Source: a virus (Duplodnaviria > Heunggongvirae > Uroviricota > Caudoviricetes). From it: a stretch of 47,226 bases of DNA. Location of the stretch: IMG/VR virus record IMGVR_UViG_2737471818_000007; one strand, given 5' to 3'. This document shows positions 1 through 47,226 of the stretch, piece by piece. The translations under genes and the position numbers were made by a program. The notes under the pieces were generated by a model. It worked only from the letters and a program-made list of their open reading frames with translations. It had not been told where the DNA came from and ran no database searches. How positions within the stretch are numbered: the stretch's first letter is position 1; every line of letters starts with the position of its first letter.

Positions 1-582
1 TTACTCTGCAGGTGAAGTCGGCCACTCAATATCAGGTGCAGTTGATGTATCAACACGGTTCAGCAATACCCGATACTTCTTCCAGGCTTCCAGCAACGAG
101 GTTTCTTCCTCCGTTGCAATTTCCAGATCTGCAGCATCCTGAAGTGGCGCAATATGCTCACTGGCTACCTGCATCAGGCTTTTTTTTGTTTCTTCCGCCT
201 CCCGGATCCGGAACAGTTTTTCTGCTTCCGTATCCTTCACCCAGGCTGTGCCGTTCCACTTCTGATATTCCCCTCCCGGCGATAACCAGGTAAAATTTTC
301 CGGTAACGGACCGAGTTCAGAAATAAATAACGCGTCGCCGGAAGCCACGTCATAGACGGTTTTACCCCGATGGTCTTCAACGAGATGCCACGATGCCTCA
401 TCACTGTTGAAAACAGCCACAAAGCCAGCCGGAATATCTGGCGGTGCAATATCGGTACTGTTTGCAGGCAGACCGGTATGAGGCGGAATATATGCGTCAC
501 CTTCACCAATAAATTCATTAGTTCCGGCCAGCAGATTATAAATTTTTATGGTCCGTGGTTGTTCACTCATTCTGAATGCCAT
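1..582 (-). CDS. tfa: tail fibre assembly protein (Tfa-like)
   Basis: 193-aa ORF with stop at 1-3; its ATG (580-582) overlaps the stf stop (TAATG); resembles lambda Tfa (recalled, not searched). Confidence 0.85.
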
Positions 583-2906
583 TATGCAAGCCTCACAATA
601 TAGTTAAATGCAATGTTTTTGACGGTGTTTTCCGCGTTACCCGCAGCGTTAACGGTGATGGTGTGTCCGTGTGAACCAATACTGAAAGAATGGGCATGAG
701 CACCGATAACAACCGGATGCTGGTGCGCACCAATACCAACTGTATGCGCATGTGCACCGGCACTCACGGCTGTACCGGACAATGAGTGACTGTGGCTGCC
801 CTGACTGTCCGTTTTCGATAAATAAGCAATACCCTGTGTGTTGGTTCCTTTAACTGTGGATAAACTTCCTGTAATGGTTGCTGTTCCATACTGACTCCAG
901 CCAGAACTGTTCATCCTTAAACCACTTGTGTGGGCATGAGCACCCGCGGCCCCTGTTGAACCGCTCAGACTGTGAGCATGAGCCCCCGTGTTATTCGTCG
1001 ATTTGGTGCCGTAATCGAAACTGCCTGTTGTTTTCGTCCCGTAATCAAACGACGATGTGGTTTTCGTCCCCAAATCCGTACCGGATGCACTGGCACTGTG
1101 GGTGTGCGACTTAATTCCATCCTGTTCCTGAGACAATACAGCACGACCGCTGGCGGGTTTCCCCTTGATTGTCCAGCCTCGCATATCAGGAAGCACACCC
1201 GATGGATACGCGACAGCAAGTTTTGGGTAGGCTGATTTGTCAAACGCCTGCCCCTGCATCAGGACGTAGCCAGACGGAACGATATCTGATGGCCACGGGA
1301 TCGGCGCACCTGCCGGAAAGGCCGAATTCTCTCCGGCCCCAAGGTATTCAAGAACATCTGCAACGGAATTTTTTGCCAGAATATCCCTGCCAACCTGAGT
1401 CAGTTCAGTCAGGCTGGCGGCATCATTTTCCGCAAAATACGGTAATTTATTTTTCGCCGTGGAAAGCCCTGCCAGCGCCGTCAGTGTCGCATTCTTCGGT
1501 TGTTTACCCGCAAGCGCGTTAGTCATGGTGGTAGCAAAATCTGGATCATTCCCGAGCGCTGCGGCCAGTTCATTCAGCGTATTCAGTGCGTCAGGTGACG
1601 CGTCGATAACATCTGCAATCGCGGCCAGTACAAAAGCGGTGTTCGCAATCTGGGTATTGTTTGTTCCCCTGAGCGCGGTTGGTGCTGTTGGCGTTCCGGT
1701 CAGTGCCGGACTGTCCAGTGGGGCTTTTCTGTTCGTTTCATCCATTACCACCTTAACCGCCTTTGGCGTTGCAGCAAGCGTTTCAGACGTGCTGTTGGTT
1801 GCACTGCTGAGCTGCACTATCCCCTTTCTCGTTGTGTCCGCATCCTCAAGCGCGACAGCTGAAGCTATATCTTCTGCACGTTTTGCCGAATTTTCTGCAC
1901 GTATTGCCGCCGCTTCTGCCGCACTTTTGCTCTGCGATGCTGATACCGCACTTCCCGCAGCCTCTGTCGCCTTCGTGGATGCCGTTGACGCACTCCCCGC
2001 CGCCGCTGTTTTTGCGTCTGCCGCGGCAGAGGCGCTCCGTTCCGCTGCTGTTTCAGATGACCTGGCATTCGTCTCGGACGTTTTTGCCGCCCTGGCAGAA
2101 TTTTCTGCCGCCGTTGCCGAGGAAGCTGCACGACCGGCACTTGATGATGCGTTCGTTTCTGATGATTTTGCTGCCTCTTTTGAGGCCACCGCATCTCGTG
2201 CTGAAGTGGCGGCCTCTGACGCTTTCGTGGCCGCGGTGGAGGCAGACGTGGCGGCTGATTGTTGTGACGCTGCAGCATTCGTTTCTGACGTTTTCGCCGC
2301 ACCGGCACTGGTGGCCGCCGCGTTTTTTGAGGACTCTGCGGCTGCGGCACTTTTTTCCGCTTCAGTGGCCTTTGCTGATGCCGCTTCTGCGCCGGAGGAC
2401 GCTTCCTGAGCTGACGATGCAGCCTGTCCGGCGGACGTGCTGGCGGCGCGTGCTGAGTCAGTTGCATCAGTCACAAGGGCCGCGACCTGAGCAGCTGATG
2501 CACTGGCATCGCCGGCTGATTTCTTCGCGTCTGCCGTACTCTGTGCCACCACGGACGCGTTACGCGCCACCTCTTCCACCATCAGTTCAAGACGACGCAG
2601 CACCTCCGGCCGGGCATCATCCTCCGTCATGGCACAGAGAAAATCATTCAGCGTCCCCGGTTGTGAATCTTCATACACGGTGATGGTCCCGGCGTGCGAT
2701 GGTGGAAAACCGTCAACCTGCAGGATGACACTGTACTGACCGTACTCCACATCCATGCTGTAACGCCCGGCTTCATCCGGATTCTCTGAGCCCACCGTGT
2801 TCACCACCACCGTGGTGCTGTTACGTCTGGCTTTCAGCTGAATGGTGCAGTTCTGTACCGGTTTTCCTGTGCCGTCTTTCAGGACTCCTGAAATCTTTAC
2901 TGCCAT
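582..2906 (-). CDS. stf: side tail fibre protein (Stf-like)
   Basis: Track ORF 582..2912 begins at GTG; first ATG at 2906 gives [26 protein letters not shown] as in lambda Stf; long Ala/Ser-rich middle and His-rich GAHAH repeats near the C-terminus. Confidence 0.85.
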
Positions 2907-2970
2907 ATTCACCCCACAAAAAAGCCCACCGGTTCCGGCGGGCTGTCATAACACTGTGTTACCAGGCTAA

Positions 2971-3591
2971 TCAGAATTTATAACCGACCCCAACGATGAA
3001 TCCGTCAGTACGCCAGTCGCCACTGCCGGAGCCTTCATAAGCAATATCAACAACGACGGACGCTGCCGGATTAATCTGTATACCTGCACTCCACGCCACT
3101 GAGGTATGCCGCATTGCACTTTCGTCCCTGGCGGTGGTCGTCTCTTTCATATACCCGGGAGTGATTTCCGTCTTACGGTAATCCCTTGTACTGCCGGACC
3201 ACCGACTGTGAGCCACTCCGGCCATGGCGTACGCACTGACCTGCTTACTGATTTGTAAAACCGGTCCGGCCATCACGCTCACATAACGTCCACGCAGGCT
3301 CTCATAGTGAAACGTATCCTCCCCGGTCATCACTGTGCTGCTCTTTTTCGACGCGGCGAACCCCAGGGAAGCCATCACCCCCACACTGTCCGTCAGCTCA
3401 TAACGGTACTTCACGTTAATCCCTTTCAGATGACTCACACCGGTATCCCCGCCCGACAACGACGGCAATGTACCCGGTTTCACCTGAAAATAGCCCACCG
3501 TAAACGTACCATGTCCACCTTCCGCACGGGCCGGAGTGACTGTCACCGCAAGTGCGGCAAAGACAGCAACGGCAATACACACATTACGCAT
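2971..3591 (-). CDS. lom: Lom outer-membrane protein (Ail/Lom family)
   Basis: 206-aa ORF with signal peptide (MRNVCIAVAVFAALAVTVTPARA) and C-terminal GYKF typical of 8-strand beta-barrel Ail/Lom; lambda position between J and stf. Confidence 0.9.
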   Translation of the reverse strand: MRNVCIAVAVFAALAVTVTPARAEGGHGTFTVGYFQVKPGTLPSLSGGDTGVSHLKGINVKYRYELTDSVGVMASLGFAASKKSSTVMTGEDTFHYESLRGRYVSVMAGPVLQISKQVSAYAMAGVAHSRWSGSTRDYRKTEITPGYMKETTTARDESAMRHTSVAWSAGIQINPAASVVVDIAYEGSGSGDWRTDGFIVGVGYKF

Positions 3592-3652
3592 CGTTCACCT
3601 CTCACTGTTTTATAATAAAACGCCCGTTCCCGGACGAACCTCTGTAACACAC

Positions 3653-6600
3653 TCAGACCACGCTGATGCCCAGCGCCTGTTTCTTAATCACCATAACCTG
3701 CACATCGCTGGCAAACGTATCCGGCGGAATATCTGCCGAATGCCGTGTGGACGTAAGCGTGAACGTCAGGATCACGTTTCCCCGACCCGCTGGCATGTCA
3801 ACAATACGGGAGAACACCTGTACCGCCTCGTTCGCCGCGCCATCATAAATCACCGCACCGTTCATCAGTACTTTCAGATAACACATCGAATACGTTGTCC
3901 TGCCGCTGACAGTACGCTTACTTCCGCGAAACGTCAGCGGAAGCACCACTATCTGGCGATCAAAAGGATGGTCATCGGTCACGGTGACAGTACGGGTACC
4001 TGACGGCCAGTCCACACTGCTTTCACGCTGGCGCGGAAAAGCCGCGCTCGCCGCCTTTACAATGTCCCCGACGATTTTTTCCGCCCTCAGCGTACCGTTT
4101 ATCGTACAGTTTTCAGCTATCGTCACATTACTGAGCGTCCCGGAGTTCGCATTCACGTTACCGCTGATATCGGCATTTTTCGCCGTCAGCCGCCCATCCG
4201 GTGTCAGGGAAAATGCCGGAGGATTACCGCCGCTGGTAATGGTCGGAGCCGTCAGGCGTTTCAGGAACACGTCGTTCATGAATATCTGATCGCCCTGACC
4301 AACAAACATTGGTCTTGTGTTGCCATTAGACGGATCAATAAACGCGATACGGTTAGCGGCAACCAGGAACTGGCTCAGTTTGCCTTCCTCCGTGTCCTCC
4401 ATGCTGAGGCCAATACCCGCGACATAATGTTTGCCGTCTTTGGTCTGCTCAATTTTGACGCCCCACATGGCATTCCACTTATCGTTGGCGTCCTTCCACT
4501 CTTTCGAAAACTCCTCCAGTCTGCTGGCGTTATCCTCCGTCAGCTCGACTTTTTCCAGCAGCTCCTTGCCGAGATGGGATTCGGTTATCTGGCCTTTGAA
4601 AAAATCCAGGTAACCTTCCGCATCATCGCTCGCCCGACCGACGGCCTCCACGAATGCCGATTTGCCAACGGTGTTCACACTGCGGATATAAAAGTAATAA
4701 TCATGGCCCGGTTTGATATTGATACTGGCGGCTATCCAGTACAGCCCCGTGCCAAGGTAGCGGGCTGTGGTTTCAACCTGCCTGATATCGGTAATCCGCG
4801 TTTCGGAGAACCAGAACTCAAACTGTACCGTCGGATCGTAAACCGCAAGATGCGGCGTGGCGGTTATCTGAAAATAGCCCGGCATCAGCTCAATCCGAGA
4901 CGGCGCTGCCGGTGCGGCAATCCGGAACGATACCGATGCCGGATCGCCCTGCTGTCCCCACGCATTTACCGCCCGGACTGTCAGCCTGTAGTTCCCCAGC
5001 GCCAGTTGCCTGAAGCGGTATGTGGTTTCCGTCGTCCGGGCCGTGCTGACCAGCCGCTCACTGCCGTCGTCCGCTGTTACGGTCAGGCGAAGCAGGAAGC
5101 TCACCCCCTTCACCACCTTCGGTGTGTCCCAGCGCGCCAGCACCTGATATTCCCCGCTGTCTGCGGTGACTTCTGCGGTCAGGTGCTGCACCGCTGGCGG
5201 CGTGACACCATTTACCGTGCCGCTCTGGTCGCCGTCAAAGTGCGCCCCGTTATCCACGATGGCCTCTTTTTCCGGTACATGCTGCACGGCGGTGATGGCA
5301 TACGTGCCGTCGTCGTTCTCACGGATACTCACGCAGCGGAACAGGCGCTGGCGCAACGTCGGCAGCTTCAGCCCCCATACGCTGTATTCAGCAACGCCGT
5401 CAGGAACACGGCTCACTTTCACCTTCACGCCGTCGGTGACGGACTGAACCTCCACGCTGACCGGACTCCCCTGCCCGTCAACCAGGCTTATCAGCGTGGT
5501 GCCGGAAGATGGCAGCGTGATTTCACGGTCGAGCGTCAGCGTCCGGGTCTGGCTGTTTACCGCCAGCACGCGCCCGCCGGTGCGGATACCGGCATAGTCA
5601 TCATCGCAGATTTCAATGACATCGCCCGGTACATGGCGAAGCCCTTCGGCACCCACGCTGAAGTCCACGGTCTGCGTTTCCAGCAGTTCTGTTTTAATCA
5701 GCCACAGCCCGGCGCGGTGTGCCTGCCCCCGGCTGGTACAGCCAAAGGCATCCATCTTCGTAACATTACGACCGTAACGGGCAATGGCCTGCGTATCTTC
5801 AACAAGCTCTGTCGCCGTCTCCCAGCCGTTATTCGGGTCAATCCAGTTCACCTCAACGGCATTATGGCGGTCCTTCAGGGCGCTGAAGCTGTAGCGGAAC
5901 GGCGCGCCATCATCCGGCATCACCACATTACTGCGGTTATAGGTCCACGCCTTATCCGACGGTCGGTCCTGCACGAACGTCAGCGTCTGCCCGTTCCATA
6001 CCGGCATACAGCGCATCGCCGAGCAGAAATCGCTGAGCACATCCCACGCCTTACGCTGTGTGGTCAGGTACGCATTACAGGTGATGCGCGGCTCCGTGCC
6101 GCCAAAGCCGTCCGGCACTGACTGGTCGCAGTACTGGCCGATGACATACAGCGCCCATTTATCCACATCCGCCGCACCAAGACGTTTCCCCATGCCGTAG
6201 CGCGGATGGGTCAGCATATCCCACAGACACCAGGCCATGTTATTGCTGTATGCTGGTTTAAACGTTCCGTCCCAGATACCGCTGTATTGCCGCGTCTGCG
6301 GGTTATAGTTCGACGGCACCTGCAGAATGCGCCCGCGAAGATGATAATTACGACTCACCTGCTGGCTGCCGAACTGCTCCGAGTCCACCTGTACACCGAC
6401 CAGTGCCGTGTTCGGGTAGCCCTGTTTCACATCGATGATTTCGGTGTATGACGACCAGAGCGTTTTGTTCTGCAGCTGGTCTGTAGTGCTGTCCGGCGTC
6501 ATTCTGCGCATCCGGATATTAAACGGGCGCGGCGGCAGGTTACCCACCACCACCGAGGCCAGATACTGCGAGGTGGTTTTGCCCTTAATGGTGATGTCTT

Positions 6601-7051
6601 TTTCCGTCACCCAGCCACCATTACGCTGTATCTGAACCAGCAGACGGACTTCCGACGGATTCCTGTCACCCTTTGAGGTGGTTTCCACCAGTGCCTGCAC
6701 ACCGAAGGTAAAGCGCAGACGGTCGATGTTTGCAGACGTGATGGTCCGGGTAATCGGCGTGTCGTACTTCACTTCCGTACCCAGCACCGTCTCGGAGCCG
6801 GAGGATTCAAATCCCTCCGGCGGTGTCTGCTCCTGCTCACCTGCCCGGAACACCACCGTGACGCCGGATATATTGGTATTCCCCTCACTGTCCAGCACCG
6901 GCGTACTGTTCAGCAGCACGCTTTTTAATCCATCCACCGGACCTTCAATCGGCCCTTCACTGATCGCATCAATCACGCTCAGTAACTGCGTGGATTTCAG
7001 GTTATCTTTCGCTTCGCGAGGAGTGTGCCCCTTGCTGCCACCTTTACCCAT
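3653..7051 (-). CDS. J: host specificity protein J (central tail fibre)
   Basis: 1132-aa ORF, ATG at 7049-7051; sequence is collinear with lambda gpJ throughout (recalled). Confidence 0.95.
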
Positions 7052-7111
7052 TTATCTGGCTCCATTAACAACAAAACCGCCCGCAGGCGGTTTCACATAA
7101 AACGTTTTACA

Positions 7112-7759
7112 TCAGCGACCAATCACCACAACCTGACCACCATCACCCTCATCAGCAGTACTGATACTCTGTGAAATCACACGCGACCCCACACGCATCT
7201 CACCATACAGTACCGGTAACGGATTCCCCTGGGCGATCATATTATCCAGCGAGGAAAAAAAGGTGTTCTGTTTGCCGTTATCCGCGGACTCCATGGACGG
7301 CGTTTTGATGGCCGGTGTCAGCATCTGCGCTATCCCGCCGAGGATCATACTGGCCCCGGCGGCATACATCCCCGTAAGTGCTGCCGCACCCAGCCAGCCC
7401 GCGGGATTCCACCAGGCTACCGCAACAACCACAGCCCCCAGGATGGTCTGAAAAATTCCGCCATGCTTTGCACCGGCAAGCCGGGGAACAATGTGGATCA
7501 CCGTACCGTCCGGTAACGGTTCATGGAGCTGTGCCGTTACTCCGGACTCGCTGACATCCCGCCCGGCGATACGTACCTGATACCAGCCGTCACTCAGTTT
7601 CTGACGAAACGACGGAAGTTGTGTGGCCAGCGCCCGGATGGCTTCAGCCCCCGTTTTCACACGAAGGTCGATGCGGCGACCAAATCGTTGCAAATCCCCG
7701 TAAAGGCAGAGGCGTGCCATGCCCGGTGCCGCCAGAGGGAGTGTGTGCGTCGCTGCCAT
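7112..7759 (-). CDS. I: tail assembly protein I
   Basis: 215-aa ORF resembling lambda gpI; its 5' end overlaps the 3' end of K by about 100 nt as in lambda. Confidence 0.9.
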   Translation of the reverse strand: MAATHTLPLAAPGMARLCLYGDLQRFGRRIDLRVKTGAEAIRALATQLPSFRQKLSDGWYQVRIAGRDVSESGVTAQLHEPLPDGTVIHIVPRLAGAKHGGIFQTILGAVVVAVAWWNPAGWLGAAALTGMYAAGASMILGGIAQMLTPAIKTPSMESADNGKQNTFFSSLDNMIAQGNPLPVLYGEMRVGSRVISQSISTADEGDGGQVVVIGR

Positions 7760-8400
7760 TTTTCTGTATACCTCTCTCGTTTACTCAGTTGTTCAGGAAT
7801 ATGGTGCAGCAGCTCGCCGTCACCACAGTAAATGGCGGCATGATTCGGCACCGATGAACCAAAGCAGCACAGCAGCACATCGCCCGGCTGCGCCGCTGAC
7901 AGGGTGACCGGGTAAAAGCCGGTATCTGCCATGTTGTCCAGGTAAAGATTCTGACCGTTACGCCACCAGTCATCCTCACGATGAAAATCCGGTATCTCAA
8001 TTCCTGCCAGATGATAAGCGTCCCGGAACAGCGTGTAACAGTCCGTCACCCCGTGATCAAAGCGCCTTCCGGTCAGATGTGGCACGCAGCGGAATTTATG
8101 GAGAGCCCCCCGACAGACCAGCCACCACGGCAAATCACTCTGTACCTGCAGCTGACGGTCGGCTTCACTCAGCCAGGGCAGACCACCGGGATGGCTGTGG
8201 ACCAGCGCCACCACCTCGCCCTGTATTTGTGCCCGCAGCCAGTCTTCCGGTACCATCCGGAAACACGCCTCCGGAGTACCGGAGATATTCACGCAGGGAA
8301 GATACCTTTCCCCCTCCGGCGTTCTCACCACGAAGCCGCACGACTCCGCTGGCGCACATCGCCGGGCGTGCGCCAGAATCACTGATTCAGTCTCTGTCAT
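7657..8400 (-). CDS. K: tail assembly protein K (MPN/JAB plus NlpC/P60-like)
   Basis: Track ORF 7657..8475 trimmed to the ATG giving MTETESVILAHARRCAPAESCGFVV (lambda gpK N-terminus), which lies just after the L stop. Confidence 0.85.
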   Translation of the reverse strand: MTETESVILAHARRCAPAESCGFVVRTPEGERYLPCVNISGTPEACFRMVPEDWLRAQIQGEVVALVHSHPGGLPWLSEADRQLQVQSDLPWWLVCRGALHKFRCVPHLTGRRFDHGVTDCYTLFRDAYHLAGIEIPDFHREDDWWRNGQNLYLDNMADTGFYPVTLSAAQPGDVLLCCFGSSVPNHAAIYCGDGELLHHIPEQLSKRERYTEKWQRRTHSLWRHRAWHASAFTGICNDLVAASTFV

Positions 8401-8404
8401 GGAT

Positions 8405-9103
8405 TTACTGCGAAAGTTTATTGATGGAAAGGAAACCGCCAAAGTTACCGACGTTATGACGTGACTTACAGCCACTCAGGCATTTACTGCATTTATCCTT
8501 CGTGATATCAGACGTCGGCTGGTCATATTCATCCGCGACAGCCGGACCGTGATAACCGCACTCATCACCGCGATAGGTCCAGGTACAGGTGTTGGCCAGC
8601 ATGGTACGTCCCGGGAAAACCGCACCGTCTGTCTCCGCTGGCGAGGCCAGAACAAACGTTGCCGTCACCGCCGTCAGATCGCTGCACTGTTCAATACGCC
8701 AGTAACTGATCACCTCCTGTTCCGGATCGGCTTCACTGTTTCCGTTAGTAAAATTCACCGCATCCAGAAAACGGGCGTAAACCTTACGCCGGATCACCGT
8801 TCCGCCAGCCAGACTCTGTAAATCCTCCACCATCCCGGTAACCATCCCGTACAGGTTGGACACCGTCAGGGTGGGGCGGGCGCTGCTTCCCTTGCCTTTC
8901 ATTTCAAACCCTGCTCCCTGAACAGGATACACCTCATATTTCCGGCCCTGCCAGGTGACGGCCTCCCCCTTCTCGTTAGGCTCATTACTGAAAAAATAAC
9001 GCTCCCCGCCAATCTCTGTCAGATCAATTTCCCAGAGTACCAGGCTGGCAGACTGCTCCGTACGGGTACATTCATTCAGTGTTTCCTGCCGGATATCCTG
9101 CAT
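8405..9103 (-). CDS. L: tail tip assembly protein L
   Basis: 232-aa ORF, near-collinear with lambda gpL (MQDIRQETLNECTR...GGFLSINKLSQ). Confidence 0.92.
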   Translation of the reverse strand: MQDIRQETLNECTRTEQSASLVLWEIDLTEIGGERYFFSNEPNEKGEAVTWQGRKYEVYPVQGAGFEMKGKGSSARPTLTVSNLYGMVTGMVEDLQSLAGGTVIRRKVYARFLDAVNFTNGNSEADPEQEVISYWRIEQCSDLTAVTATFVLASPAETDGAVFPGRTMLANTCTWTYRGDECGYHGPAVADEYDQPTSDITKDKCSKCLSGCKSRHNVGNFGGFLSINKLSQ

Positions 9104-9112
9104 CCGTCCTCC

Positions 9113-9445
9113 TCATACCACGACCTGTTCAAAATTTGCGGTTACCGTGACCCACAGCGCCCCCACACTGGACGACCATTTACGGCAGACCACCCGGACA
9201 GGTGTCCAGCCATAAGGCGGTGTCCACTGAAACGCCCTGACCCCACCGTGCCGGGCCAGAAACGCTTCCAGCGCCTGATGCTCCCCTTTACGGACACGGA
9301 TCGTGACACTGTACGTTGGCAACAGAGGATTCAGTCCCGCCGGACGACGCTGTTCATAACCATCACCCAGTTTAACTGTCACCACTTTGGGCTCTGAATC
9401 CACCTTCATATCCGGACGGACTTTCCAGCTAAATATCTCCATCAC
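9113..9445 (-). CDS. M: tail tip protein M
   Basis: 110-aa ORF resembling lambda gpM; ATGA overlap with the H stop. Confidence 0.88.
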   Translation of the reverse strand: MMEIFSWKVRPDMKVDSEPKVVTVKLGDGYEQRRPAGLNPLLPTYSVTIRVRKGEHQALEAFLARHGGVRAFQWTPPYGWTPVRVVCRKWSSSVGALWVTVTANFEQVVV

Positions 9446-12400
9446 CGGTATACTCCGCTTAACTGCCCGCCATCACGGGACTGTTGTTGCATAAAATCTT
9501 CTGCAGCCCTTTTCCCCAGGTTGTAAACCGCCTGCATGACTTCCGGCCCAATCTGTCCGTTCTGGCCATCATTATTGATCTCGATGTTGTACTGCGGCGC
9601 AAACATCACCATCCCCGAACCACAGGTCGCTGCCACAACACCCAGCTTACCGTCAGCCCCCCTGCGCAAGGGCAGGATAGCCTCAGGCCCCGCTTCACCC
9701 ATCACCCCCGCGCCTTTTGCAAAAGCAAAAAACGTCGGACGGTTAACCACCGTGCCACTGTAGCGACTCAAATCAGCAGACTGATAAACACCACCTTCTG
9801 CATTGGTTTTCACATCACCGAAATCAAACCCCATCACACTGCCAATCCCTTTGACAGCCTTCATCATGGTTGCCTGCGCCAGAATTTTTGCCATATCTGA
9901 CAGCACAGATGAGGTGAAAGATTTGAAATTGAGTTTGCCGGTGGTAACAAAAGTTGCCAGACCATTTCCCATACTACTGAAAGCAGACATAAACATCTGT
10001 TCTGCAGTCCCGGCAGCATTATCCGCGTCGGCAGTAAAATTCATGAACGCGCGTTTTGTACCGTTTCTCCACTCCCCCTGCGCAGCATCCATCTGTTGCC
10101 AGTAGCGGCGATTCTCATTCAGTTTCCGGTTCAGACTGTCTGTCAGCGTCTGTTCAGCCTTCCGGTATGCGTCAGAACCATACGAGCCTTTCTGCTTACT
10201 GTCCCGTTCAAGTTGCTCCAGCTGTTGCTGGTACTGCTGTCGTAGACGCAACTGCGACTGGTACCGCTGCCGTTGCTGATCGCCCATTCCTGCCATGGCA
10301 ACGTCCAGATCGTGTTGCTGACGCTGTGCGCGCTCTTCCTCAGCCAGTTGACTGGTCAGCTGAATGGTCTTTTTCTTCAGGTCATTGAGGGCAGTCTGCT
10401 TCTGCAGCTCCTGCTGTTTTGCATCCAGCAGCGTCAGTGCCTGAATCAGCTCATCCTTGTGAGCCAGTACACTTTTTTCATCTGCTGTCAGTTTTTTACC
10501 GGCTAAATCGCTGATACGCTGCTGAAGGGCCAGAAGCTGTTTATGCGCTTCTGTCATCCTTTCAGTAGCCATGCCCGCTGACTGTCTGGCGGCGGCAATC
10601 TGTCCCTCCACCTGCGCCTGTTGCTGGCTGTACTGCAGTAATAGCCGGGTGGCCTCATCATTACGGGTGGCAGGCGTTTTTTTCTTAATGGCTTTTTCGT
10701 AACGTTCATTTTCACGCTGTATCGCTGCGTCCCTGACCGCCTGATCGGCGTACTGCATGGCATTAATACGCGCAATTTCACGCTGATGTCGTGCTGCTTC
10801 CGTTTCGTTCATCCGGTTCAGCGCGGCATTTTCAGCATTCCGGCGTTTCTGCTGCTCCTGATAATTTCGCTCAGCCTGCTCTTTTGCATCCTGCAAATCC
10901 TGCTGGCGTTTTCGCTCTTGCAGCGCATCCAGTTGTTGCTGATCGTATTCCCCCGTGGTGGACGCCTTAGTCCACGGAAATTTCTTCGCCCGCTGAATTT
11001 TTTCCTGCAGCGACGCAATCTGCGCATCAAGGGAATCTTCCCGACCAATGTTCATGGCCGCATCCCAGAACTGCTTCCACCAGTCAGACAAGGTTTGCAG
11101 CGTACTGCCCAGCGCATTGAGGTTATTATCAATATCCGACGTACGTTTACCGGTTTCCTCTGCCAGTGCAGACATGGCTATCCGGGCTGCGTCACTGGTG
11201 CGCCCCTGCTCTCCGAGCACACGGATCTGTTCAAGCTGGGTGGCTGTCAGAAAATGCAGTTCATCATCCAGCGCCTTCGCAGCACTGACCGGATCATCCT
11301 TCAGCCGTTTAAACTGACTGATGGTGTCACTGACAGACTGCCCTACCGAGCGTTCCATCTGTGCGGCAGCTTTCGCCACCATACCAATATCGCTACCGTG
11401 AAATGCACCGCTCCCCACTACCTGCGCCAGTGACCCCGCCATGGCATGTTGCGTGATGCCATTACCGGAAAGATTTTTACTGAGCGCCCACAACTGCCCG
11501 GCTGTCACACCGGCATAGTGTCCGGTGAGCTCAAGCTGCCGGTTAAAGGCTTCGCCTTCTTCCTGCCCCTCCATCCAGGCTTTACCCAGACCAATAACCG
11601 CAGCAGTGATCCCTCCGATAACTCCCCCCACCGCCAGGCCTTTCGGAGTCATTAATTTATCAATCCAGCCGGCACGGTTAGCCAGGGTGATCCCGGAGCC
11701 ACGAAGCGCACCGAAATTACCTCGCGCCAGCTCACCAATCATGACCCCCAGCTCCCGACGGGCTGCCGCACTTTTCAGTCCCAGCGAATGTGTGGTGTTT
11801 CCGGCTTTCTCCATTTTACGGATGTACACCTCCGCGGCACTGCTGCACCCAAGTTGTGCCGCCTTTGCCCGAAGCAGTTCCGTCGTGGTCATTTTCTGGC
11901 GACTTGTCTGTTCTTTCAGCTGACGAATAAATGCGGTTTTCTGGCGGGTGGCCGTTTCCTCTGCCTGTGTCAGAACGCGGGTTTTCGCTGTCACCTCAGA
12001 AATCAGGGCCAGATAATCCTGCTGAGCAATCCCGCCACTGTTTCTGGCCTGTCGGATCTGCTGCTGAATACGCTGTAACTCCTGCAGCCCCGCACTGGCC
12101 TGTTTTACGCTGTCGATCTGACGATAAAATGCGGCAGCCATCTTATCCTGCGCCGCAGCCAGCGCAGCCGCCTGAACCTGCTCCTCCCGCATCTGACGAC
12201 TCAGGACCTCCATCCGCAGGCGCGCCCTTTCCACATCTTCCGCCAGCGAAACATGCCCCTGCGCATGCTTCACCACGGCCTGAGTCTGTATCACCGTCGC
12301 GCTGGCAGCCTGTTTCTGACTTTCCTCAAACCGTTTCATACGGGCTTCGGCCCGCTCCGCCTCCCTTGCTGTACCATTCAGCAGATTTTTTACACGCGGA

Positions 12401-12465
12401 AGCTGCTCTTTAAAATCGGCGGTATCAATGCTTAAATCAATGACAAGGTCAGCAATCTGGTCCAA
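9442..12465 (-). CDS. H: tail tape measure protein H
   Basis: 1007-aa coiled-coil-rich ORF; C-terminus (NNDGQNGQIGPEVMQAVYNLGKRAAEDF...RDGGQLSGVYR) matches the lambda gpH C-terminus; longer than lambda H (853 aa). Confidence 0.9.
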   Translation of the reverse strand: MDQIADLVIDLSIDTADFKEQLPRVKNLLNGTAREAERAEARMKRFEESQKQAASATVIQTQAVVKHAQGHVSLAEDVERARLRMEVLSRQMREEQVQAAALAAAQDKMAAAFYRQIDSVKQASAGLQELQRIQQQIRQARNSGGIAQQDYLALISEVTAKTRVLTQAEETATRQKTAFIRQLKEQTSRQKMTTTELLRAKAAQLGCSSAAEVYIRKMEKAGNTTHSLGLKSAAARRELGVMIGELARGNFGALRGSGITLANRAGWIDKLMTPKGLAVGGVIGGITAAVIGLGKAWMEGQEEGEAFNRQLELTGHYAGVTAGQLWALSKNLSGNGITQHAMAGSLAQVVGSGAFHGSDIGMVAKAAAQMERSVGQSVSDTISQFKRLKDDPVSAAKALDDELHFLTATQLEQIRVLGEQGRTSDAARIAMSALAEETGKRTSDIDNNLNALGSTLQTLSDWWKQFWDAAMNIGREDSLDAQIASLQEKIQRAKKFPWTKASTTGEYDQQQLDALQERKRQQDLQDAKEQAERNYQEQQKRRNAENAALNRMNETEAARHQREIARINAMQYADQAVRDAAIQRENERYEKAIKKKTPATRNDEATRLLLQYSQQQAQVEGQIAAARQSAGMATERMTEAHKQLLALQQRISDLAGKKLTADEKSVLAHKDELIQALTLLDAKQQELQKQTALNDLKKKTIQLTSQLAEEERAQRQQHDLDVAMAGMGDQQRQRYQSQLRLRQQYQQQLEQLERDSKQKGSYGSDAYRKAEQTLTDSLNRKLNENRRYWQQMDAAQGEWRNGTKRAFMNFTADADNAAGTAEQMFMSAFSSMGNGLATFVTTGKLNFKSFTSSVLSDMAKILAQATMMKAVKGIGSVMGFDFGDVKTNAEGGVYQSADLSRYSGTVVNRPTFFAFAKGAGVMGEAGPEAILPLRRGADGKLGVVAATCGSGMVMFAPQYNIEINNDGQNGQIGPEVMQAVYNLGKRAAEDFMQQQSRDGGQLSGVYR

Positions 12466-12763
12466 ATCTCATTCCTCCCGATATACCTTCCCCCAGATGC
12501 ATCAGCTCTTCATCCGTGCGTTCAGGGATCACCCTGTCATCCGTAACCAGACTGAAATCATCCGCCGGAATACGTTCACCGGACACCATCTGAACCATCA
12601 GCGACTTCAGTGTGGAAATCTGTGCATCCAGCCAGATATCCCCGAAACTCTGCTTCCGGAAGAAATCCCCCCATTCGCCCAGTTCTGACGCTGACATTTC
12701 TGATAACATCCGCCGCCAGTCTGCCCGCCGGAACTCACGGGCAAGCTGCATCACAAACTGCAT
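12449..12763 (-). CDS. T: tail assembly chaperone T segment (expressed as a G-T fusion by -1 frameshift)
   Basis: ORF in the -1 frame relative to G, open from the end of G (upstream codons DTGKVLTRE then MQFVMQLA...); lambda G-T arrangement; probably no independent start. Confidence 0.75.
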   Translation of the reverse strand: MQFVMQLAREFRRADWRRMLSEMSASELGEWGDFFRKQSFGDIWLDAQISTLKSLMVQMVSGERIPADDFSLVTDDRVIPERTDEELMHLGEGISGGMRFGPDC

Positions 12764-12771
12764 CTCCCGCG

Positions 12772-13161
12772 TCAGGACTTTTCCGGTGTCAGGGGAACCT
12801 GTTCACCGTTCTGAACATCACCGGTGGAGACCGGCATACCACTCAGGGATAAAACCAGACTGCCCCCGTCGCCAAGCGCGTCATAAGACCAGGTGTTTTT
12901 TACATCCTCATTCAGCGCATCCACATCCTGTGACGGGTCCGTATTCCACATTGACCGGGAAACCAGCCAGGCATTGATATCCATCCCCATACGCAGAAAT
13001 TCAATCTGACGATCCGCCACCGGCATGGCATCATCCAGGGCGTCAAACTCAGCTGTCCGTTTCTGGACAAACGCCAGATACTCCACCCGCTGAAGTCCGG
13101 ATAATTCTGTCAGTACCACAGACTGATTACCGTAGTTAAATGTGTCCTGTTTCAGAAACAT
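12772..13161 (-). CDS. G: tail assembly chaperone G
   Basis: Track ORF 12772..13191 trimmed to the ATG at 13161 (MFLKQDTFNYGNQ...) preceded by GGAGGGG; resembles lambda gpG. Confidence 0.85.
   Translation of the reverse strand: MFLKQDTFNYGNQSVVLTELSGLQRVEYLAFVQKRTAEFDALDDAMPVADRQIEFLRMGMDINAWLVSRSMWNTDPSQDVDALNEDVKNTWSYDALGDGGSLVLSLSGMPVSTGDVQNGEQVPLTPEKS
12778..12784 (-). other. putative -1 programmed frameshift slip site (GGAAAAG) for G-T fusion
   Basis: mRNA reads ACA CCG GAA AAG TCC TGA in the G frame; a -1 slip at G GAA AAG enters the T frame three codons before the G stop; lambda uses G GGA AAG at the same place. Confidence 0.55.
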
Positions 13162-13217
13162 GTCCCCTCCGTAAACAAAAAACCCCGGCATACCGGGGTA
13201 AAAAACAGACTGCCAGG

Positions 13218-13958
13218 TTAATCACCATTAACGGTAACACCGGCCACAGCAACCTGCGCACCACCCGCAGTCATCCCCACAATCGAGGTGCTGCCCGCTT
13301 TCACACCTTTCACCGTGGCCACCATGCCACTCAGCGTAACCGTGGCGATATCAGGAGATGATGACGCCACGCTCACCGTTTTATCAGAAGCATCTTCCGG
13401 TACTGTGCTGAATGTCAGCGTCGTCGTTGCCCCCACTCTGACACTGGCGGAAACCGGCATTACTGTCAGCCCGGTCACCCCCACAATTTCAGTCCCCTCC
13501 TCAGCCAGATACGGACGCCCCACACCGCTGATTTTAACCGTACGGGTCATCACATCTTTTGACGTAATGGTTTTACCCAGCGAACTCAGCCAGCCGCGGA
13601 ACACATCAACGGTACCGTTAGGGTATTTAATGCGGAATGCACGAACTTCACCGGAATCAAACAACTGAATCAGTTTTTTCTGTCCGCTGTCACCCGGACG
13701 CCAGGCCAGCGTCGCGGATGTATCACCAACAGATTTTTGCCCCTGAGTTGTCGTTTTCCAGTCAGCATTTTCATCATCGAGATAATCGTCATCTTCCGCA
13801 TCTGCAGTCATTTCCCCCGGCTGCAGATCCTTCACCATCGCGAGGCGCAGCCAGTCCGTATCTGACAAAGGATTCGCAAATGCGTCGCCCTTGCCGGTAT
13901 ACATCCAGAACGTCGTCCCCGCCCCTTTCATTTTTTCAAGTGGATTCGGTGTCGTCAT
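13218..13958 (-). CDS. V: major tail protein V (with C-terminal Ig-like domain)
   Basis: Track ORF trimmed to the ATG at 13958 (MTTPNPLEKMKGAGTTFWMY, cf. lambda V [20 protein letters not shown]). Confidence 0.92.
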   Translation of the reverse strand: MTTPNPLEKMKGAGTTFWMYTGKGDAFANPLSDTDWLRLAMVKDLQPGEMTADAEDDDYLDDENADWKTTTQGQKSVGDTSATLAWRPGDSGQKKLIQLFDSGEVRAFRIKYPNGTVDVFRGWLSSLGKTITSKDVMTRTVKISGVGRPYLAEEGTEIVGVTGLTVMPVSASVRVGATTTLTFSTVPEDASDKTVSVASSSPDIATVTLSGMVATVKGVKAGSTSIVGMTAGGAQVAVAGVTVNGD

Positions 13959-13968
13959 TTCCCACCCC

Positions 13969-14370
13969 TTAATTTGTATATGTGATTTGATACGTGATTT
14001 CCGCCATCGCCCATGTTGCCATATCGTTATCACGCTGATAGTTAAATCCCCGTGGGATCATGGTATCGATAAGGCCGTAAAGCGCCGGAATATCCTCCAG
14101 TGCCGGGTAAATAATGTTGTCCATCCACGTATCCAGATCAGAATCCGGTGCCTGTGCGCGGATAAAGACGGCGACATGCAGAACTGCCAGCCAGTCATCC
14201 TCATCCGTCATTTTTCCGGTGTACTGTGCATCACTCAGCCACACCGCCACGGCAGGCAGCTCCTGCGCATCAATAAAGGCAGGAAGGCCGTCAAACAGGA
14301 CGGTCTTCTCCCCGCACGTCGTTTTCAGGCGCGACAATACGGCCTGACGAATTTGTGTGTGTCGGTTCAT
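13969..14370 (-). CDS. U: tail terminator protein U
   Basis: 133-aa ORF resembling lambda gpU (..FDGLPAFIDAQELPAVAVWL..); ATGA overlap with the Z stop. Confidence 0.9.
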   Translation of the reverse strand: MNRHTQIRQAVLSRLKTTCGEKTVLFDGLPAFIDAQELPAVAVWLSDAQYTGKMTDEDDWLAVLHVAVFIRAQAPDSDLDTWMDNIIYPALEDIPALYGLIDTMIPRGFNYQRDNDMATWAMAEITYQITYTN

Positions 14371-14957
14371 CGGGTCAGATATAACCTCAGTTGGTGTTTC
14401 AGGGCATACCCCAGCTGTTTCGGCATCTCGTTATCAATGACGCTTTTACGGGCATCCTCAAATGCCTGTGTCAGCGCTCCGGCCAGCGGGATTTTCACAA
14501 CCTCCACAGGTAGACGATTTTTTTTCGGTCTGCCCTGATGGTCGCGCCCTGTTGCGAAACGCGCTTCAGGAAGACGTCTCAGAACATGCCAGCGACCATT
14601 CGCCAGTTGCCGGATAAACGCGCCACGGAAAAAATATTTCCCCACCCTCAGCCCGTCACCGGCACGCCGTCGCGTTGTGTTCAGTTTGATGGCGGGAAGG
14701 TTGCCACGGTTAATGCGGATCCTGGCATACATTTTTCCGGAAGGGCTGGCACTCAGCATCCTGACGCGCCCCCTGACCAGTTTCAGGGGGATCCCCTTCA
14801 TCTGGTTATCACCGGCTACGGTATCGCGGGCAACCTGTCGGGTAGCCTGAGAAATGGCTTTCTGTGCCACACGATTTATTGCCCAGGCGCTGGCCTGTGG
14901 CACCATACGGGTATCAAGGATGTCCAGATTACGGATGGCGTTTTCAAGACCTTTCAT
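14367..14957 (-). CDS. Z: tail completion protein Z
   Basis: Track ORF 14367..15071 trimmed to the ATG at 14957 (MKGLENAIRNLDIL...); lambda order FII-Z-U. Confidence 0.85.
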   Translation of the reverse strand: MKGLENAIRNLDILDTRMVPQASAWAINRVAQKAISQATRQVARDTVAGDNQMKGIPLKLVRGRVRMLSASPSGKMYARIRINRGNLPAIKLNTTRRRAGDGLRVGKYFFRGAFIRQLANGRWHVLRRLPEARFATGRDHQGRPKKNRLPVEVVKIPLAGALTQAFEDARKSVIDNEMPKQLGYALKHQLRLYLTR

Positions 14958-15318
14958 AATATCGCCCCGTACTGATATCACCCCGGGAACTGTCACACCG
15001 TTGCAGGCGGATATAACAGCATCCCCCGTCGTCCTGAGTAATGCGATCCACCCGAAAAAGATCCCCACCAACCTCCAGCGTATCCAGACGGCGCAGTCCC
15101 GTAATATCTGCTGTTTTCACAAACAAAGACGGTGAAGAATCTTCAAACCGTACTCCTCCGGCAACGAACGAAATTTTTTCAGGATCATCAAAAACACCCC
15201 TGAGTGTTTTTCCTTCAAGCTGACCGGACGTAATTACCGCCGTAATCCCCATATGACAAAGAATGACCTCGTCAGCCATGGCGACGGCGGCATCAAACGG
15301 ATTATCGAAATCTGCCAC
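14944..15318 (-). CDS. FII: head-tail connector protein FII
   Basis: 124-aa ORF MADFDNPFDAA... matching lambda FII; apparent GTG start preceded by GGGGGAAAG. Confidence 0.88.
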   Translation of the reverse strand: MADFDNPFDAAVAMADEVILCHMGITAVITSGQLEGKTLRGVFDDPEKISFVAGGVRFEDSSPSLFVKTADITGLRRLDTLEVGGDLFRVDRITQDDGGCCYIRLQRCDSSRGDISTGRYYERS

Positions 15319-15331
15319 CTTTCCCCCACAT

Positions 15332-15712
15332 TCAACACATTTTCACGAGGCCACTTTCTACCATGCTGGCTGCCACCACGGCAGATACACGAAACACTTC
15401 TCCCGGACGTACAAATGCCACGGGGTTATCCCGTGTGGCGTGGAGTGCATTGACATGTAACATCACCACAGCTTTGACCATGACCATATCCACAGAATTT
15501 CGGTTCTCACTCTCCCCACGTTCGGATCGTGTTTCGTTTTTTTGTTGTGGTTCTTCATCATCCTTATACAGGCCGTCTGAACCATCACTTAATTCTTCTT
15601 CCCACTCCGCCAGACGTTGTTCAAGATCAGCTTTAGAGCCTGAAATATCGGCATCGCGCCCGAGTACTGCCGCCAGCTCCTGAAGACGCGCTGTTATTTC
15701 TTCTTTTGTCAT
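15332..15712 (-). CDS. FI: DNA packaging / head assembly protein FI
   Basis: Track ORF 15332..15844 trimmed to the ATG at 15712 (MTKEEITARLQELAAVLGRD..., cf. lambda FI MTKDELIARLRSL..); AGGAGA RBS upstream. Confidence 0.88.
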   Translation of the reverse strand: MTKEEITARLQELAAVLGRDADISGSKADLEQRLAEWEEELSDGSDGLYKDDEEPQQKNETRSERGESENRNSVDMVMVKAVVMLHVNALHATRDNPVAFVRPGEVFRVSAVVAASMVESGLVKMC

Positions 15713-15762
15713 CACATCTCTCCTGTGCGATAAAGAAAAAGGCGGGAATATCCCGCCTGACC

Positions 15763-16791
15763 TTATTTCACCTGAACTACCACAAACGCGTCCGGATCCG
15801 GCAACACCATCAACGGCGCAGACTGCGTCATGGTATATTCGCACCCCGGGTCCCCCACCTCTAACCAGTGTTTCGGATAACGAATTGCAGAGGTGATCCC
15901 TTCACTCAGCGCCTGGTTATCCTGGATTGCGCCATAACAACGGACACCCTCCACCTGAGTGTTTCCAAGAATCAGTGTGCCTTCCGGCAGATAACGCTGC
16001 TCATCCCCGTTTTCATCAACATACGTTGTTTTCGCCACCATGATGGCCAGATCACCGTAATAACCTTTAAAAGAAACCACGGAACCCAGATCTTTCAGCG
16101 CGGTTTCCAGTTCAGATTTTGAGCCACGGCGGGTATCCAGTTTTTCACGAAACAGCTTAAAACCGTTCAGCATACGCCAGACAGTACCGTCCATAATCGC
16201 AATATTGATGGTACCGGAAGCAAAATCGCAGTACGCATCCAGATCATGCGTCGGATCAAAGGTGTCAGCATTCTGTTTTGACCATTCGCGTCCCCCTGCC
16301 TGCGTAATGTTATTGGCGGCAGAACGACCAAAATCCACTTCCACCGTCTCAAACTGTTCACCGCTCATGGTGTACTTACCCTGCAGAACAGCGCTGACCG
16401 CCTGCATTTCTTCCACCTGCACAATCGCTTGCTCTTCCTGTTTCAGGTTGTCAGTCAGAATACGCAGGCGACGGTAGGCCGGGTCATTAAGACGGGCCGG
16501 ATCTTCCCCCGGAAGACGCTCCACCGCCTGCTGATAATCCAGCCGGTGTTTTGGTTTAACATAGCCGGGGCGTAACACGCGGGTTTCACCACCACGACTG
16601 CGCAGTACCTTACCTGACACAACCGGAGACACATATGCCGCAACCGGTGTTTTTCCGGTGATTTTATCCAGCATCACTTCCTGAGTATGGAAAGTGACCG
16701 TACGACGAAAAAACAGCTCCAGAAACAGCGCACGGAATTTCACTTTCTGCTCGGTGTAGCCGAGCAACTGACGCGTGGTAAATAACCCCAT
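15763..16791 (-). CDS. E: major capsid protein E
   Basis: Track ORF trimmed to the ATG at 16791 (MGLFTTRQLLGYTEQKVKF.., cf. lambda E MSMYTTAQLLAANEQKFKF); collinear with lambda gpE. Confidence 0.93.
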   Translation of the reverse strand: MGLFTTRQLLGYTEQKVKFRALFLELFFRRTVTFHTQEVMLDKITGKTPVAAYVSPVVSGKVLRSRGGETRVLRPGYVKPKHRLDYQQAVERLPGEDPARLNDPAYRRLRILTDNLKQEEQAIVQVEEMQAVSAVLQGKYTMSGEQFETVEVDFGRSAANNITQAGGREWSKQNADTFDPTHDLDAYCDFASGTINIAIMDGTVWRMLNGFKLFREKLDTRRGSKSELETALKDLGSVVSFKGYYGDLAIMVAKTTYVDENGDEQRYLPEGTLILGNTQVEGVRCYGAIQDNQALSEGITSAIRYPKHWLEVGDPGCEYTMTQSAPLMVLPDPDAFVVVQVK

Positions 16792-16860
16792 AATTGACTT
16801 TCCTTTAAAAACACAAACGGGCCGCATCACGACCCGTTTTTTCAGTTAATCACTTCACCA

Positions 16861-17196
16861 TCAGGCGTGGCTGATGGCACTTCCCACAAACGCGTTGGCT
16901 TTTTTCACCGCATCCACCGAATCCGGCCAGACCAGCGATTCGGTGGCAAACGTACCGCTTTTGTAGTACGTCAGTGTGGGCTCGGTCCCGGCCAGCGCCA
17001 GTACCAGCACCCCCACAGCCGTTCCGGCTTTCTGACCATCCCATGCCACCAGTTTTCCGCTGGCGTCATCCAGCATCAGTGGCGTCAGTGAAGGCGTGGC
17101 AACACTGATACCACTGGTACCTGTTGCGGTATATACCGGATCGCTTCCGGCAAAAATGCGCCCGTCCGCGCGCTTTTCTGTGGTGGTTTTAATCAT
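16861..17196 (-). CDS. D: head decoration protein D
   Basis: Track ORF trimmed to the ATG at 17196, preceded by CAGGAGA; conserved TPLMLD..KLVAWDG..YKSGTF motifs of lambda gpD. Confidence 0.88.
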   Translation of the reverse strand: MIKTTTEKRADGRIFAGSDPVYTATGTSGISVATPSLTPLMLDDASGKLVAWDGQKAGTAVGVLVLALAGTEPTLTYYKSGTFATESLVWPDSVDAVKKANAFVGSAISHA

Positions 17197-17236
17197 TTTC
17201 TCAGTCTCCTGATTTATCTGAATCACGGATCCCCGC

Positions 17237-18853
17237 TTACGGCATACTCATCAGCAGTTCTTCTTCCCCGTTCCCGGCAGTTCCGCCACCGGAAACGGCA
17301 CTGGCGGCATGCTGTGCCATGAAGCGCTCAAAAAGTGTTACCTGTGACGGTTGCGATACTGATGGCGCAGCTGCCAGCAGCGTTTTCGCCTGCTCCACTG
17401 TCATTCCAGGTTGTTCAGCCAGCGCCTGTGCCAGTTTTTCGCGTCCTTTTGCTTCCGGCAACGCAATAATTTGATCGCCGGTACTTGCCGTACCGGTTGC
17501 CGGTGCCGCTGCCAGTAGCATTTTCGCCTGTTCCACCGTCATTCCCGGCTGTTCAGCCAGCGCCTGTGCGAGTTGTTCACGCCCTTTTGCTTCCGGAAGT
17601 ACCATAATCTGCTCGCCGGTACTTGCCGCACCGGCAACCGGTGCCGCTGCCAGTAACGTTTTCGCCTGCTCCACCGTCATTCCCGGCTGTTCAGCCAGCG
17701 TCCGTGCCAGTTGTTCACGTCCTTTTGCTTCCGGAAGTGCCACAATCTGATCGCCTGTGCTGTCAGTACCGGCAACCGGTGCTGCCGCCAGTAATGTTTT
17801 TGCCTGCTCAACTGACATTCCCTGCTGACCTGCCAGCATCTGCGCCAGTTTTTCGCGTCCTTTCGCCTCCTGACAATTCAGGATCCCCATCACGCGCTGA
17901 TTTTCCTGGGACACCGCTTCAGCAACGGTGAGATTTTTTGTTGTCATCGTATTCTCCTGTGTAACAGAGTCGTTCAGAGCAGAAACCATTACATCAACGG
18001 CATCTGCAGCATTAATCAGTTGATCAGCCAGGCCTGTATCAATGCCTGCCTGGCCGTCATAAACGGCAGCCTCGGTATTCATCACCACCTCTGAACTCAG
18101 CCCCGTATAAAGTGCCACCTTGTCGACAAACATCCGGCGGGCCTCATCAATACGGCGCTGAAAATCCGCACGCACACCTGTCGGCAACGCCTGAATACTG
18201 TTGCCGTCAACCTTGTGCTGCCCGGAGTAAATCAGCGTGATATCCACGCCTTCCTGTGCCAGTTGTTTCTCGTAACTGGTGTGCGCCATCATCACACCAA
18301 TCGAACCAATTTTTGCCGTCTGCGTGACCAGCCGACGCGTACAGGCCGCCGCCAGCAACATGGCGGCTGAACAGGCCATGTCATTACACAGCGCCCACAC
18401 GGGCTTCTGTTCCCGCAGACGGTAAATCATGTCAGCACAGTCAAACGCCCCGGCAGCCTGACCGCCCGGACTGTCGATATCCAGTAAAATGCCGCGTACA
18501 TCCGGGTCGTTCACCGCTGACTTAAGACGGGCAGTCAGACCGTCATAACCGGTCATACCGGAATATGGCCGCAGGGTACCCATTTTATGTACCAACGTGC
18601 CGCTCACCGGCAGAATGGCAATACCATTTTTCACCTGGTAACTCTTTACCGGACGCGGACCACCAGTCATATAATCGGTAACCGCCAGCTGCATACCATC
18701 GGCATCAAGCTGAACGGCCTGCTGCGGAACGGCAAGGTTGCCCGCCCCCATCTCCTTACCCAGTGCGCAAAAGAAAACCCGCGCATAGGCGGGTTCCAGT
18801 AAAAGCGGCTCATTAAATGCCATCGCGGCAATATGTGATAAATTACAGCGCAT
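17237..18853 (-). CDS. C: head maturation protease C (S49/ClpP-like) with scaffold (Nu3-like) C-terminal region
   Basis: 538-aa ORF; N-terminus and protease core are collinear with lambda gpC; C-terminal region carries four tandem copies of a ~46-aa unit; start overlaps the B stop. Confidence 0.9.
   Translation of the reverse strand: MRCNLSHIAAMAFNEPLLLEPAYARVFFCALGKEMGAGNLAVPQQAVQLDADGMQLAVTDYMTGGPRPVKSYQVKNGIAILPVSGTLVHKMGTLRPYSGMTGYDGLTARLKSAVNDPDVRGILLDIDSPGGQAAGAFDCADMIYRLREQKPVWALCNDMACSAAMLLAAACTRRLVTQTAKIGSIGVMMAHTSYEKQLAQEGVDITLIYSGQHKVDGNSIQALPTGVRADFQRRIDEARRMFVDKVALYTGLSSEVVMNTEAAVYDGQAGIDTGLADQLINAADAVDVMVSALNDSVTQENTMTTKNLTVAEAVSQENQRVMGILNCQEAKGREKLAQMLAGQQGMSVEQAKTLLAAAPVAGTDSTGDQIVALPEAKGREQLARTLAEQPGMTVEQAKTLLAAAPVAGAASTGEQIMVLPEAKGREQLAQALAEQPGMTVEQAKMLLAAAPATGTASTGDQIIALPEAKGREKLAQALAEQPGMTVEQAKTLLAAAPSVSQPSQVTLFERFMAQHAASAVSGGGTAGNGEEELLMSMP
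17360..17875 (-). repeat. four in-frame tandem repeats (~138 nt each) inside gene C
   Basis: Peptide unit LPEAKGREQLAxxLAEQPGMTVEQAKTLLAAAPxxGxxSTGxQIx repeated four times (residues ~327-498); the nucleotide repeats are visible by eye. Confidence 0.85.
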
Positions 18854-20414
18854 CGCCTTTTTCTCCCGTTGTCTGTCGGATCTGCTGTTGAAACGCGTCC
18901 TTTATCCAGACCGGACGCGGAAGACCGGCAGCCTGTCGCTCCTGAGTTTCCCGTAGCTGCTGGCGGAAAATCTCCTGATAGTCATCCCCCATCAGGGCCA
19001 GCTCTTTCTCGTATGTACTCAGGCCGCCTTCAATGCGCATCACCGCTTCCTGCACTTCCTTAAGGCCATCAATCGCCATACGACCGGCACCAATCCACTC
19101 GGCACGGCACCACCCGGAACGGGCCTCCCAGAATGAGAAACGGGATTTCGGCGGACGGATCACACCACGAATAAGGGCTTCCTCCAGCCAGCAGGCAAAC
19201 ATCTGTGACGCCAGGCGACTGGCCACAAATTTTCGTTTTCCCATAAAATACCGCCACGACTCATTGGCGGATGCCCTGGCACTGGAATAACTGACCTGTG
19301 AATAATCCCGGGAAAGCTGCTCATACGACACACCCAGTCCGGCAGCAATGTAACGTAACAGCGCCTTTTCCAGTTCAGAAAAACCATTATCCGCATTCTG
19401 GGCTGTCTGCAGATTCAGTGAATCTCCCGGGTAAAGATGCGGAATACGGACCCCGCCCAGTTTTACCGTATTGGTGGCGTAATAACGCGCGTAGCCTTTC
19501 ATGATGGTGTTCAGGGGATTTTTACCTCCATCTCCCACCCCGGCGATATATTCAAACGCTTTTTCCGAATCCAGTGTGGATTCAATCGTGGCGGCATACA
19601 TGGCGCGAACCACCGCCGACTGCAGTTGCGTGGCCTGCAGTGTGTCGAGCATCTTGAGACGCTCCATTACAGAATAAAACTGGTTGGCCCCGCGGGTCTG
19701 CCCGTCTTCCTGTGGCTGAAACACATGGATCATTCCCGGTCGTCCGGAAGGCAGTGTTGCCGTAATTCGTGTCCATTTACTGACACCGTAGCCGGGCCAG
19801 TCATCATCCTGAACATGGTAGGCCAGCGCTTTTCCGTGTCGGTTTATTTCCACCCCGGCACGCATAAAACGATCGCCGGTACCATAACCGGGTGTACTGA
19901 CACGCTTCGGGCTGATGGTTTTGAATTTCGTCCGGAATAATGACGTGGATTCCGCATCCCATACGGGCTGGACAAAAATTTCACCGTTAAACGTATGGAC
20001 CCCCACCCCTTCACGAATAAATTCGGTAAACGAACGACGCCCTTCCACATCCATCGTACCAAACACCGGATCGCAGTATTCCATCCACGCCGCCTCAACA
20101 TCTTCAATAAAAGCATGTGAATCTGCTTCCGACATCCCCAGCCAGCGCCAGTTGGGACGGTAACTCAGACGAAACATGTGCCCGACAATATGATCCTTAT
20201 GAATTTCCACTGCATTCGATGCAATACCGTTGTTACGGACCAGCTCATCCGCGCGGGCGTTACCCAGATGAATGGAAGGTAAGAGCGCCACGTCGGCACT
20301 TTCCGGTGCAGGCAGCCATTCTGCCATTTGCCCACCGAACCCGGAACCACCACCAGAATATCCCATGCTTTGCCGTAAAGGCTGCCCATGAATATCCACC
20401 AGTTCCCCGTTCAC
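18843..20414 (-). CDS. B: portal protein B
   Basis: 523-aa ORF collinear with lambda gpB (GGGSGFGG.., RGANQFYSVMERLKMLDTLQ..); track start is a GTG at 20414, so the true start is uncertain. Confidence 0.9.
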   Translation of the reverse strand: MNGELVDIHGQPLRQSMGYSGGGSGFGGQMAEWLPAPESADVALLPSIHLGNARADELVRNNGIASNAVEIHKDHIVGHMFRLSYRPNWRWLGMSEADSHAFIEDVEAAWMEYCDPVFGTMDVEGRRSFTEFIREGVGVHTFNGEIFVQPVWDAESTSLFRTKFKTISPKRVSTPGYGTGDRFMRAGVEINRHGKALAYHVQDDDWPGYGVSKWTRITATLPSGRPGMIHVFQPQEDGQTRGANQFYSVMERLKMLDTLQATQLQSAVVRAMYAATIESTLDSEKAFEYIAGVGDGGKNPLNTIMKGYARYYATNTVKLGGVRIPHLYPGDSLNLQTAQNADNGFSELEKALLRYIAAGLGVSYEQLSRDYSQVSYSSARASANESWRYFMGKRKFVASRLASQMFACWLEEALIRGVIRPPKSRFSFWEARSGWCRAEWIGAGRMAIDGLKEVQEAVMRIEGGLSTYEKELALMGDDYQEIFRQQLRETQERQAAGLPRPVWIKDAFQQQIRQTTGEKGDAL

Positions 20415-20620
20415 AGCCCCACTCCTGCCGGGCCACGACGCCGTCCGGATACACCCAGCGCACTTTCCAGCTCTTCAATATACTGACGCAGTTCACCAAT
20501 TGTCGCCCGCGAATACTGAACCTGACGCCCGTCCTTGCTGACGGAAACCACAGCACGTCCGATCATCAGTTCATGTAACGCCCGGCGGGCATCGCATAGC
20601 ATTTCATGCGTATAAATCAT
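20411..20620 (-). CDS. W: head-tail joining protein W
   Basis: ATG at 20620 immediately after the A stop (TAAGTGATG); ..ARRALHELM..RRRGPAGVGL resembles lambda gpW. Confidence 0.85.
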   Translation of the reverse strand: MIYTHEMLCDARRALHELMIGRAVVSVSKDGRQVQYSRATIGELRQYIEELESALGVSGRRRGPAGVGL

Positions 20621-20623
20621 CAC

Positions 20624-22540
20624 TTATCCTCCACTCAGAGCAGCCGCGATTTCTTCAATAGTCATTTCATCGTCGTCCTGTTCATCTCTTCTGGCGCGGG
20701 CCAGTGCATCCAGATCCAGTTGCCACCGCTGAACGGAAATGCGCAGCGCTGCATAGGCATACACCAGACAGTCCAGAGCTTCATTACGCCGTTTTCTGGC
20801 ATCCCACTGGAGTTTCACCCGCCCGTTCACAACTTTTTCAACCAGCTCTTCTGCCACGAGTTGTTTAGCTTCAACATCAGAAAAAATGTCCGGGTTATCC
20901 GGAAAACGGAAGGTATACGGTGCGACTTCACTGGCAGATACCACCGGCAGGGCAAAACGCGCATACAGCATTTCCTTGACGGTATCGGAACCCACCTCAC
21001 ACAAAAACACCCCACGCTGGTTTCGCTTTTTTGGCATGGTGATCACCGGCTTGCCGTACACCGACGCCCCTTTGATGGGGAGCACAAAAAAAGTGCCGTG
21101 TTTTCTGGATCGCTGATACACAATGTCCTGGTCAATACCACCGGTATCCCAGCAGACGCGGGAAATGGAAATTTCAGTGCCATCTGCATGACGGTATTTT
21201 TTCCGGATCACGGCATCAACGCGTTTAAGGGTGTCCTCATCTTCCGGTCTCCCCATGATGATCTGCTTGTCAATCAGAAAAGCTTCTTCGCCAGGAGCCC
21301 AGCCCCAGACATAAATCTCATAACGGTTTTTCTGAGAGTCGATCCCTGCGGTCAGGTAAACCACCCGCAGGGGAACCTGCGCATCATAGTGGCAGACTTT
21401 TTCCAGCAATAACTCAAAGCTCAGTTTTTCTGCCACAGCCTCTTCATAAGGCTCCCCCAGCGTGGTGTTAATGAACGTCTTGACGCCATTCGGATCCTTC
21501 AGTGCATCAAGCCAGTCATAAACAATCTGTACCCAGGTGGTGAACGGGCTGTATGCCGTCCAGATGTGGTACGAGATTGAGCGCGGTGGCGGGATTTCCT
21601 CATCACCGGCGCTGTAAAATGTCAGACCGTCACGCGTCCACATCCCGGTATTGTCACAAATCCACCGCCCGTCGGTCTGGTCAAGTTCCGACTGACGGAT
21701 CGCGCAGCCATTATGTTCACACAGGTAATACACCGTCTCCGGCTTGCCCTTCTCCCATTTCAGGCCAAAGGTTGTCGCATCATCGCCAAACTTCAGATAC
21801 TGGGCTTCACCACAATGAGGGCATGGCACATAAAACCGCATAAAATGTGCAGATTCGTTCGCGGCTTTTTCAATCTGGCAAAAACCTTTAATTTTGGGCG
21901 TTGAGCCGCGTATGGATTTAGGCCATACCGAACCTTCGATACGCTTATCGCCAAGCAGAGTTGGTGAACCTTCTTTTTCCACATCCGGTTCAAACGAGGA
22001 GAGTTCGTCATAGCAGACCACATCCACAGATTTTTCACGGTAGTTTTTGGCAGCAGCTCCGCCCAGACACCAGAATCCCACACCGGAGGAGAAACGTTTC
22101 AGGGTAAGCGTGTTGTCCCGATGTTTTCTGCCAAACCACGGAGCCAGCTCCAGTAATACAGGAACGTCTCTTATCGTTGGTTCGACATGGGATTTCATAA
22201 AATCTTCTGCCGCAGAATCTGTCGGCTGAAAAAGCAGGCTGTTACGGGATTTGTGTTCAATAAAATAAGCCTCCACCCCCAACAGCATTTTGGTGTAACC
22301 AACACGCGCCGATTTAATCAGATTAACGGTGCGGATCCGGTCATTCCCCATGCTGTTCATGATGGCAACCTGAAACGGCAGTGTTTCCCATTGCCCGGGA
22401 GTATATGAAGACTCTTTTGGCAGATAATAATGCTGATCAGCCCACTGAACTGTCGTCAGTGGTACCGGAATATTGAGAGATACAAGCCCTGTTGCTATCG
22501 CACCGGCTGCATTAGCTGCCTTCTGTGCGTCTGAAATCAT
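20624..22540 (-). CDS. A: terminase large subunit A
   Basis: Track ORF begins at TTG 22543, ATG at 22540; collinear with lambda gpA ([14 protein letters not shown].., [18 protein letters not shown].., CWDTGGID..). Confidence 0.95.
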
Positions 22541-23060
22541 CAATCCACCCGCCTACGTTCTCACCAGCTTTAGCTGCAACGTTGGAGGCTTTTGCGATTT
22601 CAGTTTTCACCACATCAAGGTGTGACGGTGAAATATCCGGATATTTACGCTGTAATGTCAGCGGCACACGTACAAGTATCCCCGAAATCTCCTGTGCCAC
22701 ACGTTGCAGAATGAAGGTAAACAATTCCGTTTCCAGTACCAGCCCTTCTTCGCGGGCATTTTTCAGTTCCTGTGCATCAGCCTGTGCTTTTGTGAGTCGG
22801 TAGCGCTCATAGTCAATGGTGCCGGGTTGTAAATCTGATTCCGCAGCCGCACGCAAATCCTCGGTCTCTTTGCGGAGTTTTTCGTTTTCAATATCGGCTT
22901 CGCGCTGCGCATACCACTGAATTGCCATGGCGGTATCAAATACAGATTCAACCCCCTTACTACCACCAGAGACACAAGAGAGCCCCTGAGACTGCCAGCG
23001 TTCAATCGTTCGTGGATCCACGTTGAAAATTTCCGCGAGCTTCTTTTTATTAACCTTCAT
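22512..23060 (-). CDS. nu1: terminase small subunit Nu1
   Basis: Track ORF trimmed to the ATG at 23060 ([12 protein letters not shown].., cf. lambda Nu1 MEVNKKQLADIF); overlaps the A start. Confidence 0.9.
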
Positions 23061-23214
23061 AAAACATTTCCATATCAAATGCAGGGTCCGACATGGAAGT
23101 GCTCAAAGACGTCTTTTTCGGGCACTTTCATGTCGGACCTTTTACGGATGTGATTGATGAAAAAACAATGAGTTATACACGAGAAGTACCGACACGCTTT
23201 TTCCCGAAAAATTT

Positions 23215-23265
23215 TCATAAATAGCGAAAATCCGCGCCGCTGCCGCCCCGTGGCAGGCCCCCCCA
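23215..23265 (-). other. cos site (cosN region), lambda-like
   Basis: Minus strand reads CGGGGCGGCAGCGGCGCGGATTTTCGCTATTTATGAAAATTTTTCGGG, close to the lambda left end GGGCGGCGACCTCGCGGGTTTTCGCTATTTATGAAAATTTTCCGG; lies ~170 bp upstream of Nu1. Confidence 0.7.
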
Positions 23266-23808
23266 CCGGAAGGACCCGCACAAATGAGAGCGTTTATCAT
23301 TAACATTTACAGATAAGATGACGTACATCATTGAAACGCCATTCAGCCATATACCGGCAGCATTCGGTGTTGCACTTCATAACTCTGCGACTACGGTTAT
23401 AAAAGCATTGGCTACTTTTGCCACCGGCAAATCTTCAATGGATTTCCCCTGCCGGTTTTTTATTTTCATCGATGCATAACATTGCTTTTACATCAATAGC
23501 AGCTATTGTCAGTAGTATGTTGTATCGATGCATGGGTGGTATTGGCGGTCTTCGCCGACCGGTTCTGTGTAGCTCCCTATGACCGGTTTTTTTATTTCTA
23601 AGATTATAGAAGTCCTTCACTGTATGAAGGACTTCTATAACGCTTCTTACTTTGTAATTTTCGCACCTTCCGGTAATTCCATAGGTTAAAAAAACCTCAT
23701 AATCTCTAACAATTATCATCCACACAGGATAAAGACATCTGACCAGATTGCAGTATTAAAAGCTCTCATGCAGACTACGCACCCCATATCATATACAAGG
23801 TTATACTG

Positions 23809-24219
23809 ATGGTTCAGGTTGCCATTTTTAAAGAAATATTTGATCAAGTGCGGAAAGATTTAAACTGTGACCGATTTTACTCTGAACTAAAACGTCACAA
23901 TGTCTCACATTACATTTACTATTTAGCCACAGGTAATATTCACGTTGTATTGAAAAATGATAACACAGTGTTAATAAAAGGACTTAAGGAGGTTGTGAAT
24001 GTTAAATTTCGCAGAGACACGCGACTTATAGAAAATTACTCTCATAAGTTGAAATCAAGAGAAATCACATTTCATGAATACAGGGAAAATCTGGCTAAGG
24101 CTGGAGTTTTCCGATGGGTTACAAATGTCCATGAACACAAAAGGTATTACTATACCTTTGACAACTCATTATTGTTTACCGAAAGCATTCAGAACACGAC
24201 ACAATTTTTTCCACGCTAA
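23809..24219 (+). CDS. ybcV: DUF1398-family protein (YbcV-like)
   Basis: 136-aa ORF with ATG at 23809; occupies the DLP12 ybcV position next to bor; identity from memory only. Confidence 0.6.
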
Positions 24220-24443
24220 ACCATATCGCCCGGTTTAATCCCCCTCACTATCCGGCACTCCCACACAGGAGTTACCAGTCGGTACTGTGGACATAGTTAA
24301 TCCGGGAATACAATGAAAATACAGCACATCTGGCATACTTTAATAAACATTAAAAATATGAGATTTCAACTCATTGTTTAGGTTTTGTTTAAATTTCTAC
24401 AAATACGATTCAACAACCTTAAAAACACAACGGGAATAACACT

Positions 24444-24737
24444 ATGAAAAAAACGCTACTCACTTTCACGCTGGCCCTGCTTATCTCTGGATGTGCTCAA
24501 CAGACGTTTACTGTTGAAAACCAACCGACAACAGTAACACCGAAGGAAACCATCACTCATCATTTCTTCGTTTCTGGAATTGGTCAGAAGAAAACTGTCG
24601 ATGCAGCCAAAGTTTGTGGTGGCGCAGAAAAAGTTGTTAAGACTGAAACCCAGCAAACATTCGTAAATGGATTGCTCGGTTTTATCACTTTCGGCATTTA
24701 TACTCCGCTGGAAGCTCGGGTATATTGCTCACAATAA
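24444..24737 (+). CDS. bor: Bor lipoprotein (serum-resistance, Iss family)
   Basis: 97-aa ORF MKKTLLTFTLALLISGCAQQTFTV... with lipobox LISGC; near-identical in pattern to lambda Bor; opposite strand to the late operon as in lambda. Confidence 0.92.
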   Translation: MKKTLLTFTLALLISGCAQQTFTVENQPTTVTPKETITHHFFVSGIGQKKTVDAAKVCGGAEKVVKTETQQTFVNGLLGFITFGIYTPLEARVYCSQ

Positions 24738-24745
24738 TATCATAA

Positions 24746-24769
24746 GTTGCCCATCTCGATGGGCAACTC
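24746..24769. terminator. hairpin between convergent bor and endolysin genes
   Basis: Perfect 10-bp inverted repeat AGTTGCCCAT-ctcg-ATGGGCAACT directly after the bor stop; U-rich run on the minus-strand side. Confidence 0.5.
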
Positions 24770-25054
24770 TATCTGCACTTGATGCGCAAATAACAACTTC
24801 CAAAAGAAAAATAGCAAAAGCAGACCGTGTCACATAAAGACGTGCAGTTACTTTCTTTTCTATTCCTTTCATAACGGACGGCTTTAAAAGAAGATTTATA
24901 CGATCTGCCGAGGATTTTTCTCTGTACTCACTGATTCATATTCTCCTCTTTGTTTGGTATAAAAACCGAACTCTTTCTCCAGTCGTTTTTCTTGTTCGGT
25001 AAGTCTAATAACAAGCTAACCGCAGGTTGGATTTACTGGCCTCATTAATGCCAA

Positions 25055-25600
25055 CTACACCACCACGCGCTCTTTCATCCAGCCATACACGAACGATTCA
25101 TTAGCCTCACGTTTTTCTGCCAGTTCAAGGTAGCGATCTCCCTGCGTACAGTTTAGCGCTGTCAGAATCACCAACTCACCATCCCTGCCACGTTTTGACA
25201 AATAGGCGCGTAACGCATTAATGGTACGTGGGCCGATACAACCATCTGCATCAATGTCCGGATACAACTCTCCTTTCTGGTTAAATACATTAAGCCAGCG
25301 CTGAAGCATTCTGGATGCCACTGACGGCCCCATGTTTACGCCGGTATCACACAATTCAGCAGCGATCTCCGGAGACAGGCTCGCAACCTTGTGAAAACGT
25401 GGTCCGTACCAGTAGTCCGCTTCAAGAATTTCGAGGGCCTGCCCACGCGTCAGGTCACGAATATCCCCCTGATAACCGTGTGCACGGGCAACTTTTCCAG
25501 TAATGCCCCATTTAGTCGGACCACCTTTATCATCAGGGTGGTTGACGTAGCCGCCCTCTTTGCCAAGAACAGCATCAAAAATTTCATCTTTCGACTTCAT
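25055..25600 (-). CDS. endolysin, GH108-type lysozyme with peptidoglycan-binding domain
   Basis: Track ORF begins at GTG 25648; ATG at 25600 gives MKSKDEIFDAVLGKEGGYVNHPDDKGGPTKWGIT, the GH108 N-terminal signature; starts right after the stop of the upstream membrane ORF. Confidence 0.8.
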   Translation of the reverse strand: MKSKDEIFDAVLGKEGGYVNHPDDKGGPTKWGITGKVARAHGYQGDIRDLTRGQALEILEADYWYGPRFHKVASLSPEIAAELCDTGVNMGPSVASRMLQRWLNVFNQKGELYPDIDADGCIGPRTINALRAYLSKRGRDGELVILTALNCTQGDRYLELAEKREANESFVYGWMKERVVV

Positions 25601-25601
25601 C

Positions 25602-25880
25602 TCAGCGCCTTCGTAATACAAAGATTTTTGAAACGTTCCCACGAGCACGAACCACCAGCACGCAGAACAGCAGGTTAAAAAACACTTCCAGCCAGCCCGT
25701 TGCTAACGGGCGACCACACAGATAGCTGAGGGGCGCAAAGGCATACAGCAACATCAGCAGCCAGGCCAGCCACGACATCAGCGGTTTATGTCTCGACTCA
25801 CCACGACGATAAAAAAAGAGCGTCAGCACGATAACCGTGCTTAACACCATATTCAGTAATCCGGGAAGGTTACTTAACAT
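25602..25880 (-). CDS. lysis-cassette membrane protein (second holin-like protein)
   Basis: Track ORF begins at GTG 25892; ATG at 25880 preceded by GGAGG; ~92 aa with two or three hydrophobic helices; sits between holin and endolysin. Confidence 0.6.
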   Translation of the reverse strand: MLSNLPGLLNMVLSTVIVLTLFFYRRGESRHKPLMSWLAWLLMLLYAFAPLSYLCGRPLATGWLEVFFNLLFCVLVVRARGNVSKIFVLRRR

Positions 25881-26259
25881 TACCGCCTCCACCCCGCAGA
25901 CGGGAGAACAGCCCAGATACCAGCGATGCGATATCCTGCTGGTGGATGAATGATAGAATCTTCACCGACACCACCGATACCAGTACCGCACAAAGCGCGT
26001 CGAGAGATGTGCTGTGGAGATTCAGTTTTTCAGCCAAGTAAGACGCCATCACATCCGCCCCCAGCACGCCAACAATGAACGACACCAGAAAATGCGCTGC
26101 CACACGCCAGACAGAAATCTTCTGTGGTATCGTGGCCACAAACAGCGCCCCTGCGAATGCACCAAACACAATCCCGAAATCCGTTCCGGTAAACAGCCCG
26201 AATACCGTCGCCCCGCCGAGCGCCGCAGCCGTGCCGGAACCGGATAAGGGTTCAGACAT
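25870..26259 (-). CDS. putative holin
   Basis: Track ORF 25870..26472 trimmed to the ATG at 26259 preceded by AGGAGA; 129 aa, Gly/Ala-rich transmembrane segments; first gene after the terminator-rich leader. Confidence 0.65.
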   Translation of the reverse strand: MSEPLSGSGTAAALGGATVFGLFTGTDFGIVFGAFAGALFVATIPQKISVWRVAAHFLVSFIVGVLGADVMASYLAEKLNLHSTSLDALCAVLVSVVSVKILSFIHQQDIASLVSGLFSRLRGGGGNVK

Positions 26260-26275
26260 ACTTTTTCTCCTGTAA

Positions 26276-26308
26276 ATAAAAAAGGGCCTCTGTCGGCCCG
26301 TAAAAAAA
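26276..26308 (-). terminator. rho-independent terminator just upstream of the holin (tR'-like)
   Basis: Minus strand GGGCCGACAGAGGCCC followed by TTTTTTATTT, about 20 nt before the holin RBS. Confidence 0.6.
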
Positions 26309-26426
26309 CACCCCATCAAAGGCACCCGCAGATGCCTTTTGTGTGGTGTTATCTGGTGTTTTCTGATGTGATGTGTACAGGACACAGATGTGAAAAAGGT
26401 CCGCCGGTACGAACCCTGTGTATGAA

Positions 26427-26455
26427 TAAAAAAATGCCCGTCAGGAGACGGGCCA
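26427..26455 (-). terminator. rho-independent terminator in the late leader
   Basis: Minus strand GCCCGTCTCCTGACGGGC followed by ATTTTTTT. Confidence 0.6.
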
Positions 26456-26508
26456 ACGCATTCATCATGCAAGAGTTAAGCAGGATTACTTGTATCGAAT
26501 TATCGGTA

Positions 26509-26583
26509 TCAGAATGAGTCGTCAACCTGCAACCGCAATTCTGACGAATCGTAGGTTCCGGTACAGGTGACGACTCATTCTGA
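26509..26583. repeat. large inverted repeat (stem ~20 bp, loop ~32 nt)
   Basis: ATCAGAATGAGTCGTCAACCTG ... CAGGTGACGACTCATTCTGAT. Confidence 0.7.
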
Positions 26584-26656
26584 TAACGCATACCATTAAC
26601 AATGTAAAAAACCAGCAAGCCTCAAATAAATTAGCATAATTAAAATCTCAGAATAC

Positions 26657-26762
26657 GATGCCTGATGCATTATCGGGATAAAGCATAATTACCTGATAAA
26701 TGAAATGCCTGCATTGCAAAGATCCTCACCAATAACCATGCTTTATCCCGATAAGGCATCAC
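26657..26762. repeat. 21-bp inverted repeats flanking a ~50-bp spacer
   Basis: TGCATTATCGGGATAAAGCAT ... ATGCTTTATCCCGATAAGGCA (20 of 21 match). Confidence 0.65.
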
Positions 26763-27056
26763 ATAATTAAATATGTTGCATTAAGATGACGTTCCGCCCC
26801 ATAACACCCTGATATTCACCTAACTCGCCATGAAATCAGAACGCCATCTGAATACACAGAAAAAAGCTGGCTTTACACCACCCTGCATGTGAACGCAGAA
26901 CTCACCCCACCACGTGCTTTCGCAACCAGCACACAATCTGTGTCAAAAACTGGCAGATGAGCAATGAAACTGCCAGTGCGGTCACCTGTCTTAGTTCGCA
27001 TCGCTAATTCTGCGTGATAACAAGCTTTTCGTTCTTATCTTATTGTGCACTCCTGG

Positions 27057-28106
27057 TTAACCCGCCTGCTCCATTATTTCACCAACGGTCTGTTCAAAAC
27101 GTTCTTTTTCCAGTTCCACGCCAGTCGCCCTGCGTCCCAGTGACAGTGCCGCTTTTATTGTCGCCCCCGACCCCATAAAAAAATCGGCAACCAAATCACC
27201 GGGGCGACTGCTGGCCTCAATTATCTGCCGCAACATATCGGCTGGTTTTTCACAGGGATGTTTGCCCGGATAATACTGCACGGGCTTGTGCGTCCAGACA
27301 TCCGTATACGGAACGGCAACTGATACGGAAAAATAACGCCGCAGGGATTTGTACTCCTTCAGCAGGCTGGCATATTGCCGGTTCAGTTCACTGTATGTGC
27401 TGACCAGCTGGTGGTGTGGCTTTTCCAGTTCCCCGCGTTGATGTTTTTCTGCTGCAACACGCGCAAACAACGCCTGTAATTTCAGATAATCACCTTCGTT
27501 CGGCAACTGCCACTGACTGATACCAAACCAGTGCGAAGCCATGTTTTTCTTTCCGGTGGCTTCCGCTATCTGTTTTGACGTTATTCCCAGTGATTCACGC
27601 GCATCACGAAAGTAAGAAATCAGCGGGGCCATGACGTGCTGTTTTAGCTCGCTCCCCTTTGCCGCATAGCCGTCATTTTTGGGCCGGTATGGCCCCTGAT
27701 AATGTTCTGCAAACAGAATGCGTTCTGTTGCCGGGAAATACGCCCGCAGGCTTTCCTTGTTGCATCCGTTCCAGCGTCCGGACGGCTTCGCCCAGATAAT
27801 GTGGTTCAGCACATTAAAGCGCTCACGCATCATGATTTCGATATCAGATGCCAGGCGATGACCACAGAACAGGTAGAGACTTCCGGCAGGTTTCAGTACC
27901 CGCCAGAACTGCGCCAGACACTGTTCCAGCCATTTCAGGTAATCATCGTCGCCCTTCCACTGGTTATCCCAGCCCTCGGGCTTCACTTTAAAGTATGGCG
28001 GGTCTGTGACTATCAGATCGACTGAGTTTTCCGGTAAGGTCTGGATAAATTCCAGGCAATCAGCGTTGATTAACTCACAACTGGATATTTTTACAGTATT
28101 AACCAT
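27057..28106 (-). CDS. DNA methyltransferase, beta-class N6-adenine/N4-cytosine type
   Basis: 349-aa ORF with ATG at 28106; motif IV DPPY near the N-terminus (LIVTDPPYF) and motif I FxGxG near the C-terminus (DFFMGSGAT). Confidence 0.8.
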   Translation of the reverse strand: MVNTVKISSCELINADCLEFIQTLPENSVDLIVTDPPYFKVKPEGWDNQWKGDDDYLKWLEQCLAQFWRVLKPAGSLYLFCGHRLASDIEIMMRERFNVLNHIIWAKPSGRWNGCNKESLRAYFPATERILFAEHYQGPYRPKNDGYAAKGSELKQHVMAPLISYFRDARESLGITSKQIAEATGKKNMASHWFGISQWQLPNEGDYLKLQALFARVAAEKHQRGELEKPHHQLVSTYSELNRQYASLLKEYKSLRRYFSVSVAVPYTDVWTHKPVQYYPGKHPCEKPADMLRQIIEASSRPGDLVADFFMGSGATIKAALSLGRRATGVELEKERFEQTVGEIMEQAG

Positions 28107-28256
28107 AGATCAATAAGCACTTCTCTGATAGGCTCATACCGCTTTTGCGCAAAGCAGATGGGCCTGAGGTTTGCTTGTGACCCCAAAGCATGAGCAGATG
28201 GCTGGCAGGTGCCGCTAACACCCACCAGCCGCCCATTACCACAAATTAAAAAGCCT

Positions 28257-28454
28257 TCACTGCGGAAGGCGTCTGTAACAACCGAACTGATAATCTGCCA
28301 GACCCGCCATAACAAGCTGAGTCAGTATTAACTGGCAGCGTTCGCGTGAAAGGTAAGTATTCTGCGCAATTTCCCCGACGGTCGCCGGTTCGGTGACGCG
28401 TAATTCATTAAAAACCACTCTGGCGGTTTCGGTCATATCCTGCTGTTTTAGCAT
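28257..28454 (-). CDS. small putative winged-helix DNA-binding protein
   Basis: Track ORF 28257..28634 trimmed to the ATG at 28454 (MLKQQDMTETARVVFNELRVTEPATVGEIAQNTYLSRERCQLILTQLV..., 65 aa); upstream of the methyltransferase on the same strand; function inferred only. Confidence 0.45.
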   Translation of the reverse strand: MLKQQDMTETARVVFNELRVTEPATVGEIAQNTYLSRERCQLILTQLVMAGLADYQFGCYRRLPQ

Positions 28455-28576
28455 GTCTTTTTCCCTTTTCCGGTTAACGTGACATACCAATAACTCTTGT
28501 CGAAAAAGCCAGCAAGCTGAAAGACTGGTATTCGTAACCACCAGCGCGTTTAACGTACTGTACCACTTTTCGGGCA

Positions 28577-28603
28577 CAAAAAACCCGCTCGGCGGCGGGT
28601 TTA
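28577..28603 (-). terminator. putative rho-independent terminator
   Basis: Minus strand AACCCGCCGCCGAGCGGGTT followed by TTTTTGTG. Confidence 0.4.
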
Positions 28604-28713
28604 GGCTGTGTGGCGAAGCGACTATCCTTAACACAATACAATAGTTTTTGCGTACGCGTTAATGATTTTGTAAAATTAATTGATGGGTTGATTTTAAAAC
28701 AAGGATATATTAT

Positions 28714-30117
28714 ATGGCTCGTAAAGATTTCACTCAGCAAATAGACATTCCAATTCAAAATATCCTCCTCGATACTGAAAATGCCAGAATCCGCGCAGGT
28801 AGAGATCAAAACAACTGCATTTCAAGGATATTGCGTAAAGAAAACCAGATGCTTGTATTGATGGAGGATATTGCAGAAAACGGACTTACAACCATGCCCA
28901 TATTGGTTATGCCTCACTCAGAAGGTAAATGGGTAGTTAAAGATGGTAATAGACGAATAACAGCTTTAAAACTATTAAATAACCCAGATAGTTGCCCGGA
29001 ACCACATTTAATTCCGAAAATAAAAAAAATAAAAGAAAAATATCATGACAACATACCTACTACTGTTGACTGTTTATCAAGTGACAATTTTGAAGCAGTA
29101 TTTAAAGAGATAATAGCAAGGCATTCTGGAGCACGTAATGGTGCTGGTCAATATGACTGGTTTGCATATATGCGAACAATTTATCTATTAAATAATGGAC
29201 ATCCAACTGATTATAAAAGAGCTGGTCAATATATGTGTTGGGCTGAACAAGAAGGCATTGATGTAGATGATGATTTCCCAATCACTAGTGTAGCCAGATT
29301 CTTTACTAGAGATAATCTTCTATTGTTAGGATTTGAAGTGGAAAATGATAAATTGAAGCCAATACTCTCAAAAGAAAAAATAATAAAAATGGCCTCAAAA
29401 ATTAATAGCGACTTTTCTTCAAAAATAGTTGATGTTAACACCGTCTTTAATCCTAGCGATGCAAAGAAATATCTTTGCTCGGTAAGAAAATATGCAGGAA
29501 TAATAGATGATTTTGCTTACAATAGTGATGACACAGAACAAGAAAATAATAAAAAAGAAGAAACAAATAAATGTTCCTCTCCATCTGAAGTGGATAACAA
29601 TAATGCGCAATCAGATAGTAAGAGTGACGCACCTGTACTACTAAAAAAACACGCAGGTAGAGGAGGTACACCTAAAAAAATACCAGCAGAGCGAAATAAA
29701 ATTTTTGGTAGAGGAAAGCCTGGAATTACTATTCCTGAAAATGAGACTAAAATAAGAACTATAATCTCAGAACTTAGGCAATTAGATGTAAAAAAAACAA
29801 CTCTTGCAACTGCATTTCTTCTTCGGGCACTGCTGGAGTTAAGTGATAAAGAATATAGAACAATTAACAAGTTGCAAGATAAAAAAAGCTTAGCTAAAAA
29901 TATTGCTAATAGCGCAGATCATATGTTGAAAAATAATCTAATCACTGACTCAGAACACCATATAATATCAGCTTATACTCGCGGCGAGCAAGGAACTGTG
30001 CACATTGAAACTTTACAAAAATTAATTCACAGAGAGACACATCACCCAGATTATATCTCAATTAATGTTTTTTGGGACAATATAGGTTGTTTTGTTCGAG
30101 CTTGTTGGAAAGATTAA
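28714..30117 (+). CDS. ParB/Srx-fold (DGxRR motif) N-terminal domain protein, unknown function; candidate nuclease or defence protein
   Basis: 467-aa ORF with ATG at 28714; N-terminus has ParB-like motifs (ILLDTENARIR; GLTTMPILVMP; VVKDGNRRITALKLL); Lys-rich low-complexity linker; His-rich C-terminal domain; very AT-rich. Confidence 0.65.
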   Translation: MARKDFTQQIDIPIQNILLDTENARIRAGRDQNNCISRILRKENQMLVLMEDIAENGLTTMPILVMPHSEGKWVVKDGNRRITALKLLNNPDSCPEPHLIPKIKKIKEKYHDNIPTTVDCLSSDNFEAVFKEIIARHSGARNGAGQYDWFAYMRTIYLLNNGHPTDYKRAGQYMCWAEQEGIDVDDDFPITSVARFFTRDNLLLLGFEVENDKLKPILSKEKIIKMASKINSDFSSKIVDVNTVFNPSDAKKYLCSVRKYAGIIDDFAYNSDDTEQENNKKEETNKCSSPSEVDNNNAQSDSKSDAPVLLKKHAGRGGTPKKIPAERNKIFGRGKPGITIPENETKIRTIISELRQLDVKKTTLATAFLLRALLELSDKEYRTINKLQDKKSLAKNIANSADHMLKNNLITDSEHHIISAYTRGEQGTVHIETLQKLIHRETHHPDYISINVFWDNIGCFVRACWKD

Positions 30118-30163
30118 AATAATATACCACGCTGGACTAATTTATTAGTCCAGCGTACAGTTT

Positions 30164-31018
30164 TCATTTCTTCTTCATAGAGGGAGTGCTATGAATATTT
30201 AAATTTTTATATACCATAAGTTCTGTAACTCTTGGCCTTGTCAAATGAGTTGAGTAATGTAAAGAAAACTCCACAATTTTTTCGTCTTTATATAACTTCC
30301 TGATTTCTTCACAATTATCATATGTAACAATTATCGGAGTGGAAATATCCTTAACCTTTTCAGAAATTAATTTATGATCATGAGGTTTATAATGATTTCT
30401 ATAAAGCTGGCTACCTTTTTCATAATATGGAGGATCAAGATAAATTAGAGATTTTTTTGGTAGTGTATTTTTTATACTACCAATCAACTCACAGGCATCC
30501 AAATTATAAAGATCAATAAATTTTTTCATTCCACCTATTTTTTTTACTCTTTCACATAGTTTCTTCTTATTATACCTAGCATCAATCTTATATTTACCAC
30601 TCTGTTCTTTTCCTCCTATAACCCCACCTGATAAGATTCCAGAACGATTGGTTCGATTGAGAAAAAACGTAGCAAAACCAATAGATAAAATATCATGTTT
30701 AGTATAATTGTTTATTACATCTTTTTGCTTATACCAATTATCCATTGTTACTTCTGTTTCATTTATCAATGAAATAAATTTATCATTCTCATTTAACACT
30801 GACCACCAAAATGAGTAAACAACAGGATCCAAATCATTAATAATGACATGATCTACATATCCATGCATTAGCAAATACAATGCAGCTCCTGCGCCGCCAG
30901 CATATGGCTCCACATAATACCCACCACTAATTCCGTTATACCTCAGCAGTTCTGATATCCAAGGCCCCATCCTCCCTTTTCCACCGGGATAACGTAATGG
31001 GGTAAAAAATGTAGTCAT
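30164..31018 (-). CDS. DNA adenine methyltransferase, D12 (Dam-like) class
   Basis: Track ORF 30164..31054 trimmed to the ATG at 31018 (MTTFFTPLRYPGGKGRM..); motifs YPGGK, VEPYAGGAG, FLNRTNRSG, YLDPPYY parallel E. coli Dam; AT-rich; convergent with the ParB-like gene. Confidence 0.8.
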   Translation of the reverse strand: MTTFFTPLRYPGGKGRMGPWISELLRYNGISGGYYVEPYAGGAGAALYLLMHGYVDHVIINDLDPVVYSFWWSVLNENDKFISLINETEVTMDNWYKQKDVINNYTKHDILSIGFATFFLNRTNRSGILSGGVIGGKEQSGKYKIDARYNKKKLCERVKKIGGMKKFIDLYNLDACELIGSIKNTLPKKSLIYLDPPYYEKGSQLYRNHYKPHDHKLISEKVKDISTPIIVTYDNCEEIRKLYKDEKIVEFSLHYSTHLTRPRVTELMVYKNLNIHSTPSMKKK

Positions 31019-31105
31019 GCTGAACCTCATACAAAACCAGGAAATTAAATGCATTTTACCCTAAATCACATCAATTCTAAATAACTAAATTAACAGTATT
31101 AAAAT

Positions 31106-31459
31106 TCAGTTATCTGAAAGTATAAATAGCATCCCATCAACGAACCCCAATGCTGTTTGTAGTTCTTTTCTGATTGTGCCATCTGAACACTTCCGCTTTT
31201 TTGCAATTGTACGGAGAGAAATCCCGATAACAAAGTGAGCAATGATCAGCTCATATTCTTCTGGTTTATATTTCCGCAACCGGGCCACACATCCATCAAT
31301 CATAATTCCTTCATCATCATCGCACTGGAGACGTGACATTTTACCGTGTGGTAGAAGCCCCTTGAAGCCTGCCGCTATCGACTGCCAATCAACACCACTA
31401 TTTTCTGCTGCAGCCCATGCCCCCCAGCGGTCTAAAACCTCATACATATCACGCCCCAT
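31106..31459 (-). CDS. Q: late-gene antiterminator Q (QuuD / phage 82 Q family)
   Basis: Track ORF trimmed to the ATG at 31459 preceded by AGGTG; ..LDRWGAWAA..SIAAGFKGL..CDDDEGIMIDGCVARL.. resembles DLP12 QuuD (recalled). Confidence 0.75.
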   Translation of the reverse strand: MGRDMYEVLDRWGAWAAAENSGVDWQSIAAGFKGLLPHGKMSRLQCDDDEGIMIDGCVARLRKYKPEEYELIIAHFVIGISLRTIAKKRKCSDGTIRKELQTALGFVDGMLFILSDN

Positions 31460-31820
31460 TACTAACACCTCTAATTTCGCAAATCTTCACGCCCAGCCGA
31501 CCACCAGGAACGGGCTGACCGCGCACAATATTAATTTCATCAAACTGCTCGTCGTCGATAAGCAGTCCCGCATGCGTCAGCGCATCCAGCGGTGCTTTCA
31601 GGATATTGTCCAGATCACGACGGCGCTTATCCGGTGGCTCTGCAATAATCTTTATCGCCAGCCTTCCGGACAGGTTTAATTTCAGCCGCTGCTGGCAAAC
31701 AATAAGCGCCACATCCCGGCGATAACGCTCACCGGCTTTTGATACAAAATATGTGCTGCCACGACGTCGCCAGTAGGTGTTCACCGTTGGCGGGTAAGGC
31801 AAAACAAACTCTATACGCAT
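31449..31820 (-). CDS. rusA: RusA Holliday-junction resolvase
   Basis: 123-aa ORF; PPTVNTYWRRRG..RRRDLDNILKAPLDALT.. matches RusA-family motifs. Confidence 0.85.
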   Translation of the reverse strand: MRIEFVLPYPPTVNTYWRRRGSTYFVSKAGERYRRDVALIVCQQRLKLNLSGRLAIKIIAEPPDKRRRDLDNILKAPLDALTHAGLLIDDEQFDEINIVRGQPVPGGRLGVKICEIRGVSNGA

Positions 31821-31832
31821 CCGTAACCTCTT

Positions 31833-32882
31833 TTACCCGAGCACGCCGGTTGCAAAGGCGTGATCAAGAAAACGAAAAATTAAATCAACCTGAGAACCAT
31901 GCTTTTCTTCGAACGCCAGCAGATCCGCATGAAGTTCGTTGTGATGTTCCGGGCACAACGGTAGCGTGAAAATATCGTGGGCTTTTGTTCCCATCCCTCC
32001 CTGACCGTGACCAATCAGGTGATGGGGATCGTCGGCTGGCTTACCACAACACGCACACGGCTGTGTCTTTACCCAGCGCGTGTATTTCTTATTAACCCAA
32101 CGGCGACGTTTAGGTCGTTTCATGAAAGATTCCGGAGACTCCGGATCAACGGCAATGCTGACCACCGTCTTTTCCTGTGGTGGGTTTTGTTGCTGATGGA
32201 TGTGAGGCAGTAGTGCAATATTTTTTGTGCGCTGCTTCAGTATGCTGGTGGCTGTCTGCTCTCCCGGTATGATGTCGCTCTCGCGGTACACAGAGCGGAT
32301 TTTTTCCGCACGTAACCCCAGAGAACGACGTAATACTACCTCCGGTAGTGCGTCCGCTACCTGATTACAGACCGCCCACCAGGATAATTCAGCCAGCGAT
32401 AATTCCCGCTCCTGTGTACCGCTTATTGCGTGACGTATGACGTCAATCATCCAGGCTGTCAGATTTTGTTGAGCAAGCTGCCCGAGTGATTCGGAGGTCT
32501 GGTCACGCAGCTGGTTGTCACAGTGCCAGCACAACACCATTGCGCCGGTACCGTAACGATGTATGACGGTTTCACTATGGTGATAGTCTCCATGAGGCCA
32601 CTGGCAGGATTTAACGTGGCGTAACAGCCAGTCAGACAGTGCACCAGTGCCACCAGCAGCACGAATCACCCGCTCATCGCTGAAAAATGGCAGTAATGAT
32701 TTATCTTCCGCCAGCGGCTGGCGAACGGCAGGAACGACACCGGGCGGCAGATTGCGCATGCTTTTCGGTTCAGGCTCCACCAGCACACGCCCCTGCATAA
32801 ACAAAGGCATCGCATCAGGACCGGGCCTGAAAAGTACAATCCCCAGACGGTGAGCAATTTCAGGAGTCACTAATACCCGCAC
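31833..32882 (-). CDS. DUF968 / HNH-motif protein (YdfU-like)
   Basis: 349-aa ORF (GTG start after GGAGGT); C-terminus has a Cys/His HNH-like motif (CACCGKPADDPHHLIGHGQGG..CPEHHNELH); Qin YdfU-like from memory. Confidence 0.7.
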   Translation of the reverse strand: MRVLVTPEIAHRLGIVLFRPGPDAMPLFMQGRVLVEPEPKSMRNLPPGVVPAVRQPLAEDKSLLPFFSDERVIRAAGGTGALSDWLLRHVKSCQWPHGDYHHSETVIHRYGTGAMVLCWHCDNQLRDQTSESLGQLAQQNLTAWMIDVIRHAISGTQERELSLAELSWWAVCNQVADALPEVVLRRSLGLRAEKIRSVYRESDIIPGEQTATSILKQRTKNIALLPHIHQQQNPPQEKTVVSIAVDPESPESFMKRPKRRRWVNKKYTRWVKTQPCACCGKPADDPHHLIGHGQGGMGTKAHDIFTLPLCPEHHNELHADLLAFEEKHGSQVDLIFRFLDHAFATGVLG

Positions 32883-32883
32883 G

Positions 32884-33156
32884 TTACCTCCAGATCCGTT
32901 GCTGGAATGTGCGGGACGGACGCTGTGGGCGTTCGGAGTAAGGGAGTCTGACTGAGATTATCCAGTGACGATAGTCGAGACTAAGAGCTTTCTTAACCTC
33001 GTATCCACGCCTGCGGTAGTTCTGTATCAGCCATTCGGCCTGTTCTTCAGTGCAGGGGTCATGCTGATACCAGTCATATTTGAATGTGTGAGAACGCCGC
33101 CCGTGCCTGCTGGCAGGGGCGGTATCAGAATTGTAATGTTTTGCGTGGCGTGCCAT
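32884..33156 (-). CDS. hypothetical basic protein
   Basis: 90-aa ORF tightly packed upstream of the DUF968 gene; no family recognised. Confidence 0.4.
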   Translation of the reverse strand: MARHAKHYNSDTAPASRHGRRSHTFKYDWYQHDPCTEEQAEWLIQNYRRRGYEVKKALSLDYRHWIISVRLPYSERPQRPSRTFQQRIWR

Positions 33157-33222
33157 CGGCTTTCTCCGGTGGCACGGTGTTACTCAGCAGGGGATCAGAC
33201 CTGTACCGAATTGTAGATGAAT

Positions 33223-33495
33223 TTACTCATCTTCAAAAGCAGAAAAACCAGCCTTAAACTCTGCCTCTTTCAGAACCTGCAATGATGTGACAAATTCATC
33301 TTCACGTAAAATAAAACCGTCTGTCACAAGTCCGTCCACAAAATAAATTAACGCAGCTCCACTCTTCTTTTGTTGAGATTGTAAACATTCAATACGGCAG
33401 TGACTGGCGATAACGCCATTCTCAACGCGCACAGTATAGAGGCCATCTTCACTAAAAATTTCACGCAATTCTTCGATTTTCATCAGCAGAATCAT
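33223..33495 (-). CDS. hypothetical protein
   Basis: 90-aa ORF with ATG at 33495; no family recognised. Confidence 0.4.
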   Translation of the reverse strand: MILLMKIEELREIFSEDGLYTVRVENGVIASHCRIECLQSQQKKSGAALIYFVDGLVTDGFILREDEFVTSLQVLKEAEFKAGFSAFEDE

Positions 33496-33644
33496 TCCGG
33501 ATAAATAACTCTCCCCTGTTTGGGGTCCATCCCTCTTCTCCCTGCGCGCTACTTAAGTATTTTTGATTCTATTTACCCCTAACGGCCCCTCAAGAACCAC
33601 AACCAACGGAGTACACAAAAAGCTAATCAACTACGCCGCACAAT

Positions 33645-33672
33645 AAAAAACCCGCCGAAGCGGGTTTTCATT
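33645..33672 (-). terminator. rho-independent terminator downstream of the Doc-type toxin gene
   Basis: AAAAAACCCGCCGAAGCGGGTTTTC: 7-bp stem with A-run and T-run flanks; an identical hairpin recurs at 34489. Confidence 0.65.
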
Positions 33673-33682
33673 AGAAGCATCT

Positions 33683-34168
33683 TTAGTTTTGCTGTTCTAT
33701 TTTAAGCTTGATAGTTTCATACAAAACAATAGTTGCGCCTGTTTTACATAATTCCCGACTGTCATACGCACGAGACCAATAACACAACCAATTTTCAAGC
33801 TCTTCTCGTGTATAAATTTTACAGGCCAGCCCCTCAGCCATCTCTACAACTTCATCGCCTGGCGCGGTTAATTCGTATCCATTTAACAATAAAAAAACCG
33901 CACCAGCCATCATTGCTGTGCGCTTGTTTGCATTGGCAAATGGATGATTCTGAATCAGACTTTCAATCAATACCGATGCCAGTACAAACATGTCGTTGGT
34001 TTGCTCATACCATCGAACCATACTGGGACGAGACTGAGAAGAACTTAAATTATCAACACTCAGCACACCAACAGGTTCATCTGGTGTTTGAAGCTCAATT
34101 AAAAGGCGATTGATTTCAGTAAGATCATCAACCGAGAGGTAGTGCACTCCTTCAACAATCTCAGCCAT
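33683..34168 (-). CDS. Fic/Doc-family toxin (Doc-like)
   Basis: Track ORF begins at TTG 34177, ATG at 34168; contains HPFANANKRTA matching the Doc motif HxFx(D/N)(A/G)NKR. Confidence 0.75.
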   Translation of the reverse strand: MAEIVEGVHYLSVDDLTEINRLLIELQTPDEPVGVLSVDNLSSSQSRPSMVRWYEQTNDMFVLASVLIESLIQNHPFANANKRTAMMAGAVFLLLNGYELTAPGDEVVEMAEGLACKIYTREELENWLCYWSRAYDSRELCKTGATIVLYETIKLKIEQQN

Positions 34169-34186
34169 AGAGCACAATACCCATCA

Positions 34187-34366
34187 TTACACTTTTGAAA
34201 GATCTTCCATTGCCTTCTCGTAACGAGAAAAACCGAAATCGAAAGCATTTTTCACCTGCTCACGATGAGTGCAATTTTCATCGATAGCCGGGCGCGGAGC
34301 TGCCACAACGCTTTTATCGCGAGGGGGAATAGTCAATCGCGGGTGTTTTTTTAGTGCGTAGCTCAT
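34187..34366 (-). CDS. putative antitoxin of the Doc-like toxin (59 aa, below the ORF-track cutoff)
   Basis: ORF MSYALKKHPRLTIPPRDKSVVAAPRPAIDENCTHREQVKNAFDFGFSRYEKAMEDLSKV ends 18 nt upstream of the toxin ATG; operon position of an antitoxin. Confidence 0.5.
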   Translation of the reverse strand: MSYALKKHPRLTIPPRDKSVVAAPRPAIDENCTHREQVKNAFDFGFSRYEKAMEDLSKV

Positions 34367-34484
34367 TGGTGTACCCTTACTTCTCCGTCCTGTTCTTTAA
34401 CAAAAATTAAGTCAATACAAAATTAGTCAGGCTAATGTTGTTAGCATAGCCTAATACCAATCGTATTCACAACCACAGTACGTG

Positions 34485-34510
34485 AAAAAACCCGCCGAAG
34501 CGGGTTAAGT
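34485..34510 (-). terminator. rho-independent terminator downstream of hok
   Basis: Second copy of AAAAAACCCGCCGAAGCGGGTT; on the minus strand the hairpin is followed by TTTTTT. Confidence 0.65.
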
Positions 34511-34576
34511 GCGGGTGCGTTGAGGATGCCTGACACATCAGAGGTGGCGAGGAATTTCTCCCTCGCCAGGTCACTC

Positions 34577-34732
34577 TTACTCCTCAGATTCGTAAGCTGT
34601 GAAGACAGCGACCTCCGTCTGGCCGGTTCGGATTCGTACCTCGCAGAGGTCTTTCCTCGTTACCAGTGCCGTCACTATGACGGTTAAACAGATGACGATC
34701 AGGACGATTAACATCGCCTTTTGCTGCTTCAT
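34577..34732 (-). CDS. hok: Hok/Gef-family type I toxin
   Basis: 51-aa ORF MKQQKAMLIVLIVICLTVIVTALVTRKDLCEVRIRTGQTEVAVFTAYESEE, classic Hok; below the ORF-track size cutoff. Confidence 0.85.
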   Translation of the reverse strand: MKQQKAMLIVLIVICLTVIVTALVTRKDLCEVRIRTGQTEVAVFTAYESEE

Positions 34733-34790
34733 AGCCTGCTTCTCCTTGACCTTTCGGTCCGTAAGAGGCTAACCTACATGTGTCTAGCAT
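34584..34790 (-). CDS. mok: Mok-like overlapping reading frame (translational coupling for hok)
   Basis: 68-aa ORF in another frame, starting upstream of hok and ending inside it, as in the R1 hok/mok/sok locus. Confidence 0.55.
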   Translation of the reverse strand: MLDTCRLASYGPKGQGEAGYEAAKGDVNRPDRHLFNRHSDGTGNEERPLRGTNPNRPDGGRCLHSLRI

Positions 34791-34986
34791 GAAATTGGCC
34801 TCAGATTAATGTTAAGCGTCTTGCAGGACGCGTAATGTTAACTAGGGCTTTTCTCTATCTGCCTTTGGTGTTCATGCCTGAGGCAGATAGCCTCAAGCAC
34901 CCGCAGCAATTCTACTTAAGTTAGATAAGCTTTTCTATGGTATTCTCTCAGCGTCCCGTAAATACAGTCTCGGCTCATCATTTTTA

Positions 34987-35250
34987 TCACAGGTGCGAGG
35001 AAAATATATAGCGCCCTCCATCAAGCATAACGAAATACATTTTCCATTCATCGCCATTCCTCAATTTAATACGAAGACTTTCCCCGCAAGTGTATTTATT
35101 AAACAACTGTTCCGATGTGCTAGTAAGAGGTATTTTTACCGTTATTACAACTACTGCCCCACCATTTAACTCTCGAAGTTCAGCATCCGCATCCACAAAA
35201 GATGAATAAATGTTATGATCTGGGTAATCAACAATTAACTGCATATTCAC
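34987..35250 (-). CDS. hypothetical protein
   Basis: 87-aa ORF; no family recognised. Confidence 0.4.
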   Translation of the reverse strand: MNMQLIVDYPDHNIYSSFVDADAELRELNGGAVVVITVKIPLTSTSEQLFNKYTCGESLRIKLRNGDEWKMYFVMLDGGRYIFSSHL

Positions 35251-35381
35251 TCCTTAAATATAGCAACTAAAACAAACAACGATTTAACAGTAGGAATTGT
35301 TTTTATAACATATGAACAGTGCAAGATCTATCCAGATGAAGCCTCCCCTCCCCCCCCGTCTCATTACATGCATTTACTATC

Positions 35382-35897
35382 TCACCGTAAAACATCCTCC
35401 ACGCTTATCAGTCCGTTTCGCTTCAGGTAGTCCATCGCCATCTCCGGTAATTTGCAGTCTGGATTAGCTTTTTTCAGTTGACTGACCAGTAGTTTAACCC
35501 ACATTGTTAATTCGCTAACCTGATTGCCGGAAGCTGGTGGGTTGTCGGCTTTACCCAGAATGACAGCACTGCAGGCCTCTTTGAGTACCCAATCAACAGC
35601 ATCTTTCCATGCTCCTGTTTCGACTGGTGGATTCTCACGCTTTACCTGTTCATAAAAGCGCACGGCTTTAACCAGTCCTTCTGATGTCACCGGAACTGGC
35701 GGGGCAGTGAATAAGGCCTGAATCTCATAGCTCTGCCTGTCGTTGCAATCCTCTTTTGTCGGTACATATTTCCAGTCACCAATCCACATCTTCTCCTGAA
35801 AGTCCGTAACGCCTTTTTTCACATAGCGATATCGCCATGCAACTGGTTTTGCCTGCCCTACCGTTTCATGCCCTTCCTGATAATTAATCTCGCTCAT
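35382..35897 (-). CDS. hypothetical phage protein
   Basis: 171-aa ORF; its ATG overlaps the stop of the upstream 56-aa ORF (ATGA). Confidence 0.55.
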   Translation of the reverse strand: MSEINYQEGHETVGQAKPVAWRYRYVKKGVTDFQEKMWIGDWKYVPTKEDCNDRQSYEIQALFTAPPVPVTSEGLVKAVRFYEQVKRENPPVETGAWKDAVDWVLKEACSAVILGKADNPPASGNQVSELTMWVKLLVSQLKKANPDCKLPEMAMDYLKRNGLISVEDVLR

Positions 35898-36064
35898 TCA
35901 TCGCCCCACTCATCACAATATGCTTCGACAGGTGTTTTTCCTGCTTCGTAGTCATCACGCCAGGCTTCAGCTGTACTTCCTCCACGTAACTCTGCATAAT
36001 CCATTAACAGTTCATGCCATTCTTCAAAACTGACGTTGTATTTAGTTGAACCAAAATCAGCCAT
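35894..36064 (-). CDS. small acidic protein (56 aa, below the ORF-track cutoff)
   Basis: MADFGSTKYNVSFEEWHELLMDYAELRGGSTAEAWRDDYEAGKTPVEAYCDEWGDE; strong RBS GAGGAGGAAGG; start overlaps the stop of the 60-aa ORF and stop overlaps the start of the 171-aa ORF. Confidence 0.55.
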   Translation of the reverse strand: MADFGSTKYNVSFEEWHELLMDYAELRGGSTAEAWRDDYEAGKTPVEAYCDEWGDE

Positions 36065-36239
36065 TTTGTCCTTCCTCCTCGTCTTTTATTTCGTGATATG
36101 AGTAATTGCAGTAGTTAAAGAAAATTTCTTTTGCTTCGTCATGAATTTCATCAGGTGTTGCGTCATCGTCCACTTCGAATACATCCTCAAAATCCCCACC
36201 AGCTATTCCCGTTTCAATAATTATTTTGAACTTTCGCAT
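36057..36239 (-). CDS. small highly acidic protein (60 aa)
   Basis: MRKFKIIIETGIAGGDFEDVFEVDDDATPDEIHDEAKEIFFNYCNYSYHEIKDEEEGQNG; translationally coupled to the next ORF. Confidence 0.5.
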   Translation of the reverse strand: MRKFKIIIETGIAGGDFEDVFEVDDDATPDEIHDEAKEIFFNYCNYSYHEIKDEEEGQNG

Positions 36240-36383
36240 TTCACTACCGCCCTTTCGGGTGGCCTCCTGATGTTCTGAGGGTGCAGAAATCCCTCCGGTT
36301 AAGGATTAAATTTTATTTACAGAACTGAATTTAATTATTCAGATATACGTATCTGTAACCTTACTAACCTACTCACTGGATGC

Positions 36384-36857
36384 CTATTTCATAAAAATAA
36401 TCCAGTGGGTTTTATCGTTTTTTCCTGTTCGTTGACCGATAACAGGTTTTCTGTCGGTCAGCACCAATATCTGGCGAACAGGTATTTGCGTTTCATTCCA
36501 TTTAAAAATCAGAACGCCGGATGGACGCAACACACGAAAGGCTGCTTTAAATCCCTGCCGCAAATCATCACGCCAGGTATCTTTATTCAGCCGTCCATAT
36601 TTCTTTCCCATCCAGGCGTTATCACCAACACGCTCAAGATGCGGAGGGTCGAATATAACCATCGAAAAAGATGCGTCTGCAAATGGTAGTGCACGAAAAT
36701 CAGCTATCAGATCAGGACTGATAATCAGGCATCGTCCATCACACAATGTGTGCTCTTCCTTTCTGATATCGCTAAATATCGCCCGGTCGTCATTCTTATC
36801 GAACCAGAACATACGGCTGCCACAGCACATATCAAGAATGGTTACCGGTGTACTCAC
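36384..36857 (-). CDS. small methyltransferase-like protein (phage Dam-like, DPPH motif)
   Basis: 157-aa ORF with motif-I-like ILDMCCGS and motif-IV-like VIFDPPH; nin-region position. Confidence 0.55.
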   Translation of the reverse strand: MSTPVTILDMCCGSRMFWFDKNDDRAIFSDIRKEEHTLCDGRCLIISPDLIADFRALPFADASFSMVIFDPPHLERVGDNAWMGKKYGRLNKDTWRDDLRQGFKAAFRVLRPSGVLIFKWNETQIPVRQILVLTDRKPVIGQRTGKNDKTHWIIFMK

Positions 36858-37291
36858 AGCATCACCTCCTGATAATTACCCTGATAGAACGCCAGCACAC
36901 GCTGCATAACCTCACTCTGCCGGCACTCGCTACAGATTATAATCAGACGCCTGTCATAGCGGCGTATTTCTCCGTCTGGTAATGACCAGATAAGGTCAGG
37001 ATCAACCACAACCGTTTTTTTCACCTTTGCCCTGGATAGTTTTTTGCGGGCGTTTTGCCAATCCTTACGAGCCTGTTCAGAGGGAAATAACCCATAGCCA
37101 GAGTTGTATACATCGCCACTGGCAACCAGCTCTCTGGCGAGAACGCTCATCAGATATCTTGTCGCACCTGTTTTAGCTTCCAGTTGCCGTAACGTCTCAC
37201 GACCGCTCTGGCGCACGAGTTCAACCACCTGCCCTTTAATTTTTTCCCGCTCTTCTTGTGTAAATACTTTTGCCATAAGCGCCTCCGGCAA
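36854..37291 (-). CDS. hypothetical phage protein
   Basis: 145-aa ORF, ATGA-type overlap with the downstream gene; no family recognised. Confidence 0.45.
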   Translation of the reverse strand: MPEALMAKVFTQEEREKIKGQVVELVRQSGRETLRQLEAKTGATRYLMSVLARELVASGDVYNSGYGLFPSEQARKDWQNARKKLSRAKVKKTVVVDPDLIWSLPDGEIRRYDRRLIIICSECRQSEVMQRVLAFYQGNYQEVML

Positions 37292-38062
37292 TCACTTTTC
37301 CGATGCAACACGGCGGGAAGAATCCGTAATCTGTCGGACAATATCCCGGTGCTTGTTCAGCTCCCGCAGCGCCGCGCAGACTCGCTCCCACTTCCGGACA
37401 TGATTTTTCGCCCGACGCAGTTCGCGGTTTGCCATGTGCAGCGATGGTAAAATCAGGTCATTCGCACGCGTTTCGGTAAACGATGGCAGCGACTGCACAA
37501 TGTCCGCCACAGTTTCTGTTTTAATATCTTCCTGTGTTGCAACCTCCTGTACTGGTAACACAACCCCCGCTGACTGAGGAAAGGCTTTACCATCAGTTTC
37601 CGCTACAGATGCGGCTTTCAGTTCTGCTGGTAAATTCTCGCCTGGCATGCAGTAACGAAATTTACCGTTCTGATTAACGCGTGCCAGCCGCCCTGTTGAG
37701 GTTACTACCGCCAGCGTGGAAGCAACCTTGCGAATGCTGACACCGAACTTACCCGCCAGTTCCTCACACGTTTTAGCCCCCTCCTGGCCGATAAACTCAA
37801 TCATCATGTCAGCGGTAACTTTTTGTTCGACCACCTCGGTTAGTACATCCGGTGCTTCAGATTGCACGGGCTGCTCTTCGGTTACCCCGGATTCACCTTC
37901 TCCAGCCAGAAACCAGGTGTGGCCGGTTTTATCAACTACGCCATTTCTTTTTAGTTCCCACAGCTCGTTCAGTACTTCTTCACTACTGATATCAAGTCGC
38001 ACAGCCAGTTCCACCGACGTGGCTTTTCCCATTGCTTTCAGTGCGTCAAAAACGGTCTCCAT
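37292..38062 (-). CDS. hypothetical phage protein with predicted winged-helix segments
   Basis: 256-aa ORF immediately downstream of the DnaC-like gene; no family recognised. Confidence 0.5.
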
Positions 38063-38084
38063 TAAAATTTCCTCCCGGTAAAAA

Positions 38085-38831
38085 TTACTTCACAACCCTT
38101 AAATGGCTGACATTTGAACGCCAGCTATCCCAGTTAAAATTCACCCAGCGACCACCGTTCATGGCCATGCGGTCCATCACGCGTTCGCCAAGCAGCGTAT
38201 TCATCGCCGCATGGTTCAGATTCGTCAGCATCCCGACGCTGTGCATCGAGGCCGTTCTGCGATCGAATATCTGGTTCAGTGTGACCTGTTCGTTACGCGT
38301 ATCCCGCTGCATACCGATTTCATCCAGGATAAGCAGGTCAACTTCACACAACCCCTGCAAAAATTTTTCGCCTGAGTTTTTGTTGTCGTAGTTGCCGTGC
38401 AACGCCAGCATCACATCCGCCACCGTCACAACAATCACGCTGCGACCTTTCGCCAGAAGATGGTTACCAATGGCTGCTGCCAGATGATTCTTTCCGGTAC
38501 CAGGCTTACCGCTGAACACAAAATTCGTGCACCCGCTCATCAGTTCGTCTGCAATGGACTTCGCCTGGCTGAGTGCATGACGCTGTCCGTCGTTCTGCAT
38601 CTGGTAATTCGCAAACGAACATTTCTGGTGCAACGGCTGAATACCGGAACGATTCAGGAATTTTTCCACCCGCAACTGGCGATTCTGGCGGTTAATCTCC
38701 TCGCTACGTTTTCGCTCTTCTGCAAGCTGCCACTCTCTCCACTCGTCCACTGTCCGGTACCGCGCGGTTACATGCTGCGGGGCCAGCTTACGGATACGTT
38801 CAAGAACACCACCTGCCGCAATATTTTTCAT
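38085..38831 (-). CDS. DnaC-like helicase loader (IstB-type AAA+ ATPase)
   Basis: 248-aa ORF with Walker [16 protein letters not shown] and Walker B LLILDEIG; lambda P position. Confidence 0.85.
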
Positions 38832-38837
38832 GGCCCG

Positions 38838-39857
38838 TTACCCCCTGAACCCCGGCGGAATTTCGGTGTCCGGCTCGGAAATGTGATTCACGCAACGCTG
38901 CGCGGGACCACGCCACAGTCGAATCACCAGTTCATCCCATTTTTCACGGAGTTTTGACGGGCTCTTGATGTTTTTTATCCAGAACGGATCCCGTTGTGCC
39001 CGACTAAACATTTCGCAAATTTGCCTGTGAGTTCTGCCGTCAAGCACCCGCATCATGCGCACGTCATTGGCCCACTCTGTCCAGTTAGGTTCTTTAGGAC
39101 GCGTGATCTCGCCATCATCGCTGGCAGCCTGTTCGTAAAGACTGACAACTCGCCCCCAAATCCACTGAGCGCATGCCAAATCTTCCTGGGTTCCCCACCG
39201 ACTTTTTTTCGCACTGAACACAACCGCGTCAGGATGTCGGGTTAAAAAATCCGGTTCAGTCGTCTGCGGGTCCGGTTGCGAAGCTTCCGGACGAAAAGTG
39301 TTTTTATTCTCTGTAGTAATCTCTGTTGTATTCTCTGTAAGATCATCAGGCCATTTTGACCCGATGACATTGGGTCGTTTTGAACCAATGGAGCGTTTCA
39401 TTTTGACCTCTTCCATCGTGTCATTTTGACCTGATGGAGCGGCGCATTTTGAACCGATGGATTCGTTCAATTTGCCACCATCTAAAAGCTCGCTCCCATA
39501 GTTGATCGTGTAGAAATTGGTCATATCGCGCTTTGATTTATTGAGCTTTTCACAACGCAAAAGCCCCAGCGTTTTCAGACTTGCAAACGCGCGCTTTAAC
39601 GTTGACTCTGACCAGAATGGGAACTGTTCCAGCCATTGTTCCGTTGTGTTATAAATCCAGCGAACACCATCACATTCCATACCGGAGTTGGTATCTCTCA
39701 ACCAGTAGTGCAGTTGTTGCAAAACAATGGCTTCGTTTAAGCCGATTCTCATTGCCAGCTGCGTGTTTATAACCAGTGGGCGTTCAGCAAAAAGAAGGCT
39801 CATAATTCCATCCAGCTTTTTGTTGGTATTGCTGTCGATACGCAAGTTTGAAAGCAA
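38838..39857 (-). CDS. replication initiator (O-like) containing the origin iterons
   Basis: 339-aa ORF; N-terminus ..MSLLFAERPLVINTQLAMRIGLNEAIVLQQLHYWL typical of phage replication initiators; the true start may be the ATG at 39803. Confidence 0.75.
   Translation of the reverse strand: MLSNLRIDSNTNKKLDGIMSLLFAERPLVINTQLAMRIGLNEAIVLQQLHYWLRDTNSGMECDGVRWIYNTTEQWLEQFPFWSESTLKRAFASLKTLGLLRCEKLNKSKRDMTNFYTINYGSELLDGGKLNESIGSKCAAPSGQNDTMEEVKMKRSIGSKRPNVIGSKWPDDLTENTTEITTENKNTFRPEASQPDPQTTEPDFLTRHPDAVVFSAKKSRWGTQEDLACAQWIWGRVVSLYEQAASDDGEITRPKEPNWTEWANDVRMMRVLDGRTHRQICEMFSRAQRDPFWIKNIKSPSKLREKWDELVIRLWRGPAQRCVNHISEPDTEIPPGFRG
39350..39480. repeat. origin-like iterons inside the O-like gene
   Basis: Five to six direct repeats of the form CATTTTGA(A/C)C(C/T)(G/A)ATGG at ~22-25 bp spacing, encoding repeated SIGSK peptides; as in lambda ori. 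Confidence 0.65.
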
Positions 39858-40305
39858 TTGCTTTTTCTATAAGTTCGTCAGTTTCACGATCCACTACGGC
39901 AGGATCAGCAAAAAGCAGTCCGGACTCCACCACATCGCCATATTCTTTGTTTAACCCGGCGATCATGTACGTGATGCTTTTTCCGTCACTAATTTCACGA
40001 TACAATCTGAAATCATTAATCCGGATAGCCTCCATAATTGCAGGCACTAGCGCCGTGAACTTTTCACGCTTATCCCTGGTGTCGATAGCCTTCCAGCGTT
40101 CGAATATCTTCACTCGATTAACGCCAAGCGCTCGCTGATCAACCGCGCCACCTTCATCTGTGACACGCTGAACATCGATGTTCGGGCGCTCTTTCAAAGC
40201 CCAGAATGCTTCAGTGATTAATATCGTCGCCTGCTCCTGTGTCATTCCTAGTCGACATATCCAGGCATCCAGAGCCTCACGAGCCTGTTCAGGAGTGATT
40301 TTCAT
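39784..40305 (-). CDS. hypothetical protein at the cII position (YdaT-like?)
   Basis: 173-aa ORF between the cro-like dicC and the O-like gene; family assignment uncertain. Confidence 0.5.
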   Translation of the reverse strand: MKITPEQAREALDAWICRLGMTQEQATILITEAFWALKERPNIDVQRVTDEGGAVDQRALGVNRVKIFERWKAIDTRDKREKFTALVPAIMEAIRINDFRLYREISDGKSITYMIAGLNKEYGDVVESGLLFADPAVVDRETDELIEKAIAFKLAYRQQYQQKAGWNYEPSFC

Positions 40306-40519
40306 TGTTCAACCGCCCCGCCCGCTTCGTCTTACGATATTCGTCATAAACCTTGGGATCATACTGAAGCTCGCCGCCAGATGCCTCCTGTAGACGCATC
40401 GCGCGATCTTCGGGAACTAAATCCCCTTTCCAGCTATAAAGCGAAGCCAAACGAATACCTGCTGCTTGTGCAAGTTTTGTTTTTGAACCGAAATACAAAA
40501 GAGCGTCAGTTTTAAGCAT
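40289..40519 (-). CDS. dicC: DicC, Cro-like regulator
   Basis: 76-aa ORF MLKTDALLYFGSKTKLAQAAGIRLASLYSWKGDLVPE.. matching Qin DicC (recalled); divergent from dicA. Confidence 0.85.
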   Translation of the reverse strand: MLKTDALLYFGSKTKLAQAAGIRLASLYSWKGDLVPEDRAMRLQEASGGELQYDPKVYDEYRKTKRAGRLNNENHS

Positions 40520-40602
40520 TTAAAACACCTTGATTGTTAGCCATGACTAACAAAATAGATGTTAACAAAAACATAGTCAATACGATTTAGCATTAGCTAA
40601 CT

Positions 40603-41010
40603 ATGGATACAAAAAATTTAACTATCGGCGAACGCATTAGGTATCGTCGGAAAAACCTCAAACACACCCAAAGGTCTCTTGCTAAAGCCCTGAAAATCTC
40701 CCATGTGTCTGTATCACAATGGGAACGGGATGATAGTGAACCTACAGGGAAGAACCTTTTTGCCCTCAGCAAAGTATTGCAATGCTCACCAACATGGATT
40801 CTATTTGGCGATGAAGACAAGCAACCAACACCACCTGTTGAGAAGCCAGTTGCCTTATCTCCCAAAGAACTAGAGCTCCTTGAGCTGTTTAATGCACTGC
40901 CAGAATCAGAACAGGATACCCAGCTCGCCGAAATGCGAGCTCGAGTAAAAAACTTCAATAAACTCTTTGAAGAATTACTAAAAGCCCGTCAGCGGACAAA
41001 TAAAAGATAA
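40603..41010 (+). CDS. dicA: DicA, HTH-XRE repressor (CI-like)
   Basis: 135-aa ORF MDTKNLTIGERIRYRRKNLKHTQRSLAKALKISHVSVSQWER.. matching Qin DicA (recalled). Confidence 0.9.
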   Translation: MDTKNLTIGERIRYRRKNLKHTQRSLAKALKISHVSVSQWERDDSEPTGKNLFALSKVLQCSPTWILFGDEDKQPTPPVEKPVALSPKELELLELFNALPESEQDTQLAEMRARVKNFNKLFEELLKARQRTNKR

Positions 41011-41176
41011 CATCATCAATGAGTTATCTTTTACCACATCAATTATGTTAGTCATAACATACAAAACCACTTGACCAATATGTTAGTCATGACTAATCTT
41101 GTTTGCATCAACACACCGCACGGTGTTCTCAGCAAACCGTTCCGCTACCCCAGCGTTAAGGGGAAATGAGGTCAAC

Positions 41177-41332
41177 ATGGATACTATCGATCTTGGCAAC
41201 AACGAATCTCTGGTATACGGCGTGTTCCCAAACCAGGACGGCACGTTCACCGCAATGACGTATACCAAAAGCAAATCGTTTAAAACCGAATCTGGCGCGC
41301 GTCGCTGGCTGGAAAGAAATTCAGGTGAGTGA
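41177..41332 (+). CDS. ydfA: YdfA (DUF1391)
   Basis: Track ORF 41099..41332 trimmed to MDTIDLGNNESLVYGVFPNQDGTFTAMTYTKSKSFKTESGARRWLERNSGE (51 aa). Confidence 0.75.
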   Translation: MDTIDLGNNESLVYGVFPNQDGTFTAMTYTKSKSFKTESGARRWLERNSGE

Positions 41333-41333
41333 T

Positions 41334-41462
41334 ATGGATTTCGACGCAATCATGAAAAAGGCTTATGAAGAATACTTCGAAGGCCTTGCCGAAGGCGAAG
41401 AAGCTCTCAGCTTCGGTGAGTTTAAACAGGCGCTTTCCAGTTCGACAAAATCTATCGACTAA
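41334..41462 (+). CDS. ydfB: YdfB-like small protein (42 aa)
   Basis: ATG 2 nt after the ydfA stop; MDFDAIMKKAYEEYFEGLAEGEEALSFGEFKQALSSSTKSID; below the track cutoff. Confidence 0.6.
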   Translation: MDFDAIMKKAYEEYFEGLAEGEEALSFGEFKQALSSSTKSID

Positions 41463-41473
41463 CGGGGTTAAAG

Positions 41474-41632
41474 ATGGAATTTAAAGATTTACCTCCAGAC
41501 ACTCAGAAAATCGCCGCAGAAACACTGAAATCTCTCATTTTGAACGGGGAGACAGAAAAGGTAGAGCCAGCTAAAAAACTGGCTCAAGAAATCAGAGAAG
41601 CCTTTATTGCTCTTTATCAGTCTTCTCCATAG
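41474..41632 (+). CDS. YdfC-like small protein (52 aa)
   Basis: MEFKDLPPDTQKIAAETLKSLILNGETEKVEPAKKLAQEIREAFIALYQSSP; below the track cutoff; in-operon position. Confidence 0.5.
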   Translation: MEFKDLPPDTQKIAAETLKSLILNGETEKVEPAKKLAQEIREAFIALYQSSP

Positions 41633-42099
41633 CGGCTTGTTTTTCTTCTTTTAATATATTGCGAATTGTAATAACTGAATTAGCCGCCTCTGAAGGGGAT
41701 GACATTTTGCCAGCCCGAATTAACTCAACTGTTAAGTTCAAAGCTGCAACAGATGGATAGGTAAATGGGTTAATTAACTTGTCTGACATTTTATCCTCCA
41801 TTGAGGTTCTGAGTTAAAAATGGAGACCAACACGCAGCCACATGTGGTCATGCGCCGGACACGGATAAGAATCCGGCACTGACAGTTTACTGAAAGGATA
41901 TATCACTGAAAAATCAGGGCATAACGCGAAAGCGCACGGCGAAGTTCGTCTCACTGTACGGTGTCGTTAAATTTAATTCGACCGTGCGCTTCCGGTTGTG
42001 GCACTCCGCGAAATGGCGCGGCGGTACGTATGGCGGGGTTATTCCTTCCCCCTGTTGAGGACACCGGGTTGTCAGGTTGACCATACGCCTGAGTGACAA

Positions 42100-42175
42100 C
42101 CCCGCTGCAACAACCCATGTTGATTACCTTTTGGCGGCATCAGTTTCATTGCTGGCTGATGTCCGTCCTTTTTAA
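42100..42175 (+). ncRNA. dicF: DicF-like small RNA (divergent variant)
   Basis: Located upstream of dicB; TTTGGCGGCATCAGTTTCATTGCTGGCTGATGTCCGTCCTTTTT (hairpin plus U-run) followed by the TAAAGTGAATTTTGTGATG.. sequence that I recall flanking K-12 dicF; the core differs from K-12 dicF. Confidence 0.4.
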
Positions 42176-42356
42176 AGTGAATTTTGTGATGCGGTGAATG
42201 CGGCTCAGCGCACGCGGAACAGTTAAAAAGGCCAGTTGACTTCCGTATTGGTTCTTATGGGTGGGTTCTCTGTATCCGGCGTTAATTGTTAACTGGTTAA
42301 CGTCACCTGGAGGCACCAGGCACCGCATCACAAAATTCATTGTTGAGGACGCGATA

Positions 42357-42539
42357 ATGGAAACGTTATTACCAAACGTCAATACGTCTGAAGGTTGTTT
42401 TGAAATTGGTGTCAGAATCAGTAACCCTGTATTTACTGAAGATGCCATTAATAAGAGAAAACACGAACGGGAGCTATTAAATCAAATATGCATTGTTTCA
42501 ATGCTGGCCCGTTTACGCCTGATGCAAAAAGGACGCTGA
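42357..42539 (+). CDS. dicB: DicB cell-division inhibitor
   Basis: Track ORF 42261..42539 trimmed to the ATG at 42357 after GAGGA; METLLPNVNTSEGCFEIGVRISNPVFTEDAINKRKHERELLNQICIVSMLARLRLMQKGR. Confidence 0.9.
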   Translation: METLLPNVNTSEGCFEIGVRISNPVFTEDAINKRKHERELLNQICIVSMLARLRLMQKGR

Positions 42540-42541
42540 CA

Positions 42542-42745
42542 ATGAATACAGCATTTGCACTCGTTCTGACAGTTTTTCTTAATACAGGCGAACCAGTCGA
42601 TCTTGTTATTGGTATACATGACTCAATGAAAGAATGCATGGCTGCCGCAGCGGAACAGAAAATTCCCGGCAACTGTTATCCGGTTGATAAAGTTATTCGC
42701 ATGGACAATAACGAAATCCCGGCAGGACTTAAAACAGCACCGTAA
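42542..42745 (+). CDS. ydfD: YdfD-like protein
   Basis: Track ORF 42488..42745 trimmed to MNTAFALVLTVFLNTGEPVDLVIGIHDSMKECMAAAAEQKIPGNCYPVDKVIRMDNNEIPAGLKTAP; starts 3 nt after the dicB stop. Confidence 0.7.
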   Translation: MNTAFALVLTVFLNTGEPVDLVIGIHDSMKECMAAAAEQKIPGNCYPVDKVIRMDNNEIPAGLKTAP

Positions 42746-42825
42746 TTAATATCCGGTTTCATTTTTATATGCCAGCAATGGCAGGGATTTGTTCACCCTT
42801 AAATCTGTAATGAGGTTAAAACAAA

Positions 42826-45264
42826 ATGAGTAAAGTCTTTATTTGCGCCGCCATTCCGGACGAACAGGCAATAAAGGAAGAAGGTGCAGTCGCTGTAGCC
42901 ACTGCCATTGAAGCCGGCGACGAACGCCGCGCCCGTGCCAAATTTACCTGGCAATTCCTGGAGCAATATCCGGCTGCTCAGGACTGCGCTTATAAATTTC
43001 TTGTTTGCGAGGATAAACCCGGCATGCCCCGCCCTGCCATCAACTCCTGGGATACCGAATATATGCTGGAAAACCGCTGGGATGAAGAGTCAGCCTCTTT
43101 TGTCCCGATCGAACCAGAATCCGATCCGATGAACGTCAATTTTGACAAGCTGTCCCTTGAAGTACAGAACGCGGTCCTGGTTAAGTTCGGTACATGTGAA
43201 AACATCACCGTTGATATGGTGATTAGTGCACAGGAATTGTTGCAGGAGGACATGGCAACATTCGACGGGCATATCGTTGAGGCATTGATGAAAATGCCTG
43301 AAGTTAACGTCATGTATTCAGAACTAAAGCTGTTCGCCATCGGGTGGGTTAAACATAAATGTAAGCCGGGTGCAAAATGGCCTGAGATCCAGACAGAATT
43401 ACGCACCTGGAAAAAACGTCGCGAAGCCGAACGCAAAGAAACCGGGAAATACACGTCTGTTGTTGATCTTGCCCGCGCCAGAGTCAACCGGCAGCACACT
43501 GAAAACTCAGCAGGAAAAATCAACCCCGCCACTGCCGCCATTCGTCGCGAATACAAGCAGACATGGAAAACGCTGGATGAAGAACTGGCCTACGCTCTGT
43601 GGCCTGGCGATATTAATGCCGGAAACATTGACGGCAGCATCCATCGCTGGGCAAAAAATGAAGTTATCGACAAAGATCGCGAAGACTGGAAGCGCATTTC
43701 CGCATCAATGCGCAAACAACCCGATGCCGTCCGCTACGACCGTCAGACTATTTTTGGCCTTGTCCGTGAGCGTCCGATCGACATTCACAAAGATCCCGTG
43801 GCACTGAACAAATACATCACTGAATACCTGGCGACAAAGGGCGTGTTTGAGGATGAAGAAACAGACCAGAACACTGCTGATATTCTCCAGCCGTCAGCAG
43901 CACAAACTGATGCAGTGGAAACTGAAGTATCTGATACCCAAAAAAATGAAAGCACGCTGGAAACTGAACCATCTGTAGAGCGTGAGGGGCCGTTCTACTT
44001 CCTTTTCACCGATAAGGATGGCGAAAAATATGGTCGTGCAAACAAACTTTCTGGTCTGAATAAGGCGCTGGCTGCAGGGGCTACTGAAATCACGAAAGAA
44101 GAATATTTTGCCCGCAAAAACGGCACATACTCAGGTTCACAACAAAATACTGGTGCATCTGACACGATCGCACAACCAGAGCCGGTAAAAGTTACCGCTG
44201 ACGAAGTAAACAAAATTATGCAGGCAGCCAATATCAGCCAGCCTGACGCCAATAAGTTGCTTGCTGAATCACGTGGTGAATTTGTTGCAGGGATTAGCGA
44301 CCCGAATGATCCGAAATGGGTGAAGGGGATTGAAACCCGCGATTCAGTGAATCAGAACCAGCAAGAAACGGAACAGAACGACCAGAAAGCGGAACAAAAC
44401 AGCCCAAATGCGCAACAGGAGCCGGAAAAAGCCTGCACCGCCTGCGGTCAGACCAGCGGCGGCAACTGCCCTGATTGTGGTGCGGTGATGGGCGACGCAA
44501 CGTATCAGGAAACCTTTAATGAAGAAAATCTGGATGAATCTCAGGAAAAAGATCCGGAGGAAATGGAAGGCGCTGAACATCCACACAAGGAGAATGCTGG
44601 CAGCTATCAGGACCACGCCAGCGATAGCGAAACTAGCGAGACGGCAGATCCCTTAATTGCGGTGAACGGTCATCACGTTATCACATCCACCAGCAGAGTG
44701 TGGTACCACCTGATGATCGACCTTGAAACGATGGGTAAAAAAAGTAATGCCCCCATCGTGGTTATTGGTGCTGTGTTCTTCGATCCGCAGACCGGGGAAA
44801 TCGGGCCAACATTTTATATCGTTATCAGCCTGGTTGACGCTATGGACACGGGTGCTGTTCCTGATGGTTCCACCATCGAATGGTGGCTTGCTCAGTCCAG
44901 CGAAGCCAGATCTGCAATTTTAGTTGATCAGGTAAAACTGGTTGACGCTCTTATTCAATTTCGGGAATTCATCAATGAGTACTCGGATGAAAAATTCGTT
45001 CAGGTATGGGGCAATGGTGCAACTTTCGACAACACTATTTTACGAACCTCGTACGAACGCCTGAACATCCCCTACCCGTGGCGTTACTACAACGATCGCG
45101 ATGTACGTACAATCGTTGAACTGGGAAAAACTATCGGCTTCGATGCCAGAACAGTTATTCCATTTGAAGGCGTGCGCCACCATGCGCTGGATGATGCCCG
45201 TCACCAGGCGAAATACGTTACAGCCACGATACAAAAACTGATCCCGAATCAGGCTGATTTTTAA
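42826..45264 (+). CDS. large protein with C-terminal DEDDh 3'-5' exonuclease domain and a Cys4 zinc ribbon
   Basis: 812-aa ORF; C-terminus has Exo I (MIDLETMG), Exo II (VWGNGATFDNTIL) and Exo III (HHALDDARHQAKY) motifs; CTACGQTSGGNCPDCG zinc ribbon; sits in the recombination-module position. Confidence 0.75.
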   Translation: MSKVFICAAIPDEQAIKEEGAVAVATAIEAGDERRARAKFTWQFLEQYPAAQDCAYKFLVCEDKPGMPRPAINSWDTEYMLENRWDEESASFVPIEPESDPMNVNFDKLSLEVQNAVLVKFGTCENITVDMVISAQELLQEDMATFDGHIVEALMKMPEVNVMYSELKLFAIGWVKHKCKPGAKWPEIQTELRTWKKRREAERKETGKYTSVVDLARARVNRQHTENSAGKINPATAAIRREYKQTWKTLDEELAYALWPGDINAGNIDGSIHRWAKNEVIDKDREDWKRISASMRKQPDAVRYDRQTIFGLVRERPIDIHKDPVALNKYITEYLATKGVFEDEETDQNTADILQPSAAQTDAVETEVSDTQKNESTLETEPSVEREGPFYFLFTDKDGEKYGRANKLSGLNKALAAGATEITKEEYFARKNGTYSGSQQNTGASDTIAQPEPVKVTADEVNKIMQAANISQPDANKLLAESRGEFVAGISDPNDPKWVKGIETRDSVNQNQQETEQNDQKAEQNSPNAQQEPEKACTACGQTSGGNCPDCGAVMGDATYQETFNEENLDESQEKDPEEMEGAEHPHKENAGSYQDHASDSETSETADPLIAVNGHHVITSTSRVWYHLMIDLETMGKKSNAPIVVIGAVFFDPQTGEIGPTFYIVISLVDAMDTGAVPDGSTIEWWLAQSSEARSAILVDQVKLVDALIQFREFINEYSDEKFVQVWGNGATFDNTILRTSYERLNIPYPWRYYNDRDVRTIVELGKTIGFDARTVIPFEGVRHHALDDARHQAKYVTATIQKLIPNQADF

Positions 45265-45325
45265 TGTTCAACCGTCGCCAGTTGTAGTTGGTATTCTGCA
45301 ACTGGCGCGTTCCGGAGTGATAACC

Positions 45326-45595
45326 ATGAGCGAACAGTACCTGATAACGCTCGATGAGTGGAAACCCAAACGGTTCAGTCTCCCAATAACAAACACTACC
45401 CTGGTGAAATACGGAAAACTTGGATACATCGTACCAAGACCACAAAAAATTCGTGGACGTTGGCTGATAGATCGCCGGGCAGTATTTGTTGGACCTGGTG
45501 AAACGGGAATTGCGCCGGAAATTCATACTGGCGATGATGATGCACTGAAGGAGATTTTAACTCATGTCACCGAGGCCACGAAAAAACAGCACTGA
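45326..45595 (+). CDS. excisionase-like protein
   Basis: Track ORF 45317..45595 trimmed to MSEQYLITLDEWKPKRF..; small basic protein immediately upstream of and overlapping int. Confidence 0.6.
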   Translation: MSEQYLITLDEWKPKRFSLPITNTTLVKYGKLGYIVPRPQKIRGRWLIDRRAVFVGPGETGIAPEIHTGDDDALKEILTHVTEATKKQH

Positions 45596-46682
45596 CGTAG
45601 CCGGTCTTTACGAAAAGTTTGATCGCAGAACTGGCAGAGTTTACTACCAGTATAAAAACCCTGTGACTGGAAAATTTCACGGACTCGGAACAGACAAAGG
45701 CAAAGCTGAAAGAATCGCTTCCACAGCCAATCAGCGAATAGCTGCAGCAGAAGCCGAATATTTCATGCGCAAAATTGATGAAAGTCCATCAGCAACAAAA
45801 CGTCGGGGTATCAGATTAAAGGCATGGGTTGATCGATATCTGAAAATACAGGACACGCGACTGAAAAATGGAGATATTGCAGCTACAACTCACAAAGAAA
45901 AAACTCGAATGGCTGCATACCTGGTTTCCCGTCTGGGAAACCACCCATTGAAAGAACTGGAAGTAAGAGACTTTGCATTAATACTGGATGAGTGGCTGGA
46001 TAAAGACATGGTCAGCACAGCGAGAGTAAATCGTGGATTATGGGTTGATATTTATAAAGAAGCACAGCATGCAGGGGAAGTTCCTCCTGGATGGAATCCT
46101 CCGGAGGCTACCCGTAAACCGATCCCTAAAGTAACCAGAGCCAGACTCACCCTGGAAGACTGGCAAAAAATTTACAACGCAACGCCTGAAAAACACTTTA
46201 TCCGTAACGCAATGCTTCTTGCGATTGTTACTGGTCAGCGCCGTGATGACATTTGCCATATGCGTTTTTCAGATGTGTGGAACGAACACCTGCATATTAC
46301 CCAGGGAAAAACTGGAATGCGTCTGGCGTTACCGCTGACGCTACGCTGTGATGCCATTGGGATATCGCTAAAAGAAGTGATTGATGGATGCAGGGACAGA
46401 ATATTGAGTCCATACCTGATTCATAGTCGGCACCAAAAACAACCAAAACCAATGAGTAAAGACAACCTGAGCGATTACTTTGCCAAAGCGCGGGAGCTGG
46501 CTGGAATAATTCCACCAGCAGGAAAAACTCCGCCAACATTTCATGAACAACGTTCTCTATCAGAACGGCTGTACCGTGCACAGGGTATCGATACAAAAAC
46601 ATTACTGGGACATAAAGTCCAGGCAACCACCGATCGTTATAACGATACTCGTGGTCAGGAATGGGTTAAATTGGTTGTTTGA
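45564..46682 (+). CDS. int: tyrosine integrase (lambda Int family)
   Basis: 372-aa ORF with ATG at 45564; C-terminal catalytic region ..TLLGHKVQATTDRYNDTRGQ.. including the conserved tyrosine context. Confidence 0.9.
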   Translation: MSPRPRKNSTDVAGLYEKFDRRTGRVYYQYKNPVTGKFHGLGTDKGKAERIASTANQRIAAAEAEYFMRKIDESPSATKRRGIRLKAWVDRYLKIQDTRLKNGDIAATTHKEKTRMAAYLVSRLGNHPLKELEVRDFALILDEWLDKDMVSTARVNRGLWVDIYKEAQHAGEVPPGWNPPEATRKPIPKVTRARLTLEDWQKIYNATPEKHFIRNAMLLAIVTGQRRDDICHMRFSDVWNEHLHITQGKTGMRLALPLTLRCDAIGISLKEVIDGCRDRILSPYLIHSRHQKQPKPMSKDNLSDYFAKARELAGIIPPAGKTPPTFHEQRSLSERLYRAQGIDTKTLLGHKVQATTDRYNDTRGQEWVKLVV

Positions 46683-46727
46683 CGAAATAAATACAGCTGA
46701 AAAATGTTGATATTGCTTTGCTAGTGT

Positions 46728-46756
46728 AAAAACCCCGGCATCAACCGGGGTTCGGA
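46728..46756 (-). terminator. rho-independent terminator of the flanking minus-strand gene
   Basis: Minus strand CCCCGGTTGATGCCGGGG followed by TTTTTA, directly after the stop of ORF 46759..47226. Confidence 0.6.
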
Positions 46757-46758
46757 GA

Positions 46759-47226
46759 CTAATCTTGATCAGGTTCCTGCTTAGAATAATGTTTTCCAAC
46801 AATAAACGCCGTAACCAATGCAACAAGATCTATTGAAACGAGAGTTCCGGCAAGAACTGTCTCCCCCATGACGCCAAAGACAGTGGCAGCTAAGATGATC
46901 AATATTGCCAACCAAAAAGCCTTTGTTTGACCATCTCTGGCAATATCAATGCTATCAGCCACTGTTTTATGGCGATGAGCCTGCTCTTTTTCGGTCAACT
47001 CAACAAGTCGATTTGCAAGCCCAGGCACCAGTTGATCATACTTTTTAAGCATTGAAGGTGGCGGAACAGGCCCCTGAAAATGCTGGCAAACAATAGCCCG
47101 CACCTGCGGACTATCCAAAACCCTGTTTAAGACCTCTGGATTTTCGATTACTCGAGAAACCAGTTCATTATCCTTTTGTTCTTCACAAGTGAGTTTGGTG
47201 TTCTCACTTTCTTTTTGATCTGGCAT
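46759..47226 (-). CDS. hypothetical membrane-anchored protein (probably outside the prophage)
   Basis: 155-aa ORF with ATG at the window edge (47224-47226); two C-terminal hydrophobic helices; has its own terminator; lies beyond the int 3' end. Confidence 0.55.
   Translation of the reverse strand: MPDQKESENTKLTCEEQKDNELVSRVIENPEVLNRVLDSPQVRAIVCQHFQGPVPPPSMLKKYDQLVPGLANRLVELTEKEQAHRHKTVADSIDIARDGQTKAFWLAILIILAATVFGVMGETVLAGTLVSIDLVALVTAFIVGKHYSKQEPDQD

Follow-up and report, generated by a model that had tools for sequence, protein, structure and literature searches.

PD-λ-5 is an anti-phage defence system of E. coli ECOR7, annotated as "ParB/HEPN, methyltransferase" and validated experimentally by Vassallo et al. 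2022 (PMC9519451). Isolated through a phage-resistance selection, it conferred broad protection from a low-copy plasmid, i.e., against all but one of the 10 phages tested, with a peak for T-even phages and with activity also against λvir and T7 (PMC9519451). Its cloning needed a Δmrr host, the system being incompatible with Mrr, and its authors read it as a compacted RM+Abi system (PMC9519451). We found no published mechanism for PD-λ-5, and the papers naming it that we consulted are surveys. SspE, from the SspABCD-SspE system, and GmrSD/BrxU are fusions of a ParB-like DUF262 NTPase to a C-terminal nuclease. The catalogue of Anantharaman et al. [quoted passage not shown]

The window, i.e., the whole 47,226-nt stretch of phage DNA that we analysed, holds two genes, A and B, whose products match over their full length the PADLOC profiles PD-Lambda-5_A and PD-Lambda-5_B, respectively; the pair is therefore almost certainly a lambdoid-prophage moron encoding an anti-phage defence system of the PD-λ-5 family. 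The initial annotation did not recognise the pairing as a described system, but it is already known, having been described in 2022, and is present in PADLOC-DB. Standard defence-annotation tools would label it PD-Lambda-5, and it carries little weight as a discovery. That annotation had also proposed a defence role for the ParB-like protein with a methyltransferase partner, which is what the experimentally validated family represents (PMC9519451). As in ECOR7 PD-λ-5, a ParB/HEPN gene and a D12 adenine methyltransferase gene are adjacent, here with a 46-bp gap, and prophage-borne. Unlike the prototype A protein, which has at least 498 aa, A has 467 aa and thus belongs to a different subfamily. 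Phage resistance on expression is established for the ECOR7 prototype only, defence by the 467-aa subfamily being predicted.

Layout and genomic setting of the gene pair

The features of the locus are the following:

28578..28677, minus strand: conserved ~100-bp late-region element bounding the cargo slot, recognised by conservation, with a hairpin and T-run at 28578-28602
28648..28705, plus strand: candidate promoter of A (TTGCGT-17-TAAAAT, 28648-28676) and Shine-Dalgarno sequence AAGGA (28701-28705), from sequence reading
28714..30117, plus strand: gene A, PD-λ-5_A-family protein of 467 aa (ORF; PADLOC PDLC03998, E 3.5e-74)
28714..29508, plus strand: A residues 1-265, ParB/Srx-fold, predicted NTP-binding domain and helical region
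29515..29652, plus strand: A residues 268-313, disordered low-complexity linker (pLDDT < 50, without secondary structure)
29671..30114, plus strand: A residues 320-467, all-helical HEPN-fold domain
30128..30157, no strand assigned: palindrome, probable bidirectional terminator, in the 46-bp gap between the A and B stop codons
30164..31018, minus strand: gene B, PD-λ-5_B, D12-class N6-adenine DNA methyltransferase of 284 aa (PF02086, PDLC04018)
31053..31102, minus strand: candidate promoter of B, two overlapping σ70-like hexamer pairs (promoter scan, 9/12 matches each)
31106..31468, minus strand: Q, Q21-family antiterminator gene (PF06530, E 1e-44), given as context outside the defence system

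Based on the ORF listing and windowed GC content, A and B form a convergent ORF pair inside the lowest-GC part of the window. The GC content of positions 28640-31100 is 0.328 versus 0.497 for the whole window, which is the minimum among all 2461-bp windows; non-overlapping windows of this size have a mean of 0.509 (sd 0.046, minimum 0.413). The AT-rich segment and the two convergent genes of the initial annotation were thus both recovered, with A on the plus strand (28714-30117) and B on the minus strand (30164-31018/31054). The two ORFs are not the product of chance, because B matches PF02086, exact copies of the A protein occur on 67 public contigs, and A has 4456 full-length relatives, counted as representatives at E <= 1e-3.

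The palindrome between the genes has a 13-bp stem and a 28-bp reverse-complement self-match, with a folding energy of about -19 to -20 kcal/mol on each strand according to the terminator scan and folding, and is probably a bidirectional terminator. The hexamer pairs upstream of B make a weak candidate promoter. The site upstream of A, which matches the consensus at 8/12 positions and falls under the promoter-scan threshold, is also a weak candidate. In the promoter scan of the region overall, σ70-like sites were not in excess of those in shuffled sequence.

B matches the Pfam D12 family (PF02086) with an E-value of 1.6e-18 and PADLOC PDLC04018 (PD-Lambda-5_B) with an E-value of 3.5e-115, and its translation carries the RYPGGK, EPYAGGAG and DPPYY motifs; the D12 adenine methyltransferase proposed earlier from YPGGK and DPPYY is therefore well founded. 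The label "Dam-like" stood as to class and fell as to orthology: B scores 53.9 bits against the Dam model TIGR00571, whose cut-off is 114.85 bits, and does not qualify as a Dam (GATC) orthologue. The need for a Δmrr host in cloning the ECOR7 prototype likewise points to an m6A specificity other than GATC. The first ATG, at 31054, would give a protein of 296 aa; the start is more probably M13 (31018, 284 aa), because a GAGG precedes it by 6 nt, the O121 copy is annotated by NCBI with 284 aa, and residue 13 is the first to align with the PADLOC profile. A protein search with B returned homologues in thousands, none of them recognisable as that of ECOR7; when complete E. coli genomes were searched with the DNA of B, the only B-like genes recovered were paired with AAA ATPases.

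The pair sits between a Q21-family Q and the conserved late-region element. Q (31106-31468) shares 89% identity with its Stx2a_1447 counterpart and 48% with QuuD. The block 28460-31454 has 98.7% identity with O121:H19 prophages, with differing flanks; judging from this alignment, Q travels with the A/B pair in E. coli. The element at 28578-28677 recurs, with 80-90% identity, in 888 records of E. coli and 80 of phages, where it adjoins Q or opposite-strand cargo, and its hairpin (28578-28602) folds at about -18 kcal/mol. Its conservation and position suggest that it is probably the pR'/qut/tR' region; a consensus scan of the minus strand at 28600-28720 for pR' gave no convincing -35/-10 pair.

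This arrangement resembles the nmpC/lc slot of K-12 DLP12 (quuD - nmpC - essD), which has a Q21-family Q, opposite-strand cargo and a conserved element upstream of the late/lysis genes. Unlike the K-12 slot, this one carries a defence pair, with B co-oriented with Q. The slot had been equated with that of stx, which is imprecise, as the pair does not occupy the stx position: in Stx2a_1447, stx lies farther downstream, beyond a 65-aa ORF, a DNA methylase and three tRNA genes. Elsewhere, the slot holds other cargo without matches to known defence systems, and uncharacterised defence genes beyond this pair may also reside in it. Near the pair, at 27057-28106, lies another phage methyltransferase gene (N6_N4).

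Domains and conserved residues of A

Residues 9-466 of A align with positions 4-465 of the 466 positions of PDLC03998 (E 3.5e-74). Twenty-six PADLOC models match A, and the best 25 of these 26, the ones listed, are all PD-Lambda-5_A; the 508-position PDLC03994 matches at only E 1e-35 versus the 466-position PDLC03998, the best sub-model. A also matches phrog_9592 (E 1e-38). In searches of Pfam, NCBIfam and PDB sequences, the only matches of A, to ParB, GmrSD and SbnI, were sub-threshold. The Pfam searches that the initial annotation had proposed for the 467-aa protein gave no match above threshold for either of its domains.

The motifs quoted earlier for A (NARIR, GLTTMPILVMP and KDGNRRITALKLL) are present in its translation, and the ParB/Srx-type N-terminal domain claimed from them was confirmed by a ParB/Srx fold with an invariant DGNRR. 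The invariant residues of this region are N23, R25, D77-G-N-R-R81, H137, G139, G143, G145 and W149. DGNRR aligns with the GxRR triphosphate-binding motif of PadC, and A accordingly has both marks of the ParB/Srx superfamily, the fold of the ParB N-domain and the Box II arginine motif (GxRR). Based on this fold and motif, the domain is predicted to bind NTP. E132 and R136 were considered as ParB Box III (ExxxR) and dropped, both residues varying among distant relatives. A ParABS partition ParB was also rejected as an identity for A, given the lack of a ParA-like gene near it in the window and in the homologous loci examined, the HEPN fold of the C-terminal domain and a TIGR00180 score below the cut-off.

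Residues 268-313, which are disordered and of low complexity and align without consensus, correspond to the "Lys-rich linker" noted earlier. The C-terminal domain, left unassigned in the initial annotation, had zero matches in Pfam, NCBIfam and PDB sequence searches, and its assignment was made solely by structure comparison, in which it showed the four-helix up-down HEPN fold. Its invariant residues are R371, E375, S377 and H439; R440 and H443 vary in distant relatives. The predicted structure of A has a pTM of 0.56, so the model does not fix how the two domains sit relative to each other.

Like PrrC-EcoprrI and R-M-linked HEPN proteins, A couples its HEPN-fold domain functionally to a ParB-like domain and to a modifying enzyme. 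Unlike the HEPN families of Anantharaman et al., which are listed with Rx4-6H, A lacks this canonical motif: neither invariant residue has a partner at the required distance, i.e., an R 4-6 residues ahead of H439 or an H 4-6 residues beyond R371; an RNase activity of A is therefore not assured. A further differs from SspE and GmrSD/BrxU in its effector, a HEPN fold versus their DUF1524/HNH, and in its motif, DGNRR versus their DGQQR, and from the SspE system in the modification made by its partner, m6A versus phosphorothioate. The suggestion that A is a GmrSD-like enzyme (DUF262-DUF1524) did not survive: GmrSD_N scores 12.4 bits, under the Pfam threshold of 33.2, and the C-terminal fold is HEPN, not HNH. 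Pfam gave no DUF1524 or HNH match in A, which thus lacks the nuclease that defines a GmrSD type IV enzyme.

Linkage, proposed mechanism and alternatives

A homologue of B adjoins the A relative in 21/24 genome loci, and contig look-ups placed B next to A in 3/3 contexts. The adjacency persists down to 23-30% identity of A, in prophage, ICE and chromosomal contexts and mostly with a convergent layout, in which some loci have 3' overlaps of 64 bp. This co-occurrence, with the same neighbour gene recurring in prophages, ICE and chromosomal islands, bears out the earlier view that the pair was acquired as a unit. B is conserved better than A (43-77% versus 23-76% identity), as is usual for an R-M methyltransferase relative to its effector. 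The pair resembles convergent type II R-M systems as an AT-rich, horizontally mobile methyltransferase/effector pair with the better-conserved methyltransferase. Unlike in those systems, no C-protein gene accompanies A and B, and A has no PD-(D/E)xK, HNH, GIY-YIG or PLD endonuclease fold, i.e., none of the recognised restriction-endonuclease folds that cleave unmethylated sites.

The best overall explanation, which we hold with moderate confidence, is a PD-λ-5 defence pair with an R-M-like self/non-self mechanism. Somewhat more tentatively, we propose that B marks self DNA and that A senses unmarked DNA and fires its nuclease. B, a non-Dam N6-adenine methyltransferase, would mark host and prophage DNA. 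A would be the effector, its ParB/Srx-type NTP-binding domain and helical region acting as a nucleotide-gated DNA sensor, a role modelled on that of the DUF262 domains in SspE and GmrSD/BrxU. On DNA without the mark of B, the sensor would license the C-terminal HEPN-fold domain as a non-canonical nuclease, with RNA as its most likely substrate, and cleavage would halt the infection. A and B would be transcribed from their own promoters, convergently into the shared bidirectional terminator; lying upstream of the putative late promoter region, they could do without Q for their expression in the lysogen. The DNA of T-even phages is heavily modified. As an unusual target, it makes the peak of prototype protection against these phages weigh against discrimination by the absence of methylation. 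It is doubtful, if conceivable, that A is a ParB-type switch for telling self from non-self, a DNA clamp or sensor gated by NTP (possibly CTP) that reads the m6A of B and allosterically licenses a HEPN nuclease whose non-canonical site combines R371 and H439 from different helices. If true, an m6A-reading ParB switch with a HEPN nuclease would define a class of modification-guided immunity that is new in mechanism. The targets for mutagenesis in A are DGNRR, the H137/G139/G143/G145/W149 loop, R327, K346, R371 and H439.

A possible alternative is a classical R-M system with a PrrC-like Abi back-up, as modelled by Anantharaman et al. 2013 (PMC3710099). Here, the ParB-like domain would act as the restriction DNase, cutting or nicking DNA that lacks methylation, and the HEPN domain as a latent RNase freed only upon restriction block. 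ParB/Srx superfamily members are described as nucleases as well as NTPases in conflict systems, HEPN-ParB fusions and operons of HEPN, ParB nuclease and methylase have been read in the same way (PMC3710099), and the label "RM+Abi" is that of the PD-λ-5 authors themselves (PMC9519451). The invariant polar residues in both domains of A also fit this reading.

It is unlikely that the pair is an addiction or stabilisation module, i.e., a selfish toxin/antidote unit that maintains the prophage or ICE through R-M-like post-segregational killing, with phage defence as a side effect. The tight linkage of A to a methyltransferase on many mobile elements would fit such a module, as would the pairing of B-type methyltransferases elsewhere with other effectors, and the convergent layout with its occasional 64-bp overlaps suggests tight dosage control; the prototype, however, emerged from a phage-resistance selection and protects broadly from a low-copy plasmid (PMC9519451). 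The addiction and defence roles of A/B are not mutually exclusive.

That A is a modification-dependent (type IV-like) enzyme directed, like GmrSD, against modified phage DNA, with a separate role for B, appears very unlikely: the protection given by the prototype extends to λvir and T7, whose DNA is unmodified (PMC9519451), A lacks DUF1524/HNH and has only sub-threshold GmrSD_N matches, and type IV enzymes are not characterised by a strict link to a methyltransferase. Hardly credible, and largely refuted by the linkage and profile matches, is the reading of B as a late anti-restriction or orphan methyltransferase for phage DNA and of A as an unrelated ParB/KorB-like partition protein or regulator; lambdoid phages do carry orphan methylases, as the nearby N6_N4 gene illustrates, and the N-terminal domain of A resembles ParB and KorB, but the NCBIfam partition matches are weak (17.8 versus a 201.5-bit cut-off; TIGR00180, 16.2 versus 58.45 bits), neither a ParA gene nor a ParB C-terminal dimerisation domain was found in the window neighbourhood and homologous loci, the 21/24 adjacent loci come from diverse bacteria, and the family is a validated defence system (PMC9519451).

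Considering phage records, a Megablast of the pair against 50,697 of them gave zero matches, and among phages and plasmids, tblastn with A detected distant relatives only (22-34% identity). The 467-aa subfamily is rare in E. coli, being present in 9/5426 complete genomes, each of which is listed as O121/O121:H19 or lacks a stated serotype. It could affect which phages superinfect the O121/O121:H19 Shiga-toxin-producing lineages.

Identity of the convergent gene pair

The segment from 28640 to 31100 carries two convergent ORFs, A and B, with 46 bp between their stop codons:

28714-30117, plus strand: A, ORF of 467 aa
30128-30157, in the 46-bp gap: palindrome with a 13-bp stem, with a folding energy of roughly -19 to -20 kcal/mol for each strand
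30164-31054, minus strand: B, ORF of 296 aa counted from the first ATG

The start of B is probably M13 (31018), giving 284 aa, since a GAGG lies 6 nt upstream, NCBI gives 284 aa for the O121 copy and residue 13 is the first that PADLOC aligns. The palindrome is a plausible bidirectional terminator. At a GC content of 0.328, against a window mean of 0.497, 28640-31100 is the minimum-GC 2461-bp window of the entire sequence (non-overlapping 2461-bp windows: mean 0.509, sd 0.046, minimum 0.413). The initial annotation had therefore described a real feature correctly: both ORFs and the AT-richness are present, and all the motifs that it quoted were recovered in the translations of A and B.

Based on its PF02086 match (E 1.6e-18), B is a D12-class N6-adenine methyltransferase. 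The label "Dam-like" holds for this class and not for orthology to Dam, as B scored 53.9 bits with TIGR00571, whose cut-off is 114.85. For A, nothing above threshold was found in Pfam, NCBIfam or PDB sequences. Using the PADLOC library, A matched PD-Lambda-5_A end to end (PDLC03998, E 3.5e-74; 26 PD-Lambda-5_A models match in all), while B matched PD-Lambda-5_B (PDLC04018, E 3.5e-115). Judged by these profile matches, which we consider decisive, the pair is an already known defence system, PD-λ-5. Among 1.84 billion representative proteins, the A family has 4456 matches at E <= 1e-3 and, with the stricter limit of E <= 1e-30, 738.

PD-λ-5 is one of 21 systems obtained by functional selection by Vassallo et al. 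2022 (PMC9519451), in which the two genes from E. coli ECOR7 are tabulated as "ParB/HEPN, methyltransferase". Cloned in MG1655 without mrr, the prototype protected against nine of ten phages, T-even phages most strongly (PMC9519451). Its incompatibility with Mrr implies active, non-Dam m6A methylation. The functional guess made from the sequence was thus largely right, as the pair belongs to a system with anti-phage activity in its prototype; the claim that the pairing was undescribed was mistaken. Table S3 of the same study lists an HHpred hit at residues 469-498 of the prototype A, which must therefore have at least 498 aa, whereas A here has 467 aa; this length difference sets A apart as a different subfamily. 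Of 18 papers that name the system, those consulted are genomic surveys, and they give no mechanism.

Architecture of A and models of its action

An alignment of A with 89 full-length homologues (42-81% identity to A) was the input to AlphaFold2, and the resulting model, with a mean pLDDT of 86, divides the protein as follows:

residues 1-265: N-terminal region
residues 268-313: disordered linker
residues ~320-467: all-helical C-terminal domain

With few if any exceptions, relatives as distant as 23% identity keep N23, R25, D77-G-N-R-R81, H137, G139, G143, G145 and W149 in the N-terminal region, and R327, K346, R371, H439 and W454 on the C-terminal side; E375 and S377 are kept in nearly all. 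A strictly conserved glycine-rich loop, H137-x-G139-x3-G143-x-G145-x3-W149 (29122-29160), has the lowest model confidence of the N-terminal region (pLDDT ~64) and matches no recognised ParB motif; its role may be to bind phosphate or to act as a flexible loop in catalysis.

Family membership, domain folds, conserved residues and gene linkage were established directly here. For the mechanism, we tentatively prefer a sensor-effector model, to which, taken as a whole, we give slightly less than an even chance. B would mark self DNA, and A, by analogy with SspE and GmrSD/BrxU, would use its ParB-type nucleotide-binding module to sense unmarked DNA and would fire a HEPN-fold nuclease. A lacks the canonical Rx4-6H motif of HEPN domains, and its conserved R and H lie on separate helices; RNase activity is consequently plausible, not assured. 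The main rival, which we consider less likely, is a PrrC-like model (Anantharaman et al. 2013, PMC3710099) in which the ParB-like domain is a restriction DNase and the HEPN domain a back-up RNase. Readings of the pair as an addiction module, as a type IV-like system or as genes of unrelated functions together share the remaining probability.

Linkage and distribution of the pair

When one genome per species was scanned, a B homologue (41-77% identity) lay directly beside the A relative in 21 of 24 loci. The three exceptions include a 1.6-kb contig and a Micavibrio MAG (L031 1841-7315), in which genes for a type I restriction R subunit (HsdR) and an endonuclease with an Mrr catalytic domain flank a 23%-identical A relative with no B beside it. 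The same pair was found in three further contexts, namely a Klebsiella conjugative element, a P22-like Delftia prophage and an IS-flanked chromosomal site. Most loci have convergent genes; in seven they are co-directional. In the Delftia prophage and at one chromosomal site, the 3' ends of the convergent pair share 64 bp (L007 7365-7428; L009 7368-7431), suggesting antisense coupling of expression.

A further 126 complete E. coli genomes carry B-like D12 methyltransferases. At the two loci examined, the partner is a 565-577-aa ABC/OLD-like AAA ATPase in place of a ParB/HEPN protein, whereas the Klebsiella element has an ATPase as well as A and B:

L035 4552-7264, E. coli JJ1886: B-like gene and AAA ATPase
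L036 3094-5654, E110019, P2 hotspot: B-like gene and AAA ATPase
L005 4321-8246, Klebsiella ICE: AAA_15/21 ATPase with A and B

The B-type methyltransferase appears to be a module common to different effectors.

The 467-aa variant is rare, being present in nine of 5426 complete E. coli genomes (99.1% identity), listed as O121 or O121:H19 or with no serotype given. The O121 prophages share with the window only 28460-31454, comprising the antiterminator gene Q and the pair, and their flanks differ. Q and the pair were inherited as one 3-kb block, 98.7% identical, across different E. coli prophage backbones (28460-31454 versus L001 8860-11855). In a related prophage without the pair, another Q gene occupies the place of 28600-31491.

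The Q-proximal cargo slot

On the minus strand, the gene order is DUF968 protein, RusA, Q, B, A, a conserved element, 65-aa ORF, N6_N4 methylase, two holins and GH108 endolysin; Bor and DUF1398 (plus strand) follow, then Nu1.

31106-31468, minus strand: Q (PF06530, Q21 family)
28578-28677, minus strand: element of ~100 bp, with a hairpin then a T-run at its end
28257-28454, minus strand: 65-aa ORF
27057-28106, minus strand: N6_N4-class methyltransferase, the second methyltransferase in the window
24444-24737, plus strand: Bor
23809-24219, plus strand: DUF1398

The element recurs, with 80-90% identity, in 888 E. coli and 80 phage records (copies at L003 2481-2578, L004 2482-2562, L037 2501-2594, L038 1501-1600 and L039 4700-4777). 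In several cases, including prophages of an O103:H2 strain and strain CREC8, it directly follows opposite-strand cargo located after a Q21-family Q. Stx2a_1447 has Q, two cargo genes, element, 65-aa ORF, methylase, ileZ-argN-argO and stx2A in succession, and K-12 DLP12 has quuD, nmpC, element and essD. Shigella phage SfII agrees over the stretch compared, which covers cargo SfII_49/50, element and holin S and ends before any Q gene. Next to Q, the intergenic sequence shows no conservation across these phages. Position and conservation point to the element as the late promoter/qut/terminator region, which would place the pair between Q and it; consensus scans of this region gave no clear promoter. 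The pair would accordingly occupy the nmpC-type slot of DLP12 rather than, as initially proposed, the slot of stx, since stx2A lies further on in Stx2a_1447.

The 65-aa ORF and N6_N4 methylase 3' of the element are exactly as in the Stx2a_1447 phage, whereas here holin genes come after the methylase in place of stx, and no tRNA gene was found there or elsewhere in the window.

The slot between Q and the element is variable, holding opposite-strand cargo in many lambdoid prophages: a "nucleoid-associated protein" and one hypothetical in the O103:H2 strain, and a TIGR04255 protein and two hypotheticals in CREC8. The seven cargo proteins tested, from Stx2a_1447, O103:H2 and CREC8, matched no PADLOC model and are thus candidate uncharacterised morons or defences. 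A second low-GC stretch (23501-25000; 0.37-0.39), between the lysis genes and Nu1, holds Bor and DUF1398, plus-strand morons ordinary for lambdoid phages.

What the first reader, a model, noticed from the sequence alone, without database searches (positions are those of the whole stretch)
33683..34366. Doc/Fic-type toxin with an unannotated 59-aa upstream partner ORF
The 161-aa protein carries HPFANANKRTA, matching the Doc motif. A 59-aa ORF (below the ORF-track cutoff) ends 18 nt upstream and is the likely antitoxin, though it does not resemble Phd as I recall it. A phage-borne Doc-type toxin-antitoxin pair in the nin region could stabilise the prophage or act in abortive infection.
Basis: partly seen in the sequence, partly recalled or inferred. 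Interest (0 to 1): 0.5.

Follow-up and report, generated by a model that had tools for sequence, protein, structure and literature searches.

The report
Prophage Doc toxin with uncharacterised small partner
A lambdoid prophage carries a two-gene cassette made of a Doc-family kinase toxin and, just upstream, a 59-residue protein from an unstudied family that always travels with it and is very probably its antitoxin; this is an ordinary kind of system with a partner nobody has characterised.

Summary
On the minus strand a 59-aa ORF (34366..34187) ends 18 nt before a 161-aa ORF (34168..33683) that carries HPFANANKR. The large protein is a clear Doc-family member (TIGR01550, 120.7 bits against a cut-off of 38.65).

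The small ORF is a real gene. Synonymous sites are saturated while pN is 0.12-0.23, and pN is 0-0.04 in the last 23 codons. It matches no Pfam, NCBIfam, PADLOC or PDB entry and shows no similarity to Phd. It belongs to a narrow family (PHROG 2208, "unknown function"). A Doc gene lies directly downstream in 92 of 92 related loci scanned, and in every further locus examined except one borderline hit.

AlphaFold gives a structure-less N-terminal half and one 24-residue C-terminal helix, with no DNA-binding fold. My best reading is a type II toxin-antitoxin pair with a neutralisation-only antitoxin. This is inferred, not shown.

The pair is an 840-bp cassette inserted at the hokD terminator and flanked by an exact 22-nt hairpin repeat. 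At least 1,673 E. coli genomes have the empty site.

RefSeq already annotates both genes (Doc toxin and "hypothetical protein"). Toxicity, binding and biological role are untested. Interest is modest.

The parts
34187..34366 (-). 59-aa small ORF, the putative antitoxin (PHROG 2208 family; RefSeq 'hypothetical protein')
   Evidence: The ORF is listed. It matches phrog_2208 at 5.4e-42 over its full length. It has no Pfam, NCBIfam, PADLOC or PDB match. Purifying selection is strong: pN 0.12-0.23 against saturated pS of about 0.75. A Doc gene lies directly downstream in 92/92 loci.
34196..34267 (-). Codons 34-57 of the small ORF: predicted single alpha-helix and the most conserved segment (QVxNAFxxxFxRYEKAxxxLSKV). 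Proposed Doc-binding element.
   Evidence: AF2 with a 39-sequence alignment predicts helix 34-57, with pLDDT 79-88 in this part. The last 23 codons have pN 0-0.036 with pS 0.6-1.0. Invariant columns are listed. Binding to Doc is inferred by analogy with the Phd 51-73 peptide in 3DD7 and EFPhd 52-79.
34268..34366 (-). Codons 1-33 of the small ORF: basic, Pro-rich, with no predicted secondary structure. Carries the conserved motif R-L-x-I-P-x-R-D-K and conserved N-terminus M-x-x-A-x-x-K.
   Evidence: AF2 predicts no helix or strand in residues 1-33. The motif is conserved across the family (I13, P14 and R16 at >=90%). Net charge is +3 with 5 prolines. Function is unknown.
33683..34168 (-). 161-aa Doc-family (Fic fold) toxin gene
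   Evidence: Pfam PF02661 at 1.6e-11 (45.3 bits, cut-off 24). TIGR01550 DOC_P1 at 3.8e-35 (120.7 bits, cut-off 38.65). phrog_577 'Doc-like toxin' at 1.1e-48. The closest solved structure is E. faecalis Doc 9VZC_A at 6.4e-14; P1 Doc 3K33 scores 1.8e-4. RefSeq product name: 'type II toxin-antitoxin system death-on-curing family toxin'.
33920..33946 (-). Codons 75-83, HPFANANKR: the Doc-type catalytic motif HxFx(D/N)(A/G)NKR
   Evidence: Read directly from the sequence. H75, F77, N79, N81, K82 and R83 are invariant in 31 subfamily members.
33645..33672 (-). Intrinsic-terminator hairpin plus U-tract 17 nt after the Doc stop. This is the distal copy of the 22-nt direct repeat (33645-33666).
   Evidence: Exact 22-nt repeat. 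RNAfold gives -21.1 kcal/mol for the 61-nt stretch that contains the hairpin, which is followed by UUUUUUAUU on the minus strand. The same hairpin class follows doc in 72/92 related loci, including genera without hok.
34485..34506 (-). Proximal copy of the 22-nt repeat, which is the hokD terminator hairpin. It marks the upstream boundary of the 840-bp cassette.
   Evidence: One search shows the repeat. There are only 2 copies in the window against 0.01 expected. Alignment with the empty site of E. coli GB089 shows a single copy at the junction.
33667..34506 (-). The 840-bp cassette (5' UTR/promoter region, small ORF, doc, terminator), present or absent as one unit relative to the common hokD-to-downstream-gene arrangement
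   Evidence: A synthetic empty-site query (33300-33666 joined to 34507-34850) matches as one contiguous piece in >=1,673 of 5,426 E. coli genomes. The junction was checked by alignment. The filled site occurs in 125 genomes when the cassette itself is the query, and in 155 with a slightly longer query that includes flanking sequence.
34443..34472 (-). Candidate weak sigma-70 promoter: TTGTGA (34472-34467), 18 nt, TATGCT (34448-34443)
   Evidence: Only 8 of 12 matches in my own scan, below the threshold of the tool scan, which found nothing here. Both hexamers are kept (TTGTAA / TATCCT) in a diverged E. coli variant whose spacer differs. Tentative.
34374..34378 (-). Shine-Dalgarno-like AAGGG, 7 nt before the ATG of the small ORF
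   Evidence: Read from the sequence.

Best explanation
This is a mobile, bicistronic type II toxin-antitoxin cassette carried as a moron in the nin-equivalent region of a lambdoid prophage.

**Toxin.** The downstream gene encodes a Doc-family Fic-fold kinase. By homology it should phosphorylate EF-Tu and arrest translation.

**Antitoxin.** The upstream 59-aa protein is its cognate antitoxin and belongs to a family unrelated in sequence to Phd/YefM. It appears to be a neutralisation-only antitoxin. The N-terminal half is disordered, and one C-terminal helix of about 24 residues would dock into Doc, as the C-terminal helices of P1 Phd and E. faecalis Phd do. There is no folded DNA-binding domain, so classical antitoxin-mediated autoregulation is unlikely.

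**Transcription unit.** The two genes are co-transcribed from a weak promoter just downstream of the hokD terminator and end at their own hairpin terminator.

**Shown here:** Doc membership and the intact motif; that the small ORF is a real, selected gene; strict pairing with Doc; the predicted helix with no other fold; the cassette boundaries.

**Inferred:** toxicity, EF-Tu as target, direct binding through the helix, absence of autoregulation, and any role in prophage stabilisation or phage defence.
For: **Doc identity.**
- TIGR01550 scores 120.7 bits against a cut-off of 38.65. Pfam Fic and PHROG 577 also match.
- HPFANANKR is invariant in 31 subfamily members.
- The closest solved homologue is the E. 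faecalis Doc of a validated Phd-Doc pair (PMC13034048).

**The small ORF is a gene.**
- Across four diverged loci pS is about 0.75 (saturated) and pN is 0.12-0.23.
- In the last 23 codons pN is 0-0.036.

**Partnership with Doc.**
- Doc lies immediately downstream on the same strand, 7-18 nt away, in 92/92 loci: 80 IMG/VR contigs and 12 genomes of different species.
- The same holds in 8 hand-checked loci in unrelated contexts: lambdoid nin region, myovirus tail/baseplate modules, next to dinI-umuDC, a Salmonella TA island, and Providencia topA-sodC.
- It also holds for a distant family member at E 1.5e-5 and for the isolated Pseudomonas phages Sirocco and LPPA56.

**Architecture.**
- AF2 (mean pLDDT 78.5) gives no secondary structure in residues 1-33 and a single helix at 34-57.
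- Solved antitoxin fragments bound to Doc are of similar size: Phd 51-73 in 3DD7 and the bent helix 52-79 of EFPhd.
- A Phd-C element alone, fused to SUMO, neutralises a Doc toxin, and single-domain neutralisation-only antitoxins exist (PMC10440598; PaaA2, PMC8630535).

**Cassette.**
- A 22-nt exact repeat flanks it, and the empty site occurs in >=1,673 E. coli genomes.
- Upstream DNA is not conserved between contexts. I found no palindrome shared by the eight loci, and the window's inverted repeat is not kept in a diverged E. coli variant. This fits an antitoxin that has no operator.
Against: - There is no direct evidence of toxicity, binding or neutralisation.
- The partner resembles no known antitoxin, so its role rests on association and architecture.
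- Amphipathicity of the predicted helix (muH 0.32) is like that of Phd 51-73 (0.30) but not significant against shuffles (757/5000).
- The Doc model was poor (pLDDT 64) and its fold search was uninformative.
- No convincing promoter was found: 8/12 at best.
- The conserved N-terminal motif RLxIPxRDK has no assigned role and could be a DNA- or protein-contacting element that I cannot see.
- Some Doc homologues are only weakly toxic in E. coli (D. dadantii Doc, PMC8198452).
- One borderline family hit (P0172, E 7e-4) has no Fic neighbour.
Confidence: 0.7

Rival explanations
1. This is a canonical autoregulated type II module. The small protein is the antitoxin, and its conserved basic N-terminal segment (RLxIPxRDK) forms, on dimerisation or with Doc as co-repressor, a DNA-binding element that represses the operon, functionally like Phd.
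For: - The N-terminal motif is conserved across the whole family.
- It has fairly high AF2 confidence (block 11-20 pLDDT 84) despite having no secondary structure.
- The segment is basic, with net charge +3.
- Some loci carry palindromes upstream, for example TGCACTAA-T-TTAGTGCA in the Salmonella locus L006 and AGGCTA-N12-TAGCCT in the window.
Against: - Thirty-three Pro-rich residues are too few for any known antitoxin DNA-binding fold (RHH, AbrB, HTH, Phd/YefM), and none is predicted.
- Upstream sequences share no blastn-detectable homology between contexts.
- The window's inverted repeat is not kept in a diverged E. coli variant.
- No palindrome is shared across the 8 loci.
Confidence: 0.12
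2. This is not a toxin-antitoxin pair in the addiction or abortive-infection sense. The Doc-like enzyme is a phage-encoded host- or phage-protein modifier used during infection or lysogeny (a moron effector). The small protein would then be an adaptor, chaperone, substrate or specificity factor rather than an inhibitor.
For: - PHROGs files the Doc family under 'moron, auxiliary metabolic gene and host takeover'.
- The pair is found almost only in prophage or phage contexts.
- Fic/Doc proteins carry out varied chemistry, NMPylation or phosphorylation (PMC10440598).
- This Doc subfamily has a conserved C-terminal extension (W127, L128, W131, D136, L140 and C141 invariant) that P1 Doc (126 aa) lacks.
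Against: - The Doc-specific NKR version of the motif, associated with EF-Tu kinase toxins, is invariant.
- The order 'small gene first, 3-18 nt gap, toxin second' is the classic type II layout.
- One chromosomal, non-prophage context exists: Providencia, between topA and sodC.
- The closest characterised homologues are all toxins of TA pairs.
Confidence: 0.1
3. The module is a decayed or inactive passenger in this cryptic prophage. The genes are intact but not expressed, or are harmless, and have no current function.
For: - No strong promoter is present, and a terminator lies directly upstream.
- The cassette is dispensable: the empty site is more than 10 times commoner than the filled site in E. 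coli.
Against: - Both genes are under strong purifying selection across genera.
- Catalytic residues are invariant.
- The pair is kept intact in 92/92 loci.
Confidence: 0.05

Closest known systems
Phd-Doc of bacteriophage P1 (PDB 3K33, 3DD7, 3KH2)
   Same: - The toxin is a Doc-family Fic-fold protein with the HxFx(D/N)(A/G)NKR motif.
- The antitoxin gene comes first, with a short gap.
- It is carried on a prophage.
- Phd neutralises through a C-terminal segment of about 23 residues (Phd 51-73 in 3DD7). That is the same size as the partner's conserved predicted helix.
   Different: - The partner shows no sequence or profile similarity to Phd (hhalign probability 1.4%; no PF02604 hit).
- The partner is 59 aa against 73 aa and lacks the folded Phd/YefM N-terminal DNA-binding dimerisation domain.
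- This Doc is 161 aa against 126 aa, with a conserved extension to about residue 141 and then a variable tail.
- It matches P1 Doc only at E 1.8e-4.
Enterococcus faecalis chromosomal Phd-Doc (PDB 9VZC; PMC13034048)
   Same: - It contains the closest solved Doc homologue (6.4e-14 over residues 6-117).
- Its antitoxin binds through a bent C-terminal helix, residues 52-79.
- EFPhd also has no detectable sequence similarity to P1 Phd. This shows that Doc antitoxins diverge beyond recognition while keeping a helical binding mode.
   Different: - EFPhd has an N-terminal beta-sheet DNA-binding domain and recognises a palindromic operator. No such domain is predicted here.
- The small ORF and its family profile do not hit the 9VZC antitoxin chain even at E<=10.
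PaaA2-ParE2 (with PaaR2) of cryptic lambdoid prophage CP-933P, E. coli O157:H7 (PMC8630535)
   Same: - The antitoxin is small and has no DNA-binding domain.
- It is embedded in a lambdoid prophage of the same YdaS/YdaT type as this window.
- It is proposed to stabilise the prophage region.
   Different: - The toxin family is ParE, not Doc.
- It is a three-gene system whose separate regulator, PaaR2, controls transcription. The 840-bp cassette here has no room for a third gene.
- It sits in the immunity region, not the nin region.
PanA_Phd-C:Doc (Corynebacterium doosanense) and the 'linear neutralisation element' concept (PMC10440598)
   Same: A short helical Phd-C element is sufficient to neutralise a Doc toxin when stabilised. 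Antitoxins consisting of the neutralisation element alone are recognised. The 59-aa protein would be a natural stand-alone case for Doc.
   Different: In that system the element is fused to a globular Panacea domain. Here there is no accessory domain, and no sequence relationship to that element was examined or shown.
Class I Fic antitoxins VbhA / YhfG (small single-domain inhibitors carrying the [S/T]xxxE[G/N] inhibitory helix; recalled from Engel et al. 2012, not read here)
   Same: It is a small protein (about 55-62 aa) encoded just upstream of a Fic-fold enzyme. It inhibits that enzyme with a helix and has no DNA-binding domain.
   Different: - The inhibitory motif is absent from the window protein. 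It occurs in only 2 of 39 family members, at non-homologous positions.
- The enzyme here carries the Doc (kinase) motif, not the AMPylase motif HxFx(D/E)GNGRxxR.

Membership tests
Doc subfamily of Fic/DOC proteins (PF02661; TIGR01550) | Scores above the curated thresholds of the family HMMs | tested here: met
   PF02661 scores 45.3 bits (cut-off 24). TIGR01550 scores 120.7 bits (cut-off 38.65) over profile positions 2-122 of 122.
Doc subfamily of Fic/DOC proteins (PF02661; TIGR01550) | Doc-type active-site motif HxFx(D/N)(A/G)NKR (Lys in place of the second Gly of the AMPylase motif) | tested here: met
   H75-P-F-A-N-A-N-K-R83 read from the sequence. H75, F77, N79, N81, K82 and R83 are invariant in 31 homologues. 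The motif definition is as quoted in PMC13034048.
Doc subfamily of Fic/DOC proteins (PF02661; TIGR01550) | All-alpha Fic fold | tested here: inconclusive
   The AF2 model is all-helical but of low confidence (mean pLDDT 64). The top Foldseek hit is Doc 3DD7_A, but at E 0.73 and TM 0.25-0.32.
Doc subfamily of Fic/DOC proteins (PF02661; TIGR01550) | Phosphorylates EF-Tu and arrests translation; toxic when expressed alone | not testable with these tools
   Requires an expression and kinase assay.
Type II toxin-antitoxin module | Two adjacent co-oriented genes, small antitoxin first, with a short gap or overlap | tested here: met
   The gap is 18 nt in the window and 3-18 nt in homologous loci.
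Type II toxin-antitoxin module | The two genes co-occur as a unit across genomes and contexts | tested here: met
   92/92 loci. Diverse contexts. The cassette is present or absent as one 840-bp unit.
Type II toxin-antitoxin module | Antitoxin protein binds and neutralises the toxin | not testable with these tools
Co-expression and pull-down are needed.
Type II toxin-antitoxin module | Antitoxin carries a DNA-binding domain and autoregulates the operon (canonical, not universal) | tested here: not met
   No DNA-binding family hit. AF2 shows only one helix and no fold in residues 1-33. No upstream operator is conserved. Exceptions such as PaaA2 are accepted type II antitoxins, so this does not exclude membership.
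Phd/YefM antitoxin family (PF02604) | Sequence or profile similarity to Phd/YefM | tested here: not met
   No Pfam hit for the protein or for any of 39 family members. hhalign against P1 Phd gives probability 1.4%. A profile search of the PDB finds no Phd chain. An exhaustive profile search of 1.84 billion representatives returns only small proteins of the same family.
Phd/YefM antitoxin family (PF02604) | Folded N-terminal dimerisation / DNA-binding domain | tested here: not met
   AF2 predicts no secondary structure in residues 1-33, and the protein is only 59 aa.
Phd/YefM antitoxin family (PF02604) | C-terminal helix that docks on Doc | tested here: inconclusive
   A 24-residue C-terminal helix is predicted and is extremely conserved. 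Docking could not be modelled.
Class I Fic antitoxins (VbhA/YhfG type) | Inhibitory helix motif [S/T]xxxE[G/N] | tested here: not met
   The motif is absent from the window protein. It occurs in 2 of 39 family members, at non-homologous positions. The motif definition is recalled from memory.
Phage moron (independently transcribed insert in a prophage) | Discrete insertion relative to related phages, with its own terminator | tested here: met
   The empty site is contiguous in >=1,673 E. coli genomes, and the junction was checked. A hairpin plus U-tract follows doc and is kept in 72/92 loci.
Phage moron (independently transcribed insert in a prophage) | Own promoter | tested here: inconclusive
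   The best candidate, TTGTGA-18-TATGCT, matches only 8/12. The tool scan found none. The hexamers are retained in a diverged variant.

The most novel reading that the evidence does not exclude
The 59-aa protein founds an uncharacterised family of stand-alone, DNA-binding-free antitoxins dedicated to a ~160-aa Doc subfamily. The family is spread through temperate phages of Enterobacterales and Pseudomonas as a minimal promoter-to-terminator moron that lands at terminator hairpins. Its second conserved element (N-terminal MxxAxxK...RLxIPxRDK) would be a functional switch, such as a protease degron or a sensor of an invading phage. That would make the cassette a prophage-encoded abortive-infection device that shuts down EF-Tu, rather than a simple addiction module.
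Probability: 0.3. Interest if true: 0.5.

Novelty: new variant of a known kind. Interest (0 to 1): 0.33.

Why it matters
Doc toxins are a textbook type II family. Their known partners (Phd/YefM-type, and the composite mazE-doc pairing reported in a paper title seen but not read) carry DNA-binding domains that couple neutralisation to autoregulation. Here the partner is apparently just a disordered tail plus one helix.

If confirmed, this would be a natural minimal Doc antitoxin. It would be useful for three things: defining the smallest Doc-neutralising element, asking how such modules are regulated without an operator-binding antitoxin, and testing whether prophage-borne Doc cassettes act in phage defence.

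The cassette occurs in about 2-3% of complete E. coli genomes, including O104:H4 C227-11 and APEC O1, where the partner is still labelled 'hypothetical protein'. A practical outcome would be a better annotation for PHROG 2208 and WP_000119355-like proteins.

The clean filled-site/empty-site pair at the hokD terminator is also a tidy example of moron gain or loss at a shared hairpin.

None of this changes what is understood about TA biology, so the interest is moderate to low.

Tried and rejected
2. **Doc structure.** AF2 on a 31-sequence alignment of 63-94% identical homologues gave mean pLDDT 64. Foldseek against the PDB ranked Doc 3DD7 first, but at E 0.73, so it was uninformative. Sequence HMMs carry the membership claim instead.
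3. **Link to known antitoxins.** Pfam, NCBIfam, PADLOC, the PDB by sequence and by profile, hhalign against P1 Phd, and an exhaustive profile search of 1.84 billion representatives all found nothing outside the family itself.
4. **Amphipathicity.** The predicted helix is comparable to Phd 51-73 but not significant against shuffles, so I do not use it as evidence.
5. **Class I Fic antitoxin motif.** Absent.
6. **D. dadantii phd-doc (PMC8198452).** I considered it as a prior characterisation. It is a canonical Phd-domain antitoxin overlapping its toxin by 3 nt, so it is a different module.
7. **Literature.** Searches for the RefSeq accessions and for 'death-on-curing' with hokD found nothing.
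8. **Promoter and terminator scan.** It found no promoter in the 118-nt upstream region and, oddly, no terminators.
9. **Rfam.** Only the neighbouring sok RNA is above threshold. The sub-threshold rsmX, istR and isrK hits sit on the terminator hairpins and were dismissed.
10. **Megablast against deposited phages.** It found nothing. tblastn found the pair in two Pseudomonas phages and a partial small-ORF match in one Salmonella phage, which I did not examine further.
11. **Pseudosubstrate idea.** I compared KSVVA in the partner with RTVGA around EF-Tu Thr382 (recalled from memory). I dropped it because the Ser position is not conserved in the family.
Full report
**1. Observation**

Two co-oriented ORFs lie on the minus strand of the window. 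A 59-aa ORF runs 34366..34187 and a 161-aa ORF runs 34168..33683. They are separated by 18 nt and share a frame: the small ORF ends TAA TGA, and 12 nt later comes the ATG. An upstream in-frame TTG at 34177 is an alternative start. Homologues begin M-A/P/I-E-x-V-E-G and RefSeq uses the ATG. Residues 75-83 of the larger protein read HPFANANKR (33946..33920).

**2. The toxin**

The 161-aa protein scores:
- 45.3 bits on Pfam Fic/DOC (cut-off 24);
- 120.7 bits on NCBIfam TIGR01550 'death-on-curing family toxin' (cut-off 38.65), over the whole profile;
- 1e-48 on PHROG 577 'Doc-like toxin'.

[quoted passage not shown] P1 Doc matches at 1.8e-4. In an alignment of 31 subfamily members, H75, F77, N79, N81, K82 and R83 are invariant. 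This is the Doc (kinase) form of the Fic motif, HxFx(D/N)(A/G)NKR (definition quoted in PMC13034048).

The subfamily is about 35 residues longer than P1 Doc. It has a conserved extension (W127, L128, W131, D136, L140 and C141 invariant) followed by a variable tail.

An AF2 model was all-helical but poor (pLDDT 64), and its fold search was uninformative. Fold membership therefore rests on the HMMs. EF-Tu phosphorylation and toxicity are inferred from family membership, not shown.

**3. The small ORF is a real gene of an unstudied family**

It has no hit in Pfam, NCBIfam, PADLOC or the PDB. It matches PHROG 2208 ('unknown function') end to end at 5e-42.

Across four loci whose synonymous sites are saturated (pS about 0.75), pN is 0.12-0.23 overall. 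In the last 23 codons pN is 0-0.036. That is strong protein-level constraint, concentrated at the C-terminus.

An exhaustive profile search of 1.84 billion representative proteins found only 36 hits, almost all 38-95 aa, and no bridge to Phd/YefM or any other antitoxin family. A 39-sequence alignment shows two conserved blocks:
- an N-terminal R-L-x-I-P-x-R-D-K;
- a C-terminal Q-V-x-N-A-F-x-x-x-F-x-R-Y-E-K-A-x-x-x-L-S-K-V.

None of the 39 members hits Pfam meaningfully. The family profile finds no PDB antitoxin. hhalign against P1 Phd, whose sequence I verified against 3HRY/3K33, gives 1.4% probability.

**4. Partnership with Doc**

A Doc gene lay directly downstream of almost every homologue of the small ORF that I examined:
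- in an Ewingella myovirus tail/baseplate module, beside dinI-umuDC, and in a Salmonella island with ParDE and VapBC;
- upstream of Doc homologues from Salmonella, Providencia (chromosomal, between topA and sodC), Pantoea and Xenorhabdus;
- for a remote family member at E 1.5e-5;
- in the isolated temperate Pseudomonas phages Sirocco and LPPA56, next to the integrase.

In a systematic scan, 80 IMG/VR viral contigs and 12 genomes of different species (Serratia, Citrobacter, Kluyvera, Hafnia, Morganella, Rosenbergiella, Providencia, Izhakiella, Yersinia pestis) all had Doc immediately downstream, 7-18 nt away. That is 92 of 92.

The only exception is the weakest family hit (P0172, E 7e-4). It sits among small phage genes with no Fic neighbour and may be a false positive or an orphan.

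**5. Predicted architecture and likely mechanism**

AF2 with the 39-sequence alignment (mean pLDDT 78.5) predicts no secondary structure for residues 1-33 and one helix at 34-57. Residues 1-33 are basic, with five prolines. No DNA-binding fold is present.

In both solved Doc complexes the antitoxin contributes a C-terminal helical segment of similar length: Phd 51-73 in 3DD7 and a bent helix 52-79 in EFPhd. Those two Phds share no detectable sequence similarity with each other. Lack of similarity here is therefore not an argument against the same binding mode.

A Phd-C element alone, stabilised by SUMO, neutralises a Doc toxin, and neutralisation-only antitoxins are recognised (PMC10440598). 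PaaA2 of a lambdoid prophage is a studied case in another toxin family (PMC8630535).

I therefore read the 59-aa protein as a stand-alone neutralising antitoxin whose C-terminal helix docks on Doc. This step is inferred. I could not model the complex, and helix amphipathicity is not statistically distinctive.

The conserved N-terminal block has no assigned role. A protease-recognition tag or a second contact with Doc are possibilities, and a DNA-contacting arm is the main alternative.

**6. Regulation**

The 118 nt between the hokD terminator and the small ORF contain a good Shine-Dalgarno sequence (AAGGG, 34378-34374) but only a weak promoter candidate. That candidate is TTGTGA-18-TATGCT at 34472-34443, with 8/12 matches. 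Its hexamers persist in a diverged E. coli variant whose spacer has changed.

Upstream DNA is not homologous between contexts. Against the most similar locus (L006), blastn homology with the window starts 2 nt before the small ORF's ATG; against the other loci it starts inside the small ORF. No palindrome is shared across loci, and the window's AGGCTA-N12-TAGCCT repeat is lost in the diverged variant. This fits an antitoxin without an operator, but it is weak negative evidence.

**7. The cassette and its setting**

The window is the reverse complement of IMG/VR contig UViG_2737471870_000001. It is a Rac/CP-933-type lambdoid prophage. Its features, in window order, are:
- integrase;
- RecE-like exonuclease;
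- CI-like repressor;
- YdaT;
- DnaC-like loader;
- DUF1627;
- DUF977;
- a DNA methyltransferase;
- hok/sok;
- the Doc pair;
- two small unknowns;
- a DUF968/HNH protein;
- RusA;
- Q.

The pair is bounded by an exact 22-nt direct repeat, AAAAAACCCGCCGAAGCGGGTT, at 33645-33666 and 34485-34506. These are the only two copies in the window, against 0.01 expected. On the minus strand each copy is a hairpin followed by a U-tract. RNAfold gives -21.1 and -16.2 kcal/mol for the 61-nt stretches that contain them.

A synthetic 'empty site' joining the two flanks through one hairpin copy matches contiguously in at least 1,673 of 5,426 complete E. coli genomes. Alignment with strain GB089 confirms one hairpin at the junction. 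The filled site occurs in 125 genomes when the cassette itself is the query, and in 155 with a slightly longer query that includes flank. In the five E. coli genomes whose annotation I examined it lies just downstream of hokD. These include APEC O1 and O104:H4 C227-11.

The same hairpin class follows doc in 72/92 related loci, including Xenorhabdus and Pantoea loci that lack hok. It therefore travels with the cassette. The identical hokD terminator probably served as the recombination point for gain, or for precise loss, of the 840-bp unit. The direction cannot be decided from these data.

**8. Comparison with what is known, and novelty**

The toxin is an ordinary, already annotated Doc-family member. 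The pairing of Doc with different antitoxin superfamilies is known (Leplae et al. 2011, PMC3141249).

What is not described, as far as my searches reach, is this particular partner family. It is labelled 'hypothetical protein' in RefSeq and 'unknown function' in PHROGs. It fails the tests for Phd/YefM and for class I Fic antitoxins.

I rate it a new variant of a known kind: a Doc module whose antitoxin is apparently reduced to the neutralising element. Biological role (addiction or stabilisation of the prophage region, or abortive infection) is untested. Its recurrent placement at moron or defence hot spots of temperate phages is suggestive only.

**9. Verdict**

| Item | Verdict |
|---|---|
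| Observation | Confirmed |
| Interpretation | Supported as far as computation can go |
| Best explanation | Doc kinase toxin plus a stand-alone helical antitoxin, carried as an 840-bp moron |
| Confidence | About 0.7 |
| Interest | Modest (0.33) |

Noticed in passing
window 33645-33666 and 34485-34506; empty-site example L016 (E. coli GB089) 1760-1900: An exact 22-nt terminator-hairpin direct repeat flanks the Doc cassette. At least 1,673 E. coli genomes have the hokD-to-downstream junction with a single hairpin and no cassette. This is a clean filled-site/empty-site pair and suggests moron gain or loss by recombination at a shared terminator.
   Followed up: yes
window 34577-34732 (-) and 34730-34902 (-): A hok/sok type I toxin-antitoxin locus lies directly upstream of the Doc cassette. 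The Hok peptide is 51 aa (PHROG 251) and Rfam sok RF01794 scores 108 bits. In other strains the same spot also holds RelE/HTH, ParDE or VapBC pairs (L022, L006), so this part of the nin region acts as a TA island.
   Followed up: partly
L017 2501-2650 (metagenomic phage-like contig): The weakest member of the small-protein family (P0172, 49 aa, E 7e-4) sits in a run of small phage genes with no Fic/Doc neighbour. It could be a false positive, or an orphan copy of the antitoxin that a phage might use against Doc-based defence.
   Followed up: partly
window 36384-36857 (-), 30164-31054 (-), 27057-28106 (-): Three separate DNA methyltransferase genes lie in one 47-kb prophage: PHROG 954, PHROG 56 and Pfam N6_N4_Mtase. 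That is unusually many and possibly reflects anti-restriction functions.
   Followed up: no
window 28714-30117 (+): A 467-aa ORF lies on the strand opposite to the surrounding late and early genes and has no Pfam hit. It could be another moron or accessory gene between the methyltransferases.
   Followed up: no
window 33300-35000: The consensus terminator scan reported zero terminator-like sites. RNAfold nevertheless gives stable folds (-21.1 and -16.2 kcal/mol for the 61-nt stretches) containing two GC-rich hairpins followed by U-tracts on the minus strand. The tool's negative result should not be trusted here.
   Followed up: yes
L115 (Pseudomonas phage Sirocco) 1450-2181; L116 (phage LPPA56) 1501-2175: The same small-ORF-plus-Doc pair, with a 3-nt gap, occurs next to the integrase in two isolated temperate Pseudomonas phages. 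In Sirocco the Doc gene is annotated as a death-on-curing toxin and its partner as 'hypothetical protein'; in LPPA56 both genes are 'hypothetical protein'. The family therefore extends beyond Enterobacterales.
   Followed up: partly
window 33683-33780 (-), Doc residues ~130-161: This Doc subfamily has a conserved extension beyond the TIGR01550 core (WLxxWSRxYDSRxLC) followed by a hypervariable tail that differs even between close relatives. Its function is unknown. It may contact the partner's N-terminal half.
   Followed up: no

Follow-up and report, generated by a model that had tools for sequence, protein, structure and literature searches.

Experiments on hokW-sokW, carried by Stx2 phage 933W and by Sakai prophage 5, provide direct functional information on a close prophage relative of the locus described here. 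HokW from Sakai prophage 5 is toxic and located in the inner membrane, and sokW RNA neutralizes it in a manner that depends partly on RNase III and Hfq (Takada et al. 2021, PMC8621323). Lysogens contain both RNAs; upon RecA-dependent induction the sokW RNA vanishes and HokW appears, and deletion of hokW-sokW halves phage release (PMC8621323). In a "pro-less" sokW construct, primer YO-421 replaces exactly the TAACCT box of the promoter, and antitoxin activity is lost (Takada et al., PMC8621323). The archetype of these systems is hok/sok (parB) of R1, which is plasmid-borne and has a proven role in post-segregational killing. For the R1 hok mRNA a set of elements has been defined that comprises tac, the metastable hairpin, ucb, dcb and fbi (Le Rhun et al. 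2022, PMC9841398). The R1 toxin itself is distant, HokW being 44% identical to R1 Hok (PMC8621323). A recent survey places Hok in nearly 80% of Enterobacteriaceae genomes, with enrichment in prophages (bioRxiv 10.1101/2025.08.07.668861).

The DNA analyzed here (the window, 47,226 nucleotides) is a whole lambdoid, Rac-like prophage of E. coli, and the flank beyond its integrase gene is 99.8% identical to E. coli chromosomes. Judged by its sequence, the minus strand of the nin (early-right) region carries a hok/mok/sok type I toxin-antitoxin cassette that is canonical, looks intact and belongs to the HokD/HokW subgroup (Table 1). The preliminary description of this DNA had proposed a locus of this type, with a 51-aa Hok-family toxin ORF and an overlapping mok frame. 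Reading of the minus strand over 34440-34960 put both frames at exactly the coordinates given there, and the proposal is borne out by the Hok peptide, mok, an Rfam match to the leader, tac-fbi pairing, a target hairpin with a YUNR motif and a predicted sokW-like antisense RNA.

Table 1. Features of the hok/mok/sok cassette and of the surrounding prophage, with positions in the window
Feature	Position	Strand	Basis or remark
Integrase	45564-46682	+	
cI-like repressor	40603-41010	+	
DnaC-like replication gene	38085-38831	-	
hok/sok cassette	34485-34937	-	
RusA	31449-31820	-	
Antiterminator Q	31106-31468	-	
hok promoter, TAGAAA-17 nt-TAGAAT	34909-34937	-	only sigma-70-like site that the scan found in 34300-35100
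Full-length hok mRNA, ~418 nt (predicted)	34485-34902	-	5' end is Rfam model position 1, at 34902
tac (translational activator element), GGGUGCUUGAGG, at the mRNA 5' end	34891-34902	-	folds
Stable 5' hairpin, CUAUCUGCC...GGCAGAUAG	34855-34890	-	folds; 5' arm overlaps the partner of tac in the metastable hairpin
ucb (anti-SD box), AAAAGCCC	34845-34852	-	folds; closed form: masks SDmok; open form: paired with tac
Sok-target hairpin of the open form, loop CUAGACA with YUNR motif CUAG	34765-34802	-	local fold, -12.4 kcal/mol
SDmok, GAGGC	34798-34802	-	pairs with dcb
mok AUG	34788-34790	-	within the target hairpin
dcb, GCCUC	34765-34769	-	pairs with SDmok
mok ORF, 68 codons	34584-34790	-	frame differs from that of hok; start 58 nt upstream of it, end 7 nt short of the hok stop codon
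SDhok, AGGAG	34742-34746	-	direct sequence reading; 9 nt before the hok AUG
hok ORF, 51 aa, MKQQKAMLIVLIVICLTVIVTALVTRKDLCEVRIRTGQTEVAVFTAYESEE	34577-34732	-	Pfam PF01848, PHROG 251
UACG at the Tyr47 codon, candidate TadA A-to-I editing site (Tyr to Cys)	34591-34594	-	motif search
3'-UTR hairpin, GGCGAGGGAGAAAUUCCUCGCC	34546-34567	-	folds; directly after the hok stop codon, no U-run
fbi (fold-back inhibitory element), CCUCAACGCACCC, complementary to tac	34513-34525	-	duplex energy, conserved position
Intrinsic terminator, CCCGC-UUCG-GCGGG then U6	34485-34504	-	sequence reading and folds; common to Rac442
sok promoter: -35 TTGACC (34746-34751), 18-nt spacer, -10 TAACCT (34770-34775)	34746-34775	+	direct sequence reading
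Sok RNA, ~71 nt (predicted)	34782-34852	+	coordinates transferred by alignment from annotated sokW, AF125520

Members of the Hok/Gef family are peptides of ~50 aa with a hydrophobic helix at the N terminus and a conserved C-terminal portion. The hok peptide matched the Pfam profile HOK_GEF (PF01848) over 42 of 42 profile positions (81.2 bits, cut-off 22, E=3.9e-23) and PHROG 251, "MokW-like host killing", with E=3.5e-32. Its scores with the NCBIfam Hok HMMs were under the curated cut-offs (52.3 vs 73 bits for NF007279, the Hok subfamily, and 39 vs 89 bits for NF007290, the HokA equivalog); the name HokD derives from near-identity to RefSeq proteins annotated hokD, not from these HMMs. The mok frame has its own Shine-Dalgarno sequence, GAGG, 8 nt upstream of the ATG at 34790, and it overlaps nearly all of hok, such that translational coupling of the two frames is predicted. 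Folding around the UACG of the Tyr47 codon gave no convincing prediction of a tRNA-like hairpin; editing by TadA is reported for hokC, hokD and hokE in the Hok survey (bioRxiv 10.1101/2025.08.07.668861).

An Rfam scan at gathering thresholds, a check that the preliminary description had put forward, was run over the whole window and returned two matches in all, one of which was RF01794 "sok" on the strand of the hok mRNA (34730-34902, minus; 108.2 bits, gathering score 59, E=9.3e-24, covering the full model from position 1 to 157). We did not accept this match as a delineation of Sok, because it lies on the minus strand, ends at the hok AUG and models the hok leader; the plus-strand match of the same model reached only 16.7 bits. 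Since the model represents the leader and not the antisense RNA, Sok was delineated by homology to sokW. The base aligned to model position 1 was taken as the 5' end of the hok mRNA, and the -10 box of the hok promoter ends 7 nt before it; an alignment with 933W and Rac442 shows this box and the sequence downstream of it to be invariant. Just inside the leader, the stem-loop CTATCTGCC...GGCAGATAG noted earlier does exist, at 34890-34882 / 34863-34855, about 5 nt to the left of the 34860-34895 quoted for it.

At the other end of the mRNA, the hairpin that directly follows the hok stop codon shows compensatory differences in the alignment with 933W and Rac442, and it was rejected as a terminator because no U-run comes after it. 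The true terminator lies 70-90 nt downstream of the stop codon, beyond fbi; the terminator hairpin of the preliminary description is thus present, but not right behind hok. A simple terminator pattern scan did not flag it, and the consensus promoter scan of 34300-35100 did not report the sok promoter, which was below its threshold. Because direct reading and folding show both the terminator and the sok promoter, we set these negative scans aside as a limit of their thresholds. Sub-threshold Rfam matches to isrK (26 vs 50 bits) and rsmX on the hok 3' UTR, which rest mainly on two hairpins plus the terminator, were also rejected.

In the minimum-free-energy fold of the full-length hok mRNA (-172.6 kcal/mol, z=-8.18), tac (34902-34891) is paired with fbi (34525-34513) and the mok start region is buried. 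The tac-fbi duplex has an energy of -21.5 kcal/mol, which was reached by 0 of 200 shuffled tac sequences. When the 3' end was trimmed to 34535 or further, the predicted fold switched to a tac/ucb stem together with the target hairpin formed by SDmok and dcb, leaving the CUAGACA loop exposed, and the first 40-50 nt, folded alone, formed a hairpin between tac and the bases directly following it, which corresponds to the metastable structure known from nascent hok mRNA. These folds are consistent with a reaction in which 3' processing would yield a truncated mRNA, and this RNA would refold so as to allow both translation and Sok binding. The Rfam consensus structure shows the same SDmok/dcb hairpin, and the CUAG of its loop is complementary to GUCUAG at the 5' end of Sok. 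Such a U-turn (YUNR) sequence in the target loop, opposite the Sok 5' tail, is a criterion that reportedly goes back to work of the Gerdes lab.

The antisense RNA had been expected on the plus strand around 34750-34830. The strand was right and the position was not: aligned to sokW, the predicted RNA spans ~34782-34852, about 30 nt farther to the right, and the earlier span includes the sok promoter but, of Sok itself, just the 5' half. The sok -10 box matches the consensus at 3 of 6 positions and is identical in the alignment with 933W. The predicted RNA has a 15-nt single-stranded 5' tail, GUCUAGCAUGAAAUU, whose sequence is the complement of the target loop and of the region around the mok start, followed by a long terminator hairpin and UUUU (fold -23.2 kcal/mol, z=-3.06), and it is fully complementary to positions 51-121 of the hok mRNA. 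The sequence features of Sok are homologous to those of the annotated and functionally tested sokW; for the window copy, Sok is a predicted transcript.

To place these elements in a wider context, we used a set of homologues obtained with a Hok-peptide scan of one genome per species, which returned 54 loci from Escherichia, Shigella, Kluyvera, Citrobacter, Pseudocitrobacter, Pantoea, Photorhabdus, Erwinia and other genera. A recognizable tac is present at 35 distinct loci, and at 33 of these its best complement lies 44-55 nt past the stop codon of hok; L017 and the frameshifted L051 depart from this. The two partners carry compensatory changes across genera (GGGUGC/GCACCC vs GGGCGC/GCGCCC, and GAGG/CCUC vs GAGA/UCUC). 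Within the leader, RNAalifold on 25 homologous sequences recovered three stems (tac/ucb, 5' hairpin and SDmok/dcb), each of them kept in all 25; SDmok/dcb is invariant throughout, and the stem of the 5' hairpin includes some compensatory changes. Individual elements are missing or damaged in several homologues: tac is absent from L006, L007, L030, L045 and L048, mok is absent from L007, L023, L024 and L027, and hok is frameshifted in L045 and L051.

The cassette is already known in kind and nearly in sequence, as is evident from the hokW-sokW experiments, the Hok survey and the presence of similar DNA in 79 phage records and in 4726 of 5426 complete E. coli genomes (median 2 places per genome, annotated hokD in RefSeq). 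Its DNA is 92.8% identical, over 80% of the query, to hokW-mokW-sokW (Stx2 phages 933W / Sakai prophage 5, AF125520), which is also prophage-carried; 47 of 51 residues are identical between HokW and the window Hok, both of the 51-aa type, and the 933W locus has the same leader, tac, fbi, sok -10 box and Sok hairpin. The differences are a 1-nt deletion in 933W (GG-CAAGG vs GGTCAAGG in the window), which brings mokW into the hokW frame and also alters the sok -35 box and spacer, and the lack in 933W of the CCCGCUUCGGCGGG-U6 terminator sequence of the window. The genomic positions differ as well: hokW is at the right end of the 933W map, beyond the late genes, where circularization places it, across attP, behind int and the pL operon and in the same orientation, whereas the window cassette is in the nin region.

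HokD-type peptides in E. coli and Shigella are 96% identical to the window Hok, and the common HokD peptide of the hokD (relF) loci in Rac/Qin-type E. coli prophages differs from it at 2 of 51 residues. Some HokD copies (e.g., L007) are without leader, tac and mok, whereas no regulatory element is missing from the window copy; the truncated kind presumably includes relBE-hokD of K-12. The hokC (gef)/sokC loci (L015-L022), with a peptide ~80% identical, have the same tac, ucb, SDmok and fbi as the window, but their leader is shorter (tac at -150 vs -170), their mok is in frame with hok, and they are chromosomal and outside prophages. With R1 hok/sok the window shares tac, fbi, ucb, dcb, mok coupling, the metastable 5' hairpin and the Sok tail and terminator hairpin; relative to R1, the window Sok hairpin has ~20 nt of additional sequence, which hokC-type leaders lack as well. 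A plasmid search for distant relatives returned mainly HokD-type copies ~88% identical and short fragments, and R1 hok/sok itself was not among them, which leaves the Rfam model and published work as the basis of the R1 comparison.

In the mechanism that we draw from the R1 and hokW paradigms, to which the window copy contributes the sequence elements described above, a weak constitutive promoter would make a stable hok mRNA of ~418 nt, with tac held in the metastable 5' hairpin during synthesis. The finished mRNA would be locked by pairing of its ends through tac and fbi, with ucb masking the mok Shine-Dalgarno sequence, and would permit neither translation nor Sok binding. Slow 3' trimming would remove fbi, whereupon tac would pair with ucb and the SDmok/dcb target hairpin would form. 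The open mRNA could then meet one of two fates: ribosomes would translate mok and, by coupling, hok, or the abundant, unstable 71-nt Sok would bind, its 5' tail docking on the YUNR loop and covering the mok start, and the duplex would be destroyed by RNase III. Should Sok synthesis stop, the accumulated mRNA would yield the 51-aa Hok, which would insert in the inner membrane and depolarize or kill the cell. For the window copy, Hok toxicity and its neutralization by Sok through RNase III-dependent decay are extrapolated from the homologue hokW-sokW (PMC8621323). [quoted passage not shown]

Taken jointly, the data are very probably best explained by a HokD/HokW-subgroup cassette in the nin region of the prophage that operates by an R1/hokW-type mechanism and has a role coupled to induction or loss. 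If instead the hok frame were a chance ORF beside unrelated hairpins, with no toxin-antitoxin locus present, Pfam, PHROG and Rfam E-values of 1e-23 to 1e-32 and DNA 93-97% identical to annotated hok/mok/sok loci would have to be coincidental; these results and the conservation of tac-fbi already refute that reading, for which we found no points and whose likelihood is practically nil. An intact-looking hok locus need not be active, and the cassette might be a silent or decaying relic that is unexpressed or non-killing and has no present function in the prophage. Literature summarized in the Hok survey holds that chromosomal hokA, hokB and hokC could not mediate post-segregational killing (bioRxiv 10.1101/2025.08.07.668861), several of the homologues that we retrieved are clearly degraded, and the sok promoter combines a weak -10 box with an 18-nt spacer. 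However, functional sokW is driven by the same -10 box, the same survey describes HokD-type peptides as toxic when expressed (bioRxiv 10.1101/2025.08.07.668861), and the window copy has no sign of decay: promoter, tac, ucb, SDmok, mok, SDhok, hok, fbi, terminator and the sok promoter and hairpin are all intact and in register. We consider a relic quite improbable; for the window copy, transcription, 3' processing, Sok abundance and Hok toxicity are predictions from the sequence.

A cassette of the same identity could also serve mainly in defense, by abortive infection of other phages, or purely in prophage stabilization, by post-segregational killing, rather than in helping lysis. R1 hok/sok lowered T4 plating (cited in PMC8621323), the annotation of 933W notes "prophage maintenance", and a Doc-family toxin module immediately downstream of the window cassette makes the region a small toxin island. 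On the other hand, the large survey describes no enrichment of hok near defense systems (bioRxiv 10.1101/2025.08.07.668861), and the one experiment done directly on a closely related prophage locus found a positive effect on the release of the phage's own progeny (PMC8621323). We think such a main role somewhat unlikely, and we retain the coupling of Hok release to Sok loss as the preferred reading. Lysis timing, prophage stabilization and phage exclusion are the alternatives in the general question of what hok/sok does in temperate phages.

The surroundings of the cassette suggest one way in which such coupling might be achieved. hok is co-directional with, and downstream of, early-right replication-RusA-Q transcription, an orientation which suggests that early transcription running through the cassette could shut down the convergent sok promoter when the prophage is induced. 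On a further, distinctly speculative and unlikely proposal, the cassette would be wired to induction by its position: antiterminated early transcription would read through hok in the sense direction, silence sok by transcriptional interference, produce a sense RNA without the native tac 5' end and release Hok at a set time before the holin acts. The gene orientations are observed in the window and in 933W, and the mechanism attached to them is pure conjecture. If true, it would explain the RecA-dependent disappearance of SokW, and the adjacent Doc module would become part of a timed "toxin island". The site between the replication genes and Q, beside the Doc module, is convenient for testing whether early transcription switches off Sok.

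The value of the analysis is chiefly one of correct annotation: within a prophage it flags a small ORF that is probably toxic and a predicted antisense RNA that had no annotation, which is useful for cloning and deletion work and for reading RNA-seq signals in the region. Next to hok lies a 59-aa ORF which, because it had no Pfam, NCBIfam or PDB sequence match, can be called an antitoxin for Doc only as a guess. The block formed by hok, the 59-aa ORF and the Doc-family toxin is 97-98% identical in Rac-like E. coli prophages (e.g., those of strains K56-43-un and APEC O1), where it has replication genes on one side and Q-region genes on the other.

The hok/sok cassette does not stand alone in the window. 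Directly downstream of the hok terminator lie a gene for a Doc-family (Fic/DOC) toxin and, preceding it by 18 nt, a 59-aa ORF (see the table for coordinates). The toxin, whose start is probably at 34168 (-), matches TIGR01550 with 120.6 bits, contains the motif HPFANANKRT and has a PDB match (9vzc, E=6e-14). The 59-aa ORF matches PHROG 2208 and has no match in Pfam, NCBIfam or PDB. These two genes likely form a type II toxin-antitoxin module in which the 59-aa product is the putative antitoxin, and together with hok/sok they likely make up a two-module toxin island. The same arrangement of hok/sok, 59-aa ORF and Doc gene is present, at 97-98% identity, in Rac-like E. coli prophages. In the spacer between the modules, an inverted repeat (AGGCTA and TAGCCT separated by 12 nt) and a TTGACT box, both read by eye, may serve the putative antitoxin-Doc operon as its promoter and operator.

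Coordinates of the features discussed
Feature	Position	Strand	Remark
IS009 (RF02111) match	41-239	-	
N6/N4 DNA methylase	27057-28106	-	
467-aa ORF	28714-30117	+	
Dam-type methyltransferase	30164-31054	-	adjoins Q (antiterminator gene)
59-aa ORF and Doc-family toxin gene	33683-34366	-	
59-aa ORF	34187-34366	-	
Spacer, hok terminator to 59-aa ORF	34367-34484	-	
hok 3' UTR	34485-34566	-	hairpin, fbi and terminator
UACG in hok	34591-34594	-	motif used by TadA
mok start region compared	34740-34790	-	

We compared the mok start of the window with those of the homologous hok loci L001 (phage 933W), L002 and L004-L051. Two positions occur: mok begins 58 nt upstream of hok, out of frame with it, in the window, in the homologous Rac442 locus and in some Kluyvera loci, and 57 nt upstream, in frame, in 933W, hokC-type loci and Photorhabdus, such that the “Mok” of the in-frame cases is Hok with an N-terminal extension. 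The two configurations differ by a 1-nt indel (GGTCAAGG vs GG-CAAGG), whose site doubles as the -35 box of the sok promoter; a single indel therefore alters the mok frame and the geometry of the sok promoter together.

Unlike the hok of the window, which is intact, several of its homologues show visible decay. Among the genome-contig loci, tac or the leader is absent from L006, L007, L030, L045 and L048, and hok is frameshifted in L045 and L051.

The hok 3' UTR gave a sub-threshold Rfam match to isrK, an sRNA of the Salmonella Gifsy-1 prophage (26.3 bits, gathering score 50; E of about 4e-4 to 2e-3). Carried mostly by the two hairpins, this similarity could be due to chance, or it could hint that isrK originated from a hok-type 3' end.

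Within the hok coding sequence, the Tyr47 codon (UAC) is followed by G, creating the UACG motif. Tyr-to-Cys recoding by A-to-I editing has been described at the corresponding Tyr of hokC, hokD and hokE (bioRxiv 10.1101/2025.08.07.668861). Local folding predicted no clear tRNA-like hairpin around the motif in the window.

Elsewhere in the window, a 467-aa ORF lies on the strand opposite to its neighbouring genes, is flanked by the two methylase genes and has no match in Pfam; by placement, it is moron-like. A full-length Rfam match to IS009 (225 bits vs 117, E=3e-55) is located within or adjoining the tail-fibre end of the prophage.

Follow-up and report, generated by a model that had tools for sequence, protein, structure and literature searches.

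Two overlapping genes for small acidic proteins of the DUF7167 and phrog_519 families in a portable cassette of Escherichia coli prophages

Small acidic proteins are common in the early regions of phages, lambda Ea10, orf28 and Ea8.5 being examples, so that negative charge taken by itself is weak evidence of what such a protein does. Ocr and ArdA combine early expression, strong negative charge and small size, and the same traits are seen in the two proteins analysed here, ORF60 and ORF56; neither, however, exceeds half the size of Ocr, and no similarity in sequence or fold to Ocr or ArdA was detected. T7 Gp2 and lambda Orf55 are small beta-beta-alpha-beta proteins which bind RNA polymerase (RNAP) or have been modelled with it, and to these ORF60 has no significant relationship in sequence or profile. 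The ORFs of the lambda exo-xis region (Orf60a, Orf61, Orf63, Ea8.5 and Ea22) are small early proteins whose niche has an equivalent in Stx phages. While the gene that follows our pair, ORF171, has an Ea22-type N-terminus, ORF60 and ORF56 lack sequence similarity to the exo-xis proteins, and in the prophage analysed here their cassette occupies a rightward (nin-like) operon instead of the interval from exo to xis. We also considered homology to lambda Orf55 or to one of the exo-xis ORFs and, finding none, rejected it.

Both proteins do have relatives in the family catalogues. ORF60 is a plain member of DUF7167 (PF23768)/phrog_1997, with no differing feature. ORF56 carries the F-E-E-W ... A-W-R-x-D-Y-x-x-G-K-T-P-x-x-A motif of phrog_519, a set of 261 phage proteins that includes CBA120 orf183 and Det7 gp16, and shares its conserved acidity, differing from it in partial coverage of the profile and in a two-residue deletion. 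Accessory-gene screens, the exo-xis literature and the literature on small acidic proteins of lambdoid phages yielded nothing on ORF60 or ORF56, and no mention was found in the literature of DUF7167, of phrog_1997 or of the accessions of the two proteins. For phrog_519 a single mention was found, in which the family in Kuttervirus genomes is an anti-CRISPR candidate predicted by machine learning only (PMC9409062).

Gene layout and translation signals

The window, by which we mean the whole stretch of DNA that was analysed (47,226 nucleotides of virus record IMGVR_UViG_2737471818_000007), is a Qin/Rac-like lambdoid prophage of E. coli. A first-pass annotation, made from the letters alone, had described three serial open reading frames joined by two stop/start overlaps. 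Both the frames and the overlaps were recovered in the sequence, and all three genes lie on the minus strand, which that annotation had not given (Table 1). Read on that strand, ORF60 ends in ...CAA AAT GGC TGA and ORF56 begins with ATG GCT GAT, the two sharing the 8 nt ATGGCTGA, while ORF56 ends in GAT GAA TGA and ORF171 begins with ATG AGC.

Table 1. Coordinates of the cassette, its signals and the neighbouring features in the window
Feature	Position	Strand	Description
Orphan DNA methyltransferase	36384-36857	-	PADLOC oMTase / MTase_II, phrog_954; 144-nt gap upstream of the cassette
Conserved leader	36240-36342	-	About 100 nt; part of the mobile unit; homology to other phages stops near 36342
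GNRA-capped hairpin	about 36247-36262		CCACCC GAAA GGGCGG, within the leader
ORF60	36057-36239	-	60-aa DUF7167 family protein, pI 4.09, net charge -13
ORF56 Shine-Dalgarno sequence	about 36068-36078	-	GAGGAGGAAGG; encoded by the ORF60 acidic tail codons
ORF60/ORF56 stop/start overlap	36057-36064	-	8 nt, ATGGCTGA
ORF56	35894-36064	-	56-aa acidic protein, phrog_519, pI 4.08, net charge -11
ORF56/ORF171 stop/start overlap	35894-35897	-	ATGA, 4 nt
5' end of gene 3	35850-35897	-	Suggested recombination junction just inside it; same pattern in loci L003-L084
ORF171	35382-35897	-	171 aa, mosaic downstream gene (gene 3), phrog_660
87-aa ORF	34987-35250	-	Downstream of ORF171; no Pfam or PHROG match
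Hok-family type I toxin ORF	34577-34732	-	51 aa, MKQQKAMLIVLIVICLTVIVTALVTRKDLCEVRIRTGQTEVAVFTAYESEE; RefSeq hokD in the E. coli 1303 prophage

In the acidic tail of ORF60 (36065-36085), the codons GAC GAG GAG GAA GGA form a strong Shine-Dalgarno (SD) sequence just 5' of the ORF56 ATG. Because these codons thus also serve to recruit ribosomes to ORF56, the conservation of the tail may in part reflect constraint at the nucleotide level. ORF171 lacks a good SD, and its translation would depend on the ATGA overlap. From this geometry of overlaps and SD sequences we infer that translation is probably coupled along the trio.

The leader of ORF60 carries an AGGAGG 23 nt upstream of the ATG, and a GNRA-capped hairpin stands between the two. 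If this hairpin were looped out, the effective spacing would be 7 nt, and the leader may thus hold a hairpin-bridged ribosome-binding site, an arrangement which resembles that described for T4 gene 38. An alignment of 37 leader variants gave a mean column identity of 90%, with the hairpin pairs mostly kept. Covariation in these variants did not rise above that of shuffles, the fold z-score was -1.1, and no Rfam covariance model matched within 35800-36500 at an E of 1 or below. On these results the idea that the leader is structured, or that a hairpin bridges the SD, was rejected as an established feature.

The first-pass annotation had called both small proteins strongly acidic, and this holds at the pI values of Table 1, the ORF60 protein (MRKFKIIIETGIAGGDFEDVFEVDDDATPDEIHDEAKEIFFNYCNYSYHEIKDEEEGQNG) having 18 D/E against 5 K/R and the ORF56 protein (MADFGSTKYNVSFEEWHELLMDYAELRGGSTAEAWRDDYEAGKTPVEAYCDEWGDE) 15 D/E against 4 K/R. 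The acidic runs DDDATPDE and DEEEGQNG that it had cited are present as well, although both belong to ORF60 and are not divided one to each protein.

Selection, charge and family membership

Chance ORFs of such length are plentiful, 63 of at least 30 aa being found in 5.5 kb, and independent evidence of coding was therefore needed. Pairwise Nei-Gojobori analysis gave a dN/dS of 0.067 for ORF60 (33 distinct alleles) and 0.079 for ORF56 (32 distinct alleles). The pair was intact in 80 of the 83 related E. coli viral loci, and 73 of these 80 kept the identical 8-nt overlap. Conservation in related prophages, which had been proposed at the outset as a check, is thus amply seen, and ORF60 and ORF56 are real, selected protein-coding genes. 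Both fall in catalogued families and are already annotated in thousands of genomes, and the finding is in kind already known.

ORF60 matched Pfam DUF7167 at E=2.6e-14, with 53.5 bits against a gathering cut-off of 24.4, the match covering residues 2-53 of the protein and the complete profile (positions 1-60 of 60); against phrog_1997 it gave E=1.4e-30. A copy of ORF60 in E. coli 1303, 100% identical, bears the RefSeq label 'DUF7167 family protein'. The invariant core of the family is M1 R2 I8 E9 T10 E22 V23 A27 T28 E31 I32 A36 F40 C44. The AlphaFold2 model of ORF60 (pLDDT 79) predicts beta(2-9)-beta(16-23)-alpha(29-40)-beta(45-51) followed by an acidic C-terminal helix. More sensitive searches brought in relatives from phages and prophages of Klebsiella, Citrobacter, Yersinia, Serratia and Pseudomonas, and the family extends, at about 40% identity, to virulent Enterococcus Herelleviridae with genomes of about 140 kb.

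ORF56 matched phrog_519 at E=4.8e-21, over profile positions 76-137 of 143 only (the C-terminal 62 positions), and no Pfam model matched it. It is a two-residue-deletion allele of the usual 58-aa E. coli form, and among 33 diverse members of the phrog_519 family W16, W35, Y39 and G42, all present in ORF56, are invariant or nearly so. AlphaFold2 predicts a three-helix bundle (pLDDT 70). An exhaustive search resolved the ORF56 family into 74 representative clusters at 50% identity. The family appears in 197 phage records, chiefly those of virulent Ackermannviridae (Kuttervirus, Taipeivirus), where it is a conserved 'hypothetical' protein. CBA120 orf183 (L119, 3474-3668) closely follows the major capsid gene cluster, a setting quite unlike the lambdoid early operons.

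Net charge among DUF7167 members ranges from -7 to -14, with at least 70% D/E in 15 of the 60 columns, and the ORF56 family has a mean net charge of -9.3, 32 of the 33 sampled members being acidic. Acidity is thus a trait of both families and not an accident of the alleles in the window, and its conservation fits binding to basic, nucleic-acid-binding surfaces.

Genomic context and candidate roles

The closest annotated counterpart of the locus is found in E. coli 1303, whose RefSeq-annotated copy is 99.8% identical over the 1.1 kb around the trio. In transcription order its genes run from Cro/CI-type regulators, an O-like replication protein, a DnaC-like ATPase, DUF1627 and DUF977 (Ren-like) through an orphan class I SAM methyltransferase, the DUF7167 protein and two hypotheticals to HokD, DUF968, RusA, Q and the lysis genes, which assigns the trio a nin-like place within the rightward operon of the delayed-early genes. 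In the Stx phage ArgO145 the pair is formed by gp15 and gp14 of the leftward early operon and adjoins Ead/Ea22-like genes, in the region equivalent to exo-xis. The E. coli/Shigella cassette moves between early-operon positions. Scored on the two small genes alone at a coverage of at least 80%, the pair was present in 1,748 of 5,426 complete E. coli genomes, where it is annotated by RefSeq, in up to four copies per genome; it is almost always chromosomal and rare on plasmids.

The leader, ORF60, ORF56 and the opening codons of gene 3 make up the portable unit, and the remainder of ORF171 lies outside it. ORF171 itself matched phrog_660 (E=2e-72) and had no Pfam match, and its N-terminus, MSEINYQ, is common to Ead/Ea22-like proteins. 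Across loci gene 3 always begins with MSE(I/V)(N/D)YQ and continues into a mosaic body, with protein lengths of 70-315 aa, a pattern that suggests a recombination junction just inside the 5' end of the gene; nearly all loci retain the ATGA overlap despite this variable body. On the other side, the upstream neighbours in 76 loci belong to nine or more unrelated families, with a zinc-ribbon/coiled-coil protein accounting for 43 loci, the methyltransferase for 9, a 101-aa protein (presumably DUF4406-like, to judge from its sequence) for 6, and Ea22-like, DUF977, DUF1627 and other genes for the rest. A constant functional neighbour, whether methyltransferase or exonuclease, was rejected because the neighbours are too variable.

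The best explanation of the pair, which we offer tentatively and would not call probable, is that ORF60 and ORF56 are two independent small protein-binding inhibitors serving host takeover or counter-defence. The delayed-early rightward operon would express ORF60, ORF56 and gene 3, and ribosomes would translate the three one after another, starting ORF60 at its own SD, ORF56 at the SD within the ORF60 tail codons and gene 3 by reinitiation at ATGA. Each small gene would give rise to an independently folding, strongly acidic mini-protein, ORF60 as a beta-beta-alpha-beta domain ending in an acidic tail and ORF56 as a Trp-rich three-helix bundle. Early in lytic growth the conserved negative surface of each would bind, stoichiometrically, to a basic surface with which a host or defence protein contacts nucleic acid, the two acting separately and not as an obligate heterodimer. 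Against this reading, neither protein had a significant match, in sequence or by profile, to any characterised inhibitor or DNA mimic; what fold matches there were are all weak, with generic ferredoxin/RAM-like or three-helix scaffolds ranking equally, and fold searches of ORF56 and of ORF60 against viral models gave nothing informative. The commonness of acidic proteins in phage early regions and the second use of the ORF60 tail codons as an SD also count against it.

An obligate heterodimer, with the overlap securing 1:1 synthesis, would account for the conservation of the 8-nt overlap and for co-inheritance in 80 of the 83 E. coli loci; overlapping starts and stops are, however, the default gene packing in such operons. 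The close family of the pair is confined to E. coli and Shigella, and DUF7167 and the ORF56 family co-occur only in the cassette of these bacteria: no DUF7167 neighbour was found for distant ORF56 relatives, nor any ORF56-like neighbour for DUF7167 genes outside E. coli, in Klebsiella, Citrobacter, Yersinia, Pseudomonas and Enterococcus phages. Pairing is thus a local cassette arrangement of two independent families and not an obligate two-component system, and as each family occurs alone outside E. coli/Shigella an obligate ORF60-ORF56 pair was rejected, leaving a heterodimer very doubtful. The DNA-mimic or anti-defence role raised in the first-pass annotation fares somewhat better, being plausible in general for early, acidic, conserved and portable genes. 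One or both proteins would here act in the manner of Ocr or ArdA, a dimerised protein presenting a phosphate-like array of carboxylates and blocking type I R-M, BREX or similar DNA-binding defences. The extreme, conserved acidity and the early expression context argue for this, as does the orphan DNA methyltransferase just upstream, itself an anti-restriction-type function, together with the Dam gene that precedes a DUF7167 gene in a P22-like prophage; DNA mimics of 52-56 aa, moreover, exist in T7 Gp5.9 and phi29 p56. Against it, among the PDB hits Ocr, ArdA, Arn, Ugi, p56 and Gp5.9 were matched in neither sequence nor fold, and the methyltransferase is the upstream neighbour in no more than 9 of the 76 loci. 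DNA mimicry in the particular Ocr/ArdA form is unsupported, and we regard it as quite unlikely.

Targets within the phage itself offer a further alternative, which we judge unlikely, in which the two proteins are accessory factors or lysis-lysogeny tuners like lambda Orf60a, Orf61, Orf63 and Ea22 and act on phage recombination, replication or developmental proteins and not on host defences. In the Guernseyvirinae phage VLCpiS11a of Klebsiella the DUF7167 gene and the beginning of a PD-(D/E)XK exonuclease gene overlap, in the P22-like prophage DUF7167 stands beside ERF, SSB, Dam and theta-like genes, and elsewhere DUF7167 genes lie among Ea22-like and DUF551 genes; the exo-xis-equivalent position in ArgO145 points the same way. 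[quoted passage not shown] The lack of sequence similarity to any lambda exo-xis ORF tells against such a role, as do the highly variable neighbours, among which no constant phage partner emerges, and a role specific to lysogeny fits poorly with the occurrence of the families in strictly virulent phages of the Ackermannviridae and Herelleviridae. ORF60 could also be envisaged as an RNAP modulator like Gp2 or lambda Orf55, its negative strip binding the beta-prime jaw or downstream DNA channel. A resemblance to T7 Gp2 can be traced by eye (KKF..VE(S/T)..FEV..A(E/T)..DEA), and the predicted fold offers a weak lead, without sequence support. The hhalign probabilities, however, were 0.5% and 0.3%, and homology to Gp2 was rejected at these values; Gp2 was absent from the profile search of PDB sequences, and the arginines that Gp2 needs for binding RNAP appear not to be conserved. 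RNAP modulation by ORF60 is in our view improbable.

Extended from the cassette to the families, the preferred reading of two independent inhibitors would make DUF7167 and phrog_519 two previously unrecognised phage inhibitor families directed against highly conserved nucleic-acid-binding proteins of the host or its defences, a generalisation that we think unlikely to hold. Were it true, such targets would explain why the families are conserved across temperate enterobacterial prophages, virulent Ackermannviridae and the Herelleviridae of Gram-positive hosts, with DUF7167 acting, for example, as a Gp2-like blocker of RNAP or of a nuclease and the ORF56 family as an anti-CRISPR or anti-restriction mimic, and a third of E. 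coli genomes would carry, in the cassette, a portable counter-defence module made up of two inhibitors. If either protein inhibits a defence system or a core host enzyme, a function would be gained for a Pfam DUF and for a PHROG of 261 members, a gain useful for phage-therapy design and for catalogues of defence and counter-defence. Carriers of these families are about a third of sequenced E. coli, Stx-converting phages and virulent phages of therapeutic type (Kuttervirus, and the Enterococcus Herelleviridae of the genus Kochikohdavirus). For the present, the locus holds two uncharacterised accessory genes of an ordinary kind, both of them annotated before.

Flanking genes and related records

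Among the models of anti-phage defence components in PADLOC, a match was obtained for the methyltransferase upstream of the cassette and for none of ORF60, ORF56 and ORF171. In the P22-like prophage mentioned above (L125/L126), the gap between the Dam methyltransferase gene and the DUF7167 gene that it precedes is about 216 nt. Downstream of the trio, E. coli 1303 has a 258-nt hypothetical CDS annotated where the window has the 87-aa ORF. A Sok-like antisense RNA is expected near a Hok-family toxin ORF such as the one in Table 1. DNA more than 90% identical to the cassette was present in Actinobacillus phage vB_Apl-pPE4 (PP818812.1) and in a scaffold of a Collinsella sp. MAG (L083), records which likely reflect host mis-assignment or contamination, the latter almost certainly in the Collinsella case. 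The otherwise near-identical E. coli 1303 prophage also carries ISEc20 (IS110-like) just downstream of its ORF171 homolog (L001, 7779-8975), an element which is absent from the window.

Follow-up and report, generated by a model that had tools for sequence, protein, structure and literature searches.

The open reading frame at 36384..36857 of the window (the whole stretch of DNA analyzed here, 47,226 nucleotides) almost certainly encodes an active class I amino-methyltransferase. With moderate confidence, this enzyme is best explained as an orphan DNA amino-methyltransferase that would be expressed early and used against restriction. The window represents a lambdoid (Rac/Qin-like) prophage of E. 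coli, and its closest record is that of E. coli 1303, which is 99.8% identical over the methyltransferase gene.

The gene, its start and the predicted fold

A previous reading of the DNA, made from the sequence alone (hereafter, the sequence-only reading), had reported an open reading frame containing two methyltransferase motifs. Both the frame and the motifs, ILDMCCGS and VIFDPPH, were confirmed (Table 1). Its coordinates were right, and the strand, which it had left unstated, is minus. The encoded protein (MSTPVTILDMCCGSRMFWFDK...VIFDPPHLERVG...THWIIFMK, from the GTG start) is basic (pI 9.18). The evidence supports a start at the GTG at 36857, downstream of AGGAGGT. The ribosome-binding site is strong, and the only other in-frame starts, Met10 and Met16, lose the conserved first strand or the loop, irrespective of which of the two is chosen. 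RefSeq starts the 99.8% identical gene of E. coli 1303 (NZ_CP009166; locus L083 4001-4474) at Met16, resulting in a protein of 142 aa (WP_225092187.1). This start skips 36813-36857 and deletes the invariant ILDxCCGS SAM-binding loop, and several database representatives likewise begin at query residue 16. Gene models with the Met16 start would mislead cloning because the SAM-binding loop is missing from them. The GTGA shared with the upstream DUF977 gene may reflect translational coupling of the methyltransferase to DUF977.

The AlphaFold2 (AF2) model of the protein (pLDDT 92.9, pTM 0.88) predicts a seven-stranded β sheet with a C-terminal β6-β7 hairpin, the arrangement of the class I Rossmann fold. 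Thus, the fold prediction, which the sequence-only reading had named as a check, yielded a class I SAM-dependent methyltransferase. The model is without the usual helices between β1 and β4, and nothing follows β7. The SAM-binding pattern of class I enzymes is present, with a Gly-rich loop after β1, an acidic residue at the end of β2, and an acidic motif III. D30 would be expected to contact the ribose, and D53 the adenine-N6, of SAM. The DPPH tetrad directly follows strand 64-70 (β4). A (D/N/S)PP(Y/F/W/H) motif after β4 marks methylators of exocyclic or amide nitrogens, not UbiE-type enzymes (cf. PMC7544214).

Conservation was assessed in an alignment of 45 diverse relatives that are 40-91% identical to the window protein. 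D9, D30, R32, P48, D70, P71, P72, H73, R108, K119, W120, and P138 were invariant, and C12, G13, D49, D53, Y87, G88, and W95 were among the positions conserved in at least 90% of the sequences. Compared with 63 gap-free homologues, dN was 0.12-0.36, whereas synonymous sites were saturated; the median dN/dS of 0.21 comes from only eight pairs with correctable dS. The substitution pattern indicates that purifying selection acts along the whole length of the methyltransferase.

Table 1. Features of the methyltransferase gene and of other genes of the prophage (positions in the window)
Feature	Position	Strand	Basis or remark
Methyltransferase CDS, 157 aa, GTG start, TAG stop	36384..36857	-	
Shine-Dalgarno AGGAGGT, 6 nt 5′ of the GTG start	36863..36869	-	Minus-strand sequence read directly
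GTGA start/stop overlap with the upstream DUF977 gene	36854..36857	-	DUF977 ORF ends ATG CTG TGA
Motif I/SAM-binding loop ILDMCCGS, residues 7-14	36816..36839	-	Alignment; β1 = residues 7-11 in the model
D30, invariant, end of β2 (residues 26-30), motif II position	36768..36770	-	Alignment and model
D53, at least 90% conserved, motif III position	36699..36701	-	Alignment
Motif IV VIFDPPH, residues 67-73, end of β4	36639..36659	-	Alignment and model
Segment like the N-terminal catalytic half of the β-class (PF01555), residues 39-154	36396..36743	-	hhalign
DUF977 ("LygF"/Ren-like), upstream, co-oriented, overlapping	36854..37291	-	PF06163 E=4.7e-29; phrog_142
DUF1627 protein, 256 aa, two genes upstream of the methyltransferase	37292-38062	-	PF07789 E=1.6e-94; phrog_630
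DnaC-like loader	38085-38831		Early operon, leftward
O-like initiator	38838-39857		Early operon, leftward
PF01555 N6_N4 DNA methylase, 349 aa	27057-28106	-	E=1.1e-43; phrog_67, phrog_6025
PD-Lambda-5 gene A, 467 aa	28714-30117	+	PADLOC E=3.5e-74; no Pfam domain; convergent with gene B
PD-Lambda-5 gene B, 296 aa, D12/Dam-class methylase	30164-31054	-	PF02086 1.6e-18; PADLOC 3.5e-115
Fic/Doc-family protein, nin region moron	33683-34177	-	PF02661 1.7e-11; phrog_577 "Doc-like toxin"
Hok/Gef peptide, nin region moron	34577-34732	-	PF01848 3.9e-23

Class assignment and distribution of the family

The family profile was compared by hhalign with single class representatives from the window and E. coli K-12. 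YhdJ, a β-class DNA adenine methylase (PF01555), scored 93.0% (E=3.4e-7; 104 columns, query 39-153 on YhdJ 11-124), and the PF01555 DNA methylase of the window itself (27057-28106) scored 91.2% (E=1e-6). The score of the protein methylase PrmA was 16.8%, from motif I only. Values were 1.6% for RsmD (16S rRNA m2G), 1.2% for TrmN6/YfiC (tRNA m6A), 1.1% for the D12 Dam-class methylase of the window (30164-31054), 0.6% for PrmC (protein glutamine, NPPY motif), and 0.1% for the γ-class enzyme HsdM; the MT-A70 enzyme of phiPA8 scored 0.5%. The DPPH of the methyltransferase aligned with the DPPY of both YhdJ and the window's PF01555 methylase, and the likeness to the β-class extended to the lead-in to DPPY/H (xGD/PD...L..LP...S.DLi..DPPY/H; xPD...DF..LPF.D.SF.LVVFDPPH in the family), the Trp-containing linker, and "RVLKPgG.l". 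Because the aligned segment includes these elements, the catalytic two-thirds of the protein are specifically like the N-terminal half of β-class DNA N6-adenine/N4-cytosine methylases.

The protein is nevertheless not filed as a β-class member because motif I precedes motif IV, a recognition domain is absent, and PF01555 does not match. A Pfam scan of the query (E≤1) returned no PF02086, PF05869, N6_N4_Mtase (PF01555), MT-A70, N6_Mtase, PF02384, or PF07669. Its Pfam matches, Methyltransf_11 and Methyltransf_25, were both below threshold, as were the weak matches in NCBIfam, and only one of 50 relatives matched PF01555 (at 3e-4). Sequence searches against solved structures, with the protein or the family profile as query, gave only marginal matches (PH0226 at 3.3e-5; RsmD-like and Trm11 at about 0.3). 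Circular permutation is well established among amino-methylases (PMC7544214), and alignment and model together suggest that the protein would be best described as a circularly permuted relative of β-class enzymes without the recognition domain. That it might be a minimal phage Dam, as the sequence-only reading had proposed, is contradicted by the lack of PF02086 and PF05869 matches at E≤1 and by the 1.1% obtained with the D12 Dam-class enzyme. Two further class assignments were rejected. For the MT-A70 class, BLASTP gave no alignment, hhalign gave 0.5%, the motif is DPPH and not DPPW, and the upstream genes are unrelated. The γ-class (M.TaqI/HsdM) shares the order of motif I before motif IV, but the protein has no C-terminal domain, HsdM scored 0.1%, and neither PF02384 nor PF07669 matched.

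The protein matched PHROG 954, "DNA methyltransferase" (E=4.4e-84, residues 5-157), and the PADLOC models MTase_II (PDLC03288; E=5.2e-72) and orphan MTase (PDLC03730; E=3.1e-49). A word-indexed search found 7307 homologues, most of which are 155-170 aa long and carry the label "class I SAM-dependent methyltransferase". With these matches and this number of homologues, the open reading frame is far beyond chance. An exhaustive search gave 2009 clusters at 50% identity (E≤1e-3). Of 5426 complete E. coli genomes, 877 (16%) carry the gene, and tblastn located it in 254 phage records from at least six host phyla plus an archaeal virus; the intact form of 155-165 aa was seen in 855 of the genomes and in 245 phage records. 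The hosts of these phages include Streptococcus, Vibrio, Acinetobacter, Porphyromonas, Listeria, Gordonia, Lactobacillus, Enterococcus, Staphylococcus, Corynebacterium, and Bacteroides. Phage homologues are usually 45-60% identical by tblastn, and that of the haloarchaeal virus HSTV-1 is 35% identical. RefSeq already annotates the gene, and PHROGs and PADLOC list its family under (DNA or orphan) methyltransferases, which makes the protein an ordinary member of a known family. A literature search on prophage and lambdoid orphan methylases, DUF977/DUF1627, streptococcal prophage m4C, and a DPPH motif IV returned no experimentally characterized family member. As the family is very common and apparently without an assigned substrate or motif, one methylome experiment would annotate thousands of genes.

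In relatives of 200-300 aa, the additions at the N- or C-terminus are heterogeneous and contain no recurrent domain, and many look like mis-called starts. The 150-residue core is the conserved unit and the window protein, therefore, a full-length member. The idea that the N-terminal extensions (50-150 aa) constitute a Lar-like or anti-restriction domain was rejected because they are heterogeneous, mostly look like mis-called starts, and contain no recurrent Pfam domain; one ASCH and one DUF6291 were the Pfam domains found in the extensions of long relatives. Approximately 27 proteins of 246-255 aa (including P0018 and P0068) from Leclercia, Citrobacter, Enterobacter, and Klebsiella consist of the core and a conserved C-terminal extension of ∼90 aa (...LESLLL..VWPAEV...HHQRRLKHHINRMWLEKM...), which has no Pfam match and may be a fusion with a downstream gene. 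Decayed alleles also exist. A 118-aa form lies next to an IS in phage PhiR42_1 (L001 4709-5065), and this form ends near an IS/transposase or the contig end (L065 and L071 are among the decayed-allele loci); phage HannyBb carries a 68-aa remnant (L002 3934-4140), and frameshifted copies are broken near residue 146 (L037, L040, L041, and L044). That PHROGs 11564, 6151, and 7811 exist as separate groups is probably due to such fragments.

Genomic setting

The early operon runs leftwards, from cro via a YdaT-like gene, O, the DnaC-like gene, DUF1627, and DUF977 to the methyltransferase. 3′ of it are small ORFs, hok, the Fic/Doc gene, DUF968/HNH, RusA, and a Q-like antiterminator. The gene is thus located between O/DnaC-like and RusA/Q, directly after the Ren-like DUF977 gene, and "nin region", the term used in the sequence-only reading, is acceptable. 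A promoter and terminator scan around the methyltransferase gave nothing above the shuffled expectation, no independent transcription unit is proposed, and the gene is presumably part of the early transcript. The DUF1627 protein showed weak winged-helix-type matches (MarR, TrmB, FeoC, PafC HTH) and weak CARF/Csa3-like PADLOC matches. Just downstream of the methyltransferase, the ORFs at 35876-36342 (DUF7167 etc.) share ∼90% DNA identity with early-left (Ea22/ead) genes of Stx2a-converting phages and of ArgO145, a likeness that illustrates mosaic exchange between different phage regions.

When the ORFs flanking the gene were clustered in 80 IMG/VR loci (58-96% identity), the upstream and downstream neighbors fell into 47 and 48 unrelated clusters, respectively. 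DUF977 was upstream in eight of these loci only; the eight belong to the closest relatives, with methylases at least 83% identical. In the window, the gene is flanked by DUF977 and DUF7167 and not by a restriction enzyme, and the 80 loci contained no conserved partner. Without an adjacent restriction enzyme, the methyltransferase is an orphan cassette; a Type II restriction-modification system was rejected on the same grounds, that is, no adjacent cognate endonuclease and unrelated flanks. The gene was located in a replication/recombination module in all eight distant phages sampled (six distant host groups), together with genes for a DnaD-like loader, RecT, a helicase, MCM, or RusA. It follows a DnaD-like loader and RecT in Listeria A006, and MCM in the haloarchaeal HSTV-1, and is near RusA and a replication initiator in Enterococcus phiFL1A; the other phages were Gordonia Eviarto, Pectobacterium ZF40, Bacteroides LoVEphage, a Vibrio phage, and the pneumococcal IPP22. 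In four of the eight (Eviarto, ZF40, HSTV-1, and LoVEphage), another annotated DNA methylase was present within 2.5 kb.

The prophage also carries the two-gene anti-phage defence system PD-Lambda-5 (28714-31054), just downstream of the Q-like antiterminator (31106-31468) and 5 kb from the methyltransferase; this system has its own methylase, gene B. The PF01555 methylase has the defence island on one side and the holin/endolysin genes on the other. With the 157-aa gene, the prophage therefore carries three different amino-methylases, and the one described here is one more orphan methylase next to two others already present.

Proposed role, alternatives and known systems

DNA is the probable substrate. 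Given the position in the early operon, the methyltransferase would be made upon prophage induction or infection, transcribed with the replication genes from a pR-type operon, and its translation probably proceeds via coupling to the DUF977 stop codon. SAM would be held by the N-terminal ILDxCCGS loop, D30, and D53, and the methyl group transferred to the exocyclic amino group of a base that is flipped out and positioned at the invariant DPPH. The Asp of DPPH favors N6 of adenine, with N4 of cytosine as the alternative. The most likely substrate would be replicating phage DNA, so that progeny is pre-methylated against the restriction systems of current and future hosts. Because there is no separate recognition domain, sequence recognition would have to come from conserved loops, for which residues 12-25, the hairpin 33-47, and residues 74-95 and 121-150 are candidates, perhaps in a homodimer; β-class enzymes appear to need homodimerization (PMC7544214). 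With recognition from loops only, the target motif is expected to be short or absent. With its identity of 45-60% from coliphages to Gram-positive phages (35% to a haloarchaeal virus), there is a low probability that this natural β-class-like core without a recognition domain has little or no sequence specificity on A or C, or that it acts on a conserved RNA.

Several observations speak against DNA as the substrate. In the literature, no family member with an experimentally determined substrate or motif was found; the query is below the Pfam thresholds and has no PF01555 match; and with the recognition domain and the helices absent from the model, DNA recognition is unexplained. Moreover, the degree of conservation among phages of different phyla (45-60% identity) would also be compatible with a non-DNA target that is conserved universally. 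The nearest solved structures (PH0226, Trm11, TrmN, RsmC, and Bud23) are RNA or small-molecule methyltransferases and include no DNA methylases, and M.EcoPA8orf6770P, a different small methylase of Stx phages formerly labeled "DNA adenine methylase", was found, together with PNB-2, to prefer 16S rRNA (PMC10810198). The alternative would be an enzyme that methylates rRNA or tRNA and, by modifying a universally conserved host RNA, affects translation or how often the prophage is induced, as reported for M.EcoPA8orf6770P with PNB-2. We regard this as unlikely: neither the Stx-phage enzyme nor its partners are related to the proteins of the window, and the RNA amino-methylase controls gave ∼1% by hhalign. 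That the target is a protein or small molecule, as the labels "class I SAM-dependent" and "UbiE-like" would suggest, is quite improbable in view of the invariant DPPH right after β4, the segment-specific likeness to PF01555 DNA methylases (PrmC gave 0.6%), the basic nature of the protein, and its position in the replication module.

The overlap with DUF977 in a shared operon raises the question of whether a two-protein enzyme is formed, to which the coupled DUF977 protein would contribute nucleic-acid binding and specificity in place of the absent recognition domain. DUF977 directly precedes the methylase in its closest relatives and in many genomes of E. coli, has a weak "DNA binding protein" PHROG match, and is arranged like the gp6-gp5 pair of phiPA8, where a 143-aa protein overlaps a small methylase. 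We nonetheless consider such an enzyme improbable because DUF977 accompanies the methylase in only 8 of 80 loci, and distant relatives have dozens of different genes upstream. DUF977 also occurs in phages in which the methylase is truncated or absent, the methylase is kept as a unit where the sampled phage records list no DUF977 nearby, and DUF977 shows no similarity to PNB-2. Very improbable is a degenerate or inactive relic, or a SAM-binding regulator that was repurposed. The sequence-only reading had offered a degenerate enzyme as an alternative, and the small size, the missing recognition domain, the sub-threshold Pfam matches, and the decayed alleles found elsewhere (118 aa, 68 aa, and frameshifted) would agree with it. 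The invariance of the SAM-binding and catalytic positions and the purifying selection over the full length argue against it. Furthermore, the intact form is present in as many as 855 genomes of E. coli and 245 records of phages, and the copy in the window is full-length and preceded by a strong ribosome-binding site. The preferred reading remains an orphan DNA amino-methyltransferase that would be expressed early and would counter restriction.

Compared with known systems, the N2-guanine enzymes of the Trm11, TrmN/Trm14, and RsmC/RsmD type show no profile similarity to the window protein beyond the four-residue motif (RsmD, 1.6%). They carry THUMP or other RNA-binding domains, which are absent here, and they are encoded by cellular housekeeping genes, whereas the window gene belongs to a phage replication module. 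M.EcoPA8orf6770P of PA8/933W-type Stx phages (MT-A70, DPPW), which forms a two-subunit enzyme with PNB-2 (PMC10810198), is likewise a small methylase of lambdoid phages without a recognition domain of its own, once annotated as a DNA adenine methylase. As here, its gene shares 4 nt with the one before it, which has ∼145 codons. However, it is located near int and not after the replication genes, and the upstream gene of the window is, unlike PNB-2, not conserved with the methylase. Homology to gp5, gp6, and gp7 of phiPA8 (KP682374) was rejected as no similarity was found in three pairwise comparisons; only the gene layout is alike.

The sequence-only reading had judged 157 aa to be short for a complete methyltransferase. 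This size is the norm of the family (155-165 aa), and PamA from an S. aureus prophage, which has only 141 aa, is experimentally active and methylates GATC sequence-specifically (PMC12435837). Like the window protein, PamA is a stand-alone phage enzyme of very small size whose PP motif lies at nearly the same place (NPPY at 64-67 vs 70-73 here), but it has no detectable sequence relationship to the window methyltransferase. The β-class (PF01555: YhdJ, CcrM, M.PvuII, and M.EcoGII) has in common with the window protein the catalytic half with its (D/S)PP(Y/F/H) motif. β-class enzymes have the order motif IV, recognition domain, motif I, whereas the window protein has motif I before motif IV and no recognition domain, is about half their size, and is not recognized by the PF01555 model. 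Read as a β-class-like core with an N-terminal motif I and no recognition domain, the methyltransferase would resemble the hypothetical I-IV ancestor drawn in PMC7544214. With ∼150 residues, the protein would be near the minimum for a nucleic-acid methyltransferase and a compact candidate for studying the origin of specificity. Phage-borne orphan members of the β-class exist, for example, M.EcoGII (PMC7544214). If the methyltransferase is nonspecific, it could be used as a labeling tool and would, like M.EcoGII but at less than half its size, confer blanket protection against many restriction systems.

Follow-up and report, generated by a model that had tools for sequence, protein, structure and literature searches.

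A lambda-type origin consists of initiator-binding repeats placed within the gene for the initiator itself. In the annotated lambda record, four iterons (positions 39034 to 39118) lie inside O (38686 to 39585) and are followed by an AT-rich stretch, ACACAAAAGACACTATTACAAAAGAAAAAAGAAAAGATTATT; a DnaA box is not required. A related arrangement is found in RepA_N plasmids such as pSK41 and in the SPP1 G38P/oriL system, where the winged-helix N-terminal domain of the initiator recognizes iterons located within the initiator gene, and the C-terminal domain that follows is specific to the host or to the helicase loader. Variation in the number and quality of iterons has been described for the Stx phages 933W and P27, which carry six iterons in O, the promoter-proximal ones being the most degenerate or the least bound (PMC7466680). 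An active origin, oriJ, has also been reported for the Rac prophage (PMC3945230).

We analyzed a 47,226-nucleotide stretch of DNA (the window) from a virus of the class Caudoviricetes (IMG/VR record IMGVR_UViG_2737471818_000007). Its early genes (Table 1) follow the order of the lambda pR operon, with cI-like, cro-like, cII-like, and O-like genes followed by a gene for a DnaC-like loader, which replaces lambda P. A transcript from the predicted pR-like promoter would cross cro, cII, the candidate origin, and the loader gene; the lambda origin is likewise placed after cro and cII in the pR operon and is crossed by transcription. The loader gene product matched IstB_IS21 in Pfam (E value of 2.1e-18), phrog_50, "DnaC-like helicase loader" (3e-81), PRK12377 (3.4e-146), and DnaC (7.9e-93). 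Elsewhere, the window has the gene content of a complete lambda-like prophage, with tail fiber, J, tape measure, head protease, terminase, RecE-type exonuclease, and integrase genes. A 138-bp tandem repeat is present at 17370 to 17870, inside the head protease/scaffold gene.

Table 1. Features of the candidate origin and the surrounding early operon. Coordinates are those of the window. The last two columns give pairwise differences per codon, computed among 12 distinct close relatives.
Feature	Coordinates	Strand	Remarks	Synonymous	Non-synonymous
DnaC-like helicase loader gene (YdaV-like)	38085..38831	-	Directly downstream of the initiator gene		
O-like replication initiator gene	38838..39803	-	321 aa from ATG 39803; phrog_391 match		
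C-terminal domain-coding region	38841..39295	-	Homologous to lambda O C-terminal domain	0.168	0.064
AT-rich segment of three 12-bp repeats (12-mer element)	39296..39343	-	Candidate DNA-unwinding and helicase-loading region	0.000	0.040
Iteron array	39344..39490	-	Core G(G/T)TCAAAA(T/C)G; five good units and one eroded	0.020	0.070
Iteron units	39468..39490 (eroded), 39445..39467, 39422..39444, 39399..39421, 39375..39398, 39344..39366	-			
N-terminal domain-coding region (~aa 1-104)	39492..39803	-	Presumed winged-helix iteron-binding domain	0.141	0.013
cII-like/YdaT-family gene	39784..40305	-	Upstream of the initiator gene; 3' end overlaps initiator start by 20 nt		
Cro/DicC-like gene	40289..40519	-	P22_Cro, E value of 3.4e-12		
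pR-like sigma-70 promoter, TTGACT-17-TATTTT	40552..40580	-	Consensus match only		
cI/DicA-like repressor gene	40603..41010	+	Divergent from the early operon		

The initiator gene had been called O-like from the letters alone, and its relatives agree with that assignment: its PHROGs match is phrog_391, "replication initiation O-like" (E value of 8.6e-90), and the 966-nt orthologue in phage PhiR42_1 is annotated as "DNA replication protein O." The open reading frame generated by the program reaches a TTG at 39857, yet every homologue begins at MSLLF. In gene orientation, codons 1 to 104 encode an N-terminal domain, codons 105 to 152 coincide with the iterons, and codons 153 to 168 coincide with the 12-bp repeats, after which the C-terminal domain begins. 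The C-terminal domain is homologous to that of lambda O (36% identity over 148 aa, residues 147 to 294; BLASTP E value of 4e-29), and the aligned part begins at the last iteron, includes the peptide encoded by the AT-rich segment, and continues until the C-terminal domain ends. The last 23 codons (38841 to 38909) encode a tail, SEPDTEIPPGFRG, in common with the C terminus of E. coli DnaT, as judged by PDB entries 6aep, 2ru8, and 9zbt and by an NCBIfam DnaT match confined to the tail. Genes of this class are widespread: DNA matches were present in 2,319 of 5,426 complete E. coli genomes, 1,749 of them covering at least 80% of the gene, and 4,301 protein homologues were found, nearly always annotated as "hypothetical protein" without any domain.

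The N-terminal domain is the presumed iteron-binding module. Searches of Pfam (E value of ≤0.01) and NCBIfam found no family for it and returned nothing for the whole initiator beyond the short C-terminal match to DnaT. Its homologues are phage O-like and "DnaD-like" proteins from both Gram-negative and Gram-positive hosts, and phrog_6493, "DnaD-like helicase loader," matches residues 19 to 186 (E value of 8.2e-37). An AF2 model built from a shallow alignment (pLDDT of 55) depicts the N-terminal domain, at modest confidence, as helix-helix-strand-strand-helix-helix, the C-terminal domain as helical, and residues 84 to 180, the stretch encoded by the origin segment, as disordered; such disorder is expected if the DNA dictates that peptide. 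The best Foldseek matches of this model in the PDB, which were weak, were the staphylococcal RepA N-terminal domain structures 5kbj and 4pql (E values of 0.015 to 0.02; TM to target of 0.56), with winged-helix-turn-helix regulators ranking next. At that low model confidence and with those fold matches, DNA binding by the N-terminal domain is a presumption. These matches (best E value of 0.015) point weakly toward the RepA_N/SPP1 type, and Staphylococcus, Geobacillus, and Anoxybacillus prophages encode N-domain homologues that are paired with the same iteron core; however, there was no sequence-level match to those families, and the hosts and loader partners differ.

Five to six direct repeats at ~22- to 25-bp spacing had been noted from the sequence alone inside the initiator gene. 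The array was confirmed at a unit spacing of 23 to 24 bp, and Tandem Repeats Finder detected the periodicity independently (period 23, 3.7 copies, 39378 to 39461). On the coding strand, the iteron core is GGTCAAAATG; on the plus strand, the cores are CATTTTGACC and variants of it (motif CATTTTGA(A/C)C..), starting at 39352, 39376, 39399, 39422, and 39445. A sixth unit, CAATTTGCCA, starts at 39468 on the plus strand and is degenerate, while relatives hold a good copy at that position. Three units (39422 to 39444, 39375 to 39398, and 39344 to 39366) are imperfect 23-bp palindromes (CATCRGG..CCYGATG), and the right palindrome arm is missing from the remaining two good units (39445 to 39467 and 39399 to 39421). 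A repeat search returned one family with start-to-start spacings of 23, 23, and 23 bp and a second with spacings of 24, 46, and 23 bp. The 16-mer given in the sequence-only reading had four matches in 47 kb when up to one mismatch was allowed, all within 39352 to 39460. Clustering of this kind was not reproduced by chance: four cores (≤1 mismatch) fall within 150 bp, compared with a maximum of 2 and a mean of 1.05 in 200 first-order Markov simulations.

The array is followed, in gene orientation, by three 12-bp repeats, TACAGAGAATAC, AACAGAGATTAC, and TACAGAGAATAA on the coding strand, which encode the peptide LTENTTEITTENK. Their plus-strand TCTCTGT copies (39308 to 39314, 39320 to 39326, and 39332 to 39338) are exactly 12 bp apart, and Tandem Repeats Finder reported a period of 12 with 2.7 copies at 39308 to 39339. 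The sequence-only reading had counted these three copies correctly and recognized them as a second repeat family, but it placed them just upstream of the iterons; the gene is on the minus strand, and the copies are therefore 3' (downstream) of the array. They thus occupy the position of the AT-rich unwinding region of lambda rather than that of an accessory upstream repeat. The segment has a GC content of 0.30, and its coding strand is 65% purine. A check for an unwinding element beside the iterons, which the same reading had proposed, located the least stable 40-mer of the gene there (start 39301; ΔG of -44.3 kcal/mol versus a window mean of -55.3 with a standard deviation of 4.6), in the top 1.5% of the whole window for low stability. 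Both single strands of the element were predicted to be unstructured, but no more so than composition-matched shuffles, so this property does not discriminate.

The array and the AT-rich segment together very probably form the lambda-type theta-replication origin of this prophage, located in the central, linker-encoding part of the initiator gene; we infer origin function by analogy and comparison. Here as in lambda, the initiator gene carries dyad-symmetric iterons at its center, and transcription next reaches an AT-rich segment with a purine strand bias. The details differ in several respects. The iterons are of the GGTCAAAATG type, compared with TCCCTCAAAACGAGGGA in lambda, and six units are spaced at 23 to 24 bp, whereas lambda has four 18-bp units at 20 to 24 bp. 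The AT-rich part is a strict 12-bp repeat, unlike that of lambda. The N-terminal domain is not detectably related to that of lambda O, with no match to Pfam Phage_rep_O, and where lambda has P, this prophage has a DnaC/IstB-like loader and an initiator that ends in a DnaT-like tail. The locus is thus a lambda-type anatomy with a different DNA-binding module and a loader of the DnaC rather than the P type. The likeness to lambda ori that had been drawn from the sequence therefore stands for iterons in an O-like gene and extends to the AT-rich DNA that follows them, but not to the N-terminal domain and the loader, which are not of the lambda O/P type; the further proposal that this is the probable origin is supported by layout, operon context, and DNA-level constraint. 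An origin driven by a DnaA box was rejected, as no TTWTNCACA was present within 3 kb.

Comparison with other phages of enteric hosts places the locus more precisely. Like 933W and P27, it has six iterons, and the eroded sixth unit is likewise the promoter-proximal one; the iterons and O proteins of 933W and P27 are, however, nearly identical to those of lambda, unlike the class in the window. Other Stx1 and Stx2 phages (e.g., LC567819) have a third type of initiator, in which GGGAAAC-type repeats are followed by the same ACAGAGA 12-mer element. The Rac prophage shares the operon order (dicA/racR-like, cro-like, and ydaT-like genes, the initiator gene, the DnaC-like ydaV, and ydaW), with ~81% DNA identity in the region of the loader gene, and both initiators end in IPPGFRG. 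Rac YdaU differs in being a DUF1376-type protein, and ydaU had no iteron array in a repeat search at seed 7 and no TE.TTE element. Feature tables of PhiR42_1, mEp460_4F5, and K-12 Rac contain no origin feature. With no iterons found in ydaU at that seed and no origin feature in the K-12 table, ydaU iterons were rejected as an experimental anchor (oriJ).

To follow the array beyond close relatives, we used an N-domain alignment search in which loci were chosen by protein similarity alone. The 80 loci obtained, among them 70 full-length genes, range from Enterobacterales to Pseudomonas, Bacillus, Geobacillus, Staphylococcus, and Limosilactobacillus. In 55 of the 70 full-length homologues, the N-domain is directly followed by three or more repeats at 20- to 25-bp spacing (or multiples of it), and their cores differ by lineage. 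The GGTCAAAATG core defines the class of the window, in Escherichia, Citrobacter, Proteus, Xenorhabdus, and Edwardsiella; GGGCAAATTGCCC and GGACAATTTGTCC were found in Pantoea, Yersinia, and Erwinia lineages, and TGTTCAAAATGAAC was found in Anoxybacillus and Geobacillus. The Staphylococcus phage fPfSau02, which has a homologous N-domain, carries three copies of the core AGGTCAAAATGAC, the same as in the class of the window. Iteron similarity climbs with N-domain identity, from 9.8 to 14.6 matches of 20 (Spearman coefficient of 0.32), a correlation that fits coevolution of the domain with its sites, although physical linkage alone could give the same result.

The 12-mer element is conserved at the nucleotide level from Proteobacteria to Firmicutes, in initiator genes with different iteron cores. 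When the origin segment was used as a blastn query, initiator genes with unrelated iterons and unrelated N-domains matched only over the TCTCTGT/ACAGAGA stretch; these included genes of Stx1/Stx2, Klebsiella, Bacillus, and Staphylococcus phages. An exact-pattern scan of viral contigs for ACAGAGAWTACWACAGAGA found at least 120 loci. The 111 genes retained among the matches listed (window included) belong to 18 N-domain subfamilies and 12 C-domain clusters and come from contigs of 33 to 58% GC, and each subfamily representative examined had its own repeat array directly 5' of the element. In the protein-selected set, at least two in-frame copies (consensus WTACWACAGAGA) were present in 47 of 70 homologues, with a copy number of 2 to 5 and a spacing of 12 nt in 67 of 70 intervals. 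In addition, the element is present in 52 plasmid records and in 121 phage records, where the gene, if annotated, is always a replication initiator.

Codon use within the encoded T-E-x-T-T-E motif is strongly skewed. Glutamate is specified by GAG 140 times and by GAA once, compared with 674:907 elsewhere in the same genes, and threonine is specified by ACA or ACT only (229:0, compared with 604:692 elsewhere). The comparison makes no correction for common descent, but both Enterobacterales and Bacillales are represented among the lineages, and the skew indicates that the 12-mer element is under constraint at the nucleotide level. The element also coincides with the limits of homology between genes. 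Among 153 distinct genes, 55 of 57 internal HSP starts fall at -40 to +39 nt of the element, and 197 of 332 internal HSP ends fall at 0 to 79 nt after it. For example, the similarity of E. coli O157 prophage genes to the window is limited to the C-domain side and stops at 39304, while that of Klebsiella phages is confined to the stretch from 39308 through the N-domain. Taken at face value, these comparisons identify the 12-mer element as the joint where the two halves of the gene are exchanged between phages, as well as the presumptive unwinding region.

A broader reading, which we put forward tentatively, is that two to five copies of WTACWACAGAGA may constitute a previously undescribed, sequence-specific cis element rather than generic meltable DNA, a universal site of unwinding or helicase loading that doubles as the joint of exchangeable modules. 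The element occurs directly 3' of the iterons whatever the iteron sequence, the N-domain class, the C-domain class, or the type of loader; the initiator genes concerned belong to phages and plasmids of Enterobacterales, Acinetobacter, Vibrio, Burkholderia, Bacillus, Geobacillus, Staphylococcus, and Lactobacillus. The modules recombined at the joint would be an origin-specific one (N-domain plus iterons) and a host- or loader-specific one (C-domain). No relevant publication on the 12-mer sequence, the TEITTE peptide, or the Phg_2220_C domain was found in a literature search whose coverage stops short of older subscription papers.

Conservation of the 12-mer could instead come from its service as a recombination joint or from selection on the TEITTE peptide, with no sequence-specific role in unwinding; any AT-rich DNA would then suffice for melting. 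We consider this unlikely but worth serious attention. The pileup of breakpoints at the element is what a joint would leave behind, yet only crossovers located after the last iteron and before the C-domain would be viable, so that breakpoints would be expected there either way. In 117 of 120 loci among the matches listed, the longest open frame (~300 aa in most cases) reads the element as ACA GAG, as selection on the peptide would have it; the codon use described above nevertheless contradicts a constraint that is purely peptide level. Also in favor of this explanation, O-somes can form at Stx and lambda origins without the AT-rich tract (PMC7466680). Against it, the element is the stability minimum of the gene, and both roles can coexist.

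Replication might also start elsewhere, with the iterons being genuine initiator sites for autoregulation, copy control, or superinfection interference by titration. In favor of this, cloned copies of lambda ori are known to interfere with phage growth (PMC4488673, PMC3349717). We nonetheless regard this alternative as very improbable. The array lies next to the DNA of lowest stability in the gene, the pairing of iterons with the same AT-rich element is kept in many initiator classes, and the arrangement matches that of lambda ori, which was defined by experiment. There is also no second iteron cluster in the 47-kb window, where the other core matches are isolated singles; a second origin in the window was rejected for that reason, the repeat at 17370 to 17870 being within the head protease/scaffold gene.

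The constraint on the repeats acts at the level of DNA and does not depend on the protein that they encode. Among close relatives (Table 1), synonymous variation in the iteron array is ~7-fold lower than in its flanks, while amino acid variation is higher, an inversion of the usual pattern. In keeping with such constraint, the 241-bp origin segment is 99.6% identical to that of phage PhiR42_1, compared with 94.7% for the surrounding 1.76 kb. Recent recombination across the segment could be a partial cause of the low synonymous divergence. In relatives down to ~75% N-domain identity (Citrobacter, Raoultella, Enterobacter, and Izhakiella), the cores are kept and substitutions fall in the spacers. 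The identical core is moreover read in frames 1, 0, 2, 1, and 1, giving GSK, GQN, and VKM; a 23-nt period is not a multiple of 3, and the array therefore cannot be a peptide repeat. The view that the repeats are a duplicated low-complexity protein linker (SIGSK type) without a cis-acting role, suggested by the encoded SIGSK, SIGSK, and VIGSK peptides and by the disorder predicted for the linker (AF2), is accordingly next to untenable and was rejected on the frame and synonymous-site analyses, the cores falling in all three frames and an array with family-specific cores being kept in 55 of 70 protein-selected homologues. An RNA element was likewise rejected: an Rfam search (E value of ≤1) found nothing in 38.8 to 39.9 kb, and the single-strand fold of the iteron region (z score of -3.6) is explained by the palindromic iterons.

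The organization of the locus as a lambda-type origin suggests how replication might begin. An early transcript, leftward in the window, would be made from the pR-like promoter and would supply the O-like initiator. Dimers of its winged-helix N-terminal domain would then bind the five to six 23-bp iterons and could wrap them into a complex resembling the lambda O-some. The stress of wrapping would melt the adjoining 12-mer repeat, and the lambda O-like C-terminal domain, together with the DnaT-like tail, may recruit host DnaB helicase to the melted strands together with the DnaC-like loader of the phage.

As an origin, the locus has an ordinary, though unannotated, lambda-like layout; the part that merits follow-up is the cross-phylum 12-mer and its apparent role as a module joint. 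Together, the iteron array and the 12-mer offer a simple way of locating origins and initiator genes by sequence in lambdoid phages and in many other phage-plasmids and temperate phages. If the 12-mer acts in a sequence-specific manner, it would point to an origin-opening or helicase-loading step that is common to phages of distant hosts and would account for the shuffling of initiators without parting the DNA-binding domain from its own sites.

The initiator gene has no family in Pfam or NCBIfam, and nearly all source records label it as encoding a hypothetical protein. Of 5426 complete E. coli genomes, 2319 contained a match to its DNA; protein homologues numbered 4301. The start of the gene is overlapped over 20 nt by a cII-like/YdaT gene, an arrangement also found in phage PhiR42_1; a longer initiator ORF beginning at a TTG codon (to 39857 in a mechanical listing) is probably not used.

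After the iterons, the initiator genes considered here carry a 12-bp repeat, WTACWACAGAGA, which encodes the peptide TE(N/I)TTE. We compared this 12-mer element in the window and at loci L005-L012, L013-L132 (from a pattern scan of viral contigs, at least 120 loci), and L133-L212 (chosen by protein similarity in the N-domain). The repeat was common to initiator genes whose iterons, N-domains, and C-domains are unrelated, and hosts of the genes bearing it ranged from Enterobacterales to Bacillus and Staphylococcus. Glutamate in the element was encoded by GAG 140 times and by GAA once, and threonine by ACA or ACT only; in the sequences compared, this skewed codon use shows that the element is conserved at the nucleotide level. 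Small Bacillus velezensis plasmids (8.4 to 8.9 kb; database hits H167-H170) also carried the element, with 97% identity over 33 nt, at sites with no listed gene, and there it may mark the replication region.

When the window was compared with 153 related genes, homology among initiator genes started or ended at the 12-mer element, where two stretches of partial homology meet. The element is the mosaic joint between one module comprising the N-domain and iterons and another comprising the C-domain. A "DnaD-like" gene of a Gram-positive phage, Staphylococcus phage vB_SauS_fPfSau02 (L009), has an N-domain homologous to that of the window initiator and contains three copies of the window's iteron core, AGGTCAAAATGAC (around 1500-1560). 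The presence of both in this phage suggests that the N-domain and its binding site were paired long ago and that the pairing has been conserved.

Elsewhere in the window, the head maturation protease/scaffold gene contains 3.6 tandem copies of a 138-bp repeat, with 84% matches. Just past the immunity region, Rfam gave sub-threshold matches to the sRNA STnc100 (33.7 bits, E of 1e-4) and to DicF (28.6 bits, E of 0.003). A 467-aa ORF is oriented against the surrounding late and nin-region genes.

Coordinates of features in the window
Feature	Position	Strand	Remark
Initiator gene	38838-39803	-	
12-mer element	39296-39343		
Overlap with cII-like/YdaT gene	39784-39803		
Partial homology, first stretch	38840-39304		
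Partial homology, second stretch	39308-39749		
Initiator C-terminal tail	38841-38909	-	final 23 residues
138-bp tandem repeat	17370-17870		
Head maturation protease/scaffold gene	17237-18853	-	
DNA methyltransferase gene	27057-28106	-	one of two flanking plus-strand ORF
467-aa ORF of unknown function	28714-30117	+	phrog_9592
DNA methyltransferase gene	30164-31054	-	second of two flanking plus-strand ORF
STnc100 and DicF matches	42118-42334	+	sub-threshold

The C-terminal tail of the initiator, GPAQRCVNHISEPDTEIPPGFRG, matched the extreme C-terminus of the E. coli primosomal protein DnaT (PDB 6aep, 2ru8, and 9zbt; NCBIfam DnaT, tail only). The same ending, IPPGFRG or IPAGFRG, closes mEp460-type initiators and YdaU of the Rac prophage. 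Rac ydaU (DUF1376; L002 2818-3606; L214) occupies the initiator position and, as in the window, is followed by a DnaC-like gene; neither an iteron array nor the 12-mer element was detectable in it. Some initiators with this ending, those of PhiR42_1 and mEp460_4F5, have no phage DnaC gene downstream. The phage pair of initiator and DnaC-like gene resembles the dnaT-dnaC operon of the host, and the DnaT-like tail, judged by these matches, may be a shared peptide for recruitment of DnaB/DnaC.
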